A stretch of DNA of 64,000 nt, taken from NCBI GenBank assembly GCA_965212015.1, contig OZ243037.1:32001-96000 (forward strand). The letters are read 5' to 3'. The notes under the pieces are model-generated. The model was not told where the DNA came from, searched no databases, and was given only the letters and a program-made list of their open reading frames with translations. Below, piece by piece: positions 1-64,000 of this stretch. The stretch is from Cenarchaeum sp. (GTDB taxonomy: Archaea; Thermoproteota; Nitrososphaeria; Nitrososphaerales; Nitrosopumilaceae). Position numbers and translations under genes: made by a program. Position 1 is the stretch's first letter. Each line of letters begins with the position of its first letter.

Positions 1-822
1 GGCAAATTCGGTGGTAGATAGATTCACAATAGATCCGTTAAAATCAGTATAGATCACAACCCCACCTCCAAGTCCTACGGAATGGGTTGTTGCAGGAGAG
101 ATGGAAAAGAAACCCGAGTCATACTGGTAATAGTCATCCGTTATAGGCTCGTGAATTGCCATCTGAATGGTCATTGGCTCGCCTTTGAATTCGAATTCGG
201 CAGAATGATGTGCATATATATAATATGGCGGATAGAAACGTGTATTCAAAACCTTGGTCACATATGAAACATTGGGGCCCGGGAATTCATAGTTTGCCGA
301 AGATAGAACGAGATAGAAGTGATTGATAGGACAAACTTTGTCCCATATTTCTTTTGCAGTGTCATATTCTCTATTGTATTTTGTGTTGAATTCATCGATT
401 TGTTCCTGCGTCAGATCATATGATGATGTTATGGTGACATCAAAGATTTCACCAATATTTACTGAACGTGGTAATGATAATTCAGTGGAGCTAGGAAGTA
501 TGCAGTATGGTAATTTGCCGAGTTCAGCAATACTAGATATGCTGTCAGATGCTAGCGGCAAAGATGTCGCAGTAATTCTTGAATTATCACTGTTTTCACT
601 ATTGAAATATGTGGATTCATTTTCAAGTGTAGTAATGGTTTTTGCGGTCCATCCCCTCTCCAAGAGTGTGGCAAACGTATCATCAAAGACGCAGGCCGTT
701 TTTCCACTTGGCGATTGTATGGGATTTTTGTCCTCGCTGCACCGTACGGCAGATGCATCGGGTATGGCAATCATCCCTACTGCCAGTATTGCCAGAATTC
801 CCAAGATTTTGAACATTGTCAT
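1..822 (-). CDS. Secreted hypothetical protein, partial (runs off the left edge)
   Basis: Hand translation from ATG 822 is open to position 1: MTMFKILGILAILAVGMIAIPDASAVRCSEDKNPIQSPSGKTACVFDDTFATLLERGW... Signal peptide plus a C-x-SGKxACV-x-LLERGW module typical of thaumarchaeal exported proteins. Absent from the ORF track because there is no stop in the window. Confidence 0.8.
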   Translation of the reverse strand, partial: MTMFKILGILAILAVGMIAIPDASAVRCSEDKNPIQSPSGKTACVFDDTFATLLERGWTAKTITTLENESTYFNSENSDNSRITATSLPLASDSISSIAELGKLPYCILPSSTELSLPRSVNIGEIFDVTITSSYDLTQEQIDEFNTKYNREYDTAKEIWDKVCPINHFYLVLSSANYEFPGPNVSYVTKVLNTRFYPPYYIYAHHSAEFEFKGEPMTIQMAIHEPITDDYYQYDSGFFSISPATTHSVGLGGGVVIYTDFNGSIVNLSTTEFA

Positions 823-962
823 TGGATATGATGGGAAATCATGATAGATAAATAAATCGTGACAAGAGGCATTGTCCATTAATTTCACTTTCTGACACAC
901 TACACAGCAGATTTTTGGATGGTTTTTCCCACTTTGATCCCCTCAGAATTGCCGTTTTCCGG

Positions 963-1101
963 ATTGTCGGCAGATTTTGCCGACTTTGCCGACTTGTGGG
1001 CAGGCGTCGGTTTTTCCCCGTCTGCCGGCCTTTTCGGATTGTCGGCATTGTCGGCAGATTTTGCCGACTTTGCCGACTTGTGGGCAGGAGTCGGTTTTTC
1101 C
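963..1101. repeat. Two ~55-bp direct repeats (period 84) with internal GTCGGCA-N5-TGCCGAC palindrome
   Basis: ATTGTCGGCAGATTTTGCCGACTTTGCCGACTTGTGGGCAGG(C/A)GTCGGTTTTTCC at 963-1017 and 1047-1101. Confidence 0.9.
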
Positions 1102-1145
1102 TTAGTAATCTGAAGATCACGATTTTATGAAAGCGGTTAGATCTG

Positions 1146-1394
1146 GTGTCGACGGATCCAAATATCAACACGTCCGGCGCAAACCTCCATGTGTCCAAGG
1201 CGGTTCAGGACGCGTTTGTAAATGTAAACGAGGAGGACACAGAGGCGGCGGCAGTAACTACGGGTGGTATAACACTTGATTCGGCTACACTCGGGCCGAT
1301 ATTTGCCGCAGACCACCCGTTCATATTCATAATTCAGGACGGCGAGAGCGGCACAATACTGTTCATGGGACGGCTATCTGACCCTGCCGCATGA
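1146..1394 (+). pseudogene. Serpin C-terminal fragment (hinge, reactive centre loop and signature)
   Basis: LHVSKAVQDAFVNVNEEDTEAAAVT...FAADHPFIFIIQDGESGTILFMGRLSDP is the serpin hinge plus C-terminal signature. In-frame TGA at 1128; the N-terminal bulk of the fold is missing. Confidence 0.85.
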
Positions 1395-1585
1395 GCTTTC
1401 GCAAATTTGTCGTTTTCACCAAAAAACCGCAATCCCCCACTCACGCCATCACAAACCCGACGCATGTGCAAACCCGGACAGGGCGGGAATATCCCGTGAG
1501 ATCCCCCGGGTCCTGTCTTTATGGTTGTGCGCGGGGAATGTCAAAGTTATTATTCCTGACTGTACAAAACACGTGCTGATATAGA

Positions 1586-2038
1586 TTGATGGTCGCACCG
1601 GAGCTAAAAGTGACGCCGCCGCGCCGGCTCTACAGTTTCCAGGATCACGGCGCCGATCTCGCGACAGCTCAGGCGACAGGATACCAGGACATTACGTACT
1701 TCAAGTGCGATGCGACCATGCAAGTCAAGTCCGACGACGCAGTCCGCATAGATTTTTTGCAGGCCGCGCAGGAGATGCGGGGGCTGGGATGGGGGCACAA
1801 CAACCATTTCATCGGCTTTAACAACAACAGAACCGGCGAGTTCGTACAGTTTATGCACTATGGCAGGCTGGAATGGTACGCCGACGTCCCGATAGACAGC
1901 AAGAGCGGCGACTGGAAGGGGTATGTCTGGGGATGCCACACAGACACAGAGTCGGTCCTGAACACACTTGAGCTGTTCTTTGAGGAGGGCCAGTGGTTTG
2001 ACTCGCTTGACTTTGCCATGGGGAGATACAAAAAGTGA
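1586..2038 (+). CDS. Hypothetical protein
   Basis: 150-aa ORF with protein-like composition; overlaps the next gene by GTGA. Confidence 0.6.
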   Translation: MMVAPELKVTPPRRLYSFQDHGADLATAQATGYQDITYFKCDATMQVKSDDAVRIDFLQAAQEMRGLGWGHNNHFIGFNNNRTGEFVQFMHYGRLEWYADVPIDSKSGDWKGYVWGCHTDTESVLNTLELFFEEGQWFDSLDFAMGRYKK

Positions 2039-2229
2039 CGCGCAAGTGTCCGGAATGCAGCAGCGGTGATGTGGCCGAGATTGTATACGAGTATATGCAC
2101 ATTGACAAGAGGCTGCAAAAGGAGCTAGACGACGGCAGAATCTCACTGGGCGGATGCTGCATCGGCCCCTCTGATCCGCGCTGGAGGTGCAATGCGTGCC
2201 TTCACTCGTGGGGAAAAAGGCCGGACTAG
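2035..2229 (+). CDS. Small Cys-rich zinc-ribbon protein
   Basis: CPEC...IVY...LGGCC...PRWRCNAC...W pattern. Confidence 0.75.
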   Translation: MTRKCPECSSGDVAEIVYEYMHIDKRLQKELDDGRISLGGCCIGPSDPRWRCNACLHSWGKRPD

Positions 2230-2307
2230 CGCGCGCACCGGCGTTTGTGCAAGCGAGGCGGCCGCGTGCCGGGACAGATTTATACCTGAAAGGCAGCGTG
2301 TCTCCCC

Positions 2308-2940
2308 ATGCAGCTCTTGGGCCGGCTGGAGATAAAATCCAAGGACAAAATCATGCGGTTTCTTGGCGAGGAGCACGTAGGCAGGCTCTCCACCGTCGAT
2401 GACAACGGGTACCCGCAGATCATTCCGATGAACTTTGTCTATGTGGACGGTATGGTCTATATGCACTCGCACACGCGGGGCGAAAAGATAGACAATATCA
2501 GAAAAAACCGCAAGGCGGGATTCGAGGCAGACAGGGAGCTAGAGTTTCTGCCGTCGTACTTTGAGGATCCCGCAGATGCGTCGCTGGCAGACACGCTTTA
2601 CATCAGCATAGTAGTCAAGGGTGCGGCAACGCTGGTGGCAGACAGGGCAGAAAAGACGCTTGCGCTAAACGCGCTGATGGCAAAGTACCAGCCGGAGGGC
2701 AGATACGAGCCGGTGCGGCCAGAGATGGGCGTAATTGACGAGGTCGCAATAATCAAGATAACCCCCGAGAGCCTGCGCGGAAAATACAAGATAGGCCAGC
2801 ACCTCTCGCGGGAGCGCCGCGCGGCACTGGCAGGCAAGATCCATGCAAGAAACTCAAAGGGTGCGGCAGAGACCCTCCGGATAATGGGCTTTGCCGTCGA
2901 GGACGGAAGGCTTGTCATGAAAGACGAGCCCGTGTGGTAG
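2308..2940 (+). CDS. Pyridoxamine 5'-phosphate oxidase-like FMN-binding protein (NimA-like)
   Basis: GRLSTVDDNGYPQIIPMNFVY...YMHS...GEKIDNI motifs. Confidence 0.85.
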   Translation: MQLLGRLEIKSKDKIMRFLGEEHVGRLSTVDDNGYPQIIPMNFVYVDGMVYMHSHTRGEKIDNIRKNRKAGFEADRELEFLPSYFEDPADASLADTLYISIVVKGAATLVADRAEKTLALNALMAKYQPEGRYEPVRPEMGVIDEVAIIKITPESLRGKYKIGQHLSRERRAALAGKIHARNSKGAAETLRIMGFAVEDGRLVMKDEPVW

Positions 2941-2982
2941 CTGCCAATTGCTTTAAATTCCTTTTTTTGACATTCATTACAG

Positions 2983-4932
2983 TTGCAAGCCCAAAAATTC
3001 GAGATCGCATCTGACTTTGAGCCCAAGGGGGATCAGCCGCAGGCAATCGACATGCTGGTCCGGGGGGTGAAGGCCAAAAAAATCCAGACGCTGCTGGGGG
3101 TGACCGGCTCTGGAAAGACGTTCACCGTGGCAAATGCGATCGCGCGCACCGGAAAGAACACGCTTGTAATATCGCACAACAAGACGCTTGCAGCACAGCT
3201 GTACGCCGAGCTAAAGCAGTTCTTTCCCAAAAACAACGTGGGCTATTTTGTCTCGTACTATGACTATTACCAGCCTGAGAGCTATATAGCGCAGACTGAC
3301 ACATACATCGAAAAGGACACGCAGATAAACGAGCAGATTGAAAAGATGAGGCTAGAGTCCACTGCCATGCTGCTCTCAAAAGAGCCCACCATTATAGTCT
3401 CCACCGTCTCTTGCATCTATTCGCTGGGAAACCCAGTGGACTGGGAGGACATGGCCATAACGGTCCGGCGCGGCGCCACGATCGGCCGCGAGGAGCTGAT
3501 AAAAAGGCTGGTATCTGCCAGGTACGAGCGCAACGAGACTGAGCTGACGCCGGGAAGCTTTAGATCAAAGGGCGACACGATAGACGTCATACCGGCATAC
3601 TCGCAGGACATAGTCCGGATTGCGCTGTTTGGCGACGAGATTGAAAAAATATCCGTCCTGGACTGCATTACTCACAATGAAAAAAACAGCCCAGGGCAGT
3701 TCAAAATATTTCCCGCAAAGCACTATCTGATTGCAAAGGACGTGCGCAAAAGGGCGCTAAAGTCGATCAGGGCGGAGCTAAAGTCCAGGCTTCCGGAGCT
3801 AAGGGAGCTCGAAAGGCAGAGGCTGGAGATGAGGACCAGATACGATCTCGAGATGATCGAGGAGCTCGGATACTGCTCTGGAATAGAAAACTATTCCCGG
3901 CATTTTGACGCAAGGAGCCCCGGCGAGCAGGCGTTCTGCCTGATGGATTTTTTCGGGGAGGATTTTTTGCTGGTCATAGACGAGTCGCACGTGACCCTGC
4001 CGCAGCTTCACGGCATGTACAAGGGCGACCATTCAAGAAAGAGGGAGCTTGTGACGTACGGCTTTAGGCTTCCAAGCGCGTACGACAACAGGCCATTAAA
4101 GTTCGAAGAGTTCGAGCGGTACCTCGGAAACACGATATTCGTCTCTGCCACGCCGTCTGAATACGAGCGCAAAATGTCATACCGTACAGTCGAGCAGCTG
4201 GTGCGGCCCACGGGGCTGACAGACCCCGCAGTCGAGACCAGATCCACAAAAAACCAGATGGACGATCTGGTGTCAGAGATCGGAAAAAGGGCGCAAAAAA
4301 ACGAGCGCGTACTAGTCACCACCCTGACAAAAAGAATGGCAGAAGATCTCACAGAATACCTTGCAAAAAAACAAGTCAGGGCCAGATACATGCACTCTGA
4401 GATCGAGGGGCTGCAAAGGACAGAGCTGCTCAGGCAGCTGCGGCTAGGCGAGTTTGACGTCCTGGTGGGAATCAACCTGCTGCGGGAGGGACTCGACATC
4501 CCCGAGGTGTCCCTGGTCGCCATTCTTGACGCCAACAAGGAGGGGTTTTTGCGCAACTTTACCAGCCTGATTCAGACGTTTGGACGGGCGGCAAGAAACG
4601 TAAACGGACAGGTGATAATGTACGCAGATTCCGTCACCGATTCGATGAAAAACGCAATCCGCGAGACCCAGAGAAGAAAGCAGAGGCAGCTCCGGTACAA
4701 CAGGGAGCACAACATTACCCCGCAGACGATAACAAAGACTGTCCCGCAGCAGACCGTAGCGCTTGATGACATCAAACACAAGTCCTCGCACGATCTGAGC
4801 CGCGACGTAATCGAGCTAGACGCGCTGATGAGAAAATACGCAGAAGATCTCGACTTTGAGAGGGCCATCGAGTGCCGCGACAGGGCAAAAAGGATACAGC
4901 AGGAGATTGGGAGGAAAAATGAGGCAAGATAA
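2983..4932 (+). CDS. uvrB: Excinuclease ABC subunit B
   Basis: [46 protein letters not shown]. Confidence 0.98.
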
Positions 4933-7744
4933 GCTAAAAATCCGCGGCGCCAGGCACCACAACCTCAAGAACCTGGATCTTGACATCCCAAAAAACAAGC
5001 TAGTAGTCATCAGCGGCCTGTCAGGTTCCGGCAAGTCCACGCTTGCCTTTGACACGATATACGCCGAGGGGCAGCGCCGGTACGTCGAGTCGCTCTCTGC
5101 GTATGCGAGGCAGTTTCTGGAAATGATGGACAAGCCAGACGTGGATTCCATCGAGGGCCTGAGCCCGGCCATATCGATACAGCAAAAGACCACAAGCAAG
5201 AACCCGCGCTCGACTGTGGGTACGACTACGGAGATTTACGACTATATGCGGCTGCTTTTTGCAAGGATTGGAGTACCGCACTGTACAAACTGCGGCAAAA
5301 AGATATCGAGCCAGTCCGCAGAGACCATCAGCGATTCCGTCCTGAGGGACTTTGGGGGCAAAAAGATAATGGTACTCTCGCCCATAGTCCGGCGCAAAAA
5401 GGGCACGTATGAAAAGCTGCTAGAGCAGGTAAGGCGCGACGGATACTCCCGCATCAGGATAGACGGCGAGGTGTTTGTACTGGGGGAAAAGATTCCGCCG
5501 ATGAACCGGCAGAAATGGCACGACATTGAGCTAGTAGTCGACCGGCTGCAGGCAGAAAAGTCGCAGAAATCAAGGCTCTTTGAGGGGGTGCAGACTGCCA
5601 TAAAGTCCTCCAAGGGATACGTCATGATAGCTGCAGACGGTCAGAGCAGGACGTTCTCGCAGAACAATGCGTGCCCGTACTGCGGCATAACAATCGGGGA
5701 GCTGGAGCCGCGGACGTTTTCCTTCAACTCGCCGTTTGGAATGTGCGGCGCGTGCAACGGCCTTGGCATAAAGATGGAGTTTGATGCCGACCTTGTAATC
5801 CCTGACAGGTCAAAGTCGATAATGGACGGGGCAATCGTGCCGTGGAGCGGGCGGTTCTCGTCGTTTAGGAGGCAGTCGCTGCGCTCGGTGGGAAAAAAGT
5901 TCGGCTTTGATCTAATGACGCCGATAAAAAAAATCAGGGCAAAACACCTGAGGATAGTGCTGTATGGTACGGACGAGCTCATCGATTTTGACTATCGCAC
6001 GAAATCCGGCGACTCGTCGTGGCAGTACAGGGACGGCTTTGAGGGCGTCATTGAAAACCTGCAGAGGGTGTTCATGGAGACAGAGTCGGAGCCAAAAAGG
6101 GACTGGCTCAAGCAGTTCATGAGGGACACGCCGTGCAACGCCTGCGGCGGCAAAAAGCTAAAGCCGGAGGCACTCGCAGTAAGGATCGGCACCCGGAACA
6201 TAATGGACGTCTGCGACCTCTCAATTGACCAGTGCCACGATTTTTTCGGCGATCTCAAGCTCACCGATACTGAGCAGTACATAGCGCAGGACGTCCTCAA
6301 GGAGATAAAGGAAAGGCTGGAATTTTTGAAAAACGTGGGGCTGAACTATCTGACGCTCAACAGGTCGAGTGCGACGCTGTCCGGCGGCGAGTCGCAGAGA
6401 ATCAGGCTTGCCACGCAGATAGGATCAAACCTGACCGGCGTGCTGTACGTGCTAGACGAGCCCACCATAGGGCTGCACCAGAGGGACAACCTGCGTCTGA
6501 TAAAGACGCTCACAAAGCTGCGCAACCTTGGAAACACCGTAATCATTGTAGAGCACGACGAGGAGATTATACGGAGCTCCGACTGGATAGTGGATCTGGG
6601 GCCCGGCGCGGGCGTCAACGGGGGCGGCATAGTCTTTGAGGGGACGGTCCGGCAGATAGTAAACGGCCGGGACTCTGTCACGGGAAAATACCTAAAGGAC
6701 AAGTCCCTCATCAACCTGACTGGCAAAAAAAGAACACAGTCCGGGACGATCACAGTCAAAAAGGCCCACGAGAACAATCTCAAAAAAATCGACGTAGAGT
6801 TCCCGCTGGGGCTGTTCGTTGCCGTCACCGGCGTCTCGGGATCCGGAAAATCCACGCTTGTCAACGAGATACTGCTAAAGTCCCTCGAGGCCAAGCTGTA
6901 CAAGGGCGCCAAAAAGCCCGGCAGGCACGAGGGGATTGCCGGCGCAGAAGACATCGACAAGGTAATCGCAATAGACCAGTCCCCAATAGGAAGGACGCCG
7001 CGATCGAATCCTGCCACGTACATCGGGGCCTTTACGCCGATAAGGGACCTGTACTCAAGTACTGAGCTCTCAAAGGAGCGCGGATACGCGCCGGGCCAGT
7101 TCTCCTTTAACGTGGCAGCCGGCAGGTGCTTTGCGTGCGAGGGCGACGGCGTAAAGCAGATAGAGATGCAGTTTCTCTCCGACGTCTATGTAAAGTGCGA
7201 CGAGTGCAAGGGAAAAAGATACAACTCTGAGACGCTGGCAGTAATGTACAAGGGAAAAAACATTGCCGACATACTGGACATGACTGCGCACGAGGCGCTA
7301 AAGTTCTTTGAGAACGTCCCGTCGATAAGCCGCAAGCTGCAGACGGTCCACGACGTGGGACTGGGATACATCAAGCTCGGACAGTCATCTACGACGCTCT
7401 CCGGCGGCGAGGCGCAGCGCGTAAAGCTGTCCACTGAGCTCTCAAAAAGGAGCACGGGGCGGACCGTATACATACTGGACGAGCCCACCACCGGCCTGCA
7501 CTTTGCCGACGTCCAAAAGCTGCTAGACGTCCTCAACCGGCTGGTAAACATGGGCAACACCGTGATTGTAATCGAGCACAATATGGACGTGATAAAAAAC
7601 TCTGACTGGATAATCGATCTTGGCCCCGAGGGCGGGGACGGCGGGGGGCAGATAGTGGCCGAAGGCACGCCTGCGCAGATTGCAGGCGCCTCTAAAAGCC
7701 ACACGGGAAGATACCTCAAAAAATTCATGCGAAATGGCCTTTGA
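4919..7744 (+). CDS. uvrA: Excinuclease ABC subunit A
   Basis: Two ABC cassettes ([21 protein letters not shown] x2) and zinc fingers; start set at ATG 4919 ([17 protein letters not shown]). Confidence 0.98.
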
Positions 7745-9314
7745 CATAACAAGGACTGCAATCCCCAGTCATCCGGGCGTGTACCTGATGAAGGACGGCT
7801 GTGACAAAATCATATACATCGGCAAGGCAAAAAACCTCAAAAACCGCGTAAGGTCGTACTTTGTAAAGAACCAGAACTACAAGACAGAAAAGCTGGTCCA
7901 AAAGATATCCGACATTGAGTTCGTCCTGACTGACACCGAAAACGAGGCCTTTCTCCTGGAATCGAACCTGATAAAGCGGTACCGTCCAATGTACAACATT
8001 GAGCTCAAAGACCAGCAGCGCTACACCTACCTGAGGGTGACTGACGAAAAATACCCGCGGCTCCTGGTCACGAGAAGGATGAGGACCGGCAAGTTCGTCG
8101 GCACGGGCAGGATTTACGGGCCGTTTGTGCGCGGCAGCTCAAAGCTGCTGACTGTGGGCATGCTGCGCAAGTCCTTCAAGATCAGAATCTGCAAGACGCT
8201 CCCCAAAAAGGCGTGCCTAGAGTACCACCTGGGCAACTGCGAGGCGCCGTGCGAGTTTGCCGGCGCGCAGGAGAGCTATCCAAAAAACGTATCGGAGCTC
8301 GAGTCAATCCTGAAGGGAAAGCAAAAGATGCGGGACTATATCGCAAAGCTCAAAGGCGAGATGAGCCGCGCCTCTGACTCGCTAGAGTTCGAAAGGGCAA
8401 TGGAGATCCGCGACACCCTGAACCGGCTGGGCGGCCTGCACGGCGAGCAGAAAATGGAGTACATCCGGGACGCGCCAGACGAGGACTATTTCGGAGTCAG
8501 AACGGAGAATCAGACCGCACTGGTAATGTCCCTCAAGCAGACAAACGGGGTAATTCGTGACAGGGAGCGCTTTTCGTTTGACCTGGTCGCAGACAATACG
8601 TTTTCAAACTTTCTATACCAGTACTATACCACGCAAAAGATTCCCCGCTTTGTCATTGTCAGCCAGGCCCCCGACAAAAAGGCGGTCCTGGAAAAAATGC
8701 TTGCAAAAAGCGCAGGCCACGCAGTATCCATAGTGGTGCCGGCGCGCGGAAAGCGCAAAAAACTGATGGACCTGGTGCTCAAAAACATCGACCTGATACA
8801 GTCCGGGGGCGCAGAGCCTGCGCTAACCGGGCTGCAAGAGCTGCTCGGACTTGGGGCGGTTCCGCGCATCATGGAGTGCTTTGATGTCTCAAACCACGGC
8901 TCTGACTATGCAGTCGGCGCAATGTCGCGCTTTGTCGACGGGGCGCCTGACAGGGGGGGATACCGCAGATTCAAGATAAGGACGGTAAGGGGGCGGGACG
9001 ACTATGCAATGATGTCCGAAATCATACGGCGCAGGTATCTCCGGCTGCTCGATGAGCGCTCGCAGATGCCTGATCTGGTTGTTGTTGACGGCGGCGCGGG
9101 GCACCTAGAGTGCGCACTGCAGTCGCTGCGCGGAATTTCACTCAGTCTAATGTGCGTATCGCTTGCAAAGAAAAACGAGCAGGTGTTTGTGCCGGGGCGA
9201 AAAGACCCGCTGGTAATTTCGCGCCGTGATCCGTCGCTTCAGATTATACAGCACATGCGTGACGAGGCGCACAGGTTCGGCGTCGCATACAACAGAAAGC
9301 TGCGCAAAATCTAG
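7734..9314 (+). CDS. uvrC: Excinuclease ABC subunit C
   Basis: GIY-YIG (PGVYLM...IYIGKAKNLKNRV), FDVSN, PDLVVVDGG, RDEAHRF; ends before the HhH domain. Confidence 0.95.
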   Translation: MAFDITRTAIPSHPGVYLMKDGCDKIIYIGKAKNLKNRVRSYFVKNQNYKTEKLVQKISDIEFVLTDTENEAFLLESNLIKRYRPMYNIELKDQQRYTYLRVTDEKYPRLLVTRRMRTGKFVGTGRIYGPFVRGSSKLLTVGMLRKSFKIRICKTLPKKACLEYHLGNCEAPCEFAGAQESYPKNVSELESILKGKQKMRDYIAKLKGEMSRASDSLEFERAMEIRDTLNRLGGLHGEQKMEYIRDAPDEDYFGVRTENQTALVMSLKQTNGVIRDRERFSFDLVADNTFSNFLYQYYTTQKIPRFVIVSQAPDKKAVLEKMLAKSAGHAVSIVVPARGKRKKLMDLVLKNIDLIQSGGAEPALTGLQELLGLGAVPRIMECFDVSNHGSDYAVGAMSRFVDGAPDRGGYRRFKIRTVRGRDDYAMMSEIIRRRYLRLLDERSQMPDLVVVDGGAGHLECALQSLRGISLSLMCVSLAKKNEQVFVPGRKDPLVISRRDPSLQIIQHMRDEAHRFGVAYNRKLRKI

Positions 9315-9321
9315 CATTATA

Positions 9322-9933
9322 TTATTTCAGCTTTTCAAGCACCGAAAGGTTGACCAGGTTCGTCATTGTTATGCCCTTTCTGATGACGTCCCGGCGCGTC
9401 TTTTCGCAATACTTGTTTACGCTCTGGTGGCTCTTTTCGCTAGAGACTTCGAGCACCACGATGTTTCCGCTGTACGGAAAGACGAACTTTTGCGGGACCG
9501 TAGAGCACACCTCCATGTGGCAGATTCCTGCCTTGCCGATCTTTTCCTTTTTTGCAATGATTGACGCAATCTCGCAGATGTCCTCTGTCTCTACGTATTC
9601 CAGATAGTACACAGAGACAAAGTTCATGTTCTCCTGCGCTTCTCTCTCAAAGAGATCCTCATCGATGCTAAAGACAAAGGCCGCCTTTTCCTGCCTGTAC
9701 TTTTCAATCTTTTTGAGAATTCGCTCGTCGTTTTTGAACTTTGCAAGAAGATAGTGGTTGGCAGACGACGAAAAATACGGGCTGCTTTCGTCTGAGAACG
9801 TGGCGGTGACAAAAAACATGTCGTCAATGTCCTTTGAGTGTAGCCACTGGTCCTTTAGCTCGATGGAGTTGTGGTCGTGAATGTACGGGGTGCAGACATA
9901 CCCGCTTATGGTCCCTTGTGACACTGAATCCAA
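9322..9933 (-). CDS. Conserved thaumarchaeal hypothetical protein
   Basis: Coding-like ORF; likely TTG start at LDSVSQGTISGYVCTPYIHDH. Confidence 0.7.
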   Translation of the reverse strand: MDSVSQGTISGYVCTPYIHDHNSIELKDQWLHSKDIDDMFFVTATFSDESSPYFSSSANHYLLAKFKNDERILKKIEKYRQEKAAFVFSIDEDLFEREAQENMNFVSVYYLEYVETEDICEIASIIAKKEKIGKAGICHMEVCSTVPQKFVFPYSGNIVVLEVSSEKSHQSVNKYCEKTRRDVIRKGITMTNLVNLSVLEKLK

Positions 9934-10039
9934 CGTTCTGGACTGTCCATATTTAATATTTGTCCGCCTGCGCGCACGCTTGGCTGCGTTTTTCTGCCTA
10001 CGATAGTTATTTAATGCCAAGAAACCCCGAGGAATTTGT

Positions 10040-10160
10040 CCCAAGCTAGCTCAGCCTGGTAGAGCTTCCGGCTGTAGATGTCGGCTTTAGGCTGACCGTA
10101 CAACAGCATATCAGGCATACAGAGACCGGGTTGTCGAAGGTTCAATTCCTTCGCTTGGGA
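10040..10160 (+). tRNA. tRNA-Tyr(GTA) with canonical 37/38 intron (~10078-10124)
   Basis: CCCAAGC/GCTTGGG acceptor (C1-G72, A73), anticodon GTA at 10074-10076, T-arm GAAGG-TTCAATT-CCTTC. Confidence 0.93.
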
Positions 10161-10360
10161 CTCACAATCTTGTATCCGGCGCGCCGGTCCGTCTCTGGGT
10201 TTTGCGGCGCGCAGGCCGGCGACGATCAATGCCGCCGGTTCGGACTTGGAAAGTTTTCCGGCGCCGTTTTGCATTTTTAAAAAATCCTGCACCGCATGCT
10301 GCCAAATGATCACGGAATTTCTTCACAAGGTTTAATACCCTATATCAAAGGTTTGCGAAT

Positions 10361-12553
10361 ATGGCAAAGTTCAAGTCGACCGAACAGGTCCTCAAGATAA
10401 TCAAAAACAAGGATCAGATTAGAAACTTTGGAGTCATTGCGCACGTGGATCACGGCAAGACCACCATGAGCGACAGCTTACTGGCGCACTCTGGGATAAT
10501 CGCGCCGTCAGCTGCGGGTTCCGCGCTTGCAATGGATTTTGACAAGGAAGAGCAAGAGCGGGGAATTACCATATACCAGGCAAACGTTACCCTACATTAC
10601 ACGCAAAAGGACAGGGAATACGTCATCAACATGATAGACACCCCGGGCCACGTGGATTTCAGCGGCAGGGTGATACGGAGCTTGCGCGCAATCGACGGGG
10701 CAGTCGTGGTGTGCGACGCAGTCGAGGGAATAATGACGCAGACCGAAACGGTCACCAGGATGGCACTAGAGGAGCGCGTAAAGCCGGTGCTGTTCATCAA
10801 CAAGGTGGACAGGCTCATCAAGGAGCTGCGCCTGACACCTGAAAAGATGCAAGAGACGCTTGCATCGGTGGTCTCCAACTTTAACCAGCTGCTAGACACG
10901 TACGCCGAGGAGGAATACAAGGACAAGTGGAAGGTGTCCATCCAGGAGGCCAGCGTCACGTTCGGCTCTGCAAAGGACAGGTGGGCGATAAACGTGGACG
11001 CAATGAAGGAAAAGGGAATAACATTCAAGGACGTAATTGACGCATATACCGAGGGCAAGATCGACGGTCTGGTCGAAAAGGCCCCGCTTGCCGATGCCGT
11101 ACTGGGAATGGTGGTAAAGCACCATCCGCCCCCGCACGAGGCGCAGATATACCGGATACCGAAGATCTGGCACGGCGACTTGGATTCGGACATCGGCAAG
11201 GCCCTGCTGGCATGCAAGGACGACGGCCCCACCATAATGATGGTGGTAAACATGGTGCTAGACAAGGCCGCCGGACCCGTCGCCATAGGCAGGCTGTTCT
11301 CCGGGGTAATCCGGGACGGGCAGACCATAAACATAATCGACGCCAAGCGCCAGGGAAGGATACAGTCGGTGAACTTTTTCATGGGAAACCAGAGGGAACA
11401 GGTGGGCGAGCTCGGCGCCGGAAACATTCCTGCGCTGATGGGGCTGACTGAATCGCGCGCCGGAAACACCCTGTCGTCGGTGGGGGGCATCAAGGTCTTT
11501 GAGGGGGTCAACTATGTCTCCGAGCCCGTAGTCCAGGTGGCAGTGGAGCCAAAGCATCCAAAGGACCTGCCAAAGCTAGTAGAGGTGCTCAAGCAGCTGA
11601 CCATCGAGGATCCCAATTTGGTGGTAAAGATCGACGAGGAGAGCGGCGAGACCATAGTGGCCGGCATGGGCGTGCTGCATCTTGATGTTGCGACGCACCG
11701 AATCCAGGACGCAAAGGTGGACATTATCACGTCTGAGCCGCTCATCAACTATCGCGAGACGGTAAGGCAGGGCTGCGAGCCTGTCATGTCAAAGTCGCCA
11801 AACCGGCACAACAAGATATTCATGAAGGTAGAGCCGCTAGAGCCAAAGATAGGCGACATGCTCCGCTCGGGACAGATAAGCGAGATGAAGGACAAAAAGG
11901 AAATGGCCGAGCTGCTCAAGGCGCAGGGATGGGACAACGACACCGTAAAGCGCGTAATGAAGCTAGACTCGCGCGGCAATGTAATGATCAACGGCACCAA
12001 GGGCGTGCAGTTCGTACAGGAGAGCACGGATTCCATAAACTCTGGATTCGACGACGTGATGAAGGAGGGCCCGATGTGCAGGGAGCAGATGAGGGACTGC
12101 AAGTTTACATTTACGCACTTTGTTCCGCACGAGGACACCGCGCACCGGGGCCTCTCGCAGCTGGGTCCGGCATCCAGGCGCGCGTGCATGGGCGCGCTGC
12201 TTACCGCCGGAACGTCGCTGCTAGAGCCGATTCTTGCAATCGAGGTAAGGGTTCCGACTGACATGGTGGGAAACGTGGCAACTGTCCTTTCCGGAAAGCG
12301 CGGCAAGGTGCTAGACATGGTGCAAAAGGGCGCAATGAGCATAGTGACCGGCGAGATTCCCGCATCGGAGACCTTTTCGCTGTCCGAAGACATGAGGGGG
12401 CAGACGGCGGGCAAGGCAATGTGGAACTCGCACTTTAAACAGTGGGCCGAGGTTCCAAAGTCCAGGCTGGCCGATGCCATAGCGGACATAAGAAAGAGAA
12501 AGGGGCTTGCCGAGGATCCTCCCGGAATCGGCGAGTTCATAGACAGGGAATAA
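10361..12553 (+). CDS. fusA: Archaeal elongation factor EF-2
   Basis: AHVDHGKTT, RGITI, DTPGHVDF, NKVD; HEDTAHRG diphthamide loop. Confidence 0.98.
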   Translation: MAKFKSTEQVLKIIKNKDQIRNFGVIAHVDHGKTTMSDSLLAHSGIIAPSAAGSALAMDFDKEEQERGITIYQANVTLHYTQKDREYVINMIDTPGHVDFSGRVIRSLRAIDGAVVVCDAVEGIMTQTETVTRMALEERVKPVLFINKVDRLIKELRLTPEKMQETLASVVSNFNQLLDTYAEEEYKDKWKVSIQEASVTFGSAKDRWAINVDAMKEKGITFKDVIDAYTEGKIDGLVEKAPLADAVLGMVVKHHPPPHEAQIYRIPKIWHGDLDSDIGKALLACKDDGPTIMMVVNMVLDKAAGPVAIGRLFSGVIRDGQTINIIDAKRQGRIQSVNFFMGNQREQVGELGAGNIPALMGLTESRAGNTLSSVGGIKVFEGVNYVSEPVVQVAVEPKHPKDLPKLVEVLKQLTIEDPNLVVKIDEESGETIVAGMGVLHLDVATHRIQDAKVDIITSEPLINYRETVRQGCEPVMSKSPNRHNKIFMKVEPLEPKIGDMLRSGQISEMKDKKEMAELLKAQGWDNDTVKRVMKLDSRGNVMINGTKGVQFVQESTDSINSGFDDVMKEGPMCREQMRDCKFTFTHFVPHEDTAHRGLSQLGPASRRACMGALLTAGTSLLEPILAIEVRVPTDMVGNVATVLSGKRGKVLDMVQKGAMSIVTGEIPASETFSLSEDMRGQTAGKAMWNSHFKQWAEVPKSRLADAIADIRKRKGLAEDPPGIGEFIDRE

Positions 12554-12557
12554 CTAG

Positions 12558-13133
12558 TCAGACCCGAATCCAGCCCGTCTGTATTATTCTGCGGTCCTCT
12601 GCCTCCCCCGTGCCGGTGGCGTACCTCCACACCTGCCCGTCTGCCTGCATCTTTGCCTTAATCTCCGAGATTGCGGCAATCTCAGAATCCAGGTTCGAGC
12701 CGGCGCTGCCGCACTCGCGGCAAAACGTGCACTTGGAGTCCAGCTCTAGCGGATCTGACTCTATCACGGGGTACGCCCTGCACGCAAGCGGCCTCTCATT
12801 GTATATCATGCACGTAAAGCCGTTGTGCGGCGATCTTTTGGGGCTGTCCGTGTCCAAAAACGGGCACACGTCTCCGTTTTGCTGCCTTCCCATCATCTGG
12901 TATGCAAGAATTTTTTCGGGTCCTGCGGCACCCGCATCTGACAGGCCGATTCTTGGCAGTATCGTGACTTTGATTTTTCTGTCGCCTGCCATCTTTTCTA
13001 TCCTGTTTTTCTCCCCGGGCAGTATCAGCACCCCTATCTTGCCGAATCTCTTGCTCGGATAGTACTCCCTTTTTATGCAGCACTCCGAGCAGTCCCTGAC
13101 GCACTCGAATTTGCGGATCACCGGTTGCTCCAC
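12558..13133 (-). CDS. YkgJ-family Fe-S/Zn cysteine cluster protein
   Basis: FECxxxCxxCC...CPFL...CMIYNERPLACRAYP. Confidence 0.9.
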   Translation of the reverse strand: MEQPVIRKFECVRDCSECCIKREYYPSKRFGKIGVLILPGEKNRIEKMAGDRKIKVTILPRIGLSDAGAAGPEKILAYQMMGRQQNGDVCPFLDTDSPKRSPHNGFTCMIYNERPLACRAYPVIESDPLELDSKCTFCRECGSAGSNLDSEIAAISEIKAKMQADGQVWRYATGTGEAEDRRIIQTGWIRV

Positions 13134-13291
13134 CTGTCCTTGTTGAACATTACAAAGCTTGCCATAAAGACTGCCAGCATTGCAATGCCGGTGACGTATG
13201 CGAAAAGATCCTGGGGATCATTGTAGTGCATGGCAAGCGTGGCGACTAGCAAGACAACACCCAAGAACATGAGCATCCTGTGAAGCTCCAT
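13118..13291 (-). CDS. Small two-helix membrane protein
   Basis: MELHRMLMFLGVVLLVATLAM...YVTGIAMLAVFMASFVMF; overlaps the downstream gene. Confidence 0.65.
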   Translation of the reverse strand: MELHRMLMFLGVVLLVATLAMHYNDPQDLFAYVTGIAMLAVFMASFVMFNKDRWSNR

Positions 13292-14065
13292 ACGCCTAAT
13301 CCGCACGTGATCCTATTTACCGTTTGGCATTTGACGAATTGGGATGTTTGGATCCGCCGGCACGGGCCCTGCTGCGGTAGTATAGTTAAATGTGTGGCGT
13401 TTTGGTTTTTTTGCATGTCCCTAAAACCGCTCGTCCTGCCTGCCGGCGGAATTTTTTTGCTGGTTCTGGGCGCATTTTTTCGCTTGTGGAGCACAATGTG
13501 GGATCTGTTCCGTACTTTACGTACGGGTGCGTGTTTGAAACTGCGGACTTGTGGCCCATCACGGCAGGGGCATCGGGACCGGGTCGTGCTATTACAACAT
13601 TTCACTTTTCGTAATCATACTATGCATTCTAGGTGCCGGTGCGTTTTTGGCGTTTAGCGGGCTCAAAAACCGCAATCCCGACAGGTGCACACCGGTGCAC
13701 ACAGCCGCTGACGCTGCGGCCTCCGGCGGCGTCATACCGGTGATGATCCTTGCCGTACTTGTGCCAATAGCGGAATGCCGGGCGGGGGGGCCGGTGCCTG
13801 TATGAGGACGAGCCGTATCCGGTGCGGTATTCGCCAGAGTTCTTTGAGGGGCTTTTCGGGGATAAATACGATGGCGGCGAGTTTACCATTGCAGACATGG
13901 TGGACATGATGTACCGGAGCGATTAACGAGACAAGGGAGTTTCTTGTGGAGCGCATAAAGCTGCCAGGGAACAGGGTGGACCATCTGCACAATGCCGGCC
14001 CCTGAATCCGGCCGGATGATTCGGGGATGGATGCGCTAGAGAAAACTTTGTAATTTCACGCGTCA

Positions 14066-14443
14066 CTAAACCAGCACTGCGTTGACGATTCCGTCCTGGC
14101 CGGGTCTTGAGACCACCCTGCATTTTCCGTCCGGCGTCTCTAGTATGGCCCCCTTTGTAATAATGCCGCGCCTCTGATAGTCGTTGTTGGTGGGGTTTTC
14201 CAAAACCTTGATGATCTTTGTCTTTTTGACCTTGGCGCCGGCGCCGGCCAAATTTGCAAAGTCGATGGTCTTTAGCGCCGTTTTCTGGTTCTTTCCGCGA
14301 ACGTTTCTTGTTACGGTCTCTTGCGCCGCAGTCAGTGCCTCGTTTGGATACCTGTCAATCTCGTATTTTCTCCTGATTCGCAGCGGGTGGCGCCTGCCGC
14401 CTGTAAGCTTGCTGGTTGCAAGGTTTTCTACTGATTTTCGCAC
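14066..14443 (-). CDS. rps8e: 30S ribosomal protein S8e
   Basis: TGGR...RKYE, VRGKN, ITKGAIL, SRPGQDGIVNAVL. Confidence 0.95.
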   Translation of the reverse strand: MRKSVENLATSKLTGGRRHPLRIRRKYEIDRYPNEALTAAQETVTRNVRGKNQKTALKTIDFANLAGAGAKVKKTKIIKVLENPTNNDYQRRGIITKGAILETPDGKCRVVSRPGQDGIVNAVLV

Positions 14444-14485
14444 GCCACATGTCCTGTGCGCTCTAATTTATACAAACCTACTGCG

Positions 14486-15031
14486 TCACGCCGCCTGTCT
14501 CTGGGAGGTCTTTCTGACCTTGTCGAACAGCTTTTGCCTCAGCGTGTCGTGATCCCCCTGTATGCCGAAATATTTCTGGAACTTTTCGGTGGTGGTGTAA
14601 ATTTTCAGCCTGCCTACGTTCTGGTTTGAGATATAGTCAAGCTGTCTGAGCTCCTTTAGGTGGGCATACACGCCTGACCCCCTCGTCTCCACAAGCTCCC
14701 TTGATGAGATGGGCTGCTTGTACGCTATATACGACAGGGTCTTTAGCGTGGCCTTTGGCAGTATGGGCTTTGATGCGTATCTCCTGACTATGTTGCTGTA
14801 TTCTGGCTTTAGTTGAAACACGTACGAGCCGTCGGGAAGCGCGGCTATCTCTATGGACCTGAAGGCCGATTTCGTCTTTTTCATTATGGCCAGCAGCAGC
14901 TCTGCTGTCTTTGTGCGCGATTCGGTGCCTGATGCGCGGATTAACTCCTCTATGGTAAGCGGCCTTCCGGCAGAGTACAGCGACGCCTCGATTCTCGCCG
15001 CCGCCTCCTTTTCATCGTCTATTCTGGCCAT
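14486..15031 (-). CDS. scpB: SMC-Scp complex subunit ScpB
   Basis: IEASLYSAGRPL, TLSYIAYKQPIS, YTTTEKFQKYFG. Confidence 0.93.
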   Translation of the reverse strand: MARIDDEKEAAARIEASLYSAGRPLTIEELIRASGTESRTKTAELLLAIMKKTKSAFRSIEIAALPDGSYVFQLKPEYSNIVRRYASKPILPKATLKTLSYIAYKQPISSRELVETRGSGVYAHLKELRQLDYISNQNVGRLKIYTTTEKFQKYFGIQGDHDTLRQKLFDKVRKTSQRQAA

Positions 15032-15082
15032 GACCCGGTCTTACTCAGGCGCAATTAAAATGAGCCCCCCCTGCTCCTTTGA

Positions 15083-15745
15083 TCATGTCGTCAAGTTATC
15101 CTTCAGCGTGACCCTAATGTCGTCGCCTGCCTGCTCGATGTCGATTTTATTGTCCATTGCCAGGAACAGCACTGCAAAAAAGCACCTTATGGAGTCGATG
15201 GGGCCCAGCTCCCTCACTATATGGTTTAAAAACCCGAATCCCGCGCCTTTGATCTTTCTGACTATGAGATCCTCGTATTTTCCAATAATGTTCTCCAGCG
15301 GTATTACGTAATCGGTGAGGCTCGGGGGATCCAGCGGCTCAAAGGCTGATCGCTTGCGGCTGTTTTTGGGGTTGGCAAGCGAGCCTATCAGGTTCTCTAG
15401 CAGCCCTAGCAGCTCATCGAGGGTGACAGGATAGGTGGATTCGTGCCTGTACGGGATGTCGATCAGCTCGATGTTTATGTCGGATCTCTGCGTGAGGGGC
15501 TTTTTCTCCATTGCCAGCTTTTGCAGGGCAAATATGCTCTCGACTTTCATCCTGTAAATCAGCGACGATGACAGCGCGGCCATTCCTGCGACCCTCAGAT
15601 CCTTTCTTCCGGATCTCTCCAGAATCCTGACAAGCATGTCGAGTATCTTTATCAGATCAATCTCCCAGACGTCCCTTTTTGGTATGGTGGAGGGGTTAAA
15701 CAGAATGTTTACGGGCTCGTGCGACAATCCCTGCGTCTCGTCCAT
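15083..15745 (-). CDS. scpA: Segregation/condensation protein ScpA
   Basis: DVWEIDL...AALSSSLIYRMKVE...FFAVLFLA; adjacent to scpB; start at MDETQG. Confidence 0.85.
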   Translation of the reverse strand: MDETQGLSHEPVNILFNPSTIPKRDVWEIDLIKILDMLVRILERSGRKDLRVAGMAALSSSLIYRMKVESIFALQKLAMEKKPLTQRSDINIELIDIPYRHESTYPVTLDELLGLLENLIGSLANPKNSRKRSAFEPLDPPSLTDYVIPLENIIGKYEDLIVRKIKGAGFGFLNHIVRELGPIDSIRCFFAVLFLAMDNKIDIEQAGDDIRVTLKDNLTT

Positions 15746-15839
15746 ACCATTGGTTTTTCTGGCAAGATAATATTTAGGTGCTCTACTTTTTTGTTCCTTC
15801 CAGTCAACTCTTATATTATAACGCCCGGAATCATACCCG

Positions 15840-16898
15840 TTGAAGGCGGCAAGAATAGTGGAGCCCAAAAAACCACTGCAAATCTCCGAGATCGACTCCC
15901 CGGTGCCGCAGGGTGCAGAGGTAGTCGTTGGCGTAAAATCCGCAGGCGTATGTCACAGCGACTTGCACCTGTGGGAGGGCGGCTACGATCTGGGAGACGG
16001 GTTTCTCAAGGTTACCGACAGGGGCGTAAAATACCCCGTAACGCCGGGCCATGAAATCGCCGGCACCGTCTCTGCGATGGGCCCCGACGTCGCAGGTCTG
16101 GCAATCGGCGACTCGGTACTGGTCTATCCGTGGCTTGGCTGCGGCCGGTGCCCCACGTGCGAGGCAGGAGACGAGAATCTGTGCGACACCCCAAAATCAA
16201 TCGGCCTGTTCCGGGACGGGGGGTATGCAGAGTATGTAAAAATACCAAACTACAAGTATCTGGCAAAAATCGGCAGTCTGGACCCTGATAGCGCCACGTC
16301 GATTGCGTGCGCGGGACTCACCGCGTACAGCGCGGTAAAAAAGGCAAACGCCAGCTCGCCTGCATCCATAGTGGTGATCGGCGCCGGCGGCCTGGGGCTG
16401 ATGTGCATCCAGATCGCCAAGGCAGTAACGTCTGCCAGGATAATCTGCGTAGATCTTGACGAGAACAAGCTTGCAATTGCGCAAGAGATGGGTGCTGATT
16501 TTGTCGTAAACTCTGGCGCAGACGGCCCAGAGGGCACGGTGCAAAAAATCATCGCGCTGTGCGACGGCAAGGGCGCCGACAGCGTCATTGACTTTGTCAA
16601 CGCGCCACAGACTGCAAGGACCGGCCTGTCGATTCTCCGAAAGCGGGGACAGCTAATACTAGTCGGCCTGTTTGGCGGCAAGCTCGACATTTCCCTGGTC
16701 ACAATCCCGCTGAAATCCATCACCATACGGGGGGCATACACGGGAAACTATGCCGACATGGTGGAGCTAATCGAGCTTGCCAAAAAGGGCACGATAAACC
16801 CCAGAATCACAAGGCATTATTCGCTTGATGACGCAAACAGCGCGTTTGACGATCTGCGGGAAAGAAGGATCAACGGACGGGCCGTAATAAACCCGTGA
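15840..16898 (+). CDS. Zinc-dependent alcohol dehydrogenase
   Basis: GVCHSDLH, GHEIAG, CGRCPTC...C, GAGGLG. Confidence 0.95.
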   Translation: MKAARIVEPKKPLQISEIDSPVPQGAEVVVGVKSAGVCHSDLHLWEGGYDLGDGFLKVTDRGVKYPVTPGHEIAGTVSAMGPDVAGLAIGDSVLVYPWLGCGRCPTCEAGDENLCDTPKSIGLFRDGGYAEYVKIPNYKYLAKIGSLDPDSATSIACAGLTAYSAVKKANASSPASIVVIGAGGLGLMCIQIAKAVTSARIICVDLDENKLAIAQEMGADFVVNSGADGPEGTVQKIIALCDGKGADSVIDFVNAPQTARTGLSILRKRGQLILVGLFGGKLDISLVTIPLKSITIRGAYTGNYADMVELIELAKKGTINPRITRHYSLDDANSAFDDLRERRINGRAVINP

Positions 16899-16909
16899 AA
16901 AAATAATCC

Positions 16910-17074
16910 CTAAAAGACTGCCACGTCGCCCGGCGTCGGCCCGCGCTCCTTGCTGTGCTCTGCGGAATCCCTGTGGCGCGTTTTCTGGTGCTCTGCGAGC
17001 TCTTGCATGTCCGCAAAGCCCTCGTGGCAGACATAGCACTTTGGCTTGTCCTCGTCGGCAAGTGGTAGTACCAT
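16910..17074 (-). CDS. Small C2H2 zinc-finger protein (54 aa)
   Basis: Hand translation MVLPLADEDKPKCYVCHEGFADMQELAEHQKTRH...PGDVAVF with C-x2-C-x12-H-x4-H; below the ORF-track cutoff. Confidence 0.8.
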   Translation of the reverse strand: MVLPLADEDKPKCYVCHEGFADMQELAEHQKTRHRDSAEHSKERGPTPGDVAVF

Positions 17075-17099
17075 GGATGCCCGTCATTCCGCCGGATAA

Positions 17100-17278
17100 T
17101 TAATTTTTTGCATTCTGACCCGACACATCTGCATCATTTGTAGCGTTCATCTTTGCCTGCCATTCGCGTATCGCTTTTTGAAACTCTGGAGCAAGACTGT
17201 CTATCTGATCCGGGCTAATGGGTCCCTCACATGGTGAGGGATTCAAAGTTTCCAATCGTGATTCCGATCCATACCCTG
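17100..17278 (-). pseudogene. 3' remnant of a gene cut off at the IS end
   Basis: Protein-like reading frame (...PDQIDSLAPEFQKAIREWQAKM...) whose only start lies inside the IS terminal repeat. Confidence 0.45.
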
Positions 17279-18330
17279 TGCTCTGTGTCACAACTCCCTT
17301 ACCTCATATCGTGATCCTCCCACCCGTGCCAGAGCAATCCAACCCACACCGGTATGACGTCATGCGGCCAGCACCATCCTGTTGTATATGGCCATCTTTA
17401 GTGCCATCTCGTGCATCATGTTCTCTTTTTTGTGTGCCATGACTGATTCTCCGAACATTCTCTTTATTGCAGAGAATAACGATTCAACAAGCCATCGTTT
17501 TCCATATCCGGAGGATTTCTTCCATTCCGAATAGTCGTGTTTTTGAATCCTGACTGCCATCCGGCGCGGATATGACGGCGTGTCAGATCTTGAATTTTTT
17601 CTGACGGGTACTGCCAGTTTAATATTATTGTAATACATGTCGTCAAATATCACTCTGGAATCATACGCGCCGTCTGCCAGCACACATCTCTGCATTGCTG
17701 TGACTGCTCTACCAGTTCTGTAAAATGATTTGAATCATGCGAGCTTTCATCCGTAGTTACAAATCCCGTTGTCTTTCCGGAATCTACGTTAATGGCGGCG
17801 TGTATTTTTATGAATCCCTTTCTTGTCACGCCATGTTTTTCTCGCATCCAGTCGCCCCTGTTTGTTACTTTTATTCCCGTGCTGTCTATTGCAATTACAA
17901 TTGTACCGTGTGTCTTTCTGTCTGTGGTAAGATCTAAATCCAGGTTGTTGATCCGTTTGCAGATGGTAGAATATGATGGCACTGTTGTATGCATTCCAAA
18001 CAACGATTCTGCAAGGCCCTATGTCTGTCTGTATGGCAGTCTAAAGTAGAGATGAATGTATGCCAGAACGGTAATCATTTCATCAGAATATAGGAATCTG
18101 CGTCCCGTCTTTCCCTTGTTCATCCTATTCCGATCTCTCTCGAATGATTTCAGGACACGTTTGTCGATGTGGATGACTCCGCGGTCCCTTAACCTGCAGT
18201 CATAATCCGAATTTTTACCCACGGTGTGGTCGTGTAGTCATGATCTAAAGCTTTTTGGGTTGGATTATGTGGACAGGCAGCCTAGATTAGTTTACGCTGG
18301 AAAAAATTAGGCAGCTTGTGACACAGAGCA
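17279..18330 (-). mobile_element. IS5-family insertion sequence, copy 1 (transposase disrupted)
   Basis: 15-bp TIRs TGCTCTGTGTCACAA / TTGTGACACAGAGCA. DDE motifs IAIDSTGIK, KIHAA, LADGAYD, GYGKRWLVESLFSAIKRMFG. In-frame TAG at 18019 and a frameshift near 17690. Confidence 0.93.
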
Positions 18331-18552
18331 GAACTGGACGTAAAAGACTGAGTTAAAATCAGGGGCAGATTCCGTGCGGCCTGCACGACTCGAGAATCCC
18401 CGGCTTTTGCCGGACATGGACGGCCAGGCACTTTTGAGTGTGCCTGTGCGGGCCTGCCAGCTTAAAGAAATCAAACCCTGTTAACTATATTTTCTGACCC
18501 TGCCTGAAAAAATGCAACAAAACCATACCTTCCTGTGAGCGGACAGGAATTG

Positions 18553-18693
18553 ATGCCAGTCAACAAGAAATTCTACTCGGACTGTAACGCGTATTTTGAC
18601 TATCTGCGAAGGCGCAGAAAAAACGACTTTGGCTTTGAGGACGAGTTCTATTATACAATGCCCGCAGTCTCTTCAAAATCCGCCCTGGACTAG
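18553..18693 (+). CDS. Small hypothetical protein (46 aa)
   Basis: MPVNKKFYSDCNAYFDYLRRRRKNDFGFEDEFYYTMPAVSS; resembles small proteins I recall from Nitrosopumilaceae (unverified). Confidence 0.65.
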   Translation: MPVNKKFYSDCNAYFDYLRRRRKNDFGFEDEFYYTMPAVSSKSALD

Positions 18694-18961
18694 TTCGCCG
18701 CAAGATTTGGGGGCAGTCAGGAGGATGCTGCGAGTCTGGCAGGCGTACCAGTTGCATTATCTCAGGACATGGGATGCGCATATTGTAATGTGCGCGCAGA
18801 GCACTGGGAGGCAGCATGGACGCGCGCGGCGATCTCACAGCAAGGCCTATTACAAGCTGCGGCAAAGGCGATCCCATGCAGCCGATGACGGGAAACGGCG
18901 GGCCGACAATCCGGGGCACCGCCACGGTAAAGGGCGCGGGGGCAGGCTGAGCATTCTGTCA

Positions 18962-19501
18962 TTGCAGGACATAGCCGGCGCAGTATCCGGATGCACAAAA
19001 TGCAGGCTGTGCGAATCGCGCACCAATGCAGTACCAGGAAAGGGCGGCGCGGCATCAAGGATAGTGTTTGTCGGCGAGGCGCCGGGAAGAAGCGAGGATC
19101 TGCGCGGGGAGCCGTTTGTCGGCGCCGCAGGCAAGAGGCTCACCGAGGCCCTCGAGTGCGCGGGAATATCGAGGGAATCCGTATACATTACAAACATTGT
19201 AAAGTGCCGCCCCCCCGGCAACAGGGTCCCTACTGCAGGCGAGGAGGAGAGCTGCTCGGCGTACCTGGAATCGGAAATCTCACTTGTCGACCCGAGAATA
19301 ATATGCGTAATGGGAAACACCGCCTTCAAGTCGCTGCTAGACGGCGACGGCATAACCCGGCACCGCGGCACGCTGGTGAAAAAAGACGGGCGGGACTATT
19401 TTGTCACGATACACCCTGCTGCCACGATATACAACCGGGACCTGTTTCCCGTCCTCAAACAGGACATGATAAAGCTCGCAGGACTGGCGTCGCTGCCGTG
19501 A
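18962..19501 (+). CDS. udg: Uracil-DNA glycosylase family 4
   Basis: CTKCRLC, VGEAPG, PFVGAAG, YITNIVKCRPP, HPA; start uncertain (TTG 18962). Confidence 0.92.
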   Translation: MQDIAGAVSGCTKCRLCESRTNAVPGKGGAASRIVFVGEAPGRSEDLRGEPFVGAAGKRLTEALECAGISRESVYITNIVKCRPPGNRVPTAGEEESCSAYLESEISLVDPRIICVMGNTAFKSLLDGDGITRHRGTLVKKDGRDYFVTIHPAATIYNRDLFPVLKQDMIKLAGLASLP

Positions 19502-20055
19502 CGCCGCTTCCAGAGTCGTTTTACAGTAGGGGCACTATTACAGTGGCAAGGGACCTGCTGGGAAAGACCCTGGTCCGAAGGCTCGGGGACGCTACGCTTA
19601 CCGGGATAATCACAGAGACTGAGGCGTACGGATACTCTGATGATCCGGCAAGCCACGCCTTTGGGGGAATGACGCAAAGAAACAGGGCGATGTTTGGCGC
19701 GGTGGGCAGGTCGTACGTCTATTTTACATACGGCATGCACTATTGCGCCAACATTGTGGCCAGGGGCAAAAGATCCTCTGCCGGCGCGGTGCTGATTCGC
19801 GCCATGGCGCCGCAAGACGGCCTCGCGCGCATGATGAAAAACAGGAAAAAAAACACAACAGACAACCTGACTGACGGCCCGGCAAAGATAACGCAGGCGC
19901 TGCAGATATCAAAGAAACAGTACGGCCTTGACCTTACAAAACCAGGAGAGCTGTTCGTAGCAGACGGGATGCGCAGGACGCAGATTGTCTCCTCGCCGAG
20001 AGTCGGCATCAAAAGGGGCGTACAAAAGCGGTGGAATTTCAAGATGACGGCATAA
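19498..20055 (+). CDS. mpg: 3-methyladenine DNA glycosylase (MPG/AAG family)
   Basis: VARDLLGK, ITETEAY, DPASH, YVYFTYGMHYC, AVLIRA, GPAKITQAL, PRVGI. Confidence 0.93.
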   Translation: MTPLPESFYSRGTITVARDLLGKTLVRRLGDATLTGIITETEAYGYSDDPASHAFGGMTQRNRAMFGAVGRSYVYFTYGMHYCANIVARGKRSSAGAVLIRAMAPQDGLARMMKNRKKNTTDNLTDGPAKITQALQISKKQYGLDLTKPGELFVADGMRRTQIVSSPRVGIKRGVQKRWNFKMTA

Positions 20056-20688
20056 TTATTTGGGATCGTCATCCAGCGTCCACGGCGCGGCCCTGCCGAG
20101 TATCTTTTCCCAGTCCAGCCTGAGCATCAGTATTACTACTGCCGTAAGCATTACGCCAAAGGCCACTATGCCGATGTATATCGGAGTAGTGTCCTCAATG
20201 TCCTCAAGAAAGGGATCAATCAGCGACAGGCCCAAAAAGTGCGAGACGAGCACTATCACATAGTGCAGGATTAGCTTGCCGCTCAGCGTGGCCACAAAAA
20301 AGCGCCTGGGGTCGTATTTTGCCAGCCCCAGCGGGACGTACACCAGGTCGTCGGGAATCGGGGTGGCCGCCGCCACAAAGGCGGCGCCTGCGCCGTACCG
20401 CTTTACCAGCCTCTGAAACGGCATCATTCTCTGGCGCGATTTTTTGCCTATTATCCTTCTTCCCTGATAGCTTGCGTAAAAGATGATCTGCTTTGCCACG
20501 GTGGCCAGCAGCGCAGAGGAGACGGCCAGTATGTGTATGTCAAACTGGTCGCCCACTGCCATCGTGGCCAGCAGCAAAAACGAGGGAACCGGAACAAACG
20601 GTATGAGGGAGCCAAAAAAGCTCACCAGCCCCAGCCCCAGATATCCCACCTCCGGGGCAAAGGGAAACAGATCCGTAAAATCCAACAA
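20056..20688 (-). CDS. DedA/VTT-family membrane protein
   Basis: Hydrophobic; FVAAATPIPDDLVYVPLG motif. Confidence 0.8.
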   Translation of the reverse strand: MLDFTDLFPFAPEVGYLGLGLVSFFGSLIPFVPVPSFLLLATMAVGDQFDIHILAVSSALLATVAKQIIFYASYQGRRIIGKKSRQRMMPFQRLVKRYGAGAAFVAAATPIPDDLVYVPLGLAKYDPRRFFVATLSGKLILHYVIVLVSHFLGLSLIDPFLEDIEDTTPIYIGIVAFGVMLTAVVILMLRLDWEKILGRAAPWTLDDDPK

Positions 20689-20776
20689 TTATTTTACTGG
20701 CCGGCATTATTTAACTAAACCCCGAGGCCGGGCCTTGTAATCATTAAAATATCAAGGCCGCCTGACGTAGCGTGTC

Positions 20777-21148
20777 TTGGTGCAGAAATTCCGCGATGTG
20801 GGGGACAGGATTGCAAAAATCAGCCCGTACATCAGGTTCGTCGGAATAGTGGGCGGCAGCGGGGATCTCTTGTCGTATTACAGGCGCTCCAACCTCAAGC
20901 CCATGCTCAACGCAAAGGACACGCAGTACCAGTTCTCAAACATTGCAATCAGGACGGATCTAGAGTCCTTTTTTGACAAGAGCCTGGGGCCGATCGAGTT
21001 TGTATGGGAGGAGCGCAAAAAGGTGCAGATAATCTCCTTTGCCATAGGCAAGATGAGAATCTGGATATCCATCGACAAAAAGGTGATAAGAAGCGAGGTG
21101 CTGCGGATTATTGATGCGTGTCTTTTGATAGTGCGGAACTATTCATAG
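20777..21148 (+). CDS. Thaumarchaeal hypothetical protein (roadblock/profilin-like, DUF6659-like)
   Basis: IRFVGIV...G...FDKSLGPIEF...ERKKVQIISF pattern. Confidence 0.65.
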   Translation: MVQKFRDVGDRIAKISPYIRFVGIVGGSGDLLSYYRRSNLKPMLNAKDTQYQFSNIAIRTDLESFFDKSLGPIEFVWEERKKVQIISFAIGKMRIWISIDKKVIRSEVLRIIDACLLIVRNYS

Positions 21149-22065
21149 AGCCAGCATTTGGCGTATCCGGAATCTGTCCTGACTGCCGGCGGGTCGCGCC
21201 TGCATTTTTCCATCGCCTCCGGACACCTGTCCAAAAAGCCGCACCCCGTTGCGCGGCGCGCCAGACTCGGCGGGCTGCCCCTGATGTATCTTGGCTTTTT
21301 GCCGCCAATGGTCGGTATGGACTCTAGCAGCGCCTGCGTATACGGGTGCCGGGGATTGTTGTATATCTCAGAGGCCGCCCCAAACTCCACCATCTGCCCG
21401 CCGTACATTATTCCAATCTTGTCGGCAATCTCTGAGAGTATGGCAAGATCATGCGTGATCAGGACAAAGGACATTCCCTCCTTTTTTAGCCTTTTGAGCA
21501 GGTTTATGATCTGGGCCTGGATTAGGACGTCTAGCGCGGTAGTCGGCTCGTCTGCAATGACTAGCGCCGGCTTTAGCAGCAGCGCCATGGCAATTACCGC
21601 CCTCTGCTTCATCCCGCCGCTGAGCTCGTGGGGGAACTTTGAGTGTATGTCTTTGTCCAGTCCGACTGCTGCCAGCCCGCCGGCGATGTGTTTTTTATAG
21701 TCGCCCCCAAAGCCGTGCCGGCTTAGAATCTCTGCGAACTGCTCGCCTATGGTGAACACGGGATCCAGGGAGCTCATGGCGCCCTGAAAGATCATCGAGA
21801 CTTTGCTCCACCGCACGCCCTCGTCGTACGACTTTTCATCCATCCCGAGTATCGACTCGCCGTCCAGCATAATAGTCCCCGAGACCCTTCCCTGTACCAT
21901 GCGCATAATCGACAGGCCAAGCGTGCTCTTGCCGCACGCGCTCTCGCCGGCAATGCCCAGCGACTCGCCTTTTTTGAGTGAAAACTCTACTCCCTGCAGG
22001 GCGTGAATCTCTTCGCCGGCAGAGTCATACACGGCATCAAGATTCCTCACGTCCAAAAACCCCAT
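21139..22065 (-). CDS. Oligopeptide/dipeptide ABC transporter ATP-binding protein
   Basis: GESACGKST, FPHELSGGMKQR, IADEPTTALDV, PRHPYTQALL, C-terminal Cys motif. Confidence 0.93.
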   Translation of the reverse strand: MGFLDVRNLDAVYDSAGEEIHALQGVEFSLKKGESLGIAGESACGKSTLGLSIMRMVQGRVSGTIMLDGESILGMDEKSYDEGVRWSKVSMIFQGAMSSLDPVFTIGEQFAEILSRHGFGGDYKKHIAGGLAAVGLDKDIHSKFPHELSGGMKQRAVIAMALLLKPALVIADEPTTALDVLIQAQIINLLKRLKKEGMSFVLITHDLAILSEIADKIGIMYGGQMVEFGAASEIYNNPRHPYTQALLESIPTIGGKKPRYIRGSPPSLARRATGCGFLDRCPEAMEKCRRDPPAVRTDSGYAKCWLYE

Positions 22066-22328
22066 GCCGTACCGTACATTGCTCCAAATTTTAGTCTTGT
22101 ATGCGGGGCGGCGTTGTCCACTAATTCCAGATTCTGACACCATACATGGTACATTATGAGGCATCAAGCCCCCGCCCGATTCTGGCCCGAAGGGCATGCT
22201 GGTAGCAGGTTCGCGCAAATACGCTCACCGCATGCCGTATTCCACACATATATGGAGCACTGACCTACAGAGTTGCACAAAACCTTGACACTGAAAACCG
22301 GCACAAGCAAAACGGGGGGAAACTAGCC

Positions 22329-23612
22329 ACGGCCTTTGGCAGGACACACGACATTGGGGATCTGGGCCCGGACATGATAGGACAAGACGCGGCCCTCGGC
22401 GGCTGGGTCGAGGACCTGCGCAGGCTGGGCAAGATGACGTTTCTTACCCTCCGGGACGCTACTGGAATAATACAGGTCGTACTAAAGGGGGATTTGAACG
22501 AAAAAGCAGGCGACATAAACAGGCAGAGCATTGTGGTGACAAGCGGGACAGTCCAGGAGACAAAGGCAAGGGACTTTGACTTTGAGCTAAAGGCAAGCGA
22601 GGTGCGGGTTTTGGCCAGGGCTGTCCACCCGCTGCCAATAGATCCCATCGGCCGCATGGAGAGCAGCATAGACAACAGGCTCAACTCGCGCGCCCTTGAC
22701 ATGCGAAACCAGAGGATTGCGTCGCTCTTCAAGCTGCGCCACCACGTGCTCTCGTCGCTCCGCGGGGGGCTGGCCGGCAGAAAGTTCATAGAGATTACGA
22801 CTCCAAAGATAATTGGCAGCGCCAGCGAGGGGGGCGCGAACCTCTTTTCGCTGGATTACTTTGGCAAGACGGCATACCTGGCCCAGAGCCCGCAGCTCTA
22901 CAAGGAGCAGATGACCATCGGACTGGAGAGGGTATACGAGATATCCAACTTTTACCGTGCCGAAAAGTCCCACACCGGAAGGCACCTCAGCGAGTTTACC
23001 TCAGTTGACATTGAGGCTGCGTTTCTGGACTATACCGATGTGATGGACATACTCGAGTCGCTAATAGTGCAGGTCTATTCCCACGTCTCCGGATGCCGGG
23101 CGGAGCTTGATGCCATGGGGCGCACACTTGAGATTCCAGACGCGCCATTTGAGCGAGTCACATACTCGCAGATAATAGACGAGCTCAATGCGGCGGGCGA
23201 AAAGATCGAGTACGGCGACGACCTGCTTGACTCGCACCTGAGGACGGTGGGGAAGGGCCGCCCCGGGTTTTACTTTCTGACTGACTGGCCCATACAGCTA
23301 AAGCCGTTTTACATTATGGAAAAAAAAGGCGACGGGTCGCCGTCGCGCTCCTTTGACTTGCAGTTCGGATACCTCGAGCTGTCCTCGGGCGGAACGCGGC
23401 TGCACGATCCGCAGGAGCTAAAGTCGCGCCTAAAGGGGCAGGGCCTTGATCCGGCGCAGTTTCAGGACCACCTGCGGGCATTTGAGTGGGGAATGCCGCC
23501 GCACTCGGGATGGGGCATGGGACTCGACAGGCTGATGAGCGTCATTGCCGGAGTCGGCAATGTCAGGGAGACTGTCCTGTATCCGCGCGATCCCGACAGG
23601 CTGTCGCCCTGA
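22329..23612 (+). CDS. aspS: Aspartyl-tRNA synthetase, archaeal type
   Basis: GGWVEDLRRLGKMTFLTLRD, YLAQSPQLYK, YRAE, GMPPHSGWGMGLDR. Conserved RTH lies upstream of ATG 22374, so the start may be ACG 22329. Confidence 0.93.
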   Translation, partial: TAFGRTHDIGDLGPDMIGQDAALGGWVEDLRRLGKMTFLTLRDATGIIQVVLKGDLNEKAGDINRQSIVVTSGTVQETKARDFDFELKASEVRVLARAVHPLPIDPIGRMESSIDNRLNSRALDMRNQRIASLFKLRHHVLSSLRGGLAGRKFIEITTPKIIGSASEGGANLFSLDYFGKTAYLAQSPQLYKEQMTIGLERVYEISNFYRAEKSHTGRHLSEFTSVDIEAAFLDYTDVMDILESLIVQVYSHVSGCRAELDAMGRTLEIPDAPFERVTYSQIIDELNAAGEKIEYGDDLLDSHLRTVGKGRPGFYFLTDWPIQLKPFYIMEKKGDGSPSRSFDLQFGYLELSSGGTRLHDPQELKSRLKGQGLDPAQFQDHLRAFEWGMPPHSGWGMGLDRLMSVIAGVGNVRETVLYPRDPDRLSP

Positions 23613-23619
23613 GCATGCG

Positions 23620-24633
23620 CTACAGCCTTGAGACTAGCTCGTCTGTAAACTCTGTGGTGGTCCTATCCCCGCCGATGTCCTTTGTCCTGATTCCGTCACT
23701 TACCGCCCCGTATACGGCCTTGCCGATGGCGGAGCCTGCCTGCCGGCACTGCTCGTCGTTATTTTTCTGTGCGAGCCATTCTAGCATCATGCCTGCCGAG
23801 AGGACAAACGACGACGGGTTTGCAATCTGCCTTCCTGCAATGTCAAACGCCGCGCCGTGCACCGGCTCAAAGAGCGCAAAGTCATCGCCCACGTTGGCTG
23901 CCGGCGCCATGCCGAGGCCGCCGGCCACCTGCGATGACTCGTCAGATAGAATGTCCCCGAACAGATTCGTAGTCACTATAACGTCAAAGGACTGCGGCTG
24001 CCTTATCAGGTTCATGGCGCACGCATCGACGTACATCTGCTCCAGGCTGACTGCGGGAAACTCTCTTGAGACCCTGGCGCACGCATCTGCAAAGAGCCCG
24101 TCGGTGAGCCGCATTACGTTGGACTTGTGCACGCACGTGACTTTGTTCTTGCCGCCCCTTTCTGCGGCAATCTCAAATGCGCGCCTTGCAATCCTCTCTG
24201 AGGCCCTTTTGGATATTATCCGCAGTGCGACTGCCGAGTCGCCTGCGGTAAACTCTTTTCCAGAATAGAGGTCTTCTGTGTTCTCGCGGACGATTACCAT
24301 GTCAATGTCATCACGCAGCGCAGGCATGTGGGGGTATGATTTTGCGGGGCGTATGTTTGCATAAAGATCAAGTGTCCTTCTCAGCACCACGATTACGTCT
24401 GCGGCAGACTCGCCCACCGGCGCCTTGAGGCACGCATCGGAATTTTTTATGGCCTTTAGCGTCTCGTCGGGCAGCGCCGCTCCCGTATCGCGCAGCGCCG
24501 CATCGCCTGCGGCAAGCTCCCTGAGTGACAGCTTTACGCCGCACCTGTCGCCTGCCGCCTCTAGCACCGCGCTTGCCGATTCAGAGATCTCCGGGCCTAT
24601 TCCGTCGCCGGTGATTAGCGCGATATCGTACAT
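23620..24633 (-). CDS. leuB: 3-isopropylmalate dehydrogenase family protein
   Basis: GDGIGPEI, LDLYANIRP, RENTEDLY, HKSNV, NLFGDILSD, EPVHGAAFDIAG. Confidence 0.88.
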   Translation of the reverse strand: MYDIALITGDGIGPEISESASAVLEAAGDRCGVKLSLRELAAGDAALRDTGAALPDETLKAIKNSDACLKAPVGESAADVIVVLRRTLDLYANIRPAKSYPHMPALRDDIDMVIVRENTEDLYSGKEFTAGDSAVALRIISKRASERIARRAFEIAAERGGKNKVTCVHKSNVMRLTDGLFADACARVSREFPAVSLEQMYVDACAMNLIRQPQSFDVIVTTNLFGDILSDESSQVAGGLGMAPAANVGDDFALFEPVHGAAFDIAGRQIANPSSFVLSAGMMLEWLAQKNNDEQCRQAGSAIGKAVYGAVSDGIRTKDIGGDRTTTEFTDELVSRL

Positions 24634-24732
24634 TTTGTCTCCACACTTGGCAGCCCGCCGAGGATTTTAAAGATTAGTTTTGGCGGTTCTGCGGCACAAT
24701 CCGGGGCTGGGGCGAAATCACGCGCGCCGGTA

Positions 24733-26817
24733 TTACGGCGTGGTCCTGCCACCGAGCTTGATCGAGTTAATCTCCTTCAGGCCGTCTATGGCGTTCATCT
24801 TTAGGTATTCTGCAGATGCGGTATACAGCACGTCTCCGATATAAAACGTCCTCCCCTCTGACCACGTGTACCGCCCGGGATTTTCAGTATGATCAATCCT
24901 TTTTTCAAGGCCGAATCCGTCTGTCTCGTCTAGTCCGAACACATAGAATCCGTGCCAGAAACCGCCGTCAAACTTTGCCGCACCGGGGTACCCTCCTGCC
25001 CCGGGGCCGCTGACGGGAATCGAAAGGATGTTTATTGCCTTTTCAAAAAAGAACGCCTTGTGGTTGTGTAGCGACTCTGATCCCGTGCTGCTGCGCCCTA
25101 TTACCACCTCGTCTGCCGTAATCGGGCTGCTGACATTTGCAACATTAAACAGCGCCATCTTGACTCCCAGCTGCTGAGTCCTGCCGTTTACCTCCGTTGC
25201 GTCCCTGCCGATTCCGATAACGTGATCCTCGTCATACGGGTGCAGATAGTTTGAAAACCCGGGAATCTTTAGCTCGCCTAGGACCCTCGGGGTGTCCCCT
25301 GAGAGGTCGATTACAAAGAACGGATCGATTACCTGAAACGTCACCAGATACAGCCGGTCGCCGATGAACCTGGCAGAATAAATGCTCTCGCCGGGCGCTA
25401 TCCCGTCTAGTCCGCCGACTATTCCCATCTTTTCGTCTAGCACAAAGACTGCGTTTGCACGCCCCGCATCGCCGTCTGGCGTGTAATAAGAGGTTGTAGT
25501 TGCGACCCTCAGCCGATCCCCGCTCTGATCCATCGAGAACTGGTTGAGGAGCCTTCCCGGGACTGTGCCCTTTGCGGCGTGCCTTATCTCGCCTTCGTCT
25601 ATTGATATCCTGTGAATTACGGTCTTCGTCGCGCCTGCCTGCGTCTTTCTGTCGTATTCTGCCACGCCGTCGGAGATTTTTTCAAGCAGCATCTCTTTTT
25701 GGTCCTCCGTCATGCCGTCGTATGTTTTTTGCAGCAGCCCCGAAATCCTGGACCACTGTGAGGATTCGCCTGACTCATCGGAGTGGATCTCATTGATCCT
25801 GCCCTGGAGTTGGCCTGGCAGCGACGGCACTATCCCGTCAAAGAACCTGTTGCGCGACGCCTCTTCATAAGTCCCGTATTCCGGACTTTGCCGGTATGTT
25901 AGATACACGCTGTCCTCTGAGACATACAGCGTCCCGGCATGCCCCATCAGGAACGACTTGGAGTTTATCGCGCCGCCGAATATGTCAATTGCAGTAAGCG
26001 TGTTGAACACTGAGGGCCTGTCTGCATTGTCAAAATAAAACGCCTCAGGCGCCATGATCGGCGAGCCGTTCTCCAAAATCACCGGCAATTTTGGATCCTG
26101 ATAGTTGACATAGTCGTGGGTGACGACATATGCGTAATCCCCGATCATTCGCGCATCGCTGAAATGGCCGCCAATCGAATAGTCCCTGAGGATGCGCGGA
26201 CTGTTCCTGTCTGCCACGTCGATGACCTGCACGTGTGTGACCGGCTCATAGTGATCCCTTGGAACAAAGCCGTGCCGCGGAATTACCTGGCTTTGTGTGT
26301 GGTCGTTGTAAAATATCACCAGCCTGTCGCCGTTTAGAAACATGTGGTGCGGATTGACGTCCAGGGTAATACTGTGGATTATCCTTGCAGTTTCCGCCGG
26401 ATACGCATCGATAATCGTAAGCGCATCCTCCGAGACGATATAGACGTACTTTGAGTCGTTCTTGATATAGTCAGACTCGTCAATGCCTGCAACCTGTACG
26501 TTTGTAGTGGAATATGCCTTTCCGCCTGCTATTATGTCGCCAAACACCGCAGTACCAGAAGCTGATCCGCGCAGACCCGGCGCCGACAGTACTATTTCGT
26601 GGTTCCACCGCTCAGACGTCGCTATCGCATTGAGAATCCCCCCCAGCTCCTTTTGGGACGATATGCTCTTGATGTCCTGCGTTCCCGTGAAATACCCCGA
26701 ATCCGCAGCTCCGGCACTGCCTGCCTCCCGTCCGTCAAAACCGATCAGGGACATCGCCCCGGCAGTGGCCGCAATTGAGGCCACTATCGCAATCAGGACA
26801 GTTGCGCTTGAATTCAT
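24733..26817 (-). CDS. Secreted beta-propeller domain protein (Beta_propel family)
   Basis: N-terminal TM helix; YSTTNVQVAGIDESDYIK, LNQFSMD, ESIYSARF, YLVTFQVIDPFFVIDL, LKIPGFSNYLHP. Confidence 0.9.
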   Translation of the reverse strand: MNSSATVLIAIVASIAATAGAMSLIGFDGREAGSAGAADSGYFTGTQDIKSISSQKELGGILNAIATSERWNHEIVLSAPGLRGSASGTAVFGDIIAGGKAYSTTNVQVAGIDESDYIKNDSKYVYIVSEDALTIIDAYPAETARIIHSITLDVNPHHMFLNGDRLVIFYNDHTQSQVIPRHGFVPRDHYEPVTHVQVIDVADRNSPRILRDYSIGGHFSDARMIGDYAYVVTHDYVNYQDPKLPVILENGSPIMAPEAFYFDNADRPSVFNTLTAIDIFGGAINSKSFLMGHAGTLYVSEDSVYLTYRQSPEYGTYEEASRNRFFDGIVPSLPGQLQGRINEIHSDESGESSQWSRISGLLQKTYDGMTEDQKEMLLEKISDGVAEYDRKTQAGATKTVIHRISIDEGEIRHAAKGTVPGRLLNQFSMDQSGDRLRVATTTSYYTPDGDAGRANAVFVLDEKMGIVGGLDGIAPGESIYSARFIGDRLYLVTFQVIDPFFVIDLSGDTPRVLGELKIPGFSNYLHPYDEDHVIGIGRDATEVNGRTQQLGVKMALFNVANVSSPITADEVVIGRSSTGSESLHNHKAFFFEKAINILSIPVSGPGAGGYPGAAKFDGGFWHGFYVFGLDETDGFGLEKRIDHTENPGRYTWSEGRTFYIGDVLYTASAEYLKMNAIDGLKEINSIKLGGRTTP

Positions 26818-26847
26818 CTGACGGTTTGACCCGATGTTCGTATTTAG

Positions 26848-27207
26848 TTATTTTGCAGCCGCATTGTGGTCCTGTGTCCGGCCGCCTGCGGGGCGCATTA
26901 TCTTGCGGTACGTGTGGCCGCACAGGTTGCACGTTATGCGAACCGACCTGACCTGCGACCTGCCGACTCTGATCCTCGAGCCGATGCCCGGCGCCATGAA
27001 TTTCTTGCATTTCTTGCAAAACGTCATCCTGATATCATAGGGCATGCCGATCTTGTGCCTGGTGCTGATTCTGCGGGCCGCCCGCGCCTGGCTTTGTGCT
27101 AGTTCCGGATCGGTCCTTGCGTTGGATACTGCGCAGTCAATCAGTATGCGCATCCTTTCTAGCGCAATTTTTTTTTGGGCCGGCCTCATGGTTATAGTTG
27201 CAGGCAT
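26848..27207 (-). CDS. rnp4: RNase P protein subunit Rpp21 (Rpr2)
   Basis: IALERMRIL...FCKKC...PG...RIR...ITCNLCG. Confidence 0.9.
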   Translation of the reverse strand: MPATITMRPAQKKIALERMRILIDCAVSNARTDPELAQSQARAARRISTRHKIGMPYDIRMTFCKKCKKFMAPGIGSRIRVGRSQVRSVRITCNLCGHTYRKIMRPAGGRTQDHNAAAK

Positions 27208-27274
27208 GCCCTAAAAATCTTGATCCATTTCGGTCTCGGGCATGGCGGTTCCGGAATGCACCGCCGGCCAAAAA

Positions 27275-27347
27275 TGCGGTCACCGGGATTTGAACCCGGG
27301 TAACGGGCTTGGAAGGCCAGCGTACTACCAGGCTATACTATGACCGC
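27275..27347 (-). tRNA. tRNA-Gly(TCC)
   Basis: Reverse complement GCGGTCATAGTATAGCCTGGTAGTACGCTGGCCTTCCAAGCCCG...GGGTTCAAATCCCGGTGACCGCA. Confidence 0.95.
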
Positions 27348-27436
27348 ATAAATGAGCAGACTCTGCTGCCTACATAAAAATGGTTTATTCGCACCGCGGG
27401 GATTTCATCTGATCCGCCCGGAACGCGCATCCGGCC

Positions 27437-28540
27437 CTACGGGGATCTCTTTTTTATCTGGCCGGCAAACTCGGCCCAGCTTGCCTTGGCTGTGCCGTCG
27501 ACTTTGATCATGCCGGCGCTGCAGATATAGTCGCCCAGCCTCTGGATTACAAACGTGCTGTTGCCAAGCGTGACTCTGTCCTCGATGTCTGACTCGTCAA
27601 TCATGCACGTGCCCTCCGGCCTGTCATAAAGCCTGTACCACGTCAGAAACTCCACATCCTGCGCGTTTTGATCATAATAGTCGTACAGCTCGCCGATGAA
27701 TCCTGCCTGATCCCCGTCGCCGCCGCCGATGCGCCCCGACGTGCTCCATCCCGCCTCGAGTATTGCTATCCTTTTGCCCGGCACAATCTCTGCTATGGCC
27801 TCCAGGTCCTGCCTTGCCTGCCCGGGGGTCTTGTCTATCTCGTATAACGTGTTGGTGGGCAGGTATGTAAAGGCGACAAAGTCGCCAAACGCAAGCTGCC
27901 TTATCGTGTCTGCCAAATTCTTGTTGAGCGCATTGTGGAGCTCAAAAGAGTTTCCAATCTTTACGTCCGGATGCCTCTCCTTTACCTCACCGTACACCTC
28001 GCCGAAGAGCTCCTCGTACACCGGTATGTCGCCCTGCTGGTACCTGAAATGCTCGTCTGTTCCGGCTGCAATCACCACATAGTCTATTGCGTCATACCTG
28101 GCAAGTATTGTGTCCAGCACGTCTGCCAGCGGGCCGCCTGGAATGGACTTTATGCTGGGGTTTCCAATCCAGTCGGGAAACGGCCCCAGTGTCTTGCCGT
28201 TGATCACCGACAGGTAAAGCGTGACTTTCATCCCGTACTTTTCGTTGAGCTCAACTAGCCTGTCGTACTGCCCCCAGTCGTATCTGTCGCGCTCCGGCTC
28301 GATAATGTCCCAAAACATGTACACATTGCTGCGCCCGACCCCGCTTGAGGCCGCCTTTTGGTAAATCCCGTCTAGCTCCTGCAGCGTAATTTCTGACTTT
28401 GGCGCATTGACTACCAGTCCCAGCTTTTCATTCTGTACTGTTTCCTGCGTGCCGGCAAGCAGGCCGTATGCCGCAATCATTCCGGCCGCGGCGGCAAGTG
28501 CAATAATCACAATCCTTGCGTTCACAAACCTAGCCCGCAC
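27437..28540 (-). CDS. Membrane-anchored glycoside-hydrolase-like TIM-barrel protein
   Basis: N-terminal TM; WDIIEPERDRYDW, IAILEAGWS (GH-A-like); function unproven. Confidence 0.65.
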   Translation of the reverse strand: MRARFVNARIVIIALAAAAGMIAAYGLLAGTQETVQNEKLGLVVNAPKSEITLQELDGIYQKAASSGVGRSNVYMFWDIIEPERDRYDWGQYDRLVELNEKYGMKVTLYLSVINGKTLGPFPDWIGNPSIKSIPGGPLADVLDTILARYDAIDYVVIAAGTDEHFRYQQGDIPVYEELFGEVYGEVKERHPDVKIGNSFELHNALNKNLADTIRQLAFGDFVAFTYLPTNTLYEIDKTPGQARQDLEAIAEIVPGKRIAILEAGWSTSGRIGGGDGDQAGFIGELYDYYDQNAQDVEFLTWYRLYDRPEGTCMIDESDIEDRVTLGNSTFVIQRLGDYICSAGMIKVDGTAKASWAEFAGQIKKRSP

Positions 28541-28709
28541 GCAGGACTAAAAAGTATTGGCAGCAGGCTGCCGTTCCGGTCTGCGGGATTTTGTGCCGGC
28601 GCCGTCATATACGATCCAATTCTCCCAATTTTTATGGTTTTTCCTGAAATTAAAATACAAAATAGGCGCGAAACCTACGTTTATTAATATAAGGACGCCC
28701 CTCAAACCG

Positions 28710-29165
28710 ATGTACCGGTTCGACGAGCTAGACATGCGGCTGTTATACGAGCTCATGCGGGACGGCTCGATATCTGTCCCCGTCCTCTCAAAGAGCTTGG
28801 ATGTCAATGCGTCCGTGCTGTACAGCAGGATAAAGAGGCTCGTAAAAAAGAGGCTCATCAAAAAATTCACAATAGAGATCGACGACTCGCTACTGGGAAT
28901 CGGCGTCAAGGCGTATGTTGGAATCAACCGGGATCCAAAGTTCAAGGATGCCATTCAAAGGTCGCTGATAAAGACGACGGCAGTTGCGTCCATCTCGGAG
29001 GTGACGGGAAGATTCGACCTGATGATAAGGGTTTTTGCCAAGAACCTCGAGGAGCTGCACTCTGTGGTGATTGAAAAAATCGGCAAGATAGAGGGGATTC
29101 AAAACACAGAGACGCTAGTCGAGCTGCAAAAGACGGACAAGGATCCCGTATACCTGACGCAGTAG
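28710..29165 (+). CDS. Lrp/AsnC family transcriptional regulator
   Basis: FDELDMRLLYELMRDG...SRIKRL...EVTGRFDL. Confidence 0.92.
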   Translation: MYRFDELDMRLLYELMRDGSISVPVLSKSLDVNASVLYSRIKRLVKKRLIKKFTIEIDDSLLGIGVKAYVGINRDPKFKDAIQRSLIKTTAVASISEVTGRFDLMIRVFAKNLEELHSVVIEKIGKIEGIQNTETLVELQKTDKDPVYLTQ

Positions 29166-29648
29166 CTATTGGAGCTTTTCGTCCCACTTGCCGTCGTTGA
29201 TCTCGGAGGTCATCTCCTTTGGGGTCTTTCCCTCTATCTTTATTCCAAGCGAGCCGCACGTTCCGACGATGATTTTTGCAAGCGACTTGATTGACGAGGC
29301 GTACGACGACTCTATCTTTGTGTTTGCGACTTTGAGGATGGAGTCCATCTTTATGTCCGCGACCCATTCGGTGCCAGACGTGCTGGAGCCCTTTGAAATC
29401 CCCGCCTCCTTGAGGATGAGCGACGATGCGGACGGAATTCCCACGCTGATCTCGTACTTTTTGGTCTCAGTATCCACCGTGATGGTGACGGGAACCTTCA
29501 TCCCCTCAAAGTCCTTTGTCCTCTCGTTGATGGTATTGATTACCTCCATAATGTTCACGCCAAGCGGGCCGAGTGCCGGTCCGAGCGGCGGGCCTGCGGA
29601 GGCCTTGCCACCGGTCACCAATGCAGAGATTTTCTGTGATTCGCCCAT
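29166..29648 (-). CDS. rpl11: 50S ribosomal protein L11
   Basis: GGKASAGPPLGPALGPLG. Confidence 0.97.
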   Translation of the reverse strand: MGESQKISALVTGGKASAGPPLGPALGPLGVNIMEVINTINERTKDFEGMKVPVTITVDTETKKYEISVGIPSASSLILKEAGISKGSSTSGTEWVADIKMDSILKVANTKIESSYASSIKSLAKIIVGTCGSLGIKIEGKTPKEMTSEINDGKWDEKLQ

Positions 29649-29682
29649 GATTTTTTACCATACAATGAAAATTTAACCCTTC

Positions 29683-30141
29683 CTAAGTGGTCGGGACTAT
29701 CTTGAGATAGTTCGCATCCACCGTGACTGGAAGCTGGTATGCCGCGTCTAGCAGCACGACTGTCGCCTCCTCCTTGTCGTGATCAACCCTGGTGATCGTG
29801 GCCTTCATTCCCTTAAACGGCCCGCCGGTAATCTCCACTGTCTGATCCACGGCAAGCGCAGTGACTGTCGACTTTTTTATGAGGTATCCCTCGATGTCCT
29901 TGAACTCTAGCTCGCCGCGAAGCTGGCCCCTGATGTGCCTTACCCCCTCCACTGCGTGATAGGCAGCACTGGGGTCTATTGCCTCTACCACCACGTATCC
30001 CTTTAGGTTGTCCACTAGCAGCACGGACTGGATGTTGATCTTGTTCATCTTTGCCCTGGTCTGCAGGATGTTCATTACCATCTTTTCCTGCCCCCCCGTG
30101 GTCCTGATGGCAAAAAGGTGTGATTTTATCTCCTCTGACAA
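29683..30141 (-). CDS. spt5: Transcription elongation factor Spt5
   Basis: NGN domain (RTTGGQE, KGYVVVEA) plus KOW (VEITGGPFKG). Confidence 0.95.
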   Translation of the reverse strand: MSEEIKSHLFAIRTTGGQEKMVMNILQTRAKMNKINIQSVLLVDNLKGYVVVEAIDPSAAYHAVEGVRHIRGQLRGELEFKDIEGYLIKKSTVTALAVDQTVEITGGPFKGMKATITRVDHDKEEATVVLLDAAYQLPVTVDANYLKIVPTT

Positions 30142-30142
30142 T

Positions 30143-30316
30143 TTAATTACCAAACGTAGCTACTGAGAAAACGAACTGAATTATAAACCCAATCGCCCCG
30201 ACTCCGCCGATGCCTAGCAGCACCAGCCTCAAATGCTGCATATAGTCGTCCTTGTCGGATTTTTTGGCCATTTTCATGGTGTTTACCATGTTTTTGAGGG
30301 TCTGCTTTGGATTCAA
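30143..30316 (-). CDS. secE: Protein translocase subunit SecE/Sec61gamma
   Basis: Hand translation MNPKQTLKNMVNTMKMAKKSDKDDYMQHLRLVLLGIGGVGAIGFIIQFVFSV; secE-spt5-rpl11 synteny. Confidence 0.9.
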   Translation of the reverse strand: MNPKQTLKNMVNTMKMAKKSDKDDYMQHLRLVLLGIGGVGAIGFIIQFVFSVATFGN

Positions 30317-30355
30317 TGCTGGAGATTAATATGGCGTCCTTATATCCTTTATCTC

Positions 30356-31132
30356 GTGGATCTGCTCGTTGCCTATCGGGACGACCCTGCGGGATTCAAC
30401 ATGGCAAAATTCCTCGCGCGGGACATGGAAAAAAAGGGCAATGTCTTTTGCGGCGACTATTTCGACCTGCTGATAACCGACACGCCGGTGATATCTGCCG
30501 ACTGGCTGGGGGAGAAACACCGGTATGACGGCTATGTCTTTCTCTCAAAGCACGCAGCCGAGTCCGGAACGCTTGCCCTCACCTGCCACAGCACGGGAAA
30601 CTTTTCAGACGCCCGGTTCGGGGGGAGCGCCAGGCAGGTGGCCGTCCCGCATCCGGACCTGCAAAAGCTGTACATGCAAAGGCTCTGGAAGAACAGGGGC
30701 GATTTTGCCGGCTTTGAAATCACGATAGAGGCCACGCATCATGGTCCCACGTCGCTCTCAAGGCCGGTTATCTTTGTAGAGATTGGAACGGGGCCAGAGC
30801 AGTGGGAGAATATTACACTGTGCGAGTCAGTGGCCGCCCTGGTCCTTGAGACCATGAAGGAGAGGACAGAGACGCACCCGTTTGCCATATGCCTTGGCGG
30901 GACGCACTATCCGGCAAAGTTTACACAGATGCTTTTGGAGGGGGAATACGCGCTGGGAACCGTAGTGCCGAGGCGCGCGCTGGGTTTTCTTGACTGTGAT
31001 CTTTTCGGGCACATACTGCAGAGAAACTTTGGCGCAACTGCGGCGCTGGTAGACGAGGGGGGCCTCGGCCCTGAGAGACAAAGAATTTTTAAGCTATTGT
31101 CCGGCACGGATCTCGAGGTGATTTGCGTATGA
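30356..31132 (+). CDS. dtdA: D-aminoacyl-tRNA deacylase (DTD2)
   Basis: DPAG, FLSKHAA, LTCHSTGN, EATHHGPT, FVEIG, GGTHY. Confidence 0.92.
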   Translation: MDLLVAYRDDPAGFNMAKFLARDMEKKGNVFCGDYFDLLITDTPVISADWLGEKHRYDGYVFLSKHAAESGTLALTCHSTGNFSDARFGGSARQVAVPHPDLQKLYMQRLWKNRGDFAGFEITIEATHHGPTSLSRPVIFVEIGTGPEQWENITLCESVAALVLETMKERTETHPFAICLGGTHYPAKFTQMLLEGEYALGTVVPRRALGFLDCDLFGHILQRNFGATAALVDEGGLGPERQRIFKLLSGTDLEVICV

Positions 31133-31428
31133 GCCCCGCAGAGAAGGTCTACAAAAAGCTCTGCTGCGTCCCGAGGGGGCGCGTCACGACATACAAAAGG
31201 CTGGCAGAGGCGGCCGGACTCAAAAACGGGCAGCGCGCAGTGGGGAGGATAATGAGGGACAATCCGTATCCCGGTATAGTCCCGTGCCACAGGGTGGTAA
31301 GATCCGACGGGGGAATCGGAGGATATGCGTACGGCGAAAAATCAAAGGCCCGCATGCTGGCAAAAGAGGGCGTGAGCGTGCGGGACGGCAGGATAGATGG
31401 CTTTGCCAGGCGCATCCATGCGTTCTAG
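31129..31428 (+). CDS. ogt: O6-methylguanine DNA methyltransferase (MGMT family, short form)
   Basis: VPRGRVTTY, RAVG, NP...VPCHRVV. Confidence 0.88.
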   Translation: MSPAEKVYKKLCCVPRGRVTTYKRLAEAAGLKNGQRAVGRIMRDNPYPGIVPCHRVVRSDGGIGGYAYGEKSKARMLAKEGVSVRDGRIDGFARRIHAF

Positions 31429-31871
31429 GTCTTTTTTATGTCGTCGATTAGCAGGCGGAGGTGCGCCTTGTTTCTTACGGTGTTTCCGCCGACTTTTTTG
31501 TACAGCTCCCAGAACTGCGGGTTGGTAATGTCCTTTCTGTCCTTTGCCACCCCCAGCAGGTATCTCAGTGCGCGGACCTTTCGGACATAGACCTGCTTTT
31601 TGCCAACGCGAGCGCCGGATCTTCCGTGCTTGGAGCCTGCCTTTGTGCCGCGCTTTGCCTTTTGAAGCTTTTTGTGCTGCGCCCTTCCGCGCGAGGTGCC
31701 CACTATGGGCTTTATCTTTATGGTGTTTGCAGTAATCAGGCTCCTAATGTTCTGCCTGGTGATTGCGTCCTCGATGTCGCCGAGGTGCTCCGAATCAAAG
31801 TGAATCCGGTGCACGCCGGCGCCGGTAATCCTCGAGACGAGCCTTTTTTTCGCCCTGAGATTAACTACCAC
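31425..31871 (-). CDS. rpl19e: 50S ribosomal protein L19e
   Basis: NLRAKKRL...AITRQNIRSLI...SRGR. Confidence 0.95.
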   Translation of the reverse strand: MVVNLRAKKRLVSRITGAGVHRIHFDSEHLGDIEDAITRQNIRSLITANTIKIKPIVGTSRGRAQHKKLQKAKRGTKAGSKHGRSGARVGKKQVYVRKVRALRYLLGVAKDRKDITNPQFWELYKKVGGNTVRNKAHLRLLIDDIKKT

Positions 31872-32259
31872 TTGCCGTCACCCTCGCATTGAAGATTTTG
31901 AATTTTTTTTCCATGGCGGCTGCAGTTATCACCCTTCTCTTTTTTGTCCCGACACCGTGGCCGATTCTTACGCCGTCTGATTTCGGATTCAGGCCTGCCA
32001 GGTCTGCCGTGTTGTAGACCAAATTGTCGGTGTATCCTGACGGGTGCAGTCCCCTCGAGGCCCTCGGCCCGCCATAGCCGATCTTTACTATTCCCGGCCT
32101 GCCGCGGCTTTTCTGCTTTCGCTGGTGGTTGTCGATTCCCTTTGGCTTTCTCCACGTAGTCTCTAGCCTTTTGTAGCGCCAGCTCTCCGGGCGGATAAAG
32201 CTGGGCCTGTGCTTGCTTACATTCTCCCTCTGCTCTAGCAGCTCCCGGTTGATTGGCAT
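31861..32259 (-). CDS. rpl32e: 50S ribosomal protein L32e
   Basis: WRKPKGIDN, IGYG, RGLHPSG. Confidence 0.95.
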   Translation of the reverse strand: MPINRELLEQRENVSKHRPSFIRPESWRYKRLETTWRKPKGIDNHQRKQKSRGRPGIVKIGYGGPRASRGLHPSGYTDNLVYNTADLAGLNPKSDGVRIGHGVGTKKRRVITAAAMEKKFKIFNARVTASGS

Positions 32260-32373
32260 GGGCTCTTTTTCAAAATTTGAAATAAATAGGTATCTAAACG
32301 GATCAGGCATCCGGGATGTAAAGAGATAATAAGGAAAATCAAATCGGATCGATTTGTCTTATGAAGCATCGTC

Positions 32374-33999
32374 GTGGGATCATCCACTCGGAGAGATTAT
32401 GCCTTGGGTGAAAAGCCGCTAGACGACAGCTGCGTGTCAGAACTGCGGGCCATGGGAATCAATCCGGCGGGGATCTGCCGCAACCTGCCGCCTGAGGGCC
32501 TTGTAAAAATCGCAGTGGACGCAGGCGAGGGGGTGCTGACTAGCACCGGCTCGCTGTCAGTCCGGACCGGCAAGTACACGGGGCGCTCGCCTGATGACAG
32601 GTTTATAGTGTGTGACGAGACCACGCGCGACACAGTCGACTGGGGCGGCATCAACCACAAGTTCTCCCCGGACAGGTTTGATGGGATATTTGCAAGGATG
32701 AAAGAGTCCGTACGCGGAAGGGACCTGTACGTGTTTGACGGGTTTGTGGGCGCCGATCCGCAAAACAGGCTGTCGATTCGCGTGATAAATGACCGGGCCT
32801 GGCAGAGCCTCTTTGTCAGGCAGCTGTTCATACGGCCGACGCCCGGCGAGCTTGAGGCGCACAGGCCAGAGTTTACGCTAATGTGCATAAACGACTTTGA
32901 GGCCGTTCCTGAGACTGACGGGACAAACTCTAATGTCTTTATCCTAATTGATCTTACAAAAAAAATAGTCCTGATCGGCCACACGGAGTATGCCGGCGAG
33001 ATGAAAAAATCAATGTTCAGCGTGATGAACTATGTCCTGCCGGGCCGGAACGTCTTTCCGATGCACTGCTCTGCGAACATTGGCAGGGACGGCGACACTG
33101 CGCTGTTCTTCGGGCTCTCCGGCACGGGAAAGACGACGCTTTCTGCCGATCCGAACAGGATGCTGATAGGCGACGACGAGCACGGGTGGTCTGACCGGGG
33201 CGCCTTTAACTTTGAGGGCGGCTGCTATGCAAAGTGCATCAATCTCGGCGAGGAGACAGAGCCGCAAATCTGGAACGCGATAAGGCCCGGAACCGTACTG
33301 GAGAACGTGGCAGTCAACGAGGAGACGCTCGTGCCGGACTTTGATGACGGCACGCTGACTGAGAACACGCGCGCAGCATACCCGCTAGAGTACATTCCCG
33401 GCTCGGTGATTCCAAGCATCGGGACGCATCCGAAGGTGATCGTCTTTCTGACTGCCGACGCCCTCGGCGTGCTGCCGCCAGTATCCAAGCTGAGCAGGGA
33501 GGGCGCAATGTACCACTTTATGTCCGGGTATACAAGCAAGCTTGCCGGAACCGAGCGCGGAATAAAGGAGCCAAAGGCTGTGTTCTCAGAATGCTTTGCC
33601 GCCCCGTTCATGCCGAGGCCGGCATCAGTATACGCAGGAATGCTCGGCAAAAAGATAGACGAGCACGACACTGCGGTATACCTTGTCAACACCGGGTGGT
33701 CTGCCGGCCCGTACGGCGTCGGCAGGCGCATCAGAATTCAATACAGCAGGGCCATGGTCACTGCCGCCCTGACAGGAAAGCTCGACGCCGTGGGGTACAG
33801 GCACGACAATCTGTTCAACCTGGAGGTTCCCACCTCGTGCCCCGACGTCCCGCCGGAGATACTCGATCCCAGGCAGACGTGGGCAGACCCGGACTCTTAT
33901 GACGAGCTGGCCCGGAAACTGGCGCGCATGTTCGCCGAGAACTTTGAAAAATTCAAAAACGTCCCGCCGGAGATTCAGAGCGCGGGACCCCGGCCTTGA
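32374..33999 (+). CDS. pckA: Phosphoenolpyruvate carboxykinase (ATP)
   Basis: TGKYTGRSP, YAGEMKK, FFGLSGTGKTTLS, IGDDEHGW, FEGGCYAK. Confidence 0.97.
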   Translation: MGSSTRRDYALGEKPLDDSCVSELRAMGINPAGICRNLPPEGLVKIAVDAGEGVLTSTGSLSVRTGKYTGRSPDDRFIVCDETTRDTVDWGGINHKFSPDRFDGIFARMKESVRGRDLYVFDGFVGADPQNRLSIRVINDRAWQSLFVRQLFIRPTPGELEAHRPEFTLMCINDFEAVPETDGTNSNVFILIDLTKKIVLIGHTEYAGEMKKSMFSVMNYVLPGRNVFPMHCSANIGRDGDTALFFGLSGTGKTTLSADPNRMLIGDDEHGWSDRGAFNFEGGCYAKCINLGEETEPQIWNAIRPGTVLENVAVNEETLVPDFDDGTLTENTRAAYPLEYIPGSVIPSIGTHPKVIVFLTADALGVLPPVSKLSREGAMYHFMSGYTSKLAGTERGIKEPKAVFSECFAAPFMPRPASVYAGMLGKKIDEHDTAVYLVNTGWSAGPYGVGRRIRIQYSRAMVTAALTGKLDAVGYRHDNLFNLEVPTSCPDVPPEILDPRQTWADPDSYDELARKLARMFAENFEKFKNVPPEIQSAGPRP

Positions 34000-35998
34000 T
34001 CCGGAGGCCGAATCCGGCCAGCGCAGCAGCCGAGACAAACACGGCAATGACTGCCGCCTGCCTGTGCGGAATTCCAAGCTCGAGGCCCTGCTCCTTTGCC
34101 GCCGAGTCCACGGTAATCCTGTCATAGGCGTCAATGGTCCTGCCCCCTGCGTCTATCTTTGCCTCTATCCAGTACGTCCCGTTGCGGGAGACTGTAATGC
34201 CGCCGCCGTCCGGCCTGACAGACGACGAGATCCTCTCGCCGGTCTCTGAGTTTGTGACGTAAATCTTTGCGTACGTCCAGTCCTCAGGCTGCGATACGCC
34301 AACGGCAATGACGCCGCCGTCCTCGCGCGCCGCAATAGAGCCCTCCGTGCTGTGAATCAGTATAGGAATCCCATAGTGGGCATCCCCGCCTGTAATGTTC
34401 ATCCTTCCGTGAAATTTTCCGGTCTCGTTGCCGGCCAGCTCGGCATGTACCGTGATGGTGCCGCCCTGGATGCTGTGGCTCAGCCTGACTTGATCCGGCG
34501 CCTCCAGAGTGACGCCGTCTATGCGGGCCCCGCCCAGCGACCTTGTCCTTACCACCTGCTCGTCTGTCCTGCCGTCTGCGGACAGCTCCATTGTCAAAAA
34601 CGGCGGCGAGGCTATAATGTCTGCATCAAAGGCCCTCGTTACGTTCAGCCTTCCCGCACCGGCGGACTCGGGGTAATAGCCTGCCCCGTAGGCGTCAGTT
34701 ATCGGGTCTGCCGTGGTGACCAGGATTGACTTTATGTCGTCCGGCGAGAGTCCGGGATTTTTTTGCAGCAGCAGGGCGGCGGCGCCGGCTACGTGCGGCG
34801 CAGCAAAGCTTGTGCCGCTAGTGACGTTGTACCTGCCGTCGTTTAGCGTAGTGTTGACATACACGCCTGGCGCCACCAGGTCGGGCTTTGTGTAAAACGG
34901 CGACACCGGCCCGCGGGAGCTAAAGTGTGCCACAAAATCCGGACTGTAAAATATGTGGATTTCCCCGGTTGCGGCCACATAGTCCCTTATCTCCAGGCCG
35001 TCCTGCCTTGAGATCGACACGGTAGGTATCCTTGGGTGATAGCCGTCGCCGACATGCTCGTGGATGAGCTCGCCCAGGTACGTCCCCTGTTCGTTGTTGT
35101 ACACTATTAGCGCGACGGCGCCGGCATCCGCTGCGTTTTTCTCCTTGTCTGAAAAATACACCGTCTCGTCTTTTACGTCGCTTCCCCTCTCTGCAATTAC
35201 TATGGCGCCCTCAAAGCCGCCGCCCTCAAAGTCCGCCTCCCTTGCGTATCCGCCAAACACAATTCCTGCCTTTGCGGGAATTTTGGTGGACGGGCCATCC
35301 ATCATGGGCAGCACCTGAAACTGCCTGTCGTTTATCTCAAGGGTGGCGGCAAGGCTTGAGGTGTGGTTGTTGTACGTGGCGCCGACTGTGATCGCCCTGT
35401 GGTTCAGTCCCGGGCTTCCGATTGTTCCGGGTTCCGGCCCGTCGTTTCCGGCCGCCACTATAACCGTGATTCCGCTCTCCACTGCCATGTTTACTGCGTG
35501 ATCAATCCTCTCGTTGGTGCGATTCACCCCGAGGCTGATGTTGATAATGTCCACGCCGTCCTTTATGGCCTGACTGACTGCGGCTATGATAAGATCCGAG
35601 CTGACCGACTCGCCGTCATCGGAGACCTTGTATGATATTATTCTGGCCTTTGGCGCCATTCCCTGCAGCGCGCCGTCTGCAGCAATGATTCCGGCCACCT
35701 CCGTGCCGTGCCCGTTTATGTCAAGCGGCTCGCCGTCAAAAAAATTGTGCGCCATGATCACCTTTCCGTCGGGGCCCGTCCCGTAAAGATCCGGGTGCGT
35801 GTGATCCACGCCTGTATCAATGATGCCTATTATTATGCCGCGCCCGTCATGGCCCGTTGCCGCCGGCCGGTCCGCCCCGACGTACGGGACGCTGTTGTAT
35901 ACTGCGGTATTCAGGCCGGTCTCGTGGACCGGCACGTGCCAGAATGCCGCCAGGCCAAAGCCGCACAACAAGGCCAGAAACAATGCCGATTTTTGCAC
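33953..35998 (-). CDS. Secreted, C-terminally anchored subtilisin (S8) protease with PA domain
   Basis: IIDTGVD, GHGTEVAGII, AAGN, SGTSFAAPHVAG; PA insert; signal peptide and C-terminal TM. Confidence 0.92.
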   Translation of the reverse strand: MQKSALFLALLCGFGLAAFWHVPVHETGLNTAVYNSVPYVGADRPAATGHDGRGIIIGIIDTGVDHTHPDLYGTGPDGKVIMAHNFFDGEPLDINGHGTEVAGIIAADGALQGMAPKARIISYKVSDDGESVSSDLIIAAVSQAIKDGVDIINISLGVNRTNERIDHAVNMAVESGITVIVAAGNDGPEPGTIGSPGLNHRAITVGATYNNHTSSLAATLEINDRQFQVLPMMDGPSTKIPAKAGIVFGGYAREADFEGGGFEGAIVIAERGSDVKDETVYFSDKEKNAADAGAVALIVYNNEQGTYLGELIHEHVGDGYHPRIPTVSISRQDGLEIRDYVAATGEIHIFYSPDFVAHFSSRGPVSPFYTKPDLVAPGVYVNTTLNDGRYNVTSGTSFAAPHVAGAAALLLQKNPGLSPDDIKSILVTTADPITDAYGAGYYPESAGAGRLNVTRAFDADIIASPPFLTMELSADGRTDEQVVRTRSLGGARIDGVTLEAPDQVRLSHSIQGGTITVHAELAGNETGKFHGRMNITGGDAHYGIPILIHSTEGSIAAREDGGVIAVGVSQPEDWTYAKIYVTNSETGERISSSVRPDGGGITVSRNGTYWIEAKIDAGGRTIDAYDRITVDSAAKEQGLELGIPHRQAAVIAVFVSAAALAGFGLRIKAGVPRSESPAGRF

Positions 35999-36118
35999 TA
36001 TACCATGGCGGCCCGGACTGGCTAAAAACCCATTCCATGCACACGATTTTCTGATGGCGGACAAAAAACCCGCCAAACATGGCCGAATCCCCGCCTTATC
36101 TCGCCCATATCACCAAGT

Positions 36119-36527
36119 TTACAGAACCTGTTGCCAAACTCCTAAATGACAGAGTGCCGTATCACAAATACGGCCTTGTATCTCGTATGGGATGCTAGTG
36201 GGCTCTGACCCACAGGGACCGCCATTATCATACTGAACAATTACCCCTGCGATAAATGTCCGGATGATCCAAATTGTAGGGGATTTGCCCAGTTCAATGA
36301 CGGCGATATTTGAGCTTTGGATGGCGTTCACGCATCTTGCTGTTCATATCAAAATCATCACTGATGGATATCTTGTCCCATACAACCAAAATGTTTGACA
36401 GATCATCGGTTTCAAACATCCTGTGTTGCGGCATGTAATGGGTGAAATGCTGCTGAACCCGAGGCATTAGCTGATTATCCGTGTCGACCGTACTTGAAAT
36501 CAATATTTCCAAAGGGATTAACCTCAT
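36119..36527 (-). pseudogene. Frameshifted hypothetical gene in an AT-richer insertion
   Basis: Two overlapping protein-like ORFs (36294-36527 and 36119-36331) on the same strand. Confidence 0.4.
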
Positions 36528-37210
36528 TGGGCACCGCCTGGATCAAACCAGTGCCACTTTGATGTTGGGAATTTACTTTCCAGACGCCGATTTTAATGCA
36601 CGCTTTTTTAGCAGGGCCTCATTGGAGCTATCCGCACTGATGGCATCTGCGTGATCATAGGGTTTTGAGGAATCACATGATTTTACGTCATCAAAATCAG
36701 TCATCAATCCTTTTACAAAATCGCATGATTCCCTGCCGTCTGCACAAAGAACCCCGAACTCGTATCTTGGCATTTGGATAATTTGCCTCATTCTGACTTG
36801 TTACTGTTATGCAGATCCGGAAGTAACCGGTTATGTCCGGTGCCTGCGGATCCAAACATCCCTCCTGGATCTAACCTGTTACATCCGGAAGTTGTCGCGT
36901 AATTCCATTTAAACTATTGATCCAACCTTCCCGGCCCACTCGTATTTGGATCACAACTGTGCATGCCTCTTTGGCGACAAATCAAAAAAGTGGCGGATAT
37001 TGGAAAATATGCCGTCTGGCACACACGGGGGAAGCTTTCTGGTGGATAAAATAGTTTTTTTGACAAGAAAAAACCTGCCTGGGGTCAAAATCCAAATGTG
37101 GAAGAAAAAAGATCCATTCGGATCCAAAGATGCGCCGCATCTGCCTCATCATGGTGTCAGTGCAGACCAAGGGACTGGGACAGACGGGATCGGAGCGGAT
37201 CCGGGGCGCC

Positions 37211-37252
37211 TGGCGGAATGGTGCGCATTGGCGGAATGGTGCGCATTGGCGG
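37211..37252. repeat. 18-bp tandem duplication
   Basis: TGGCGGAATGGTGCGCAT x2 plus TGGCGG, upstream of sod. Confidence 0.85.
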
Positions 37253-37313
37253 CTGGCGATCGAATCATAATACCATACTAAAGCAATAAATTGAATGGCT
37301 GCGGGGGCATTCC

Positions 37314-37934
37314 ATGGGAAAATACACACTTCCGGAAATGCCGTACTCTTATGATGCGCTAGAACCGCATCTGGACGCGCGCACCATGGAGATTCACCAT
37401 ACAAAACACCACAATACGTACACGACAAAGCTAAACGCGGCCCTAGAGGGCTGTTCTGGCGAGACTCAGGGCAGGGACATTACCGAAATCCTCTCTGACC
37501 TGGACTGCGTGCCAGAGTCCCTGCGCGGCGCGATTAACTTTAACGGCGGCGGCTATGACAACCACAGGCTGTTTTGGAACGGCATGAAGCCCGGCGGCGG
37601 AGGCAAGCCCGGCGGCGCGATTGCCGACGCAATCAATGCGTCCTTTGGCGGCTTTGAGGAGTTCAAGGAAAAGTTCTCCTCTAGCACGGCGGTAATCCAG
37701 GGCAGCGGATGGGGATGGCTGGCGTACAATACGTCTGCCGGCAAGGTGGAATATTCCGCAATGCCGAACCAGACCAGCCCGAGGACGGCAGGCCTGATAC
37801 CCCTGCTTGGCTGCGACGTCTGGGAGCATGCGTATTATTTAAAGTACCAAAACAAGAGGCCGGACTATATCGCGGCGTGGTGGAATGTCGTAAACTGGGA
37901 AGAGATAGACGCCAGGTTTACAAAGGCAAAATAA
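37314..37934 (+). CDS. sod: Fe/Mn superoxide dismutase
   Basis: LPEMPYSYDALEP, HHTKHH, GSGWGWL, DVWEHAYY. Confidence 0.97.
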   Translation: MGKYTLPEMPYSYDALEPHLDARTMEIHHTKHHNTYTTKLNAALEGCSGETQGRDITEILSDLDCVPESLRGAINFNGGGYDNHRLFWNGMKPGGGGKPGGAIADAINASFGGFEEFKEKFSSSTAVIQGSGWGWLAYNTSAGKVEYSAMPNQTSPRTAGLIPLLGCDVWEHAYYLKYQNKRPDYIAAWWNVVNWEEIDARFTKAK

Positions 37935-38033
37935 CACTAGTTTTTTTTTACAACCGTGCCCGATCCGGGCGCGACTCGCCGCCTGAATCCCCGTGTTATG
38001 AGTTTATAACCGTCGTAGGGATTTGCCTTGCAA

Positions 38034-38450
38034 ATGAGCAACGAGCAAGAACAGCAGTTTCTCTACAAGCTGCAAATGCTAGAGTCGTATGTGGCAGAGA
38101 TGACCCGGCTCGAGTCCACGCTAGTAGGGGTGATGAGGGAGGCCTCCGCTGCCATCAGCTCAATCAGGCAGGTGGGTGCGCAGGAAAAGTCCGACGCGCT
38201 AGTCCCGCTGGGACTCGGGGCGTTTCTCAAGGCACAGGTGTGCTCTGGGGACAAAGTAATACTAAACATCGGCGCCGGCGTCGCAGTTGAAAAAAACAAA
38301 AACGACGCAGTCAACTATCTGGAATCCAGGATAAAAGAGATCGAGATTAACCTGCAGGACACTTCTGCAAAGAGGCACGACGCAACAGTCCGTCTGGAGC
38401 AAAGCAAGCAGCAGCTGCAACAGATGATGGCCTCGCAGCCTGCAAAGTAG
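38034..38450 (+). CDS. pfdA: Prefoldin alpha subunit
   Basis: Coiled coils flanking LVPLGLGAF...VILNIGAGVAVEK. Confidence 0.92.
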   Translation: MSNEQEQQFLYKLQMLESYVAEMTRLESTLVGVMREASAAISSIRQVGAQEKSDALVPLGLGAFLKAQVCSGDKVILNIGAGVAVEKNKNDAVNYLESRIKEIEINLQDTSAKRHDATVRLEQSKQQLQQMMASQPAK

Positions 38451-38459
38451 GAATCCGCA

Positions 38460-39569
38460 ATGTTTGAGAGCCTCAAGTCCGCTTTTTCGGGGGTGGCCAA
38501 AAGCTTCGGGCAAAGGCAGCTAAAGGAAAAGGACATCGACGCCGCACTCTCCGGCATGGAGCTCGACTTGATGAGATCCGACGTGGCAGTGGAGGTCATT
38601 GGCGCCATAAAATCGGATCTAAAGTCAAAGATAGCCGGGACAAGCGTCGACAGGCACGGCATTGAGGATTTTGTCAAGGACAGCCTAGTCGGGATAGTGT
38701 CGGGCATCTTTGACGGCGCCAGAAAAGTCGACCTGCTGGGGGACATTGAGAAAAAAAAGACGGCCGGCGAGCCGTACGTGATAGTGTTTGTCGGAATAAA
38801 CGGGACCGGCAAGACTACCAGCCTCTCCAAGCTTGCGCGCCTGTTGCAGGACTCAAAGGTCTCAGTCGTAGTCGCCGCCGCCGACACGTTCCGGGCCGGC
38901 GCAATCGAGCAGCTCCGCGAACACACAAAAAACCTCAACCTGAAAATAGTGGCGCAAAACTATGGGGCCGATCCCGCCGCAGTCTCGCGCGACGCGGTGC
39001 TTTATGCAAGATCGCACAAGGTCGACTGCGTGCTAGTCGACACGGCAGGGCGCATGCAGACAAGCAAGAACCTCATGGAGCAGATTGAAAAAATCATAAA
39101 CGTCGTAAAGCCGGACTTTATCATCTTTGTGGGCGACGCCCTTGCGGGAAACGACACGGTAAACCAGGCAAGGGAGTTTTACGGGCACACAAAGTTTGGC
39201 GGATCCATCCTGGCAAAAAGCGACGCCGACGCAAAGGGCGGGGCCGCCCTGTCGATAGTAAAGATTACCGGCTCGCCCATACTGTACATGGGGGTGGGGC
39301 AGCGCTACGAGGATTTGGTGCCGTTTGAAAAGGACTCGTTTCTGCGCGCCGTCTTTGGCACGACAGGCGCGCCGGCAGCTGATCCGTTTGAGGGCATATC
39401 TGCTGGCGACATTGACTCGTATAACGCGGCGTACGGCACGGCGCCCCCCGAGAACGACGAGCAGACAGCATCCGTTATTCGGGAGTGGATACGGTCCGGA
39501 AGGCCGGCGCCTGGCGGGCCGGGGAAAACTAGAAAGCCGAGCTCGTTGCTTGGTAGGTTTGGAAAATGA
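38460..39569 (+). CDS. ftsY: SRP receptor FtsY
   Basis: GINGTGKTT, DTFRAGAIEQL, DTAGR, DADAKGG. Confidence 0.95.
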   Translation: MFESLKSAFSGVAKSFGQRQLKEKDIDAALSGMELDLMRSDVAVEVIGAIKSDLKSKIAGTSVDRHGIEDFVKDSLVGIVSGIFDGARKVDLLGDIEKKKTAGEPYVIVFVGINGTGKTTSLSKLARLLQDSKVSVVVAAADTFRAGAIEQLREHTKNLNLKIVAQNYGADPAAVSRDAVLYARSHKVDCVLVDTAGRMQTSKNLMEQIEKIINVVKPDFIIFVGDALAGNDTVNQAREFYGHTKFGGSILAKSDADAKGGAALSIVKITGSPILYMGVGQRYEDLVPFEKDSFLRAVFGTTGAPAADPFEGISAGDIDSYNAAYGTAPPENDEQTASVIREWIRSGRPAPGGPGKTRKPSSLLGRFGK

Positions 39570-40468
39570 AGCTTGGAACCAGGGACTTTCTGTCCTTTGC
39601 AGAGCTTGACGGCGGCGAGACCGAAAAGCTCGTGGATCTTGCAATACGCCTCAAAAACGGGGGCCAGTCAGGCCGCCTCGAGGGCAGGACCCTGGCCATG
39701 ATCTTTGAAAAGCCATCAACTAGGACGCGCGTAAGCTTTGAGGCCGGCATGCACCAGCTTGGCGGCCACGCCATATGCATGGCCCCCGGCGACATGCAGC
39801 TCTCGCGCGGCGAGACTATCGCCGACACCGCACGCACGCTCTCAGGATACGTCGACGTGATAATGGCGCGCGTCTTTGAGCACTCTGTGCTAGAGACGCT
39901 GGCAGAAAACTCGTCAGTACCGGTGATAAACGGCCTCTCTGACTCGTTTCACCCCTGCCAGACACTCGCCGACCTGATGACCATACGTGAAAAAAAGGGG
40001 CGGCTTGCAGGACTAAAGCTGGCGTGGATTGGCGACGGCAACAATGTCTGCAACTCTGTGATTTACGGCTGCGCCAGGGCCGGCATTGACGTATCGGTTG
40101 CCACGCCGCGCCAGTTCGGGCCGCTGCCAGACGTGGTAGGCGAGTCAAGAAAGGCAATCGACGTGGAGCTAAGCGACGATCCGTCCGAGGCCGTAAGGGA
40201 TTCTGACATTGTAATGACTGACACGTTTTCGTCGATTCACAACACGGATGCGGGGCGCACCGAAAAGTTCCTGCCAAAGTTCCAGGTCGGCGACTCTTTG
40301 ATGGGGCAGGCCAAGGATGACGCGATATTCATGCACTGCCTTCCGGCCAAGCGCGGACAGGAGGTCGCAGCGTCCGTAATCGACGGGCCGCAGTCCGCGG
40401 TGTGGAACCAGGCAGAAAACAGGCTGCACTCCCAAAAGGCGCTGCTGCTCTCAATACTGGGCGCCTGA
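39566..40468 (+). CDS. argF: Ornithine carbamoyltransferase
   Basis: FEKPSTRTR, HPCQ, GDGNNV, FMHCLP, QAENR. Confidence 0.96.
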   Translation: MKLGTRDFLSFAELDGGETEKLVDLAIRLKNGGQSGRLEGRTLAMIFEKPSTRTRVSFEAGMHQLGGHAICMAPGDMQLSRGETIADTARTLSGYVDVIMARVFEHSVLETLAENSSVPVINGLSDSFHPCQTLADLMTIREKKGRLAGLKLAWIGDGNNVCNSVIYGCARAGIDVSVATPRQFGPLPDVVGESRKAIDVELSDDPSEAVRDSDIVMTDTFSSIHNTDAGRTEKFLPKFQVGDSLMGQAKDDAIFMHCLPAKRGQEVAASVIDGPQSAVWNQAENRLHSQKALLLSILGA

Positions 40469-40831
40469 GGCCTGCATTATGTGGTGTTTGGGCGGCTATT
40501 GGAGACGCGTAATGCCGTGACTGGGCGCGAATCCCGTAAAATGTCCTGACATGCCAGGCGATCATTTAGAAATACCTGTGTTTCATAAATACCAAAACAT
40601 GTTTTTTTGCACTCTGTAAATGATTAAATTTTCAGGAGCGCGTTTTCTAACTTCGTCAATTAGTTGAGTGCATCTTTTCATTGAGTGGTGCCGGATGATC
40701 TCCCCGGTAAACTCTGCAACAGTTTCCATCACGGCCTTGTATGTATCCGCATGAAGGGTCTTTAAAAAGAATTAAACGTCGAGTTAAAATTAACATGAAG
40801 TACATGGGTCATATAAAAACATAAAGAGGAT

Positions 40832-40927
40832 TTATTTATCTTTGCAAGACTTGTCATACTCTACAAATATTTCGTCGTCTTTCTTGCTCCACTCTGGAGT
40901 AGGTTTAAGCTTGGCTGGCTTTGCCAT
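40832..40927 (-). CDS. Small ORF (31 aa), possible antitoxin-like remnant
   Basis: MAKPAKLKPTPEWSKKDDEIFVEYDK; doubled TTTATAAT element just upstream. Confidence 0.35.
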   Translation of the reverse strand: MAKPAKLKPTPEWSKKDDEIFVEYDKSCKDK

Positions 40928-41160
40928 GCCTGATCTGCCCTGCTCGAATTTATAATCGTTTATAATCTGGCTCAATCAGCCGGGCCGGACACGAGGCAGA
41001 TTCCTCCCAATCCGCCGGATCCGGACGGCGGGATCAGGCGTGCCCTGGAATCCGGGATTTTGCGCGGCGAGCTGGCGGTGGCATGCGGCAGAAAAGACGT
41101 CCTTCTGAGGATCCCTGCAAAGCCCGAACGTATCGGTCACGGCACGCAAGGCCCGGAGGC

Positions 41161-41212
41161 GGCACGGGTGGGGGGATCACGTTATGAGGTAAGGGAGTTG
41201 TGACACAGAGCA
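41161..41212 (+). mobile_element. Solo right end of the IS5 element
   Basis: GGCACGGGTGGGGGGATCACGTTATGAGGTAAGGGAGTTGTGACACAGAGCA, near-identical to the end of the 52917-53955 copy. Confidence 0.9.
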
Positions 41213-41322
41213 GATTGTCGAACCGATGGGGCGCCCCCAAAGGGGCATCACCCACGCCATATCTCTATGGATACTATTTTTCAGGTAATATTATTACATA
41301 CTTGGTATATTTTAACATTTAT

Positions 41323-41405
41323 GGGCTAGTAGCGAAGTGGCCAAACGCGGCTATTTTTCAGGTAGCAATCTCAGGATTACATGGGTTCAAATCCCATCTA
41401 GCCCA
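41323..41405 (+). tRNA. Atypical class II tRNA: tRNA-Leu-like body with TTC (Glu) anticodon
   Basis: GGGCTAG/CTAGCCC acceptor plus A73; D-stem GCG/CGC; anticodon arm GCTAT-TTTTCAG-GTAGC; 14-nt variable arm AATC-TCAG-GATT-AC; T-arm ATGGG-TTCAAAT-CCCAT; followed by T6. Confidence 0.85.
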
Positions 41406-41685
41406 TTTTTTGCCGTGCCTAGTCATAGATCACGTTACTGAACCTCATAATCTGCAGATATGGGCAATGATAAACTCCTCTTTTAAGGAACTTGTTGCTC
41501 GTACTGTTCATCCGGCAGTCCACTATTGCGCGGGCCATAATCTCCGTGTTGTCGTATCAACTACAGGGTGTCTATACCCCACAATCGCCTCGGGCGGGGC
41601 AGAAAAGATGCCGGCGGCGATCTGACCGGTTGCGCGAATTTTCATCTAACGTTTATAAGAGCATATTCAATTTTTTGCGCTATAG

Positions 41686-42165
41686 ATGGCCCATTCAAGG
41701 ATATTGAGGAGACTAAGGGAGCAAAAAACCAACTACAAAAAGCGCAGCGGCATGCTCATGGGGCGCCGCGACTTTGTAACGGTCCAGATTACCAACGAAA
41801 ACACGCAGGTTCAGGTCCATACCCCAGAGATGGCAGGCGACAAGACTGTGGCCTCGGCGCATTCCAGGTACCTCTCATCGAAGGGCTGGAAGGGCTCGCG
41901 CAAAAACATCCCGGCCTCGTACCTTACGGGATACCTGGCGGGAAAAAAGGCAGTCAAGAACGGCTCCAAAAACGCCATAATGTACACCGGGACTAGAAAG
42001 TACACCGAAAGAATGGCAGCTGCGCTAAAGGGGGTAATTGATGCGGGCCTCGAGATTCCCGCCGACGCCGAAACGTTTCCGGCGCAGGAGAGAATCAACG
42101 GGGATCACCTGAATGTAAAAAACAATGTCATGCAGATAAAATCAAAGATAGACGAGGAAGCATAA
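41686..42165 (+). CDS. rpl18: 50S ribosomal protein L18
   Basis: RRLREQKTNYKKR, ASYLTGYLAG, GVIDAGLEIP. Confidence 0.95.
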   Translation: MAHSRILRRLREQKTNYKKRSGMLMGRRDFVTVQITNENTQVQVHTPEMAGDKTVASAHSRYLSSKGWKGSRKNIPASYLTGYLAGKKAVKNGSKNAIMYTGTRKYTERMAAALKGVIDAGLEIPADAETFPAQERINGDHLNVKNNVMQIKSKIDEEA

Positions 42166-42833
42166 TGAGTCACATGTCAAGACAATCACGGCCGCAGCGG
42201 GAATCGGGGGACCGACCACGGCGCAGGCGGGAGCCAAAACCCGAGCCGCCGTGGGTTCCGCAGACCGCGCTGGGACGGCTGGTTCATTCCGGCGGCGTCG
42301 CCTCGCTCGAGGAGATACTAGAGCAGGGCGGAAGGATACAGGAATCGGGAATCATAAAAAAACTGCTTCCGGATCTAAAGACCGAGGTAGTCGACGTGGG
42401 AATAATACAGAAAATGACGTCCAACGGCCAGTCGACCAGATTCAAGGCCATAGTTGCTGCCGGCAACGAAAACGGCTATCTTGGAATCGGGCAGGGAAAA
42501 TCCAAGCAGATGAGAATTGCAATTGAAAAGGCAAACAACCAGGCGCTGCTCAACGTCAGTCCGATCAAGCTCGGATGCGGCAGCTGGGAGTGCAGGTGTG
42601 ATCAAAAGCACTCCGTTCCATTCAAGGTAAGGGGAAAGGGCGGAAGCGTGGTAATCGAGATTCTTCCAGCGCCAAGGGGGCTTGGTCTTGTGGCCGGCGG
42701 AAAGATCCGGCGGCTGCTAGAGCTTGCCGGGCTCAAGGACGCATACACCACGGCAAAGGGTTCCACCCCGACGATGAACTCCACTTCAAAGGCGGTGCTT
42801 GAGTGTCTCAGGCAGACGTTCAGCCAGGGTTGA
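42165..42833 (+). CDS. rps5: 30S ribosomal protein S5
   Basis: WVPQTALGRLV, GCGSWEC, PAPRGLGLV. Confidence 0.96.
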   Translation: MSHMSRQSRPQRESGDRPRRRREPKPEPPWVPQTALGRLVHSGGVASLEEILEQGGRIQESGIIKKLLPDLKTEVVDVGIIQKMTSNGQSTRFKAIVAAGNENGYLGIGQGKSKQMRIAIEKANNQALLNVSPIKLGCGSWECRCDQKHSVPFKVRGKGGSVVIEILPAPRGLGLVAGGKIRRLLELAGLKDAYTTAKGSTPTMNSTSKAVLECLRQTFSQG

Positions 42834-42838
42834 TGCAC

Positions 42839-43306
42839 ATGGCAAAGGCGTATCTTGTTGTCCGAATAAAGGGGCAGGCCGACGTGCCGCACTGGGCCCG
42901 GACCACGCTGCAGCTATTAAAGCTGGAGAAAAAATACCGCGCCACGATTCTGCCGGTGCGCGAAAACACGCTGGGAATGCTAAACAAGGTAAAGCACTAT
43001 GTCTCGTGGCACGAAGTCGACTCTGTACTGGCAAAGGAGCTGCTAGACAAAAAGGGCAGAAAGTCCGGCTACAAAAAGATAACAGACGCGGATTTGGGCG
43101 ACACCGAATACAAGACGATAGGCGGGCTGGCAGACGCGCTGGCAGAGGGCAGGGCCTCTCTCTCAAAGCTGAGGCCGCTAAAGCCGTGGTTTGCGCTCGC
43201 GCCGCCAAGGCACGGCTTTAAGCGAAGCACAAAGCGCCTGTACGGACAAAAGGGCGTCCTTGGCCCCAACAAGGATCTTGGGGCCCTAGTGAGGAACATG
43301 ATATAG
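42839..43306 (+). CDS. rpl30: 50S ribosomal protein L30
   Basis: YLVVRIKG...LQLLKL...FALAPPRHGF. Confidence 0.94.
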   Translation: MAKAYLVVRIKGQADVPHWARTTLQLLKLEKKYRATILPVRENTLGMLNKVKHYVSWHEVDSVLAKELLDKKGRKSGYKKITDADLGDTEYKTIGGLADALAEGRASLSKLRPLKPWFALAPPRHGFKRSTKRLYGQKGVLGPNKDLGALVRNMI

Positions 43307-43307
43307 C

Positions 43308-43733
43308 ATGGCCACCAGAAACAGAAAGACCAGAAGGTTCAGGGGATCGCGCACACACGGCTGGGGACAGGTGGGCCAGCACAGGGCCAGCGGCCACAAG
43401 GGCGGAGTGGGCGTCTCGGGGCAGCTAAAGCACCACTTTAGCAGCATGCTCAAGGAAAACCCGGATCACTTTGGCCACGAATCGAGCCGTCCCCCGCATC
43501 CCATAGTCGCCAAAAAATGGGCCAGCGTGAGGGATCTTGACGATCTGTTTGCAAAGTTCGGGCAAAAAGACGCAGAAAAAAAGGTGATAGATCTTGACGG
43601 AAACGGATACGACAAGCTGCTAGGCGGCGGCAGCGTCTCTGTCGCATATACGGTCAAAGTAAGGCGGTTTACTGCTTCTGCCGAGGAAAAAATCAAAAAG
43701 ACAGGCGGCGAGGTGCTGGCACAAAATGGCTGA
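43308..43733 (+). CDS. rpl15: 50S ribosomal protein L15
   Basis: RGSRTHGWG...HRASGHKGG...KLLGGG. Confidence 0.95.
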   Translation: MATRNRKTRRFRGSRTHGWGQVGQHRASGHKGGVGVSGQLKHHFSSMLKENPDHFGHESSRPPHPIVAKKWASVRDLDDLFAKFGQKDAEKKVIDLDGNGYDKLLGGGSVSVAYTVKVRRFTASAEEKIKKTGGEVLAQNG

Positions 43734-45162
43734 GGGTTCTGCCACTGCGTTTATCAGAAAGATGGTGCTAATAGTAGAGCCGTACCTTCCGCAGGTTCCA
43801 AAGCCCAAAAAGAAGCTCACCCTGCAGACAAAGCTGCTGTGGTGCGGCTTGGCGCTGCTCATCTATATGGTGATGGCGCAAACACCCCTGTTTGGCGCAA
43901 CCGTGCCCGAGTTTGACTTTCTCGAGTTTGCAAGGGTAATCTTTGCGTCCCAGCAGGGAACGCTAGTGGAGCTCGGAATAGGGCCGATAGTCACCGCCGG
44001 ACTATTAATGCAGCTGCTCAGGGGCTCTGAGATTCTAAAGTTCGACTTTAAAAAGCCCGAGGAGCGGGGGATATTTCAGACTGCGACAAAGATGGTGACA
44101 TACGTGGTAATAGTCGCCGAGTCCTCGGTATACGGAATCGCAGTGTACGGCCCGGGCATCACCGATCCGGGCATACTGTATATTTTGATCGGGCAGCTGA
44201 TGGCCGCATCTGTGATCATTATGTTCCTCGATGAGCTGATTCAGAAGGGATGGGGCCTGGGCAGCGGCATCAGCCTCTTTATAATGGCCGGCGTGGCGCA
44301 GCAGATCCTGTGGAGCCTGTTTAGCCCGCTTCCGGCCGGCGACGGCTTTTCAATAGGGATATTCCCGTTCATCGGGCAGTGGGCGTCTGCGGGACTGGGG
44401 GACTTTGCGGACATTTTCTTTAGGTACAACCAGCTTCCGAGCATATTCGGGCTGCTGCTGACAGGCGGCATACTGCTCATACTGGTGTACACGCAGGGAA
44501 TGAAGGTAGAGATTCCCATAGTCTCGACCAAGTACAGGGGCTTTTCTGCGACATACCCGATAAAGCTAATGTACGTCTCAAACATTCCCGTCATTCTGGC
44601 ATCAGCACTAACTGCAAACGCGATATTCATAGGACAATTGTTCTGGGCCAACCTGAACCCGCGCAACGACAATGTGTTTTTCAACATACTGGGGCAGTTT
44701 GATCCGACCAGCCCGTCGACTCCGACGGGCGGGCTGATATACTTTGTCACGCCGCCGCGTGGCCTGGAGCTGGCAGCAGAAGATCCCATACGCGCAGTCG
44801 GATACGTCATATTCATGATCATAATAGTGGTGGTGTTCGGCAAGCTGTGGGTGGAGCTTGGCGGCCTCTCGCCCAAGAGCGCGGCGAAAAACCTGCTGGA
44901 TGCAGACGTGCAGGTCCCCGGATTCCGGAGATCCAACCAGCCAATCGAGGTGCTGCTAAACAAGTACATACCGTCCGTCACGCTAATCGGCTCGATGATT
45001 CTCGGGCTGCTAGCCGGCGTCTCTGATGTTCTCGGCGTGTTTGGCAGCGGAATCGGCATACTGCTCATGGTCGACATTCTGATCAACTACTATAACCAGC
45101 TCGTGCGGGAGCAGGTCGAAGTTGTAATGCCGCGGCTTGGTGCGTTGCTTGGCAGAAAATAA
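43726..45162 (+). CDS. secY: Protein translocase subunit SecY
   Basis: TLVELGIGPIVTAG, KGWGLGSGISLFI, YPIKLMYVSNIPVIL. Confidence 0.97.
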   Translation: MAEGSATAFIRKMVLIVEPYLPQVPKPKKKLTLQTKLLWCGLALLIYMVMAQTPLFGATVPEFDFLEFARVIFASQQGTLVELGIGPIVTAGLLMQLLRGSEILKFDFKKPEERGIFQTATKMVTYVVIVAESSVYGIAVYGPGITDPGILYILIGQLMAASVIIMFLDELIQKGWGLGSGISLFIMAGVAQQILWSLFSPLPAGDGFSIGIFPFIGQWASAGLGDFADIFFRYNQLPSIFGLLLTGGILLILVYTQGMKVEIPIVSTKYRGFSATYPIKLMYVSNIPVILASALTANAIFIGQLFWANLNPRNDNVFFNILGQFDPTSPSTPTGGLIYFVTPPRGLELAAEDPIRAVGYVIFMIIIVVVFGKLWVELGGLSPKSAAKNLLDADVQVPGFRRSNQPIEVLLNKYIPSVTLIGSMILGLLAGVSDVLGVFGSGIGILLMVDILINYYNQLVREQVEVVMPRLGALLGRK

Positions 45163-45727
45163 AAGGATAATCATAGTGGGCATTCCCGGGGTGGGAAAGA
45201 CCACGCTGGTCGCAAAACTAGTCGACTTTCTCTCCGAAAAGGGCCGGACCGTGACGGTGGTAAGCTTTGGAACCGTAATGCTGGAGGAGGCAAAAAAAAG
45301 GGGGCTTGCAGACCGGGATCAGCTCAGAAAACTCCCCTTTGACGAGCAGCGGGCGCTGCAAAAGTCCGCCGCGCAGGCAATCGCCGGGCTGACTGACGAC
45401 TATATAATGGTCGACACGCACGCGTTCATACACACAGAGTCCGGGTACTATCCTGGCCTTCCGGAGCACGTCCTGCGGCTGATTGATCCGGCGAACCTCA
45501 TCTCCGTATACGCAAAGCCCGAGGACATTTACAACCGGCGGCTAAACGACGAGACGCGCAACCGCGACAAGATATCCATCGACGGGATAAAAAAGGAGCT
45601 CTCCTACAACCAGTCGCTGCTTTCTGCGTGCTCTGTAATCACGGGCGCGCCAATCAAGGCGGTCCTGAATCCGGAGGGAAAGGTTGAAGAGGCCGCACAG
45701 CGGGTAATAAGGGCAATAGGGATGTAG
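45149..45727 (+). CDS. adkA: Archaeal adenylate kinase
   Basis: GIPGVGKTT, VDTH, GYYPGLP. Confidence 0.93.
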   Translation: MAENKRIIIVGIPGVGKTTLVAKLVDFLSEKGRTVTVVSFGTVMLEEAKKRGLADRDQLRKLPFDEQRALQKSAAQAIAGLTDDYIMVDTHAFIHTESGYYPGLPEHVLRLIDPANLISVYAKPEDIYNRRLNDETRNRDKISIDGIKKELSYNQSLLSACSVITGAPIKAVLNPEGKVEEAAQRVIRAIGM

Positions 45728-45728
45728 G

Positions 45729-46358
45729 ATGGAGGCGAATTTTATACTGCTGTTCTTTGAGGGCGTCTTTTTGCAGGGGGACTTTTTCGGCCTCGGAGGA
45801 GACAGGGGGGCCCTTGGCAGCGACGACCCGCTGATAAAGGGCGTGACATTCACGCTGTTTGCAGTCACGGGGTTCGGAATACTGCTCAACCTGTTCAACT
45901 CTGCGATACGCAAAAAGATGATAGACCAGGTAAAGCTCAGGCGGATAATGAAGGAGACGCGCTCCTGGCAAAAGGAGAGGATGGCTGCGTTTCGCTCAAA
46001 GGATCTCAACAAGCAGGCGGATCTCAACAAGAAATCGTCATACATGAACAAGATGAACATGGAGATAATGCAGATGAACATGCGGCCCATGATGATCACG
46101 TTCGTGCCGCTGATACTGATATTTTATTTCGTCCTGCCGCAGCTGTTCACCTATACCGTGGCGCTCTCGCCGATACCGCTCAACGTCATTCCCGGCGACT
46201 TTTTCCAGCTTACCTGTACGGCCGAGCAGGCAGCAGATCCGGAGCACGTATGCGAGCAGGAGGACTCGCTGTACCTCTGGGCGTGGTACTTTCTCTCGTC
46301 AATCGCATTTAGCGGCATAATAATGAAGCTGACCAAGACGTCGATGGATCTCAGTTGA
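45729..46358 (+). CDS. EMC3/TMCO1 (DUF106) membrane insertase
   Basis: TM-coiled coil-MRPMMITFVP-TM...WYFLSS; secY-adk synteny. Confidence 0.88.
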   Translation: MEANFILLFFEGVFLQGDFFGLGGDRGALGSDDPLIKGVTFTLFAVTGFGILLNLFNSAIRKKMIDQVKLRRIMKETRSWQKERMAAFRSKDLNKQADLNKKSSYMNKMNMEIMQMNMRPMMITFVPLILIFYFVLPQLFTYTVALSPIPLNVIPGDFFQLTCTAEQAADPEHVCEQEDSLYLWAWYFLSSIAFSGIIMKLTKTSMDLS

Positions 46359-46915
46359 AAAAATCGGTAATCATCTCTGGGCCGCCGGCGGTGGGCAAGA
46401 CCACCGTGGCACGCGCGCTTTCTGCGCGGTTCGGACTGGAGTATATGGGCGGGGGCGACGCACTCAAGGAGCTTGCGCGCAGGCAGGGCTTTGAGCTCGG
46501 CGGCGAGGACTGGTGGGACACGCAGGACGGCATGAGGTTTTTGGAGCGGCGCTCTGCAAACCCAGAGTTTGACAGGCAGGTCGATGACATGCTCAAGGAG
46601 GCGTTTTACCGCGGCGGGGCGGTGATTACCAGCTATACCCTTGCGTGGCTGGTCGACGGCGGCGTCAAAATCTGGCTTGCCGGCTCGCACGAAAACAGCG
46701 CAGCGCGCATGCAGGGCCGCGACAATATCGCAAAAAAAGACGCCCTTGCCATCACGGAAAAGCGCTATATGAAAAACAAGGACCTGTACAAGAGGCTGTA
46801 CGGATTCGAGTTCGGAAGGGACGGCAAGATATTTGACGTCGTCATTGACACAGACGACCTCGGCGCAGAACAGGTAATTGCGGCGGCCGTATCTGCGGTG
46901 GGAGAACTGCTTTGA
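46355..46915 (+). CDS. cmk: Cytidylate kinase, archaeal type
   Basis: ISGPPAVGKTT, FDRQVD, YKRLYG, FDVVIDT. Confidence 0.88.
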   Translation: MKKSVIISGPPAVGKTTVARALSARFGLEYMGGGDALKELARRQGFELGGEDWWDTQDGMRFLERRSANPEFDRQVDDMLKEAFYRGGAVITSYTLAWLVDGGVKIWLAGSHENSAARMQGRDNIAKKDALAITEKRYMKNKDLYKRLYGFEFGRDGKIFDVVIDTDDLGAEQVIAAAVSAVGELL

Positions 46916-47922
46916 CTCTAAAGCAGCTTGAGGGCCTGCGGGTAATTGATCAGGACATTACGGATGATGCGCACGGGACATACTATGACAAAAGAACCAT
47001 AGAGCAGCTATTCGAGTACGGGATAATACTGCTAGACAAGCCGCCGGGGCCGACTAGCCACGAGACTGTGGCGTGGACCAAGAGGATACTAAAGCTGCCA
47101 AAGATAGGCCACAGCGGGACGCTGGATCCCCAGGTCTCCGGCGTGCTGCCGCTTGGCCTGGGCGAGGCCACCAAGGCCCTCGGCGTGCTGCTCCTGGGCC
47201 CAAAGGAATACCACGCACTGGGAAGGTTCCACTCGCTTCCGACCGGCGAAAAGCTAGACGGCGTACTGGGCATGTTTTGCGGCGAGATATTCCAAAAGCC
47301 GCCGCAGCGCTCATCGGTACTACGAAAGACCAGGGTGAGAAAAATCCACGAGCTGGAGCTGCTTGAGCAAAAGGAGCGGCTCGTGCTGCTGCGCGTACTG
47401 TGCGAGGCTGGCACCTACATACGCAAGCTGTTCTACGACATGGGCGAGGTGCTAGAATACGGTGCTACCATGATTGAGCTGCGCAGGACGCGCGTGGACC
47501 AGTTCTGCGAGCAGGCCGGCCTGATCACGATGCACGAGCTGGCAGACGCGTACGCCGTATGGGAGGAGAAACGCGACGATTCCAAGATAATAAAGATGAT
47601 ACGCCCCGTCGAGGAGGCCCTCAGCGAGATTAAATCCGTGGTAATACGCGACTCTGCCGTCGACGCAATGTGCCACGGCGCGCAGCTGGCCATTCCGGGA
47701 ATCCTGCAGGTATCGTACGGCCTCGGAGTGGGGGACTTGGTCGGGATATACACGCAAAAAGGCGAGATAGTCGCCCTTGCCGAAGCTACAATGGAGGCAG
47801 ACGACATTGCGGACAATGTAAAGGGGTACGCCTTTACCACCAGGCGGATAATCATGGCGCCAGGCACGTATCCGAAAAACTGGCGCTCCAAAAACTCCCA
47901 CAAGAATGCGGGGAAGAATTGA
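46912..47922 (+). CDS. cbf5: H/ACA pseudouridine synthase Cbf5
   Basis: LDKPPGPTSHE, GHSGTLDP, CEAGTYIR, PUA domain. Confidence 0.96.
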   Translation: MTLKQLEGLRVIDQDITDDAHGTYYDKRTIEQLFEYGIILLDKPPGPTSHETVAWTKRILKLPKIGHSGTLDPQVSGVLPLGLGEATKALGVLLLGPKEYHALGRFHSLPTGEKLDGVLGMFCGEIFQKPPQRSSVLRKTRVRKIHELELLEQKERLVLLRVLCEAGTYIRKLFYDMGEVLEYGATMIELRRTRVDQFCEQAGLITMHELADAYAVWEEKRDDSKIIKMIRPVEEALSEIKSVVIRDSAVDAMCHGAQLAIPGILQVSYGLGVGDLVGIYTQKGEIVALAEATMEADDIADNVKGYAFTTRRIIMAPGTYPKNWRSKNSHKNAGKN

Positions 47923-48356
47923 TCCCGAGGGGGCTGGCAGTATCTGTTGGGGCAGGCGCAGTACTGGCAGCCGTACTAGGGGTGATTCTAATTGATCTCA
48001 AGGGCGTCCAGCTAGAGTTCGTCGACGGCGCGTCGCTTTCGCTGGTGACAGAGGGGACGGACTTTAAGAAAGGCCAGGCAATCCCGGTGCGAATAGTAAA
48101 CTCGGGGACCGTGCCGCTGTCTTTTCCGGACACGTCATACGGGACGCGCGTAACGCAGCTTGACGGAATCGCCGTGTATTCTGCCGGCCGGGCAGAGTCC
48201 GTCCTAGGGCCGGGCGAGGAGAACCTGTTTGTCTGGCACCAGATCAAGGACGGCGGCGAGGAGGTGCTGCACGGGACATACAGGATAGTCACAGAAGCTC
48301 TTGCCTCCGACCAGACCATGCTGAGGGAATCAGTCACGATTAACATATTCCGGTGA
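47919..48356 (+). CDS. Membrane-anchored hypothetical protein (Ig-like)
   Basis: TTG start overlapping the cbf5 stop; N-terminal TM followed by a beta-rich domain. Confidence 0.7.
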   Translation: MIPRGLAVSVGAGAVLAAVLGVILIDLKGVQLEFVDGASLSLVTEGTDFKKGQAIPVRIVNSGTVPLSFPDTSYGTRVTQLDGIAVYSAGRAESVLGPGEENLFVWHQIKDGGEEVLHGTYRIVTEALASDQTMLRESVTINIFR

Positions 48357-48703
48357 AGCGCAACCGGCGGTGACTTGCAGTTGGGACGGTTGCCGGCGGT
48401 ACGGGCAAACGTTGAGGTGTGATCATGCTTGTGCGTGGTCTATGGTACGGAATGACGAATGGAGAATTTCAGAGACGCAAAACGAATCACTGCATCCGTC
48501 CACGGACAGGAGCTTGCGAATTTTGAATCCGCCATGTGGCGCCAAGCTTCCAAGGCCGGGATTGGCGGGGACGATGTTGGGATGACTAGTCTTCCGGCAG
48601 AACACTCTTGGGGGCTTGGATGCCTGTGGATTAAATGGAACCATACTGGCAATTTCACGCTCAGACGAGAATTTTAATAATAGTAAATGTTACAAATCAT
48701 GAT

Positions 48704-49975
48704 TTGCTAAGAACAAAAATCTTACAGGACATTAGAATGGAAAACATCAAGGTAGAGAATTTCAAAAGCTTCAACAGTATTGATCTGGCTTTGGGAAACC
48801 TAAATGTATTGATTGGTGCAAATGCATCTGGAAAATCCAATTTCACCCAAATTTTTAATTTTCTGCACGATGTCACCATATATGGTTTGGATAACGCCAT
48901 ATCTTTGCAGGGTGGAATAGAATTTTTACAAAATTTTAAAAACAAACCTGACAAAAATTTGGTTTTTGAATTGAGCCTTTCAATAAGATCCGATTTTTGG
49001 CTTCCTTTCTTTATGGTGAAAAAAACCCCTTTTGTAAATAAACTTACTAAAGCAGTTTATAGATTTGAGATTAAATTGGGGAAAAAATCTGGTTTCCAAA
49101 TAATTGATGATCGTTTGAAAATGTTTTGTGAATTTAAGAATATTTCGGAACCAGACAGTAAAAAATGGGATGAAAAAATCATAATATATAAAAACAAGAA
49201 TAAAATTGCCGTTAAAATCGACTCTGAAAATAAGATTAAGATGAAAGAAAAAGACTTCTATTTTTTCCCTGATGACAATAAACTATCAAGCAAGGAATTG
49301 ATTTTAAATAATGATATGCTTTCTTTTTTATTACGTCCACAACTTGGAAATTATCTACGGGAACTGATCGTTTATGATTTTGATCCAAAACTGGCAAAAA
49401 AATTAGTTGACTTGAAAGGAAAGATTGACTTGGAAAATGACGGTTCAAATTTAGCCATAGTGCTAAAAGATATCATTGAAAATAAAGAACAAAAAAGAAA
49501 ATTCATCAATTTGATAACTGAACTTTTGCCGTTTATCCGGAGCGTTGAGATTGAAAAATCCGCGGACAAGTCTATTTTATTCAAATTAACAGAAATATAT
49601 TTTAAAAATCAACAATTGCCATCGAGTTTAATTTCAGACGGTACCGTAAACATGACTGCGGTAATTCTTGCATTATTTTTTCAAGAAAAACCACTAATAA
49701 TAATAGAAGAGCCAGAGAAAAACATCCATCCCTCATTAATTGTGAAATTGGTGGAAATAATCAAAGATGCATCAAAACTGTCCCAAATCATACTCACCAC
49801 CCACAATCCAGAACTGATCAGACATGTGGGAATTGAGAATATTTATCTGGTAAGCAGGGATGATGATGGATTTTCAGACATTACCAAACCACAAAAATCC
49901 CTCGAGGTTAAAAAATTTCTAAAACATGAAATGCAGATTGAAGAGTTGTATGTACAAAATCTTTTAGGTGATTAG
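48704..49975 (+). CDS. ABC/AAA_21-type ATPase (OLD/AriA-like)
   Basis: VENFKS, LIGANASGKSN, ISDGT, IIIEEPEKNIHP, IILTTHNP; AT-rich; start uncertain (48704-48737). Confidence 0.88.
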   Translation: MLRTKILQDIRMENIKVENFKSFNSIDLALGNLNVLIGANASGKSNFTQIFNFLHDVTIYGLDNAISLQGGIEFLQNFKNKPDKNLVFELSLSIRSDFWLPFFMVKKTPFVNKLTKAVYRFEIKLGKKSGFQIIDDRLKMFCEFKNISEPDSKKWDEKIIIYKNKNKIAVKIDSENKIKMKEKDFYFFPDDNKLSSKELILNNDMLSFLLRPQLGNYLRELIVYDFDPKLAKKLVDLKGKIDLENDGSNLAIVLKDIIENKEQKRKFINLITELLPFIRSVEIEKSADKSILFKLTEIYFKNQQLPSSLISDGTVNMTAVILALFFQEKPLIIIEEPEKNIHPSLIVKLVEIIKDASKLSQIILTTHNPELIRHVGIENIYLVSRDDDGFSDITKPQKSLEVKKFLKHEMQIEELYVQNLLGD

Positions 49976-50509
49976 CATAAAAATACTGTATGTATTGTTG
50001 GAAGGATCAGATGATGAGCGTTTTTTTAATTCTGTCTTGAGGGAGAAATTTACGAACAAATATGATCACATAAAACCATACAAGTATCCCAAAGCTCAAA
50101 AAAGCGGTTAAAAACATTCATTGAGGCGTTAAACAAGGAAAAAACCCACTATCTTGTTTTGACTGATTTTGATGCTGCAAAATGCATGACGGATAAAAAA
50201 CAGCAGTTTCGGGCACAAAAAACCCGTAATGTTGATGTTTCGAGATTGTTCATAGTAAAACCAATGATTGAAAGTTGGTATTTGGCCGGATTGGATTCCA
50301 AATCATCTCGCTCCTTGATGATCGTTTATCGTTCAAATACGGATGACATCACTAAAGAACAATTTGAACAATTAATGTCAGATAAATATTCTTCAAAAAT
50401 TGACTTTATGATTGAAATACTTAAAAAATTTGATTACAATACCGCAGTCAAACAAAACACATCATTCCAATATTTTGATCTAAAATACAAGATCCGCCTG
50501 GGTTTTTGA
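49968..50509 (+). pseudogene. TOPRIM-like (DUF4276/DUF4435-like) partner of the ATPase, frameshifted near 50087
   Basis: Frame 1 MISIKILYVLLEGSDDERFF...YKY; second frame QSSKKRLKTFIEAL...LVLTDFD...MIESWYLAG. EGxDD, DxD and IESWYL motifs; one base missing at TATCCCAAAGC. Confidence 0.75.
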
Positions 50510-50838
50510 AGCCACATTGTCGATCATAAATTATTTTGCTTTACAGGCTATGCTCTAAATAATGATAAACGTTCAAATTGTTTCTGAAATGCTCTGATAT
50601 GGGTACGCGAAAAAGTTCATGAGATATTAAAGTAGCAAAGTCTGATCTACCAATTGGGAATTTTGTCTAAAAGATTGTCCGAGCCGCATGAACTTTGGAT
50701 CTTACCTATAGCATTACCACATTTTCTCTACAATCTCGTAATGCTCAGAATGGACCAGCTCGTACTCGACCAATCTCCAGCATTCTTCGATGGCTCCGAG
50801 TTACGGTCAGTATGCGATGGTGGATTGTCAGTAATGAT

Positions 50839-50924
50839 CATGACGTCATACCGGTGTGAATTGGACAGCCTTGACACGGGTAGGAGGATTACGGTATGAG
50901 GTCAAAGACTTGTGATATAGGGAT
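50839..50924 (+). mobile_element. Degenerate right end of the same IS5 element
   Basis: CATGACGTCATACCGGTGTG...ACACGGGTAGGAGGATTACGGTATGAGGT...TTGTGATATAGGGA aligns with the copy-1 right end. Confidence 0.75.
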
Positions 50925-50979
50925 ACCTCGATGTAATTTGATCTTTTCTGAATCTTTAAACCAAAAAATATAATTATTT

Positions 50980-51909
50980 TTATATATCCGTAAATTGTGA
51001 TAAATCACTTTGTTTTCCGACAATTACTTGTAGCGCACTTTTTAATATTTCGGTGGGTATGATTGACATTGTTTTTATATCATCAGAAATTATGTTTTTT
51101 GCCCCATCACTATTTGTGGCGATTATCAAATCATATAGTTTAATTTTTCCAGTTTTGAATATGGGAATAGACAAAACATGCTTTTTGAATCCCTTCATTT
51201 GACTTATATATTGTTCCAGTAATTCATCGCCATTTTTTAAATCCTTCCAATTTTGATTGCCAAAGAATAAAGTCATGGTTTCTGCCATAGATTCATTCGT
51301 TTTGACTGCACTTTGGTGTCGAGCGATATATGGAGTCATAAATGTGAAAAAAATATCCGCGGTTTGAATTGATAAAAGACGTTTCATTAAATCCCAACGA
51401 ATTTCTGCAAACCCTTTTGGATCAATGAATATCAAAAATGCAGTTCCGCGTCTCTTGTACCCCTCAATGAATTTTACACTATCTTCAAAACTTCTCACTA
51501 CCGGCTTATAATCGTGTATTCCAACATTATTTTTTAAACTTTTTAATCGTGAATCCAATAATGAGATGGATTTGGGATCAATATCCGAAAAAAAATAATC
51601 CGTAAACGGCGTTTCTACATTTCTAAAAGCAGCTATAAGCGGTGAACCCGGAAATTTTTCATTTTTTGAGTCTATCCTAAATGTAATCAATCCCGTTCCA
51701 CAATGGGTATCGACAAAAAACCATCTGTCAAACCCATTTTTGCGGATAATTCTAACAAATTCTCCGATATAATAGTCCAAAACAAGTATTTTTTTTATCG
51801 ACCAAATATCTCCCGGCGATGCCCTTAAAGTGCCATCTTCGATATCTTTGATTTTTTCCACCAAATCAGTGATTTTTTTCTTTGCCCAGAGATACGGATC
51901 AACGACCAT
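50980..51909 (-). CDS. tcmP: Three-Cys-motif partner protein (TcmP, methyltransferase-like fold)
   Basis: WSIKK...YY, FVDTHCGTG, GSPLIA, FIDPKG...W, YDLIIATNS; adjacent to DUF5131. Confidence 0.8.
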   Translation of the reverse strand: MVVDPYLWAKKKITDLVEKIKDIEDGTLRASPGDIWSIKKILVLDYYIGEFVRIIRKNGFDRWFFVDTHCGTGLITFRIDSKNEKFPGSPLIAAFRNVETPFTDYFFSDIDPKSISLLDSRLKSLKNNVGIHDYKPVVRSFEDSVKFIEGYKRRGTAFLIFIDPKGFAEIRWDLMKRLLSIQTADIFFTFMTPYIARHQSAVKTNESMAETMTLFFGNQNWKDLKNGDELLEQYISQMKGFKKHVLSIPIFKTGKIKLYDLIIATNSDGAKNIISDDIKTMSIIPTEILKSALQVIVGKQSDLSQFTDI

Positions 51910-52031
51910 ATATACTATCAAATATATATTCGATTTAAACATATTTGGGACTAATAATTGACACATTGTCAATTCTACGCAAAACAAACATAATAAGAAA
52001 CACTTATGGAATAGCATAACAAGAAACAAAC

Positions 52032-52865
52032 ATGGCTTTGGGATCTGAAATCGAATGGACAGAGGCGACTTGGAATCCGAGTACGGGATGCACTAAAATC
52101 TCCCCCGGATGCAAGAACTGCTATGCGGAAAAACTCTCGCACAGGCTTAAATTAATGGGGCTAAAAAAATACAAAAACGGGTTTGATTTTCTCGAGCATT
52201 CCGACGATACAGACCTGCCAAAACGATGGAGAAAGCCAAAGAAAATCTTTGTCAACAGCATGTCGGACATGTTTCATGAAAAATCCTCTTTTGAGTTTGT
52301 CATAAAATGCTTCAACACAATGATTGAGGCTGACAGGCATATCTATCAGGTTCTCACAAAACGTTCCGGCATAATGAATGATTTCTCAAAAATTTTTTTT
52401 GATTATTACGGTCATGTGATACCAGATCATGTTTGGATGGGAGTGAGTGTTGAGAATGCGGATTATACTTGGCGTATTGACGAGTTGAAAAAGGTAAAAT
52501 GTCAAACCCGGTTTATCAGCTTTGAACCGCTGATTGGCAGGGCCGGAAAGTTAAATCTTGAGGGAATTGACTGGGCTATAATCGGCGGCGAGAGCGGCTC
52601 GGGATTTAGAAGAGTCAAGAAGGAGTGGATTTTGGAGATCATCGAGCAGTGTAAAAAACAGAAAGTGGCGGTGTTTTTCAAACAATGGGGCGGATTTAGG
52701 CCAAAATCCGGCGGCAGGGTGATTAATCGCCGAAAATATAGCGAGTATCCAAAAATAACAAGAAAGAATCAGCTAAAAGATATTTATTTTGATAGCGTGG
52801 CATTTGCGGAATTATGTTTAAAATATGAATCAAAACTCAAACACCAAGAAATACCTGCGAATTGA
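52032..52865 (+). CDS. DUF5131 / phage Gp37-Gp68 family protein
   Basis: IEWTEATWNPSTGCTKISPGCKNCYA, FVNSMSDMFH, LTKR, SFEPL, GGESG, FFKQWGG. Confidence 0.93.
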   Translation: MALGSEIEWTEATWNPSTGCTKISPGCKNCYAEKLSHRLKLMGLKKYKNGFDFLEHSDDTDLPKRWRKPKKIFVNSMSDMFHEKSSFEFVIKCFNTMIEADRHIYQVLTKRSGIMNDFSKIFFDYYGHVIPDHVWMGVSVENADYTWRIDELKKVKCQTRFISFEPLIGRAGKLNLEGIDWAIIGGESGSGFRRVKKEWILEIIEQCKKQKVAVFFKQWGGFRPKSGGRVINRRKYSEYPKITRKNQLKDIYFDSVAFAELCLKYESKLKHQEIPAN

Positions 52866-52916
52866 TTAGGTGTGGTGCGTAATTAACCGGCTTTTCAATC
52901 ATTTTCGGCCGTTAGG

Positions 52917-53955
52917 TGTTCTGTGTCACAAGCTGCCTAATTTTTCCCAGCGTAAACTAATCGAGGCTGCCTGTCCATACAATCCGGCCCAAAAAGCTCT
53001 AGATCATGACTGCACGACCACGCCGTGGGTAAGAATTCAGACTATGGCCGCAGCTTAAAGGACCGCGGAACAATCCATATCGACAAACGTGTCCTGAACT
53101 CATTTGGGAGAGATCGGAATAGGATGAACAAAAGACGGGACGCAGATTCCCATGTTCTGGCGAGATGATTGCCGTTCTGGCATACATCCGCCTCTACTTC
53201 ATACTGCCATACAGGCAGACACAGGGCCTTGCAGAATCGCTGTTTGACAAGCATACTATAGTGCCATCGTATTCTACCATTTGTAAACGGATCAACAACC
53301 TGGATTTGGATCTTACCGCAGGCAAAAAGACACACGGCACAATCGTAATCGCAATAGACAGTACGGGAATAAAGGTGACAAACAGGGGCGACTGGATGCG
53401 AGAAAAGCACGGCGTGACAAGAAAGGGATTCATAAAATTGCACGCCGCAATGAACGTGAATTCCGGTAGGGCGACGAGGTTTGTAGTTACAGATGAAAGC
53501 TCGCACGATTCAAATCATTTTACAGAACTGGTAGAACAATCACAGCAATGCGGAGACGTGTGCTGGCAGACGGTGCGTATGATTCCGGCGTGATATTTGA
53601 CGACATGTATTACAATAATATTAAACTGGCAGTACCAGTCAGAAAAAATTCCAGATCTGATGCGCCGTCATATCCGCGCCGGATGGCAGTCAGGATTCAA
53701 AAACACGACTATTCGGAATGGAAGAAATCCTCCGGATATGGAAAACGATGGATTGTCGAATCGCTGTTCTCTGCGATAAAGAGAATGTTCGGAGAATCAG
53801 TCATGGCGCACAAAAAAGAGAACATGATGCACGAGATGGCGCTAAAGATGGCCATATACAACAGGATGGTGCTGCCGCATGACGTCATGGAATGGACTGC
53901 TCTGGCACGGGTGGGAGGATCACGATATGAGGTAAGGGAGTTGTGACACAGAGCA
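52917..53955 (+). mobile_element. IS5-family insertion sequence, copy 2 (transposase disrupted)
   Basis: TIRs TGTTCTGTGTCACAA / TTGTGACACAGAGCA; same DDE motifs as copy 1; N-terminal deletions and the same frameshift near 53550. Confidence 0.93.
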
Positions 53956-54051
53956 TAATGCGGCTCTGCACAGGATTCACGCCTAGGTCGCCGGAATTAC
54001 ACAAAACTTTGCACATGAATATTTTTAAGGCAGTACATGATACAAAAATGC

Positions 54052-54189
54052 ATGTCAGATACAAGGCAGATAGATCCGGATCCACTTACAGATGAGGAAA
54101 TTGCAGACATTGAGGAATTTCGTGCCCATCCGGAGGATCACATGACAATGACCTTGGAAGAATTTTTTAAAAAAGTTCATAGTGAATGA
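54052..54189 (+). CDS. Putative type II antitoxin (45 aa, acidic)
   Basis: MSDTRQIDPDPLTDEEIADIEEFRAHPEDHMTMTLEEFFKKV; directly upstream of a RelE-like gene. Confidence 0.7.
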   Translation: MSDTRQIDPDPLTDEEIADIEEFRAHPEDHMTMTLEEFFKKVHSE

Positions 54190-54192
54190 ATA

Positions 54193-54455
54193 TTGTGGGA
54201 ATTAAAATTTGGTAAAAAATTCATCAAACAGTACAAAAAACTGGATTCTGAAACGCAGCGCATGGCAGACAAGGCCATTCAGATATCATATCCTCTGCAA
54301 ATCCTGCCGATCTTGGAACATACAAACAAAACATGAGGGTGTTCTCTTATAAATTGGGCAAGAAACGCCGCGTTATCTATTCCGTTCACTATGGCGATGG
54401 AGCAGCAGAGTTTCTGCGTGTATGCGATCACAAATCCGCATATGGGAGGGATTGA
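54193..54455 (+). pseudogene. RelE/ParE-family toxin, 1-nt frameshift near 54279
   Basis: WELKFGKKFIKQYKKLDSETQRMADKAI / DIISSANPADLG...FSYKLGKKRRVIYSV...FLRVCDHKSAY; 263-nt span is one base short of an intact frame. Confidence 0.8.
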
Positions 54456-54854
54456 ATCGATGAATCAAGTGTTCTGTCCGATGCGGCATTGTCCGCCAAT
54501 TCCTCCCCAAATATGCCGTAACGTTTGATCACAAGGATACGATATCAAAACAGCCATTGATCACCCTCATGACATGTCGGAAAACAAAATCAGTGGAAGG
54601 TGCCATGCTCGGCAGGCCTAGTGGGTCAAACAGTGTGATTTCCGCACGCGACTGATTGCGCCCAAAACCCGCAGCGGTGCAGGCGAGTCTTTCCAGACTG
54701 CCAAAACCCGGGCCGTATTTGTGCGCTGAAATTGCGCCTGCGGCCGTGCCTGCCGGAGACTGCGCACTGCCTGCCGATGCTGCGCGGGTTTTGCAGCTTG
54801 GAGGCACGTTTTTTCTTGAACACTTAAAATTATGGTGGGTTGGTTGTAGATGAC

Positions 54855-56540
54855 ATGGAGACCATGATAGGCGCCAAGGCTCTGATGAGGGCCCTTGAAA
54901 AGGAGGGCGTAAAGCAGGTCTTTGGCCTGCCTGGAGGCGCGAACCTCCCGATGTACGATGAGCTCTTCAAGTCGGACATACGCCACATACTGGCGCGCCA
55001 CGAGCAGTCCGCCGCCCACATGGCCGACGGCTTTGGCAGGGTCAGCAGAAAGCCCGGTGTCTGCTTTGCAACCTCGGGGCCCGGTGCCACCAACATACTT
55101 ACCGGCATTGCCACTGCGCAGGCAGATTCTGCGCCGATGGTGGCAGTAACGGGGCAGGTTCCAGTAAAGATGATAGGGCGCGATGCGTTTCAGGAAAGCG
55201 ACATCATCGGGATGGCAAACCCGGTGGTAAAGTACTCGTTTCAGCCAAGGGATGCGGCGGATATTCCAGAGGTGGTGCGAAAGGGGTTTTACATTGCAGA
55301 GACCGGAAGGCCGGGGCCCGTGCTGCTTGACATACCAAAGGACGTGCAGCAAAACGAGGCGCCAATGGAGTTTCCAGACGAGTTCAAGATAAGGGGATAC
55401 CACCCGTGGACGGATCCCGACATTGTACAGATAAACAAGGCAATAGAGACGCTCATGCAGTCCGAAAAGCCCATAATACTTGCAGGCGGGGGAACTATAA
55501 TCTCGTCTGCGTTTGCAGAGCTGCAGGCAGTAGCAGAGATGCTGATGATACCGGTTGCGACCACGTTTAAGGGAAAGGGATCGTTTCCAGAAACGCACCC
55601 GCTGTCGCTCGGCCCGATAGGCATGCACGGGCACGCAGAGGCAAACAAGCTAATGACAGAAGCCGACTGCGTGCTTGCGATTGGAACCAGGTTTTCTGAC
55701 CGCTCCGTGGGGACGTTCGAGGAGTTTGAGAGGCACCTCAAGATAATCCACATGGACGTGGATCCCGCGGAAATCGGAAAGAACCAGAGGACGCACGTGG
55801 CAGTAGTCGGGGACGTGCAGGCCTCGCTGAGGATAATGGTAAAGCTGCTTGCAAAGCTGGCGCTCAAAAAAGAAGAGAGCGCGTGGTTCGGGCACGTAAT
55901 GGAGGCAAAGCAGTACTGGCGCGAGAACCTAAAGATTCATCCCGGCGAGATGAGCGCCGCAAGAATCCTGCGCAAGCTAAGAGAGGTGCTGCCGCACGAG
56001 TCGATAATCACCACCGAGGTGGGACAGCACCAGATGTGGGCCTCGCTGTTCTATGACGTGATACGGCCGGGCACGTTTTTTAGCTCGACGGGGCTTGGAA
56101 CCATGGGGTGGGGTTTCCCTGCCGCAATCGGCGCCAAGGTCGCAAGGCCTGACGTTCCAGTCATTGACATTGCCGGCGACGGAAGCTTTAGCATGACTGA
56201 GAACTCGCTGGCCACATCGGTGCTAGAGGACATTCCGGTGATAATATTCCTGGTAAACAACTTTACGCTGGGGATGGTGGCGCAGTGGCAGCGCACGTTC
56301 TATGACAGGCGGATGATCGGGGTGGACCAGAAAAAGTGCCCGGACTATGTGAGGCTTGCCGAATCCTACGGGGCGCAGGGCATCAGGGCGCAGTCCCTCG
56401 ACGAGCTCGAGGGCGCAATCAAGGCCGGCCTGGGCTGCGATGTCTCGACGGTAATCGACATACCCATTGATCCCGAGGAGGACGTGCTTCCGTTTGTGGC
56501 CCCCGGAACGTCGCTCAAGGAAATGATACTGCCGTCGTGA
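54855..56540 (+). CDS. ilvB: Acetolactate synthase large subunit
   Basis: VFGLPGGA, RHEQSAAHMADG, TSGPGATN, GDGSF...NN. Confidence 0.96.
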   Translation: METMIGAKALMRALEKEGVKQVFGLPGGANLPMYDELFKSDIRHILARHEQSAAHMADGFGRVSRKPGVCFATSGPGATNILTGIATAQADSAPMVAVTGQVPVKMIGRDAFQESDIIGMANPVVKYSFQPRDAADIPEVVRKGFYIAETGRPGPVLLDIPKDVQQNEAPMEFPDEFKIRGYHPWTDPDIVQINKAIETLMQSEKPIILAGGGTIISSAFAELQAVAEMLMIPVATTFKGKGSFPETHPLSLGPIGMHGHAEANKLMTEADCVLAIGTRFSDRSVGTFEEFERHLKIIHMDVDPAEIGKNQRTHVAVVGDVQASLRIMVKLLAKLALKKEESAWFGHVMEAKQYWRENLKIHPGEMSAARILRKLREVLPHESIITTEVGQHQMWASLFYDVIRPGTFFSSTGLGTMGWGFPAAIGAKVARPDVPVIDIAGDGSFSMTENSLATSVLEDIPVIIFLVNNFTLGMVAQWQRTFYDRRMIGVDQKKCPDYVRLAESYGAQGIRAQSLDELEGAIKAGLGCDVSTVIDIPIDPEEDVLPFVAPGTSLKEMILPS

Positions 56541-56545
56541 TGATA

Positions 56546-57028
56546 ATGTGGGCGATACTCTCTCTTTTGGTCGAAAACAAGCCGGGAATACTCTTCAAGG
56601 TGACTCATTTGTTCCGCTCAAAGAACTTTAACATCGACAGCATATCGGTGGGCGTCACGGAGGATCCGGAATTCTCCCGCATGACTATCACCACGTACGG
56701 CGACGAGAGGCAGATAAGGCAGATTGTAAAGCAGCTCGACAAGATGATAGACACAGTCGAGGTGAGGCATCTTGACGAGCACAAGACGGTATACCGGGAA
56801 CTAATCATTTTTAAGATTAGGGTGAACAGTGCAGGCGATAGCATGGAGATCAACAAGCTGGCAGGCGCGTACGGGGGCAAGGTGCACGACGTCCGAAAGG
56901 AGTCCGTCATGGTGGAGCTTACCGCCACGCCGGATCAGATAAGGGCCTTTGAGGAGCTAGCAAAGCCGTTTGGCATAATGGACACCGCAAGGACCGGGAT
57001 TGCGGCGCTGCAAAGGAGCGGGTCTTGA
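56546..57028 (+). CDS. ilvH: Acetolactate synthase small subunit
   Basis: LVENKPGIL...FNIDSISVG...SRMTI, ARTG. Confidence 0.94.
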   Translation: MWAILSLLVENKPGILFKVTHLFRSKNFNIDSISVGVTEDPEFSRMTITTYGDERQIRQIVKQLDKMIDTVEVRHLDEHKTVYRELIIFKIRVNSAGDSMEINKLAGAYGGKVHDVRKESVMVELTATPDQIRAFEELAKPFGIMDTARTGIAALQRSGS

Positions 57029-58524
57029 GGGTATTTGACACCACCCTGAGGGACGGCGAGCAGACGCCAGGCGTGTCGCTTTCGCCAGAACAGAAGCTAC
57101 AGATTGCAAAAAAACTCGACGAGCTCGGCGTCGACGCCATAGAGGCGGGCTTTCCGGTAATATCCGACGGCGAGAGGGCCGCAGTAAAAATGATCTGCGG
57201 CGAGGATCTTGATGCTGAGATATGCGGGCTTGCAAGGGCCAGCAGGGGAGACATTGACGCCGCAATCGATGCGGGCCTCAAATACGTGCACGTGTTCATT
57301 GCCACATCGGACATACACCTAAAGCACAAGCTAAAGATGAGCAGGGACGAGGTGCTCTCAAGGGCCGTAGAGTCGATAGAATACGCAAAGTCCCACGGAC
57401 TGCAAGTAGAGTTCTCAGCAGAGGACGCCACGCGCTCTGATCGGGAGTTTCTCAAAAAAGTGTTCGTCAAAGTCGCAGAGGCAAAGGCCGACAGGATAGA
57501 CATTCCGGACACCGTGGGATACTCTACCCCGCAGTACATGGCCGAGATTACCAGGGACGCAATAGCCGCATCCGGCCTGCCAATCAGCGTCCACTGCCAC
57601 AACGACTTTGGCCTCGCAGTCGCAAACGCAATATCGGGAATCCAGTCCGGCGCCAGGTGCGCACACGTTACCATAAACGGGATAGGGGAGCGCGCCGGAA
57701 ACACGTCCCTTGAGGAGCTTGTGATGGCCCTGCAGTGCCTGCCATTTGACGGCAAGCACGAGACGAAAATAAATACAGAAAGGCTCTACGAGACTTCCAG
57801 GTTTGTATCAAGACTGGTCGGAATCCAGGTGCAGCCAAACAAGGCCATAGTAGGCGAGAACGCGTTTGGCCACGAGTCGGGCATACACACGCACGGCATA
57901 CTGAACAACCCGCTCACATACGAGCCGATCAATCCGGAGCTAGTCGGCCGCAAGAGGTGGCTGCAGATAGGCAAGCACGCAGGAATCCACGGCATGAACG
58001 CGATGCTAAAAGAGTACGGCATACTGCCCACCGGGGAGCAGTCGCAGCAGATCCTAGACCGGGTAAAGGTGATAGCCGATCAGGGCAAGCTTGTAACTGA
58101 CGTTGAGCTGCTCTCGATAGCAGGCGACGTGCTCGGCGAGGGGGCGATAAGGCCTACTGTACAGCTAAACGGGTTTTCGGTCTCTACGGGAATCGGAACC
58201 ATGCCGTATGCGTTTGTAAGGCTGAGCATAGACGGCAAGGATTTCACCGCCACGGACCACGGGGTGGGGCCAGTCGACGCCGCGCTAAACGCAATACAAA
58301 AGATTACCGGGCAGATATCAAAGGTCCGCATAAAGGACTATGGCCTGGCGTCCATATCAGGCGGCTCCAACGCGCCCTGCGAGGTGACCATCAAAGTCGA
58401 GGACGCCTGCGGGGATGTCGTGTCGGCAAAGTCCGCAGGCGAGGACATTGTCACTACCAGCGTCCAGGCGGTAATCGACGGCATCAACAGGATTATGCTA
58501 AAGACGCGCAAAAAAAACCCCTGA
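57025..58524 (+). CDS. leuA: 2-isopropylmalate synthase (LeuA/CimA family)
   Basis: FDTTLRDGEQ, HCHNDFGLAVAN, GIGERAGN, HESGIH, GVGPVDA. Confidence 0.85.
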   Translation: MRVFDTTLRDGEQTPGVSLSPEQKLQIAKKLDELGVDAIEAGFPVISDGERAAVKMICGEDLDAEICGLARASRGDIDAAIDAGLKYVHVFIATSDIHLKHKLKMSRDEVLSRAVESIEYAKSHGLQVEFSAEDATRSDREFLKKVFVKVAEAKADRIDIPDTVGYSTPQYMAEITRDAIAASGLPISVHCHNDFGLAVANAISGIQSGARCAHVTINGIGERAGNTSLEELVMALQCLPFDGKHETKINTERLYETSRFVSRLVGIQVQPNKAIVGENAFGHESGIHTHGILNNPLTYEPINPELVGRKRWLQIGKHAGIHGMNAMLKEYGILPTGEQSQQILDRVKVIADQGKLVTDVELLSIAGDVLGEGAIRPTVQLNGFSVSTGIGTMPYAFVRLSIDGKDFTATDHGVGPVDAALNAIQKITGQISKVRIKDYGLASISGGSNAPCEVTIKVEDACGDVVSAKSAGEDIVTTSVQAVIDGINRIMLKTRKKNP

Positions 58525-58582
58525 GGGCAGCTGCACGCGGAATAATTGGATTTTTAAGACTAGATATGCGCACACCAACCGT

Positions 58583-58679
58583 GCCGGGATCGCCTAGCCT
58601 GGTAGGGCGCGCGCCTGGAAACTAAAGCCATAAAGCGCGTTCTCGCAAGGGAACGGGAGTTCAAATCTCCCTCCCGGCG
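58583..58679 (+). tRNA. tRNA-Ser(GGA) with 13-nt intron (58621-58633)
   Basis: GCCGGGA/TCCCGGC acceptor plus G73, CGCGC-CTGGAA[intron]A-GCGCG, long variable arm. Confidence 0.93.
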
Positions 58680-59015
58680 CTCTCAATCTAGCTTGAATTG
58701 CCGCACATCTTGCGCCTGCAATTTTTTAGCTCTGGCGGACAGGATTTCGGAATGGCGCATAATGGAACAGACATATCCAAACCGTTTGCATAGACAAGAA
58801 ATTATTGAAAAACTTGGAAAAAAACCAGTTCCAACGCTCTAGTTTATTTTTTAGGTGATTGCAAGAATATCCCCGGTTTGATCACCAATGACGAATCATT
58901 AATGGAGTTGATCACATGCAACCATATGTGGACAAAAAACGAAATTCAGATGGAAGCATAAGGCAAAAAATGCAAACAAACAGATTGCCCTTCGAAAAAA
59001 TTTTGACATGAGGGG

Positions 59016-59500
59016 GTAAAACCGCAATCCCAGGCATGCGTTGGGATGGACCTGCACAGGGAGTCCATGCAGGCGGCCGCGGTGGATAAGGACGGCAGGG
59101 AACTGCTGAATGAAAAAATTCCAAGCGTCAAAAAGGATACCCGCAAACTCTTCCGCACCATTCCGAAAAAGGCAAAACATTCATGGAATCATCAGTATGG
59201 TACGGAATATTCCGATGCGTGACAGATGATCTGGGATTGGATGTCATACTGTCCAACACGTACCATACAAAGGCAATCGCCGCATCAAAGAAAAAGACGG
59301 ACAAGATTGATGCGCGCATACCGGCGGATCTTTACAGGGGTGTATACATAGCCACGTGTCATGTGCAGGACAAACACATCGTTGATCTTCGGCAGCTGGT
59401 GCGCCGCCGTACAAAGTTGGTAAAGACAAGATCCAAGATGAAAAACTATATCCACAGCATATTGCTGCAAAACGGCACAAAGATGCGCGGGACGAATCGC
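59016..59500 (+). mobile_element. IS110-family transposase pseudogene (N-terminal RuvC-like half)
   Basis: CVGMDLHRES..., frameshift, then MESSVW...KKKTDKIDARI...DLRQLVRRRTKLV; truncated at the IS5 relic. Confidence 0.85.
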
Positions 59501-59519
59501 GGCAGGACGGACTCGTTCA

Positions 59520-59672
59520 GGCGAGATGATCGTTCCGGCGAGATGATCGTTCCGGCGAGATGATCGTTCCGGCGAGATGATCGTTCCGGCGAGATGATCG
59601 TTCCGGCGAGATGATCGTTCCGGCGAGATGATCGTTCCGGCGAGATGATCGTTCCGGCGAGATGATCGTTCC
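59520..59672 (+). repeat. Perfect 17-bp tandem array, 9 copies
   Basis: GGCGAGATGATCGTTCC x9 with no spacers. Confidence 0.97.
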
Positions 59673-60200
59673 GGCATACATCTGCCTCTGCCATACGGGC
59701 AGACAATCTTGCAGAATCGCCGTCCGGCAGTGCCGTCGCATTCCGCAGGCGGCATCGCGCCGGATTTGGCCCCTGCCGCGCAAAGACGCGCGGTACAGTC
59801 GCAAGACAGTACCGGAATGGTGACAGACAGTTGCCGGATGCGCGCAAAGCGCGATAAAACAGGAAACTGCACGCCGCAGTGGATGCGGATTCCGGGATGG
59901 CGACGGGACTGGCAGTTACGGGTGAAATTGTGCGATTTGAATCCTTTTGCGGAGATGGCATGACCACGGCAATGCGCGGACTGGCAGGCGGGGAGCACGA
60001 TTCCGGCGTGATATTTGTACGGGATTAAACAGGCAGCATCCATCGGATTCTGGATCTGATGTCCCGTCGCATCCGCGCCCAATGGCCGGTCCGAAACGCG
60101 ACTCTCAGGCGGCGGATCGCCATTTCCCGCGATAATGCCCGTAAAATGCCATGGCGGCGCCAAGGTATTATGTACAGGCACGATATGGTGCGGATCGGAC
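59520..60200 (+). mobile_element. Heavily decayed copy of the IS5 element
   Basis: GGCATACATCTGCCT...CTGCCATACGGGCAGACA...CTTGCAGAATCGCC...GACAGTACCGGAAT...TGCACGCCGCAGTG...GATTCCGGCGTGATATTT is collinear with copy 2 (53160 onward). Confidence 0.8.
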
Positions 60201-60297
60201 TAGATCATGACGTGGGAGGGCGGCGGCCCGGAATCCATGAACCCCGGATCATGAATTGGCTTTAATGTCCAAACCGATCATTTTCTTGACAGCATAC

Positions 60298-60328
60298 TTT
60301 TATAAGCAATTGGGGGGGGGGGTGGTAT
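60298..60328 (+). promoter_or_regulatory. TATA box followed by a G11 homopolymer before the giant surface protein gene
   Basis: TTTTATAAG (60298-60306), CAATT, G11 (60312-60322), TGGTAT, ATG (60329). Confidence 0.65.
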
Positions 60329-63300
60329 ATGCAAAAGAGCATGCTGGTAGCAGCCTTCCTATTGCCATTGTTGGTTCTGATCCCCGTCTCGGCCTATGCG
60401 CAGGCCCAATCACCTCCTATTGGATTACTTTTTCCCACGGGCATGACCATATCCGACGACGGCACGGTGGTGTATATTGTAGATAATACCGGTATTGCCA
60501 GACTCGATCTCAGTAGCGCCTTTGATATAACCAGTGCCACCGTGAACCCGAGGGTGGGTATTCCCTCTGCCACGGCAGTTGATGTACAGGCCGCGGCGAT
60601 CTCTAATGCCGGCAACAGAATATTTCTTGGCACTAGTACCTTTACCGCGCCCGAGGTTGTCCAGGTGCCAGTTCGGTTAGATGGTTCGATTGCCACCCCG
60701 AGCAGTCCACCAAACTGCTGCGAATTCAGAACTAGCGGCATGACAATCTCTCGTGACGGCATGTGGCTAATAACCGGGGGTGATGGCAACGGTATCGCGT
60801 CATATGAGCTCGGAAACGCCTTTGACATAGCCAACGACGTTACTCAAAACAGCACGTCTGCCCAACCCGCGTCCTTCCACGGCGTGTCAATCTCCAATGA
60901 CGGCACGAGCCTGTTTACTATTTTTGGATCTACGGTCAACCAGTATGCACTGAGTACGCCCTATGTCGTGAGTAGTATCAACACAACGCCCGTTGATACT
61001 TTTGATATCGGGATAAGTGGTTTTACTGCACGCGACATTGACTTTTCATCTGACGGCAGGAACATGTATGTTTTGGATACCGGCAACGATCTCATCTACC
61101 AGTATACGTTCGCCGACCCCTTTACCCTGTTCATTGCACCGCCCACCCCTACAATCACCGCCAATGACGGGACGAACGACCTGGCAAACGGCGTCGCCAC
61201 GAGCTCTAATAGTTTAACATTTACCGTCCAATTCAGCGAGGATGTGACGGGATTTGCGGACACCGACATTGTCCTGTCGGGTACCGCAGACAGCGGCAAT
61301 CCACGGATAGTGGCGGGGTCCTTTACGGAGGTCAACGCAGCCCAGTACACGTTTGAAGTCATTCAGGGATTCAATGTCGGTACCGTAATCGTATCGATTG
61401 ACGCAGGCGCGGCACGCAGCGTATCGGGCGGTATCGACAGTTTGGCGGCCTTTCCATTTACCGCCATAATTGGGCCGGATAACACCCCGCCCACAGTTAC
61501 AATCTCTAGCACCCAGGTGACAGAAAGTAGCACCACGCGCTTGGTTACGGCCAATTTCACTGCGACATTCAGCGAGCCCATAATGGAAAGCACGTTTACC
61601 GCAGGTGACATTGATGCGAGTGGTGATTCCTCGTTACACACCGCAATGAATATCGAACGGGTGAATGACATCACGTATAACTTTCAGATAGTGCACTCTG
61701 CCGCGGATCAGAACATAAGCATATTCGTTCGTGGAAACTCGTTCGATGACGTGAATGGGAACGCCAACGAGGGGGCCTCTGAATCATTCCAGTACGACTT
61801 TGCAAACCCGCCGGATAACACCCCGCCCACAGTTACAATCTCTAGCACCCAGGTGACAGAAAGTACCGTCACGAACTTGGTTACGGCCAATTTCACTGCG
61901 ACATTCAGCGAGCCCATAATGGAAAGCACGTTTACCGCAGGTGACATTAGCGCGAGTGGTGATTCCTCGTCACACTCTGTGATGAATATCGAACGGGAGA
62001 ATGACATCACGTATGACTTTCAGATAGTGCACTCTGCCGCGGATCAGAACATAAGCATATTCGTTCTTTCAGGCTCGTTCGAGGACGTGAATGGGAACGC
62101 CAACGCGGCGGCCTCTGAATCATTCCAGTACGACTTTGCAAACGCGCCGGTTACCCCGCCCGCCGGTACCATGCCGCCCGTAATCATACTGCCGATAATA
62201 CAGTCACAGTACGTGATAAACGAGGAGCTCAGCCTGCAGTTCGGGCAGGTATCGGGCAGGCCGGCGGCCGAATTTACGTTCCCCGGCCGCCCGCAACTTG
62301 CAGCAATAACGAACACCGGCGCATTCAGCTGGACGCCAAACGCCGCAGGCACGTTCTCCTTTAACGTCACCGCCACAAATACCGGCGGCTCTGACACCGA
62401 GCCAATAATACTCCGCGTGGTGAATTCCATAACGCCCTTTGTCGCAGGCGAGCTCGTACCTGATGACATCTTTGATAGGCCGTTTGGTGACGCGCCTGCC
62501 GGCATACAATTCTCAAACGACGGGCTGCACATGTTCGTCCTGGAAAGTTCCGAAAACGACATTACCCGGTACACGACAATCACGCCGTTTGACTTTGCAA
62601 ACACGACATCTGACATCAACAGCGACATCACACGTGACTTTGAGTCTTCGGTACCGATGAGTGTTTTAGCAACGGATCTAGAGTTCTCAAACGACGGGCG
62701 CACCATGATTCTAATGGATTTATTTTCCGGCTTATTCTATGAATATGCCCTGGATGCGCCATATGTCCTGGATCCGCGCACGCAGGTAAACACGCACACG
62801 CCGGCCAATCTGGTGGGCGCCCCCAACGGATTCACCATTTCATCTGATGGCACAAAGCTGTTTATAGTGGAGGGTACGACCCCTGTCAGCAGCCGGGTCC
62901 ACGAGCACACGCTGGCAATCCCCTTTTCAGTCTCCGATGTGACATACGACAGATCCCTTAATTTGGGCAGTAATCCGGCCACGCCGCAGGACGTGGCATT
63001 TTACAACAGTACGGCCATGCTTATCGTAGGACCTGACGGTGCGTTGCACGAGTATGCCGTGGACTCCTCCTCCATATCGTACAGCGGCATCTCCCAAACG
63101 ATTCCCACCGTGGGTCCCAGCAGCATGGCAGTTGCTGATAACGGCCTGCACCTGTTTGTACTAGACGACACAATGGATGACATCTTTAGGTATTCCGTCG
63201 TCTCTGGCTCGTTTACGACGGAAATCGACAGCAATCCGCCGGGGGCGACTGCTGCTGACGGCATTGCATCGTTTAACGTCGAATTTGGCCGTTCGGTGAC

Positions 63301-64000
63301 CGGATTTGATCTGAGTGACATTACAATATCTAGCGTTGCACCTGACGGCACCGCCCTGTCTGCCGGCACCCACGTGCCGTCAAACCTTACCGGCTCCGGT
63401 GCCGAGTACGCCTTTGACGTGCTGCGCGGGGCAGACGATGCCACCATAACGGTGTCAATACCGGCAAACGCGGTGGGAGGCAACGAGGCATCGAATGCCT
63501 ATTCAATTGATCTGTCGCTGAATGTCATGATCGACTATACCTCGAGCTCCTCCATAACAAGATCGTTCAGCATGTCCGCAGACATTGATTTCTCAGGCAA
63601 CGGCGATGCGATATTTATAACAAATGACAACGGCAACCAGATACACCGGTATGCGCTTTCTACAAACTTTAACTCATCCACGGCGGCGACTACCATAGGT
63701 CCGGTATATACGATAACCCAGGACACCTCACCCCGTGCACTAGAGTTCTCGACTAACGGCCTAAAGATGTTCGTGCTGGGCCAAGTGGCTCGCGAGATAC
63801 TAGAGTACGATCTGTCCGGCGCCTTTGACATTACAAATCCCACCTATCTGGACGACAACCTGGACATCTCGGTTGCCGTTACCGGCGCGCAGGGAATAGA
63901 ATTCTCGCGCGACGGCACCCACCTGTATGTGATAGACAGCGGCGGCGGCGGCGGCCACATATATGACTTTCCGCTCGACGTCGCCTTTGACGTATCATCC
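60329..64000 (+). CDS. Giant secreted beta-propeller/Ig-like repeat surface protein, partial (>=1224 aa)
   Basis: Signal peptide MQKSMLVAAFLLPLLVLIPVSAYA; repeated FSxDGxxMFV...YxLxxPFD blades; Ig-like FTVQFSEDVTGF and TATFSEPI domains; frame still coding-like at the window end. Confidence 0.9.
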   Translation, partial: MQKSMLVAAFLLPLLVLIPVSAYAQAQSPPIGLLFPTGMTISDDGTVVYIVDNTGIARLDLSSAFDITSATVNPRVGIPSATAVDVQAAAISNAGNRIFLGTSTFTAPEVVQVPVRLDGSIATPSSPPNCCEFRTSGMTISRDGMWLITGGDGNGIASYELGNAFDIANDVTQNSTSAQPASFHGVSISNDGTSLFTIFGSTVNQYALSTPYVVSSINTTPVDTFDIGISGFTARDIDFSSDGRNMYVLDTGNDLIYQYTFADPFTLFIAPPTPTITANDGTNDLANGVATSSNSLTFTVQFSEDVTGFADTDIVLSGTADSGNPRIVAGSFTEVNAAQYTFEVIQGFNVGTVIVSIDAGAARSVSGGIDSLAAFPFTAIIGPDNTPPTVTISSTQVTESSTTRLVTANFTATFSEPIMESTFTAGDIDASGDSSLHTAMNIERVNDITYNFQIVHSAADQNISIFVRGNSFDDVNGNANEGASESFQYDFANPPDNTPPTVTISSTQVTESTVTNLVTANFTATFSEPIMESTFTAGDISASGDSSSHSVMNIERENDITYDFQIVHSAADQNISIFVLSGSFEDVNGNANAAASESFQYDFANAPVTPPAGTMPPVIILPIIQSQYVINEELSLQFGQVSGRPAAEFTFPGRPQLAAITNTGAFSWTPNAAGTFSFNVTATNTGGSDTEPIILRVVNSITPFVAGELVPDDIFDRPFGDAPAGIQFSNDGLHMFVLESSENDITRYTTITPFDFANTTSDINSDITRDFESSVPMSVLATDLEFSNDGRTMILMDLFSGLFYEYALDAPYVLDPRTQVNTHTPANLVGAPNGFTISSDGTKLFIVEGTTPVSSRVHEHTLAIPFSVSDVTYDRSLNLGSNPATPQDVAFYNSTAMLIVGPDGALHEYAVDSSSISYSGISQTIPTVGPSSMAVADNGLHLFVLDDTMDDIFRYSVVSGSFTTEIDSNPPGATAADGIASFNVEFGRSVTGFDLSDITISSVAPDGTALSAGTHVPSNLTGSGAEYAFDVLRGADDATITVSIPANAVGGNEASNAYSIDLSLNVMIDYTSSSSITRSFSMSADIDFSGNGDAIFITNDNGNQIHRYALSTNFNSSTAATTIGPVYTITQDTSPRALEFSTNGLKMFVLGQVAREILEYDLSGAFDITNPTYLDDNLDISVAVTGAQGIEFSRDGTHLYVIDSGGGGGHIYDFPLDVAFDVSS
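61475..62143 (+). repeat. Tandem 336-bp (112-aa) Ig-like domain duplication
   Basis: CCGGATAACACCCCGCCCACAGTTACAATC... at 61475 and 61811, near-identical DNA. Confidence 0.93.

What the first reader, a model, noticed from the sequence alone, without database searches (positions are those of the whole stretch)
41323..41405. tRNA with archaeal leucine identity elements but a glutamate (UUC) anticodon: candidate natural mistranslating tRNA
Seen: an 83-nt cloverleaf with acceptor 7/7, T-stem 5/5, variable stem 4/4 and D-stem 3/3 Watson-Crick pairs, and an anticodon stem of 4 WC + 1 GU. The 7-nt loop UUUUCAG places UUC at 41357-41359. It has a 14-nt variable arm (AAUC-UCAG-GAUU-AC), discriminator A73, a class II-style D loop (GGCCAAA), AT-rich upstream DNA and a T6 terminator. 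Known: tRNA-Glu is class I with a short variable loop. Archaeal LeuRS ignores the anticodon and reads A73 plus A47c/G47d in the long variable arm; here arm positions 7-8 are exactly A,G. Inference: host LeuRS could charge it and insert Leu at GAA/GAG codons, as a deliberate mistranslation device (compare bacterial allo-tRNAs and Streptomyces tRNA-ProA), an antiviral or toxic element, or an anticodon-nuclease decoy. It lies in an AT-rich insertion between argF and rpl18 beside an IS end, so it looks acquired. Intact stems argue against simple decay.
Basis: partly seen in the sequence, partly recalled or inferred. Interest (0 to 1): 0.9.

Follow-up and report, generated by a model that had tools for sequence, protein, structure and literature searches.

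The report
Extra leucine-type tRNA with glutamate anticodon
This archaeal genome carries an intact extra tRNA gene that is built like a leucine tRNA but has a glutamate anticodon; it belongs to a small, patchily spread family whose members also keep a matching copy of their anticodon arm just upstream, so it could misread the genetic code if it is expressed.

Summary
Window 41323-41405 (+) is a well-formed 83-nt class II tRNA with anticodon UUC (ARAGORN; Rfam 56.1 bits).

It is an extra gene. Both normal tRNA-Glu genes and all five tRNA-Leu isoacceptors lie elsewhere in the genome.

Its body is leucine-type. The nearest host tRNAs are Leu(CAG/GAG/TAG). It has A73 and the variable-arm A,G and U that define leucine identity in Haloferax volcanii.

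New findings:
- X belongs to a small, patchy family: a decayed paralogue B in the same genome, a GUC (Asp) homologue in another genus, a deletion relic, a decayed UUC relic, and an AUC variant in sequencing runs.
- U35-C36-A37 is the same in all five members whose anticodon loop is known, and stems are kept by compensatory changes.
- An exact 14-nt copy of the member's own anticodon arm lies 77-80 nt upstream and changes together with the arm.
- The locus is lineage-specific extra DNA containing an IS end and a gene fragment.

Best reading (confidence 0.4): a transcribed, LeuRS-charged tRNA able to read GAA/GAG as leucine, probably under control of the conserved upstream module. Expression and charging are untested; no RNA run was available.

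Rivals: a non-translational decoy, a decaying relic, or a recombination site.

The parts
41323..41405 (+). tRNA X: class II (long variable arm) cloverleaf, leucine-type body, discriminator A
   Evidence: ARAGORN; Rfam 56.1 bits; pairs listed; nearest host tRNAs are Leu CAG/GAG/TAG; Leu profile 31.4 bits against Ser 6.2 and Glu/Asp 5.4
41357..41359 (+). anticodon TTC (reads GAA/GAG)
   Evidence: unchanged in contigs of runs X1 and X2
41351..41364 (+). core2: 14-nt stretch of the anticodon arm (4 nt of the 5' stem strand, the 7-nt loop, 3 nt of the 3' strand)
   Evidence: exact direct repeat with 41274-41287, spacing 77 (first seen)
41274..41287 (+). core1: exact upstream copy of the anticodon-arm 14-mer, at -49 to -36 from the tRNA start; it changes together with the anticodon arm in homologues
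   Evidence: in the G393 homologue both copies carry the same 3 changes; in paralogue B the two copies agree at 11/14 (read)
41288..41322 (+). AT-rich spacer with promoter-like boxes. Rightward: GGTAAT then an AT box at about -35 to -23. On the other strand: ATAAAT then TTAAAATA, about 25 nt from core1
   Evidence: read from the sequence; 30/36 identical in X' and 27/35 in B, with -13 to -1 invariant. The box names rest on recalled archaeal promoter consensus, not on a call
41257..41270 (.). hairpin 2 / palindrome CCATA-N4-TATGG
   Evidence: 12/14 identical in X' and in B; 93.3% of cells paired; folds in both strands
41233..41246 (.). hairpin 1 (GCCCC-CAAA-GGGGC); replaced by a different hairpin at the same place in X'
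41406..41411 (+). T6 run (archaeal terminator-like); T5 in some contigs
   Evidence: 'left out 1' at 41406 in part of the depth in X1, X3 and X4
41161..41213 (+). solo right end of an IS with a DDE_Tnp_1 transposase; its outer end faces X
   Evidence: 8 other copies at 87-96% identity; transposase domains in the copy at window 53165-53946
41493..41640 (-). decayed fragment, with stops, of a gene that has intact relatives at C1:227266-227346 and C1:1144358-1144492
   Evidence: tblastx and frame translations. 'CAP/SCP-like' is my reading of the paralogue's translation and was not tested against Pfam
40469..41685 (.). 1217 nt of lineage-specific DNA between the OTCase and L18 genes; it holds all the parts above
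   Evidence: 5 of 5 relatives have the two genes about 40-365 nt apart; diverged contigs join 40461 or 40440 to 41643, and a near-identical relative joins 41168 to 41591

Best explanation
X is a real, structurally intact, supernumerary tRNA gene that arose from a tRNA-Leu and now carries the glutamate anticodon UUC.

It belongs to a small family of about 200-nt modules (hairpins, a copy of the anticodon arm, an AT-rich promoter region, the tRNA, a T run). These modules sit at different, unstable places in a few related archaeal genomes. All members whose loop is known keep U35-C36-A37.

Proposed mechanism:
1. It is transcribed from its own TATA-like box at the distance usual for this host's tRNA genes (inferred).
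2. It is matured like other tRNAs (inferred).
3. It is charged with leucine by the single host LeuRS, because it has A73 and the variable-arm A,G and U that define archaeal leucine identity, and archaeal LeuRS does not read the anticodon (inferred from H. volcanii data).
4. It then competes with tRNA-Glu at GAA/GAG and inserts Leu at a low or conditional level (inferred).
5. The conserved upstream module, with its co-varying copy of the anticodon arm, most likely controls or limits the gene (inferred; mechanism open).

Shown: the structure, the leucine-type body, the redundancy, the family, the compensatory changes, the co-varying repeat, and the lineage-specific, unstable setting.
For: Structure.

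Extra gene:
- tRNA-Glu(CUC) at C1:1594937.
- tRNA-Glu(UUC) with a T-loop intron at C1:606266-606356.
- Leu UAG, GAG, CAG, CAA and UAA all present.

Leucine-type body:
- The top three host matches are Leu.
- The Leu profile scores 31.4 bits, against Ser 6.2 and Glu/Asp 5.4.
- The variable-arm loop TCAG is identical to host Leu(GAG/CAG).
- The identity rule (A73, A47c G47d, U47h) comes from PMC9976931 section 12. X and X' have A, G and U at arm positions 7, 8 and 12, plus A73.

Selection on the fold:
- 8 pairs changed on both sides among X, X' and B, against 4.0 +/- 1.3 in shuffles (1 of 500 as high) and 0-1 in slid controls.
- Cloverleaf energy is -25.1 kcal/mol, close to host Leu tRNAs at -27.5 to -33.1.

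Anticodon kept as NUC with A37 in 5 of 5 members with a known loop: X UUC, X' GUC, B and the run variant AUC, G200 relic UUC.

Promoter-like box at the same distance as in 9 host class II tRNA genes.

Only one LeuRS-class, one GluRS-class and two class-IIb synthetase hits in the genome, so no dedicated enzyme.
Against: - No RNA run holds the stretch, so transcription, CCA maturation and charging are unknown.
- GAA and GAG are common codons (20 and 39 per 1000 in 615 long ORFs). A well-expressed Leu-inserting tRNA would be costly, and the nematode analogue gave no detectable mistranslation in vivo (PMC4300185 abstract).
- The family decays often. B lacks 5 nt of its T stem and acceptor stem. 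G366 lacks the promoter and 5' half. The G200 relic has an unpaired acceptor stem. X' has two stem mismatches and a weak cloverleaf, -13.1 kcal/mol.
- X is AT-richer than host Leu tRNAs (GC 0.49 against 0.59-0.65), and its anticodon stem is weak.
- The leucine identity rules come from one haloarchaeon, not from this lineage.
- The co-varying upstream copy is not explained by a plain translational role.
Confidence: 0.4

Rival explanations
1. Non-translational tRNA-like RNA. The cloverleaf is kept for stability and processing, and the Asp/Glu-type anticodon loop (N-U-C-A) is the working part. It would act as a decoy, sponge or sensor for a factor that recognises acidic-tRNA anticodon loops, such as an anticodon nuclease or a modification enzyme. 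Position 34 and the stem would vary in an arms race.
For: - U35-C36-A37 is invariant while positions 32, 33, 34, 38 and the stem vary in 5 of 5 members.
- In the run variant, 7 of 8 differences from X lie within 18 nt of the anticodon and variable arm (41354-41371), and only one lies in the rest of the roughly 130 nt laid.
- The second, upstream copy of the arm would double the decoy if it were transcribed.
Against: - No nuclease or partner gene is shared by the three loci. Neighbours differ, and Pfam finds nothing in the small ORFs.
- Core1 lies upstream of the likely TATA box, so it is probably not part of the tRNA transcript.
- A leucine-type body would still be charged and enter translation.
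Confidence: 0.2
2. Relic. X is a duplicated tRNA-Leu carried along in junk or mobile DNA, drifting towards loss. The UUC anticodon and the upstream repeat would be by-products of short templated copying between nearby sequences, with no function.
For: - It lies among an IS end and a gene fragment.
- Three of the six family members are clearly dead: B, G366 and the G200 relic.
- It is absent from a near-identical relative (joint 41168 to 41591).
- It was found in only 3 of 400 other family genomes: G393 and G200 by the pattern scan, and G366 by similarity.
Against: - Compensatory changes keep four stems.
- X has 24 of 24 stem pairs and all the tertiary-position bases I checked by eye.
- The upstream module is as conserved as the tRNA (60/77 against 66/85 in X'; 56/76 against 51/83 in B).
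- The NUC-A37 motif is invariant.
- The 14-mer pair is exact in two lineages despite 3 substitutions between them.
Confidence: 0.2
3. Recombination site. The two 14-nt copies are the cores of a site-specific (tyrosine-recombinase type) system that uses the symmetric anticodon arm as its crossover site. The module would be the attachment region of a mobile element, and identity of the two cores would be a condition or a result of recombination.
For: - G366 has exactly the form expected from recombination between core1 and core2: upstream hairpins, one core, then the 3' half.
- Thaumarchaeal attachment sites are short (8-26 bp, median 17), and 39 of 68 mapped elements sit in tRNA genes (PMC6563490, passages seen).
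- The X unit lies at 2-4 times chromosomal depth, and in run X2 it has a different upstream context.
- X' lies between 52-nt inverted repeats.
Against: - Only 63 bp lie between the cores, and no integrase lies in the 1.2 kb or beside B or X'.
- The flanks of core1 show no likeness to tRNA halves (p 0.13-0.98).
- The deletion in G366 needs no enzyme.
- This reading does not explain why U35-C36-A37 and the cloverleaf are kept.
Confidence: 0.1
4. Artefact or mislabelled normal gene: a sequencing error in the T run, or a true tRNA-Glu whose 'variable arm' is a small intron.
For: Homopolymer runs are error-prone. Archaeal tRNA genes of this genome do carry introns at odd places, for example the T-loop intron of tRNA-Glu(UUC).
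Against: - The T5 run is unchanged in the contigs of X1 and X2 and is duplicated exactly upstream.
- No T-run length gives a Leu anticodon with a 7-nt loop (read).
- The normal tRNA-Glu(UUC) exists and is 93.5% identical over 62 nt to tRNA-Glu(CUC), whereas X shares only 13 nt with it.
- The variable arm matches host tRNA-Leu and has no bulge-helix-bulge shape.
Confidence: 0.02

Closest known systems
[quoted passage not shown]
   Same: Class II tRNAs derived from tRNA-Leu with anticodons for other amino acids; they keep the leucine determinants; they are extra to the normal set. They were leucylated in vitro and decoded GGG as Leu in vitro.
   Different: - Eukaryotic and conserved across nematodes; X is archaeal and patchy.
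- nev-tRNAs tend to match rare codons, whereas GAA/GAG are common here.
- No upstream anticodon-arm copy is described in what I read.
- Expression and charging of X are untested.
tRNAProX / ProRSx of Streptomyces and Kitasatospora (PMC10404621, abstract seen)
   Same: Natural tRNAs with one amino acid's body and another's anticodon; shown to mistranslate; toxic or helpful depending on conditions.
   Different: Bacterial, with a proline body, and usually encoded next to a special ProRS. No extra synthetase is present here.
allo-tRNAs (PMC5389517, start of abstract seen)
   Same: Unusual tRNAs found by genome mining; from my recall, they have long variable arms and many anticodons.
   Different: They are defined by 8/4 or 9/3 acceptor/T-stem shapes. 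X is a standard 7/5 cloverleaf.
Canonical archaeal tRNA-Leu
   Same: Class II shape, A73, variable-arm loop with A,G and a basal U; nearest sequence relatives.
   Different: The anticodon is UUC, not one of the five Leu anticodons. The D loop is 2 nt shorter and GC is lower (0.49 against 0.59-0.65). It is not syntenic.
tRNA-gene attachment sites of archaeal integrated elements (PMC6563490, passages seen)
   Same: A short direct repeat identical to part of a tRNA gene, in lineage-specific DNA.
   Different: The repeats are only 77 nt apart, with no element or integrase between them. The upstream copy lies in the gene's own promoter region and changes together with the anticodon arm.

Membership tests
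tRNA (Rfam RF00005) | Cloverleaf scoring above the family's gathering score | tested here: met
   56.1 bits against 29, model positions 1-71; ARAGORN call
Archaeal tRNA-Leu | Discriminator A73 | tested here: met
   A at 41405; rule from PMC9976931 section 12
Archaeal tRNA-Leu | Long variable arm with loop A47c G47d and U47h at its base | tested here: met
   Arm AATCTCAGGATTAC has A, G at positions 7-8 and U at 12. It has the same length and loop as host Leu(GAG/CAG). The position mapping assumes the numbering of a 14-nt arm
Archaeal tRNA-Leu | A leucine anticodon (UAA, CAA, UAG, CAG, GAG) | tested here: not met
   The anticodon is UUC
Archaeal tRNA-Leu | Charged by LeuRS | not testable with these tools
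   Needs an in vitro or in vivo charging assay
tRNA-Glu | Class I shape (short variable region) and likeness to the host's tRNA-Glu | tested here: not met
   14-nt variable arm. It shares only 13 nt (the T loop) with tRNA-Glu(CUC). tRNA-Glu is not among the 10 nearest host tRNAs, though the intron-bearing tRNA-Glu(UUC) was not in the compared set. Glu/Asp profile 5.4 bits
nev-tRNA-like (class II body with a non-Leu/Ser anticodon) | Long variable arm, descent from tRNA-Leu, anticodon of another amino acid | tested here: met
nev-tRNA-like (class II body with a non-Leu/Ser anticodon) | Expressed, CCA-matured and leucylated | not testable with these tools
   No RNA holder listed
nev-tRNA-like (class II body with a non-Leu/Ser anticodon) | Conserved across its clade | tested here: not met
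   Found in 3 of 400 other family genomes (G393, G200 relic, G366 relic) and in 0 of 4 same-genus genomes
tRNAProX-type dedicated mistranslation pair | A special synthetase paralogue encoded with the tRNA | tested here: not met
   4 hits to PF00133, whose ORF lengths fit one each of Ile, Val, Leu and Met synthetase (not named by a call); 1 hit to PF00749; 2 hits to PF00152; none near X
allo-tRNA | 8/4 or 9/3 acceptor/T-stem shape | tested here: not met
   7-bp acceptor stem and 5-bp T stem
Integrated-element attachment site in a tRNA gene | Direct repeats that match part of the tRNA and flank an element with a recombinase | tested here: not met
   The repeat is present, but only 63 bp lie between the copies and no integrase was found nearby
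Intron-bearing archaeal tRNA | Bulge-helix-bulge motif around an insert | tested here: not met
   The variable arm is a plain 4-bp hairpin with a 4-nt loop and no bulges (read, by eye)

The most novel reading that the evidence does not exclude
The module is a two-RNA selfish or conditional system.

One RNA is a leucine-accepting tRNA that misreads acidic codons (GAR in X, GAY in X') and acts as a toxin.

The other is a small RNA transcribed in the opposite direction from the shared AT-rich spacer. Its first 12-14 nt are the exact complement of that tRNA's anticodon arm, followed by two hairpins. In X' the last hairpin is followed by U6.

Pairing would mask the anticodon, which would explain why the upstream 14-mer must change whenever the anticodon arm changes.

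In favour:
- A BRE/TATA-like pair on the minus strand lies about 25 nt from core1, and this stretch is invariant in X, X' and B.
- The antisense strand folds better than the sense strand in X (-23.3 against -19.5 kcal/mol) and in B (-21.3 against -14.4), leaving the 5' segment unpaired.
- In B, both hairpins carry mismatches that are G-U pairs only on the antisense strand (2 of 2).

Against:
- No transcript data.
- In X' the sense strand folds slightly better (-22.5 against -20.2).
- No U run in X or B.
Probability: 0.12. Interest if true: 0.95.

Novelty: new variant of a known kind. Interest (0 to 1): 0.72.

Why it matters
Natural tRNAs whose body and anticodon disagree are rare. They are the clearest route by which the genetic code can become ambiguous or change. 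In my four literature searches the examples that surfaced were nematode, yeast, human and bacterial; no archaeal one appeared.

This case has several useful properties:
- a simple predicted charging rule (archaeal LeuRS reads the variable arm and A73, not the anticodon);
- a single LeuRS;
- a family with three different anticodons for acidic codons;
- living and dead copies to compare.

Whether cells tolerate, regulate or exploit Glu/Asp-to-Leu misreading therefore becomes directly testable.

The upstream copy of the anticodon arm that changes together with the arm is, as far as I could find, undescribed. It points to a control or recombination mechanism tied to the anticodon itself.

Tried and rejected
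Searches that found nothing or only chance hits:
- RNA evidence: no RNA holder was listed among the 10 runs returned. All four runs laid were contigs, so nothing can be said about expression.
- Public collections: patterns built on X, X' and B gave 0 hits in genome contigs, viral contigs and metagenome contigs. One chance hit fell in a Phascolarctobacterium MAG.
- Promoter-junction pattern in 400 genomes of the order: one hit (G087), which lies inside a coding region with no tRNA there. Chance.
- Class-II-plus-NUC pattern: the G180 hit is, by my reading, an ordinary intron-bearing tRNA-Leu.

Ideas tested and rejected or left weak:
- Tandem-duplicate origin of the upstream region: the flanks of core1 show no likeness to the tRNA halves (p 0.13-0.98 in X, X' and B). 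Rejected.
- Origin from the tRNA-Leu(CAG) locus including its upstream: only GCGCCCCCAAA.GG is shared (p about 0.006 before correcting for 5 comparisons). Weak.
- A regulon for the palindrome CCATA-N4-TATGG: only 2 sites in the genome. None.
- Pfam on six small ORFs and fragments near X, B and X': nothing above cut-off.
- Rfam at E up to 10 on 40300-41800, both strands: only the tRNA, plus two sub-threshold chance matches.

Limits:
- Minimum-free-energy folding does not return the cloverleaf for X. It does not for the three host tRNA-Leu either, so this says nothing.
- tRNAscan-SE isotype models were not available. I replaced them with small nhmmer profiles of unequal size (16 Leu, 3 Ser, 2 Glu/Asp).
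- Whether core1 also differs in the run variant could not be seen. Its contig starts near 41281 and the table was cut, with 178 rows hidden.

Full report
**1. The observation**

ARAGORN calls it tRNA-Glu(ttc). Rfam's tRNA model scores 56.1 bits against a threshold of 29, E 2.1e-9.

All 24 stem pairs are standard: acceptor 7, D 3, anticodon 4 plus one U-G, variable 4, T 5. The 7-nt loop TTTTCAG puts TTC at 41357-41359. The variable region is 14 nt, the discriminator is A, and T6 follows.

Contigs of runs X1 and X2 show no other letter in the T5 run. Those runs may be the assembly's own source. The same 14-mer, with its T5 run, also occurs again upstream. No other T-run length would give a leucine anticodon in a 7-nt loop.

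**2. It is an extra gene**

The genome is one contig of 1.76 Mb with 51% GC. It holds these normal genes:
- tRNA-Glu(CUC) at C1:1594937-1595012.
- A normal tRNA-Glu(UUC) at C1:606266-606356, interrupted in the T loop and missed by ARAGORN.
- All five tRNA-Leu isoacceptors: UAG, GAG, CAG, CAA with one intron, and UAA with two.

There is one hit each that fits LeuRS and GluRS and no spare synthetase.

**3. The body is leucine-type**

- Among host tRNAs the three best matches to X are Leu(CAG), Leu(GAG) and Leu(UAG); tRNA-Glu(CUC) is not in the top ten, and the intron-bearing tRNA-Glu(UUC) was not in the compared set.
- A profile of 16 distinct tRNA-Leu sequences from the host and relatives scores X at 31.4 bits and X' at 22.0. 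A 3-sequence Ser profile scores 6.2, and a 2-sequence Glu/Asp profile scores 5.4 and 4.5. The profiles are unequal in size, and one locus came from the unpublished genome G363. The host-only comparison gives the same answer without it.
- The variable-arm loop TCAG is the one in host Leu(GAG) and Leu(CAG).
- A review states that H. volcanii leucine identity rests on A73, the loop bases A47c G47d, and U47h at the base of the arm (PMC9976931, section 12 read). X and X' have A, G and U at arm positions 7, 8 and 12, and A73.

**4. A family**

No full-length match exists in 60 relatives, including 4 of the same genus. Their matches cover only the variable and T arms. Of the 25 tRNAs that ARAGORN found in the fetched relatives' loci, 20 are tRNA-Leu.

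Members found:
- **B** (C1:131606-131788, minus strand). 71% identical to X over 189 nt, including about 96 nt upstream and the T run. It lacks 5 nt of the T stem and acceptor stem, and its loop is CCATCAA.
- **X'** (G393). Among 400 other genomes of the family, G393, which belongs to another genus, is the only one with a homologue: 81% over 157 nt. ARAGORN calls it tRNA-Asp(gtc). It has two stem mismatches and a weak cloverleaf.
- **G366**, a genus-mate of G393. It has the upstream hairpins, one core and a decayed 3' half, with no promoter or 5' half.
- **G200 relic**. A pattern for class II tRNAs with N-T-C-A-R loops found X, X' and this decayed relic with loop CTTTCAA.
- **Run variant**. 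Runs X3 and X4 hold a variant of X with 8 differences. Seven lie in 41354-41371 and give the loop CUAUCAA.

So five of five known loops keep U35-C36-A37, while position 34 is U, G, A, A, U.

On the X/X'/B alignment, 8 pairs changed on both sides. Shuffles gave 4.0 +/- 1.3 (1 of 500 as high) and slid controls gave 0-1. There are only three sequences, and the structure was taken from X.

**5. The co-varying upstream copy**

- In X, CTATTTTTCAGGTA occurs at 41274-41287 and again at 41351-41364, inside the anticodon arm.
- In X' both places read CTGTTTGTCAGATA, so three changes are mirrored exactly.
- In the dead copy B the two places agree at 11 of 14. The same places agree with X at only 8 and 6 of 14.

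Outside the 14-mer, the flanks of the upstream copy show no likeness to the tRNA halves. This is therefore not a decayed tandem copy.

The whole upstream module is as conserved as the tRNA: 60/77 against 66/85 in X', and 56/76 against 51/83 in B. The 13 nt before the tRNA start are invariant.

**6. Setting**

The OTCase and L18 genes are adjacent in 5 of 5 relatives, with gaps of about 40-365 nt. Here 1217 nt lie between them. That stretch holds:
- a solo end of an IS with a DDE transposase;
- a decayed gene fragment;
- small ORFs without family matches.

From the runs:
- Diverged contigs join the two genes directly.
- A near-identical relative lacks 41169-41590.
- The X unit sits at 2-4 times the depth of its flanks.
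- In run X2 it continues upstream into different sequence.

X' lies between housekeeping genes, inside 52-nt inverted repeats that are a dispersed repeat in that genome, next to an HNH fragment. The three loci share no neighbouring gene.

**7. How it most likely works**

The stems, the tertiary-position bases, a TATA-like box at the host's usual distance and the T run fit a transcribed tRNA. Its determinants fit charging by LeuRS, so it should read GAA/GAG as Leu.

Because those codons are common (59 per 1000 together), expression must be low, conditional or harmful. I give this chain 0.4.

The upstream copy needs its own explanation. Candidates are:
- an antisense RNA whose 5' end pairs with the anticodon arm (promoter-like boxes on the other strand; strand-asymmetric folding in X and B);
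- a recombination core (the G366 form; short thaumarchaeal attachment sites, PMC6563490);
- templated copying without function.

None of these is shown.

**8. Comparison and verdict**

The closest known systems are the nematode nev-tRNAs (PMC3333845, PMC4300185), then tRNAProX (PMC10404621). X is not an allo-tRNA, because it has the standard 7/5 shape. My four literature searches surfaced no archaeal case and no upstream anticodon-arm copy. That is a limit of those searches, not proof of absence.

Verdict: a real and unusual gene, a new variant of a known kind. Its function is untested.

Noticed in passing
genome C1:606266-606356 (outside the window): The normal tRNA-Glu(UUC) carries an intron of about 17 nt inside its T loop. 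ARAGORN and the Rfam scan both miss it.
   Followed up: partly
genome C1:358975-359095 and C1:1423471-1423571 (outside the window): tRNA-Leu(UAA) appears to have two introns (D arm and after the anticodon loop). tRNA-Leu(CAA) has one intron just after the anticodon loop.
   Followed up: partly
window 40965-41160: A GC-rich stretch (about 61% GC) with no long ORF and no Rfam match even at E 10. It is present in the near-identical relative. Its nature is unknown.
   Followed up: partly
window 41087-41100 and 41598-41611: A direct repeat GGCAGAAAAGAYG, 511 nt apart, brackets the IS end, the X unit and the gene fragment. It lies close to the ends of the 422-nt stretch that the near-identical relative lacks.
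   Followed up: no
window 53165-53946 and 17279-17330: Copies of the same IS. In the first, the DDE transposase is split into two overlapping ORFs (142 and 132 aa), which suggests a frameshift. The genome has 9 copies of the 52-nt end in all, including the one beside X.
   Followed up: partly
window 40583-40975, minus strand: Two small ORFs in the AT-rich part of the insert: one of about 47-62 aa and one of 31 aa beginning MAKPAKLK. Neither has a Pfam match.
   Followed up: partly
L033 9853-9904 and 10301-10352 (G393): 52-nt inverted repeats (94% complementary) enclose X' and an HNH endonuclease C-terminal fragment (L033 10172-10291). The arm is a dispersed repeat with about 25 partial copies in that genome. 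Its outer end loosely resembles the IS end beside X.
   Followed up: partly
window 10040-10160 and 58583-58679: Two further intron-bearing tRNA genes in the window: Tyr(GTA) with a 47-nt intron and Ser(GGA) with a 13-nt intron.
   Followed up: no
genome C1:1190552-1190660: The upstream region of tRNA-Leu(CAG) shares GCGCCCCCAAA.GG with hairpin 1 of the X module. The 11-mer occurs 3 times in the genome.
   Followed up: partly
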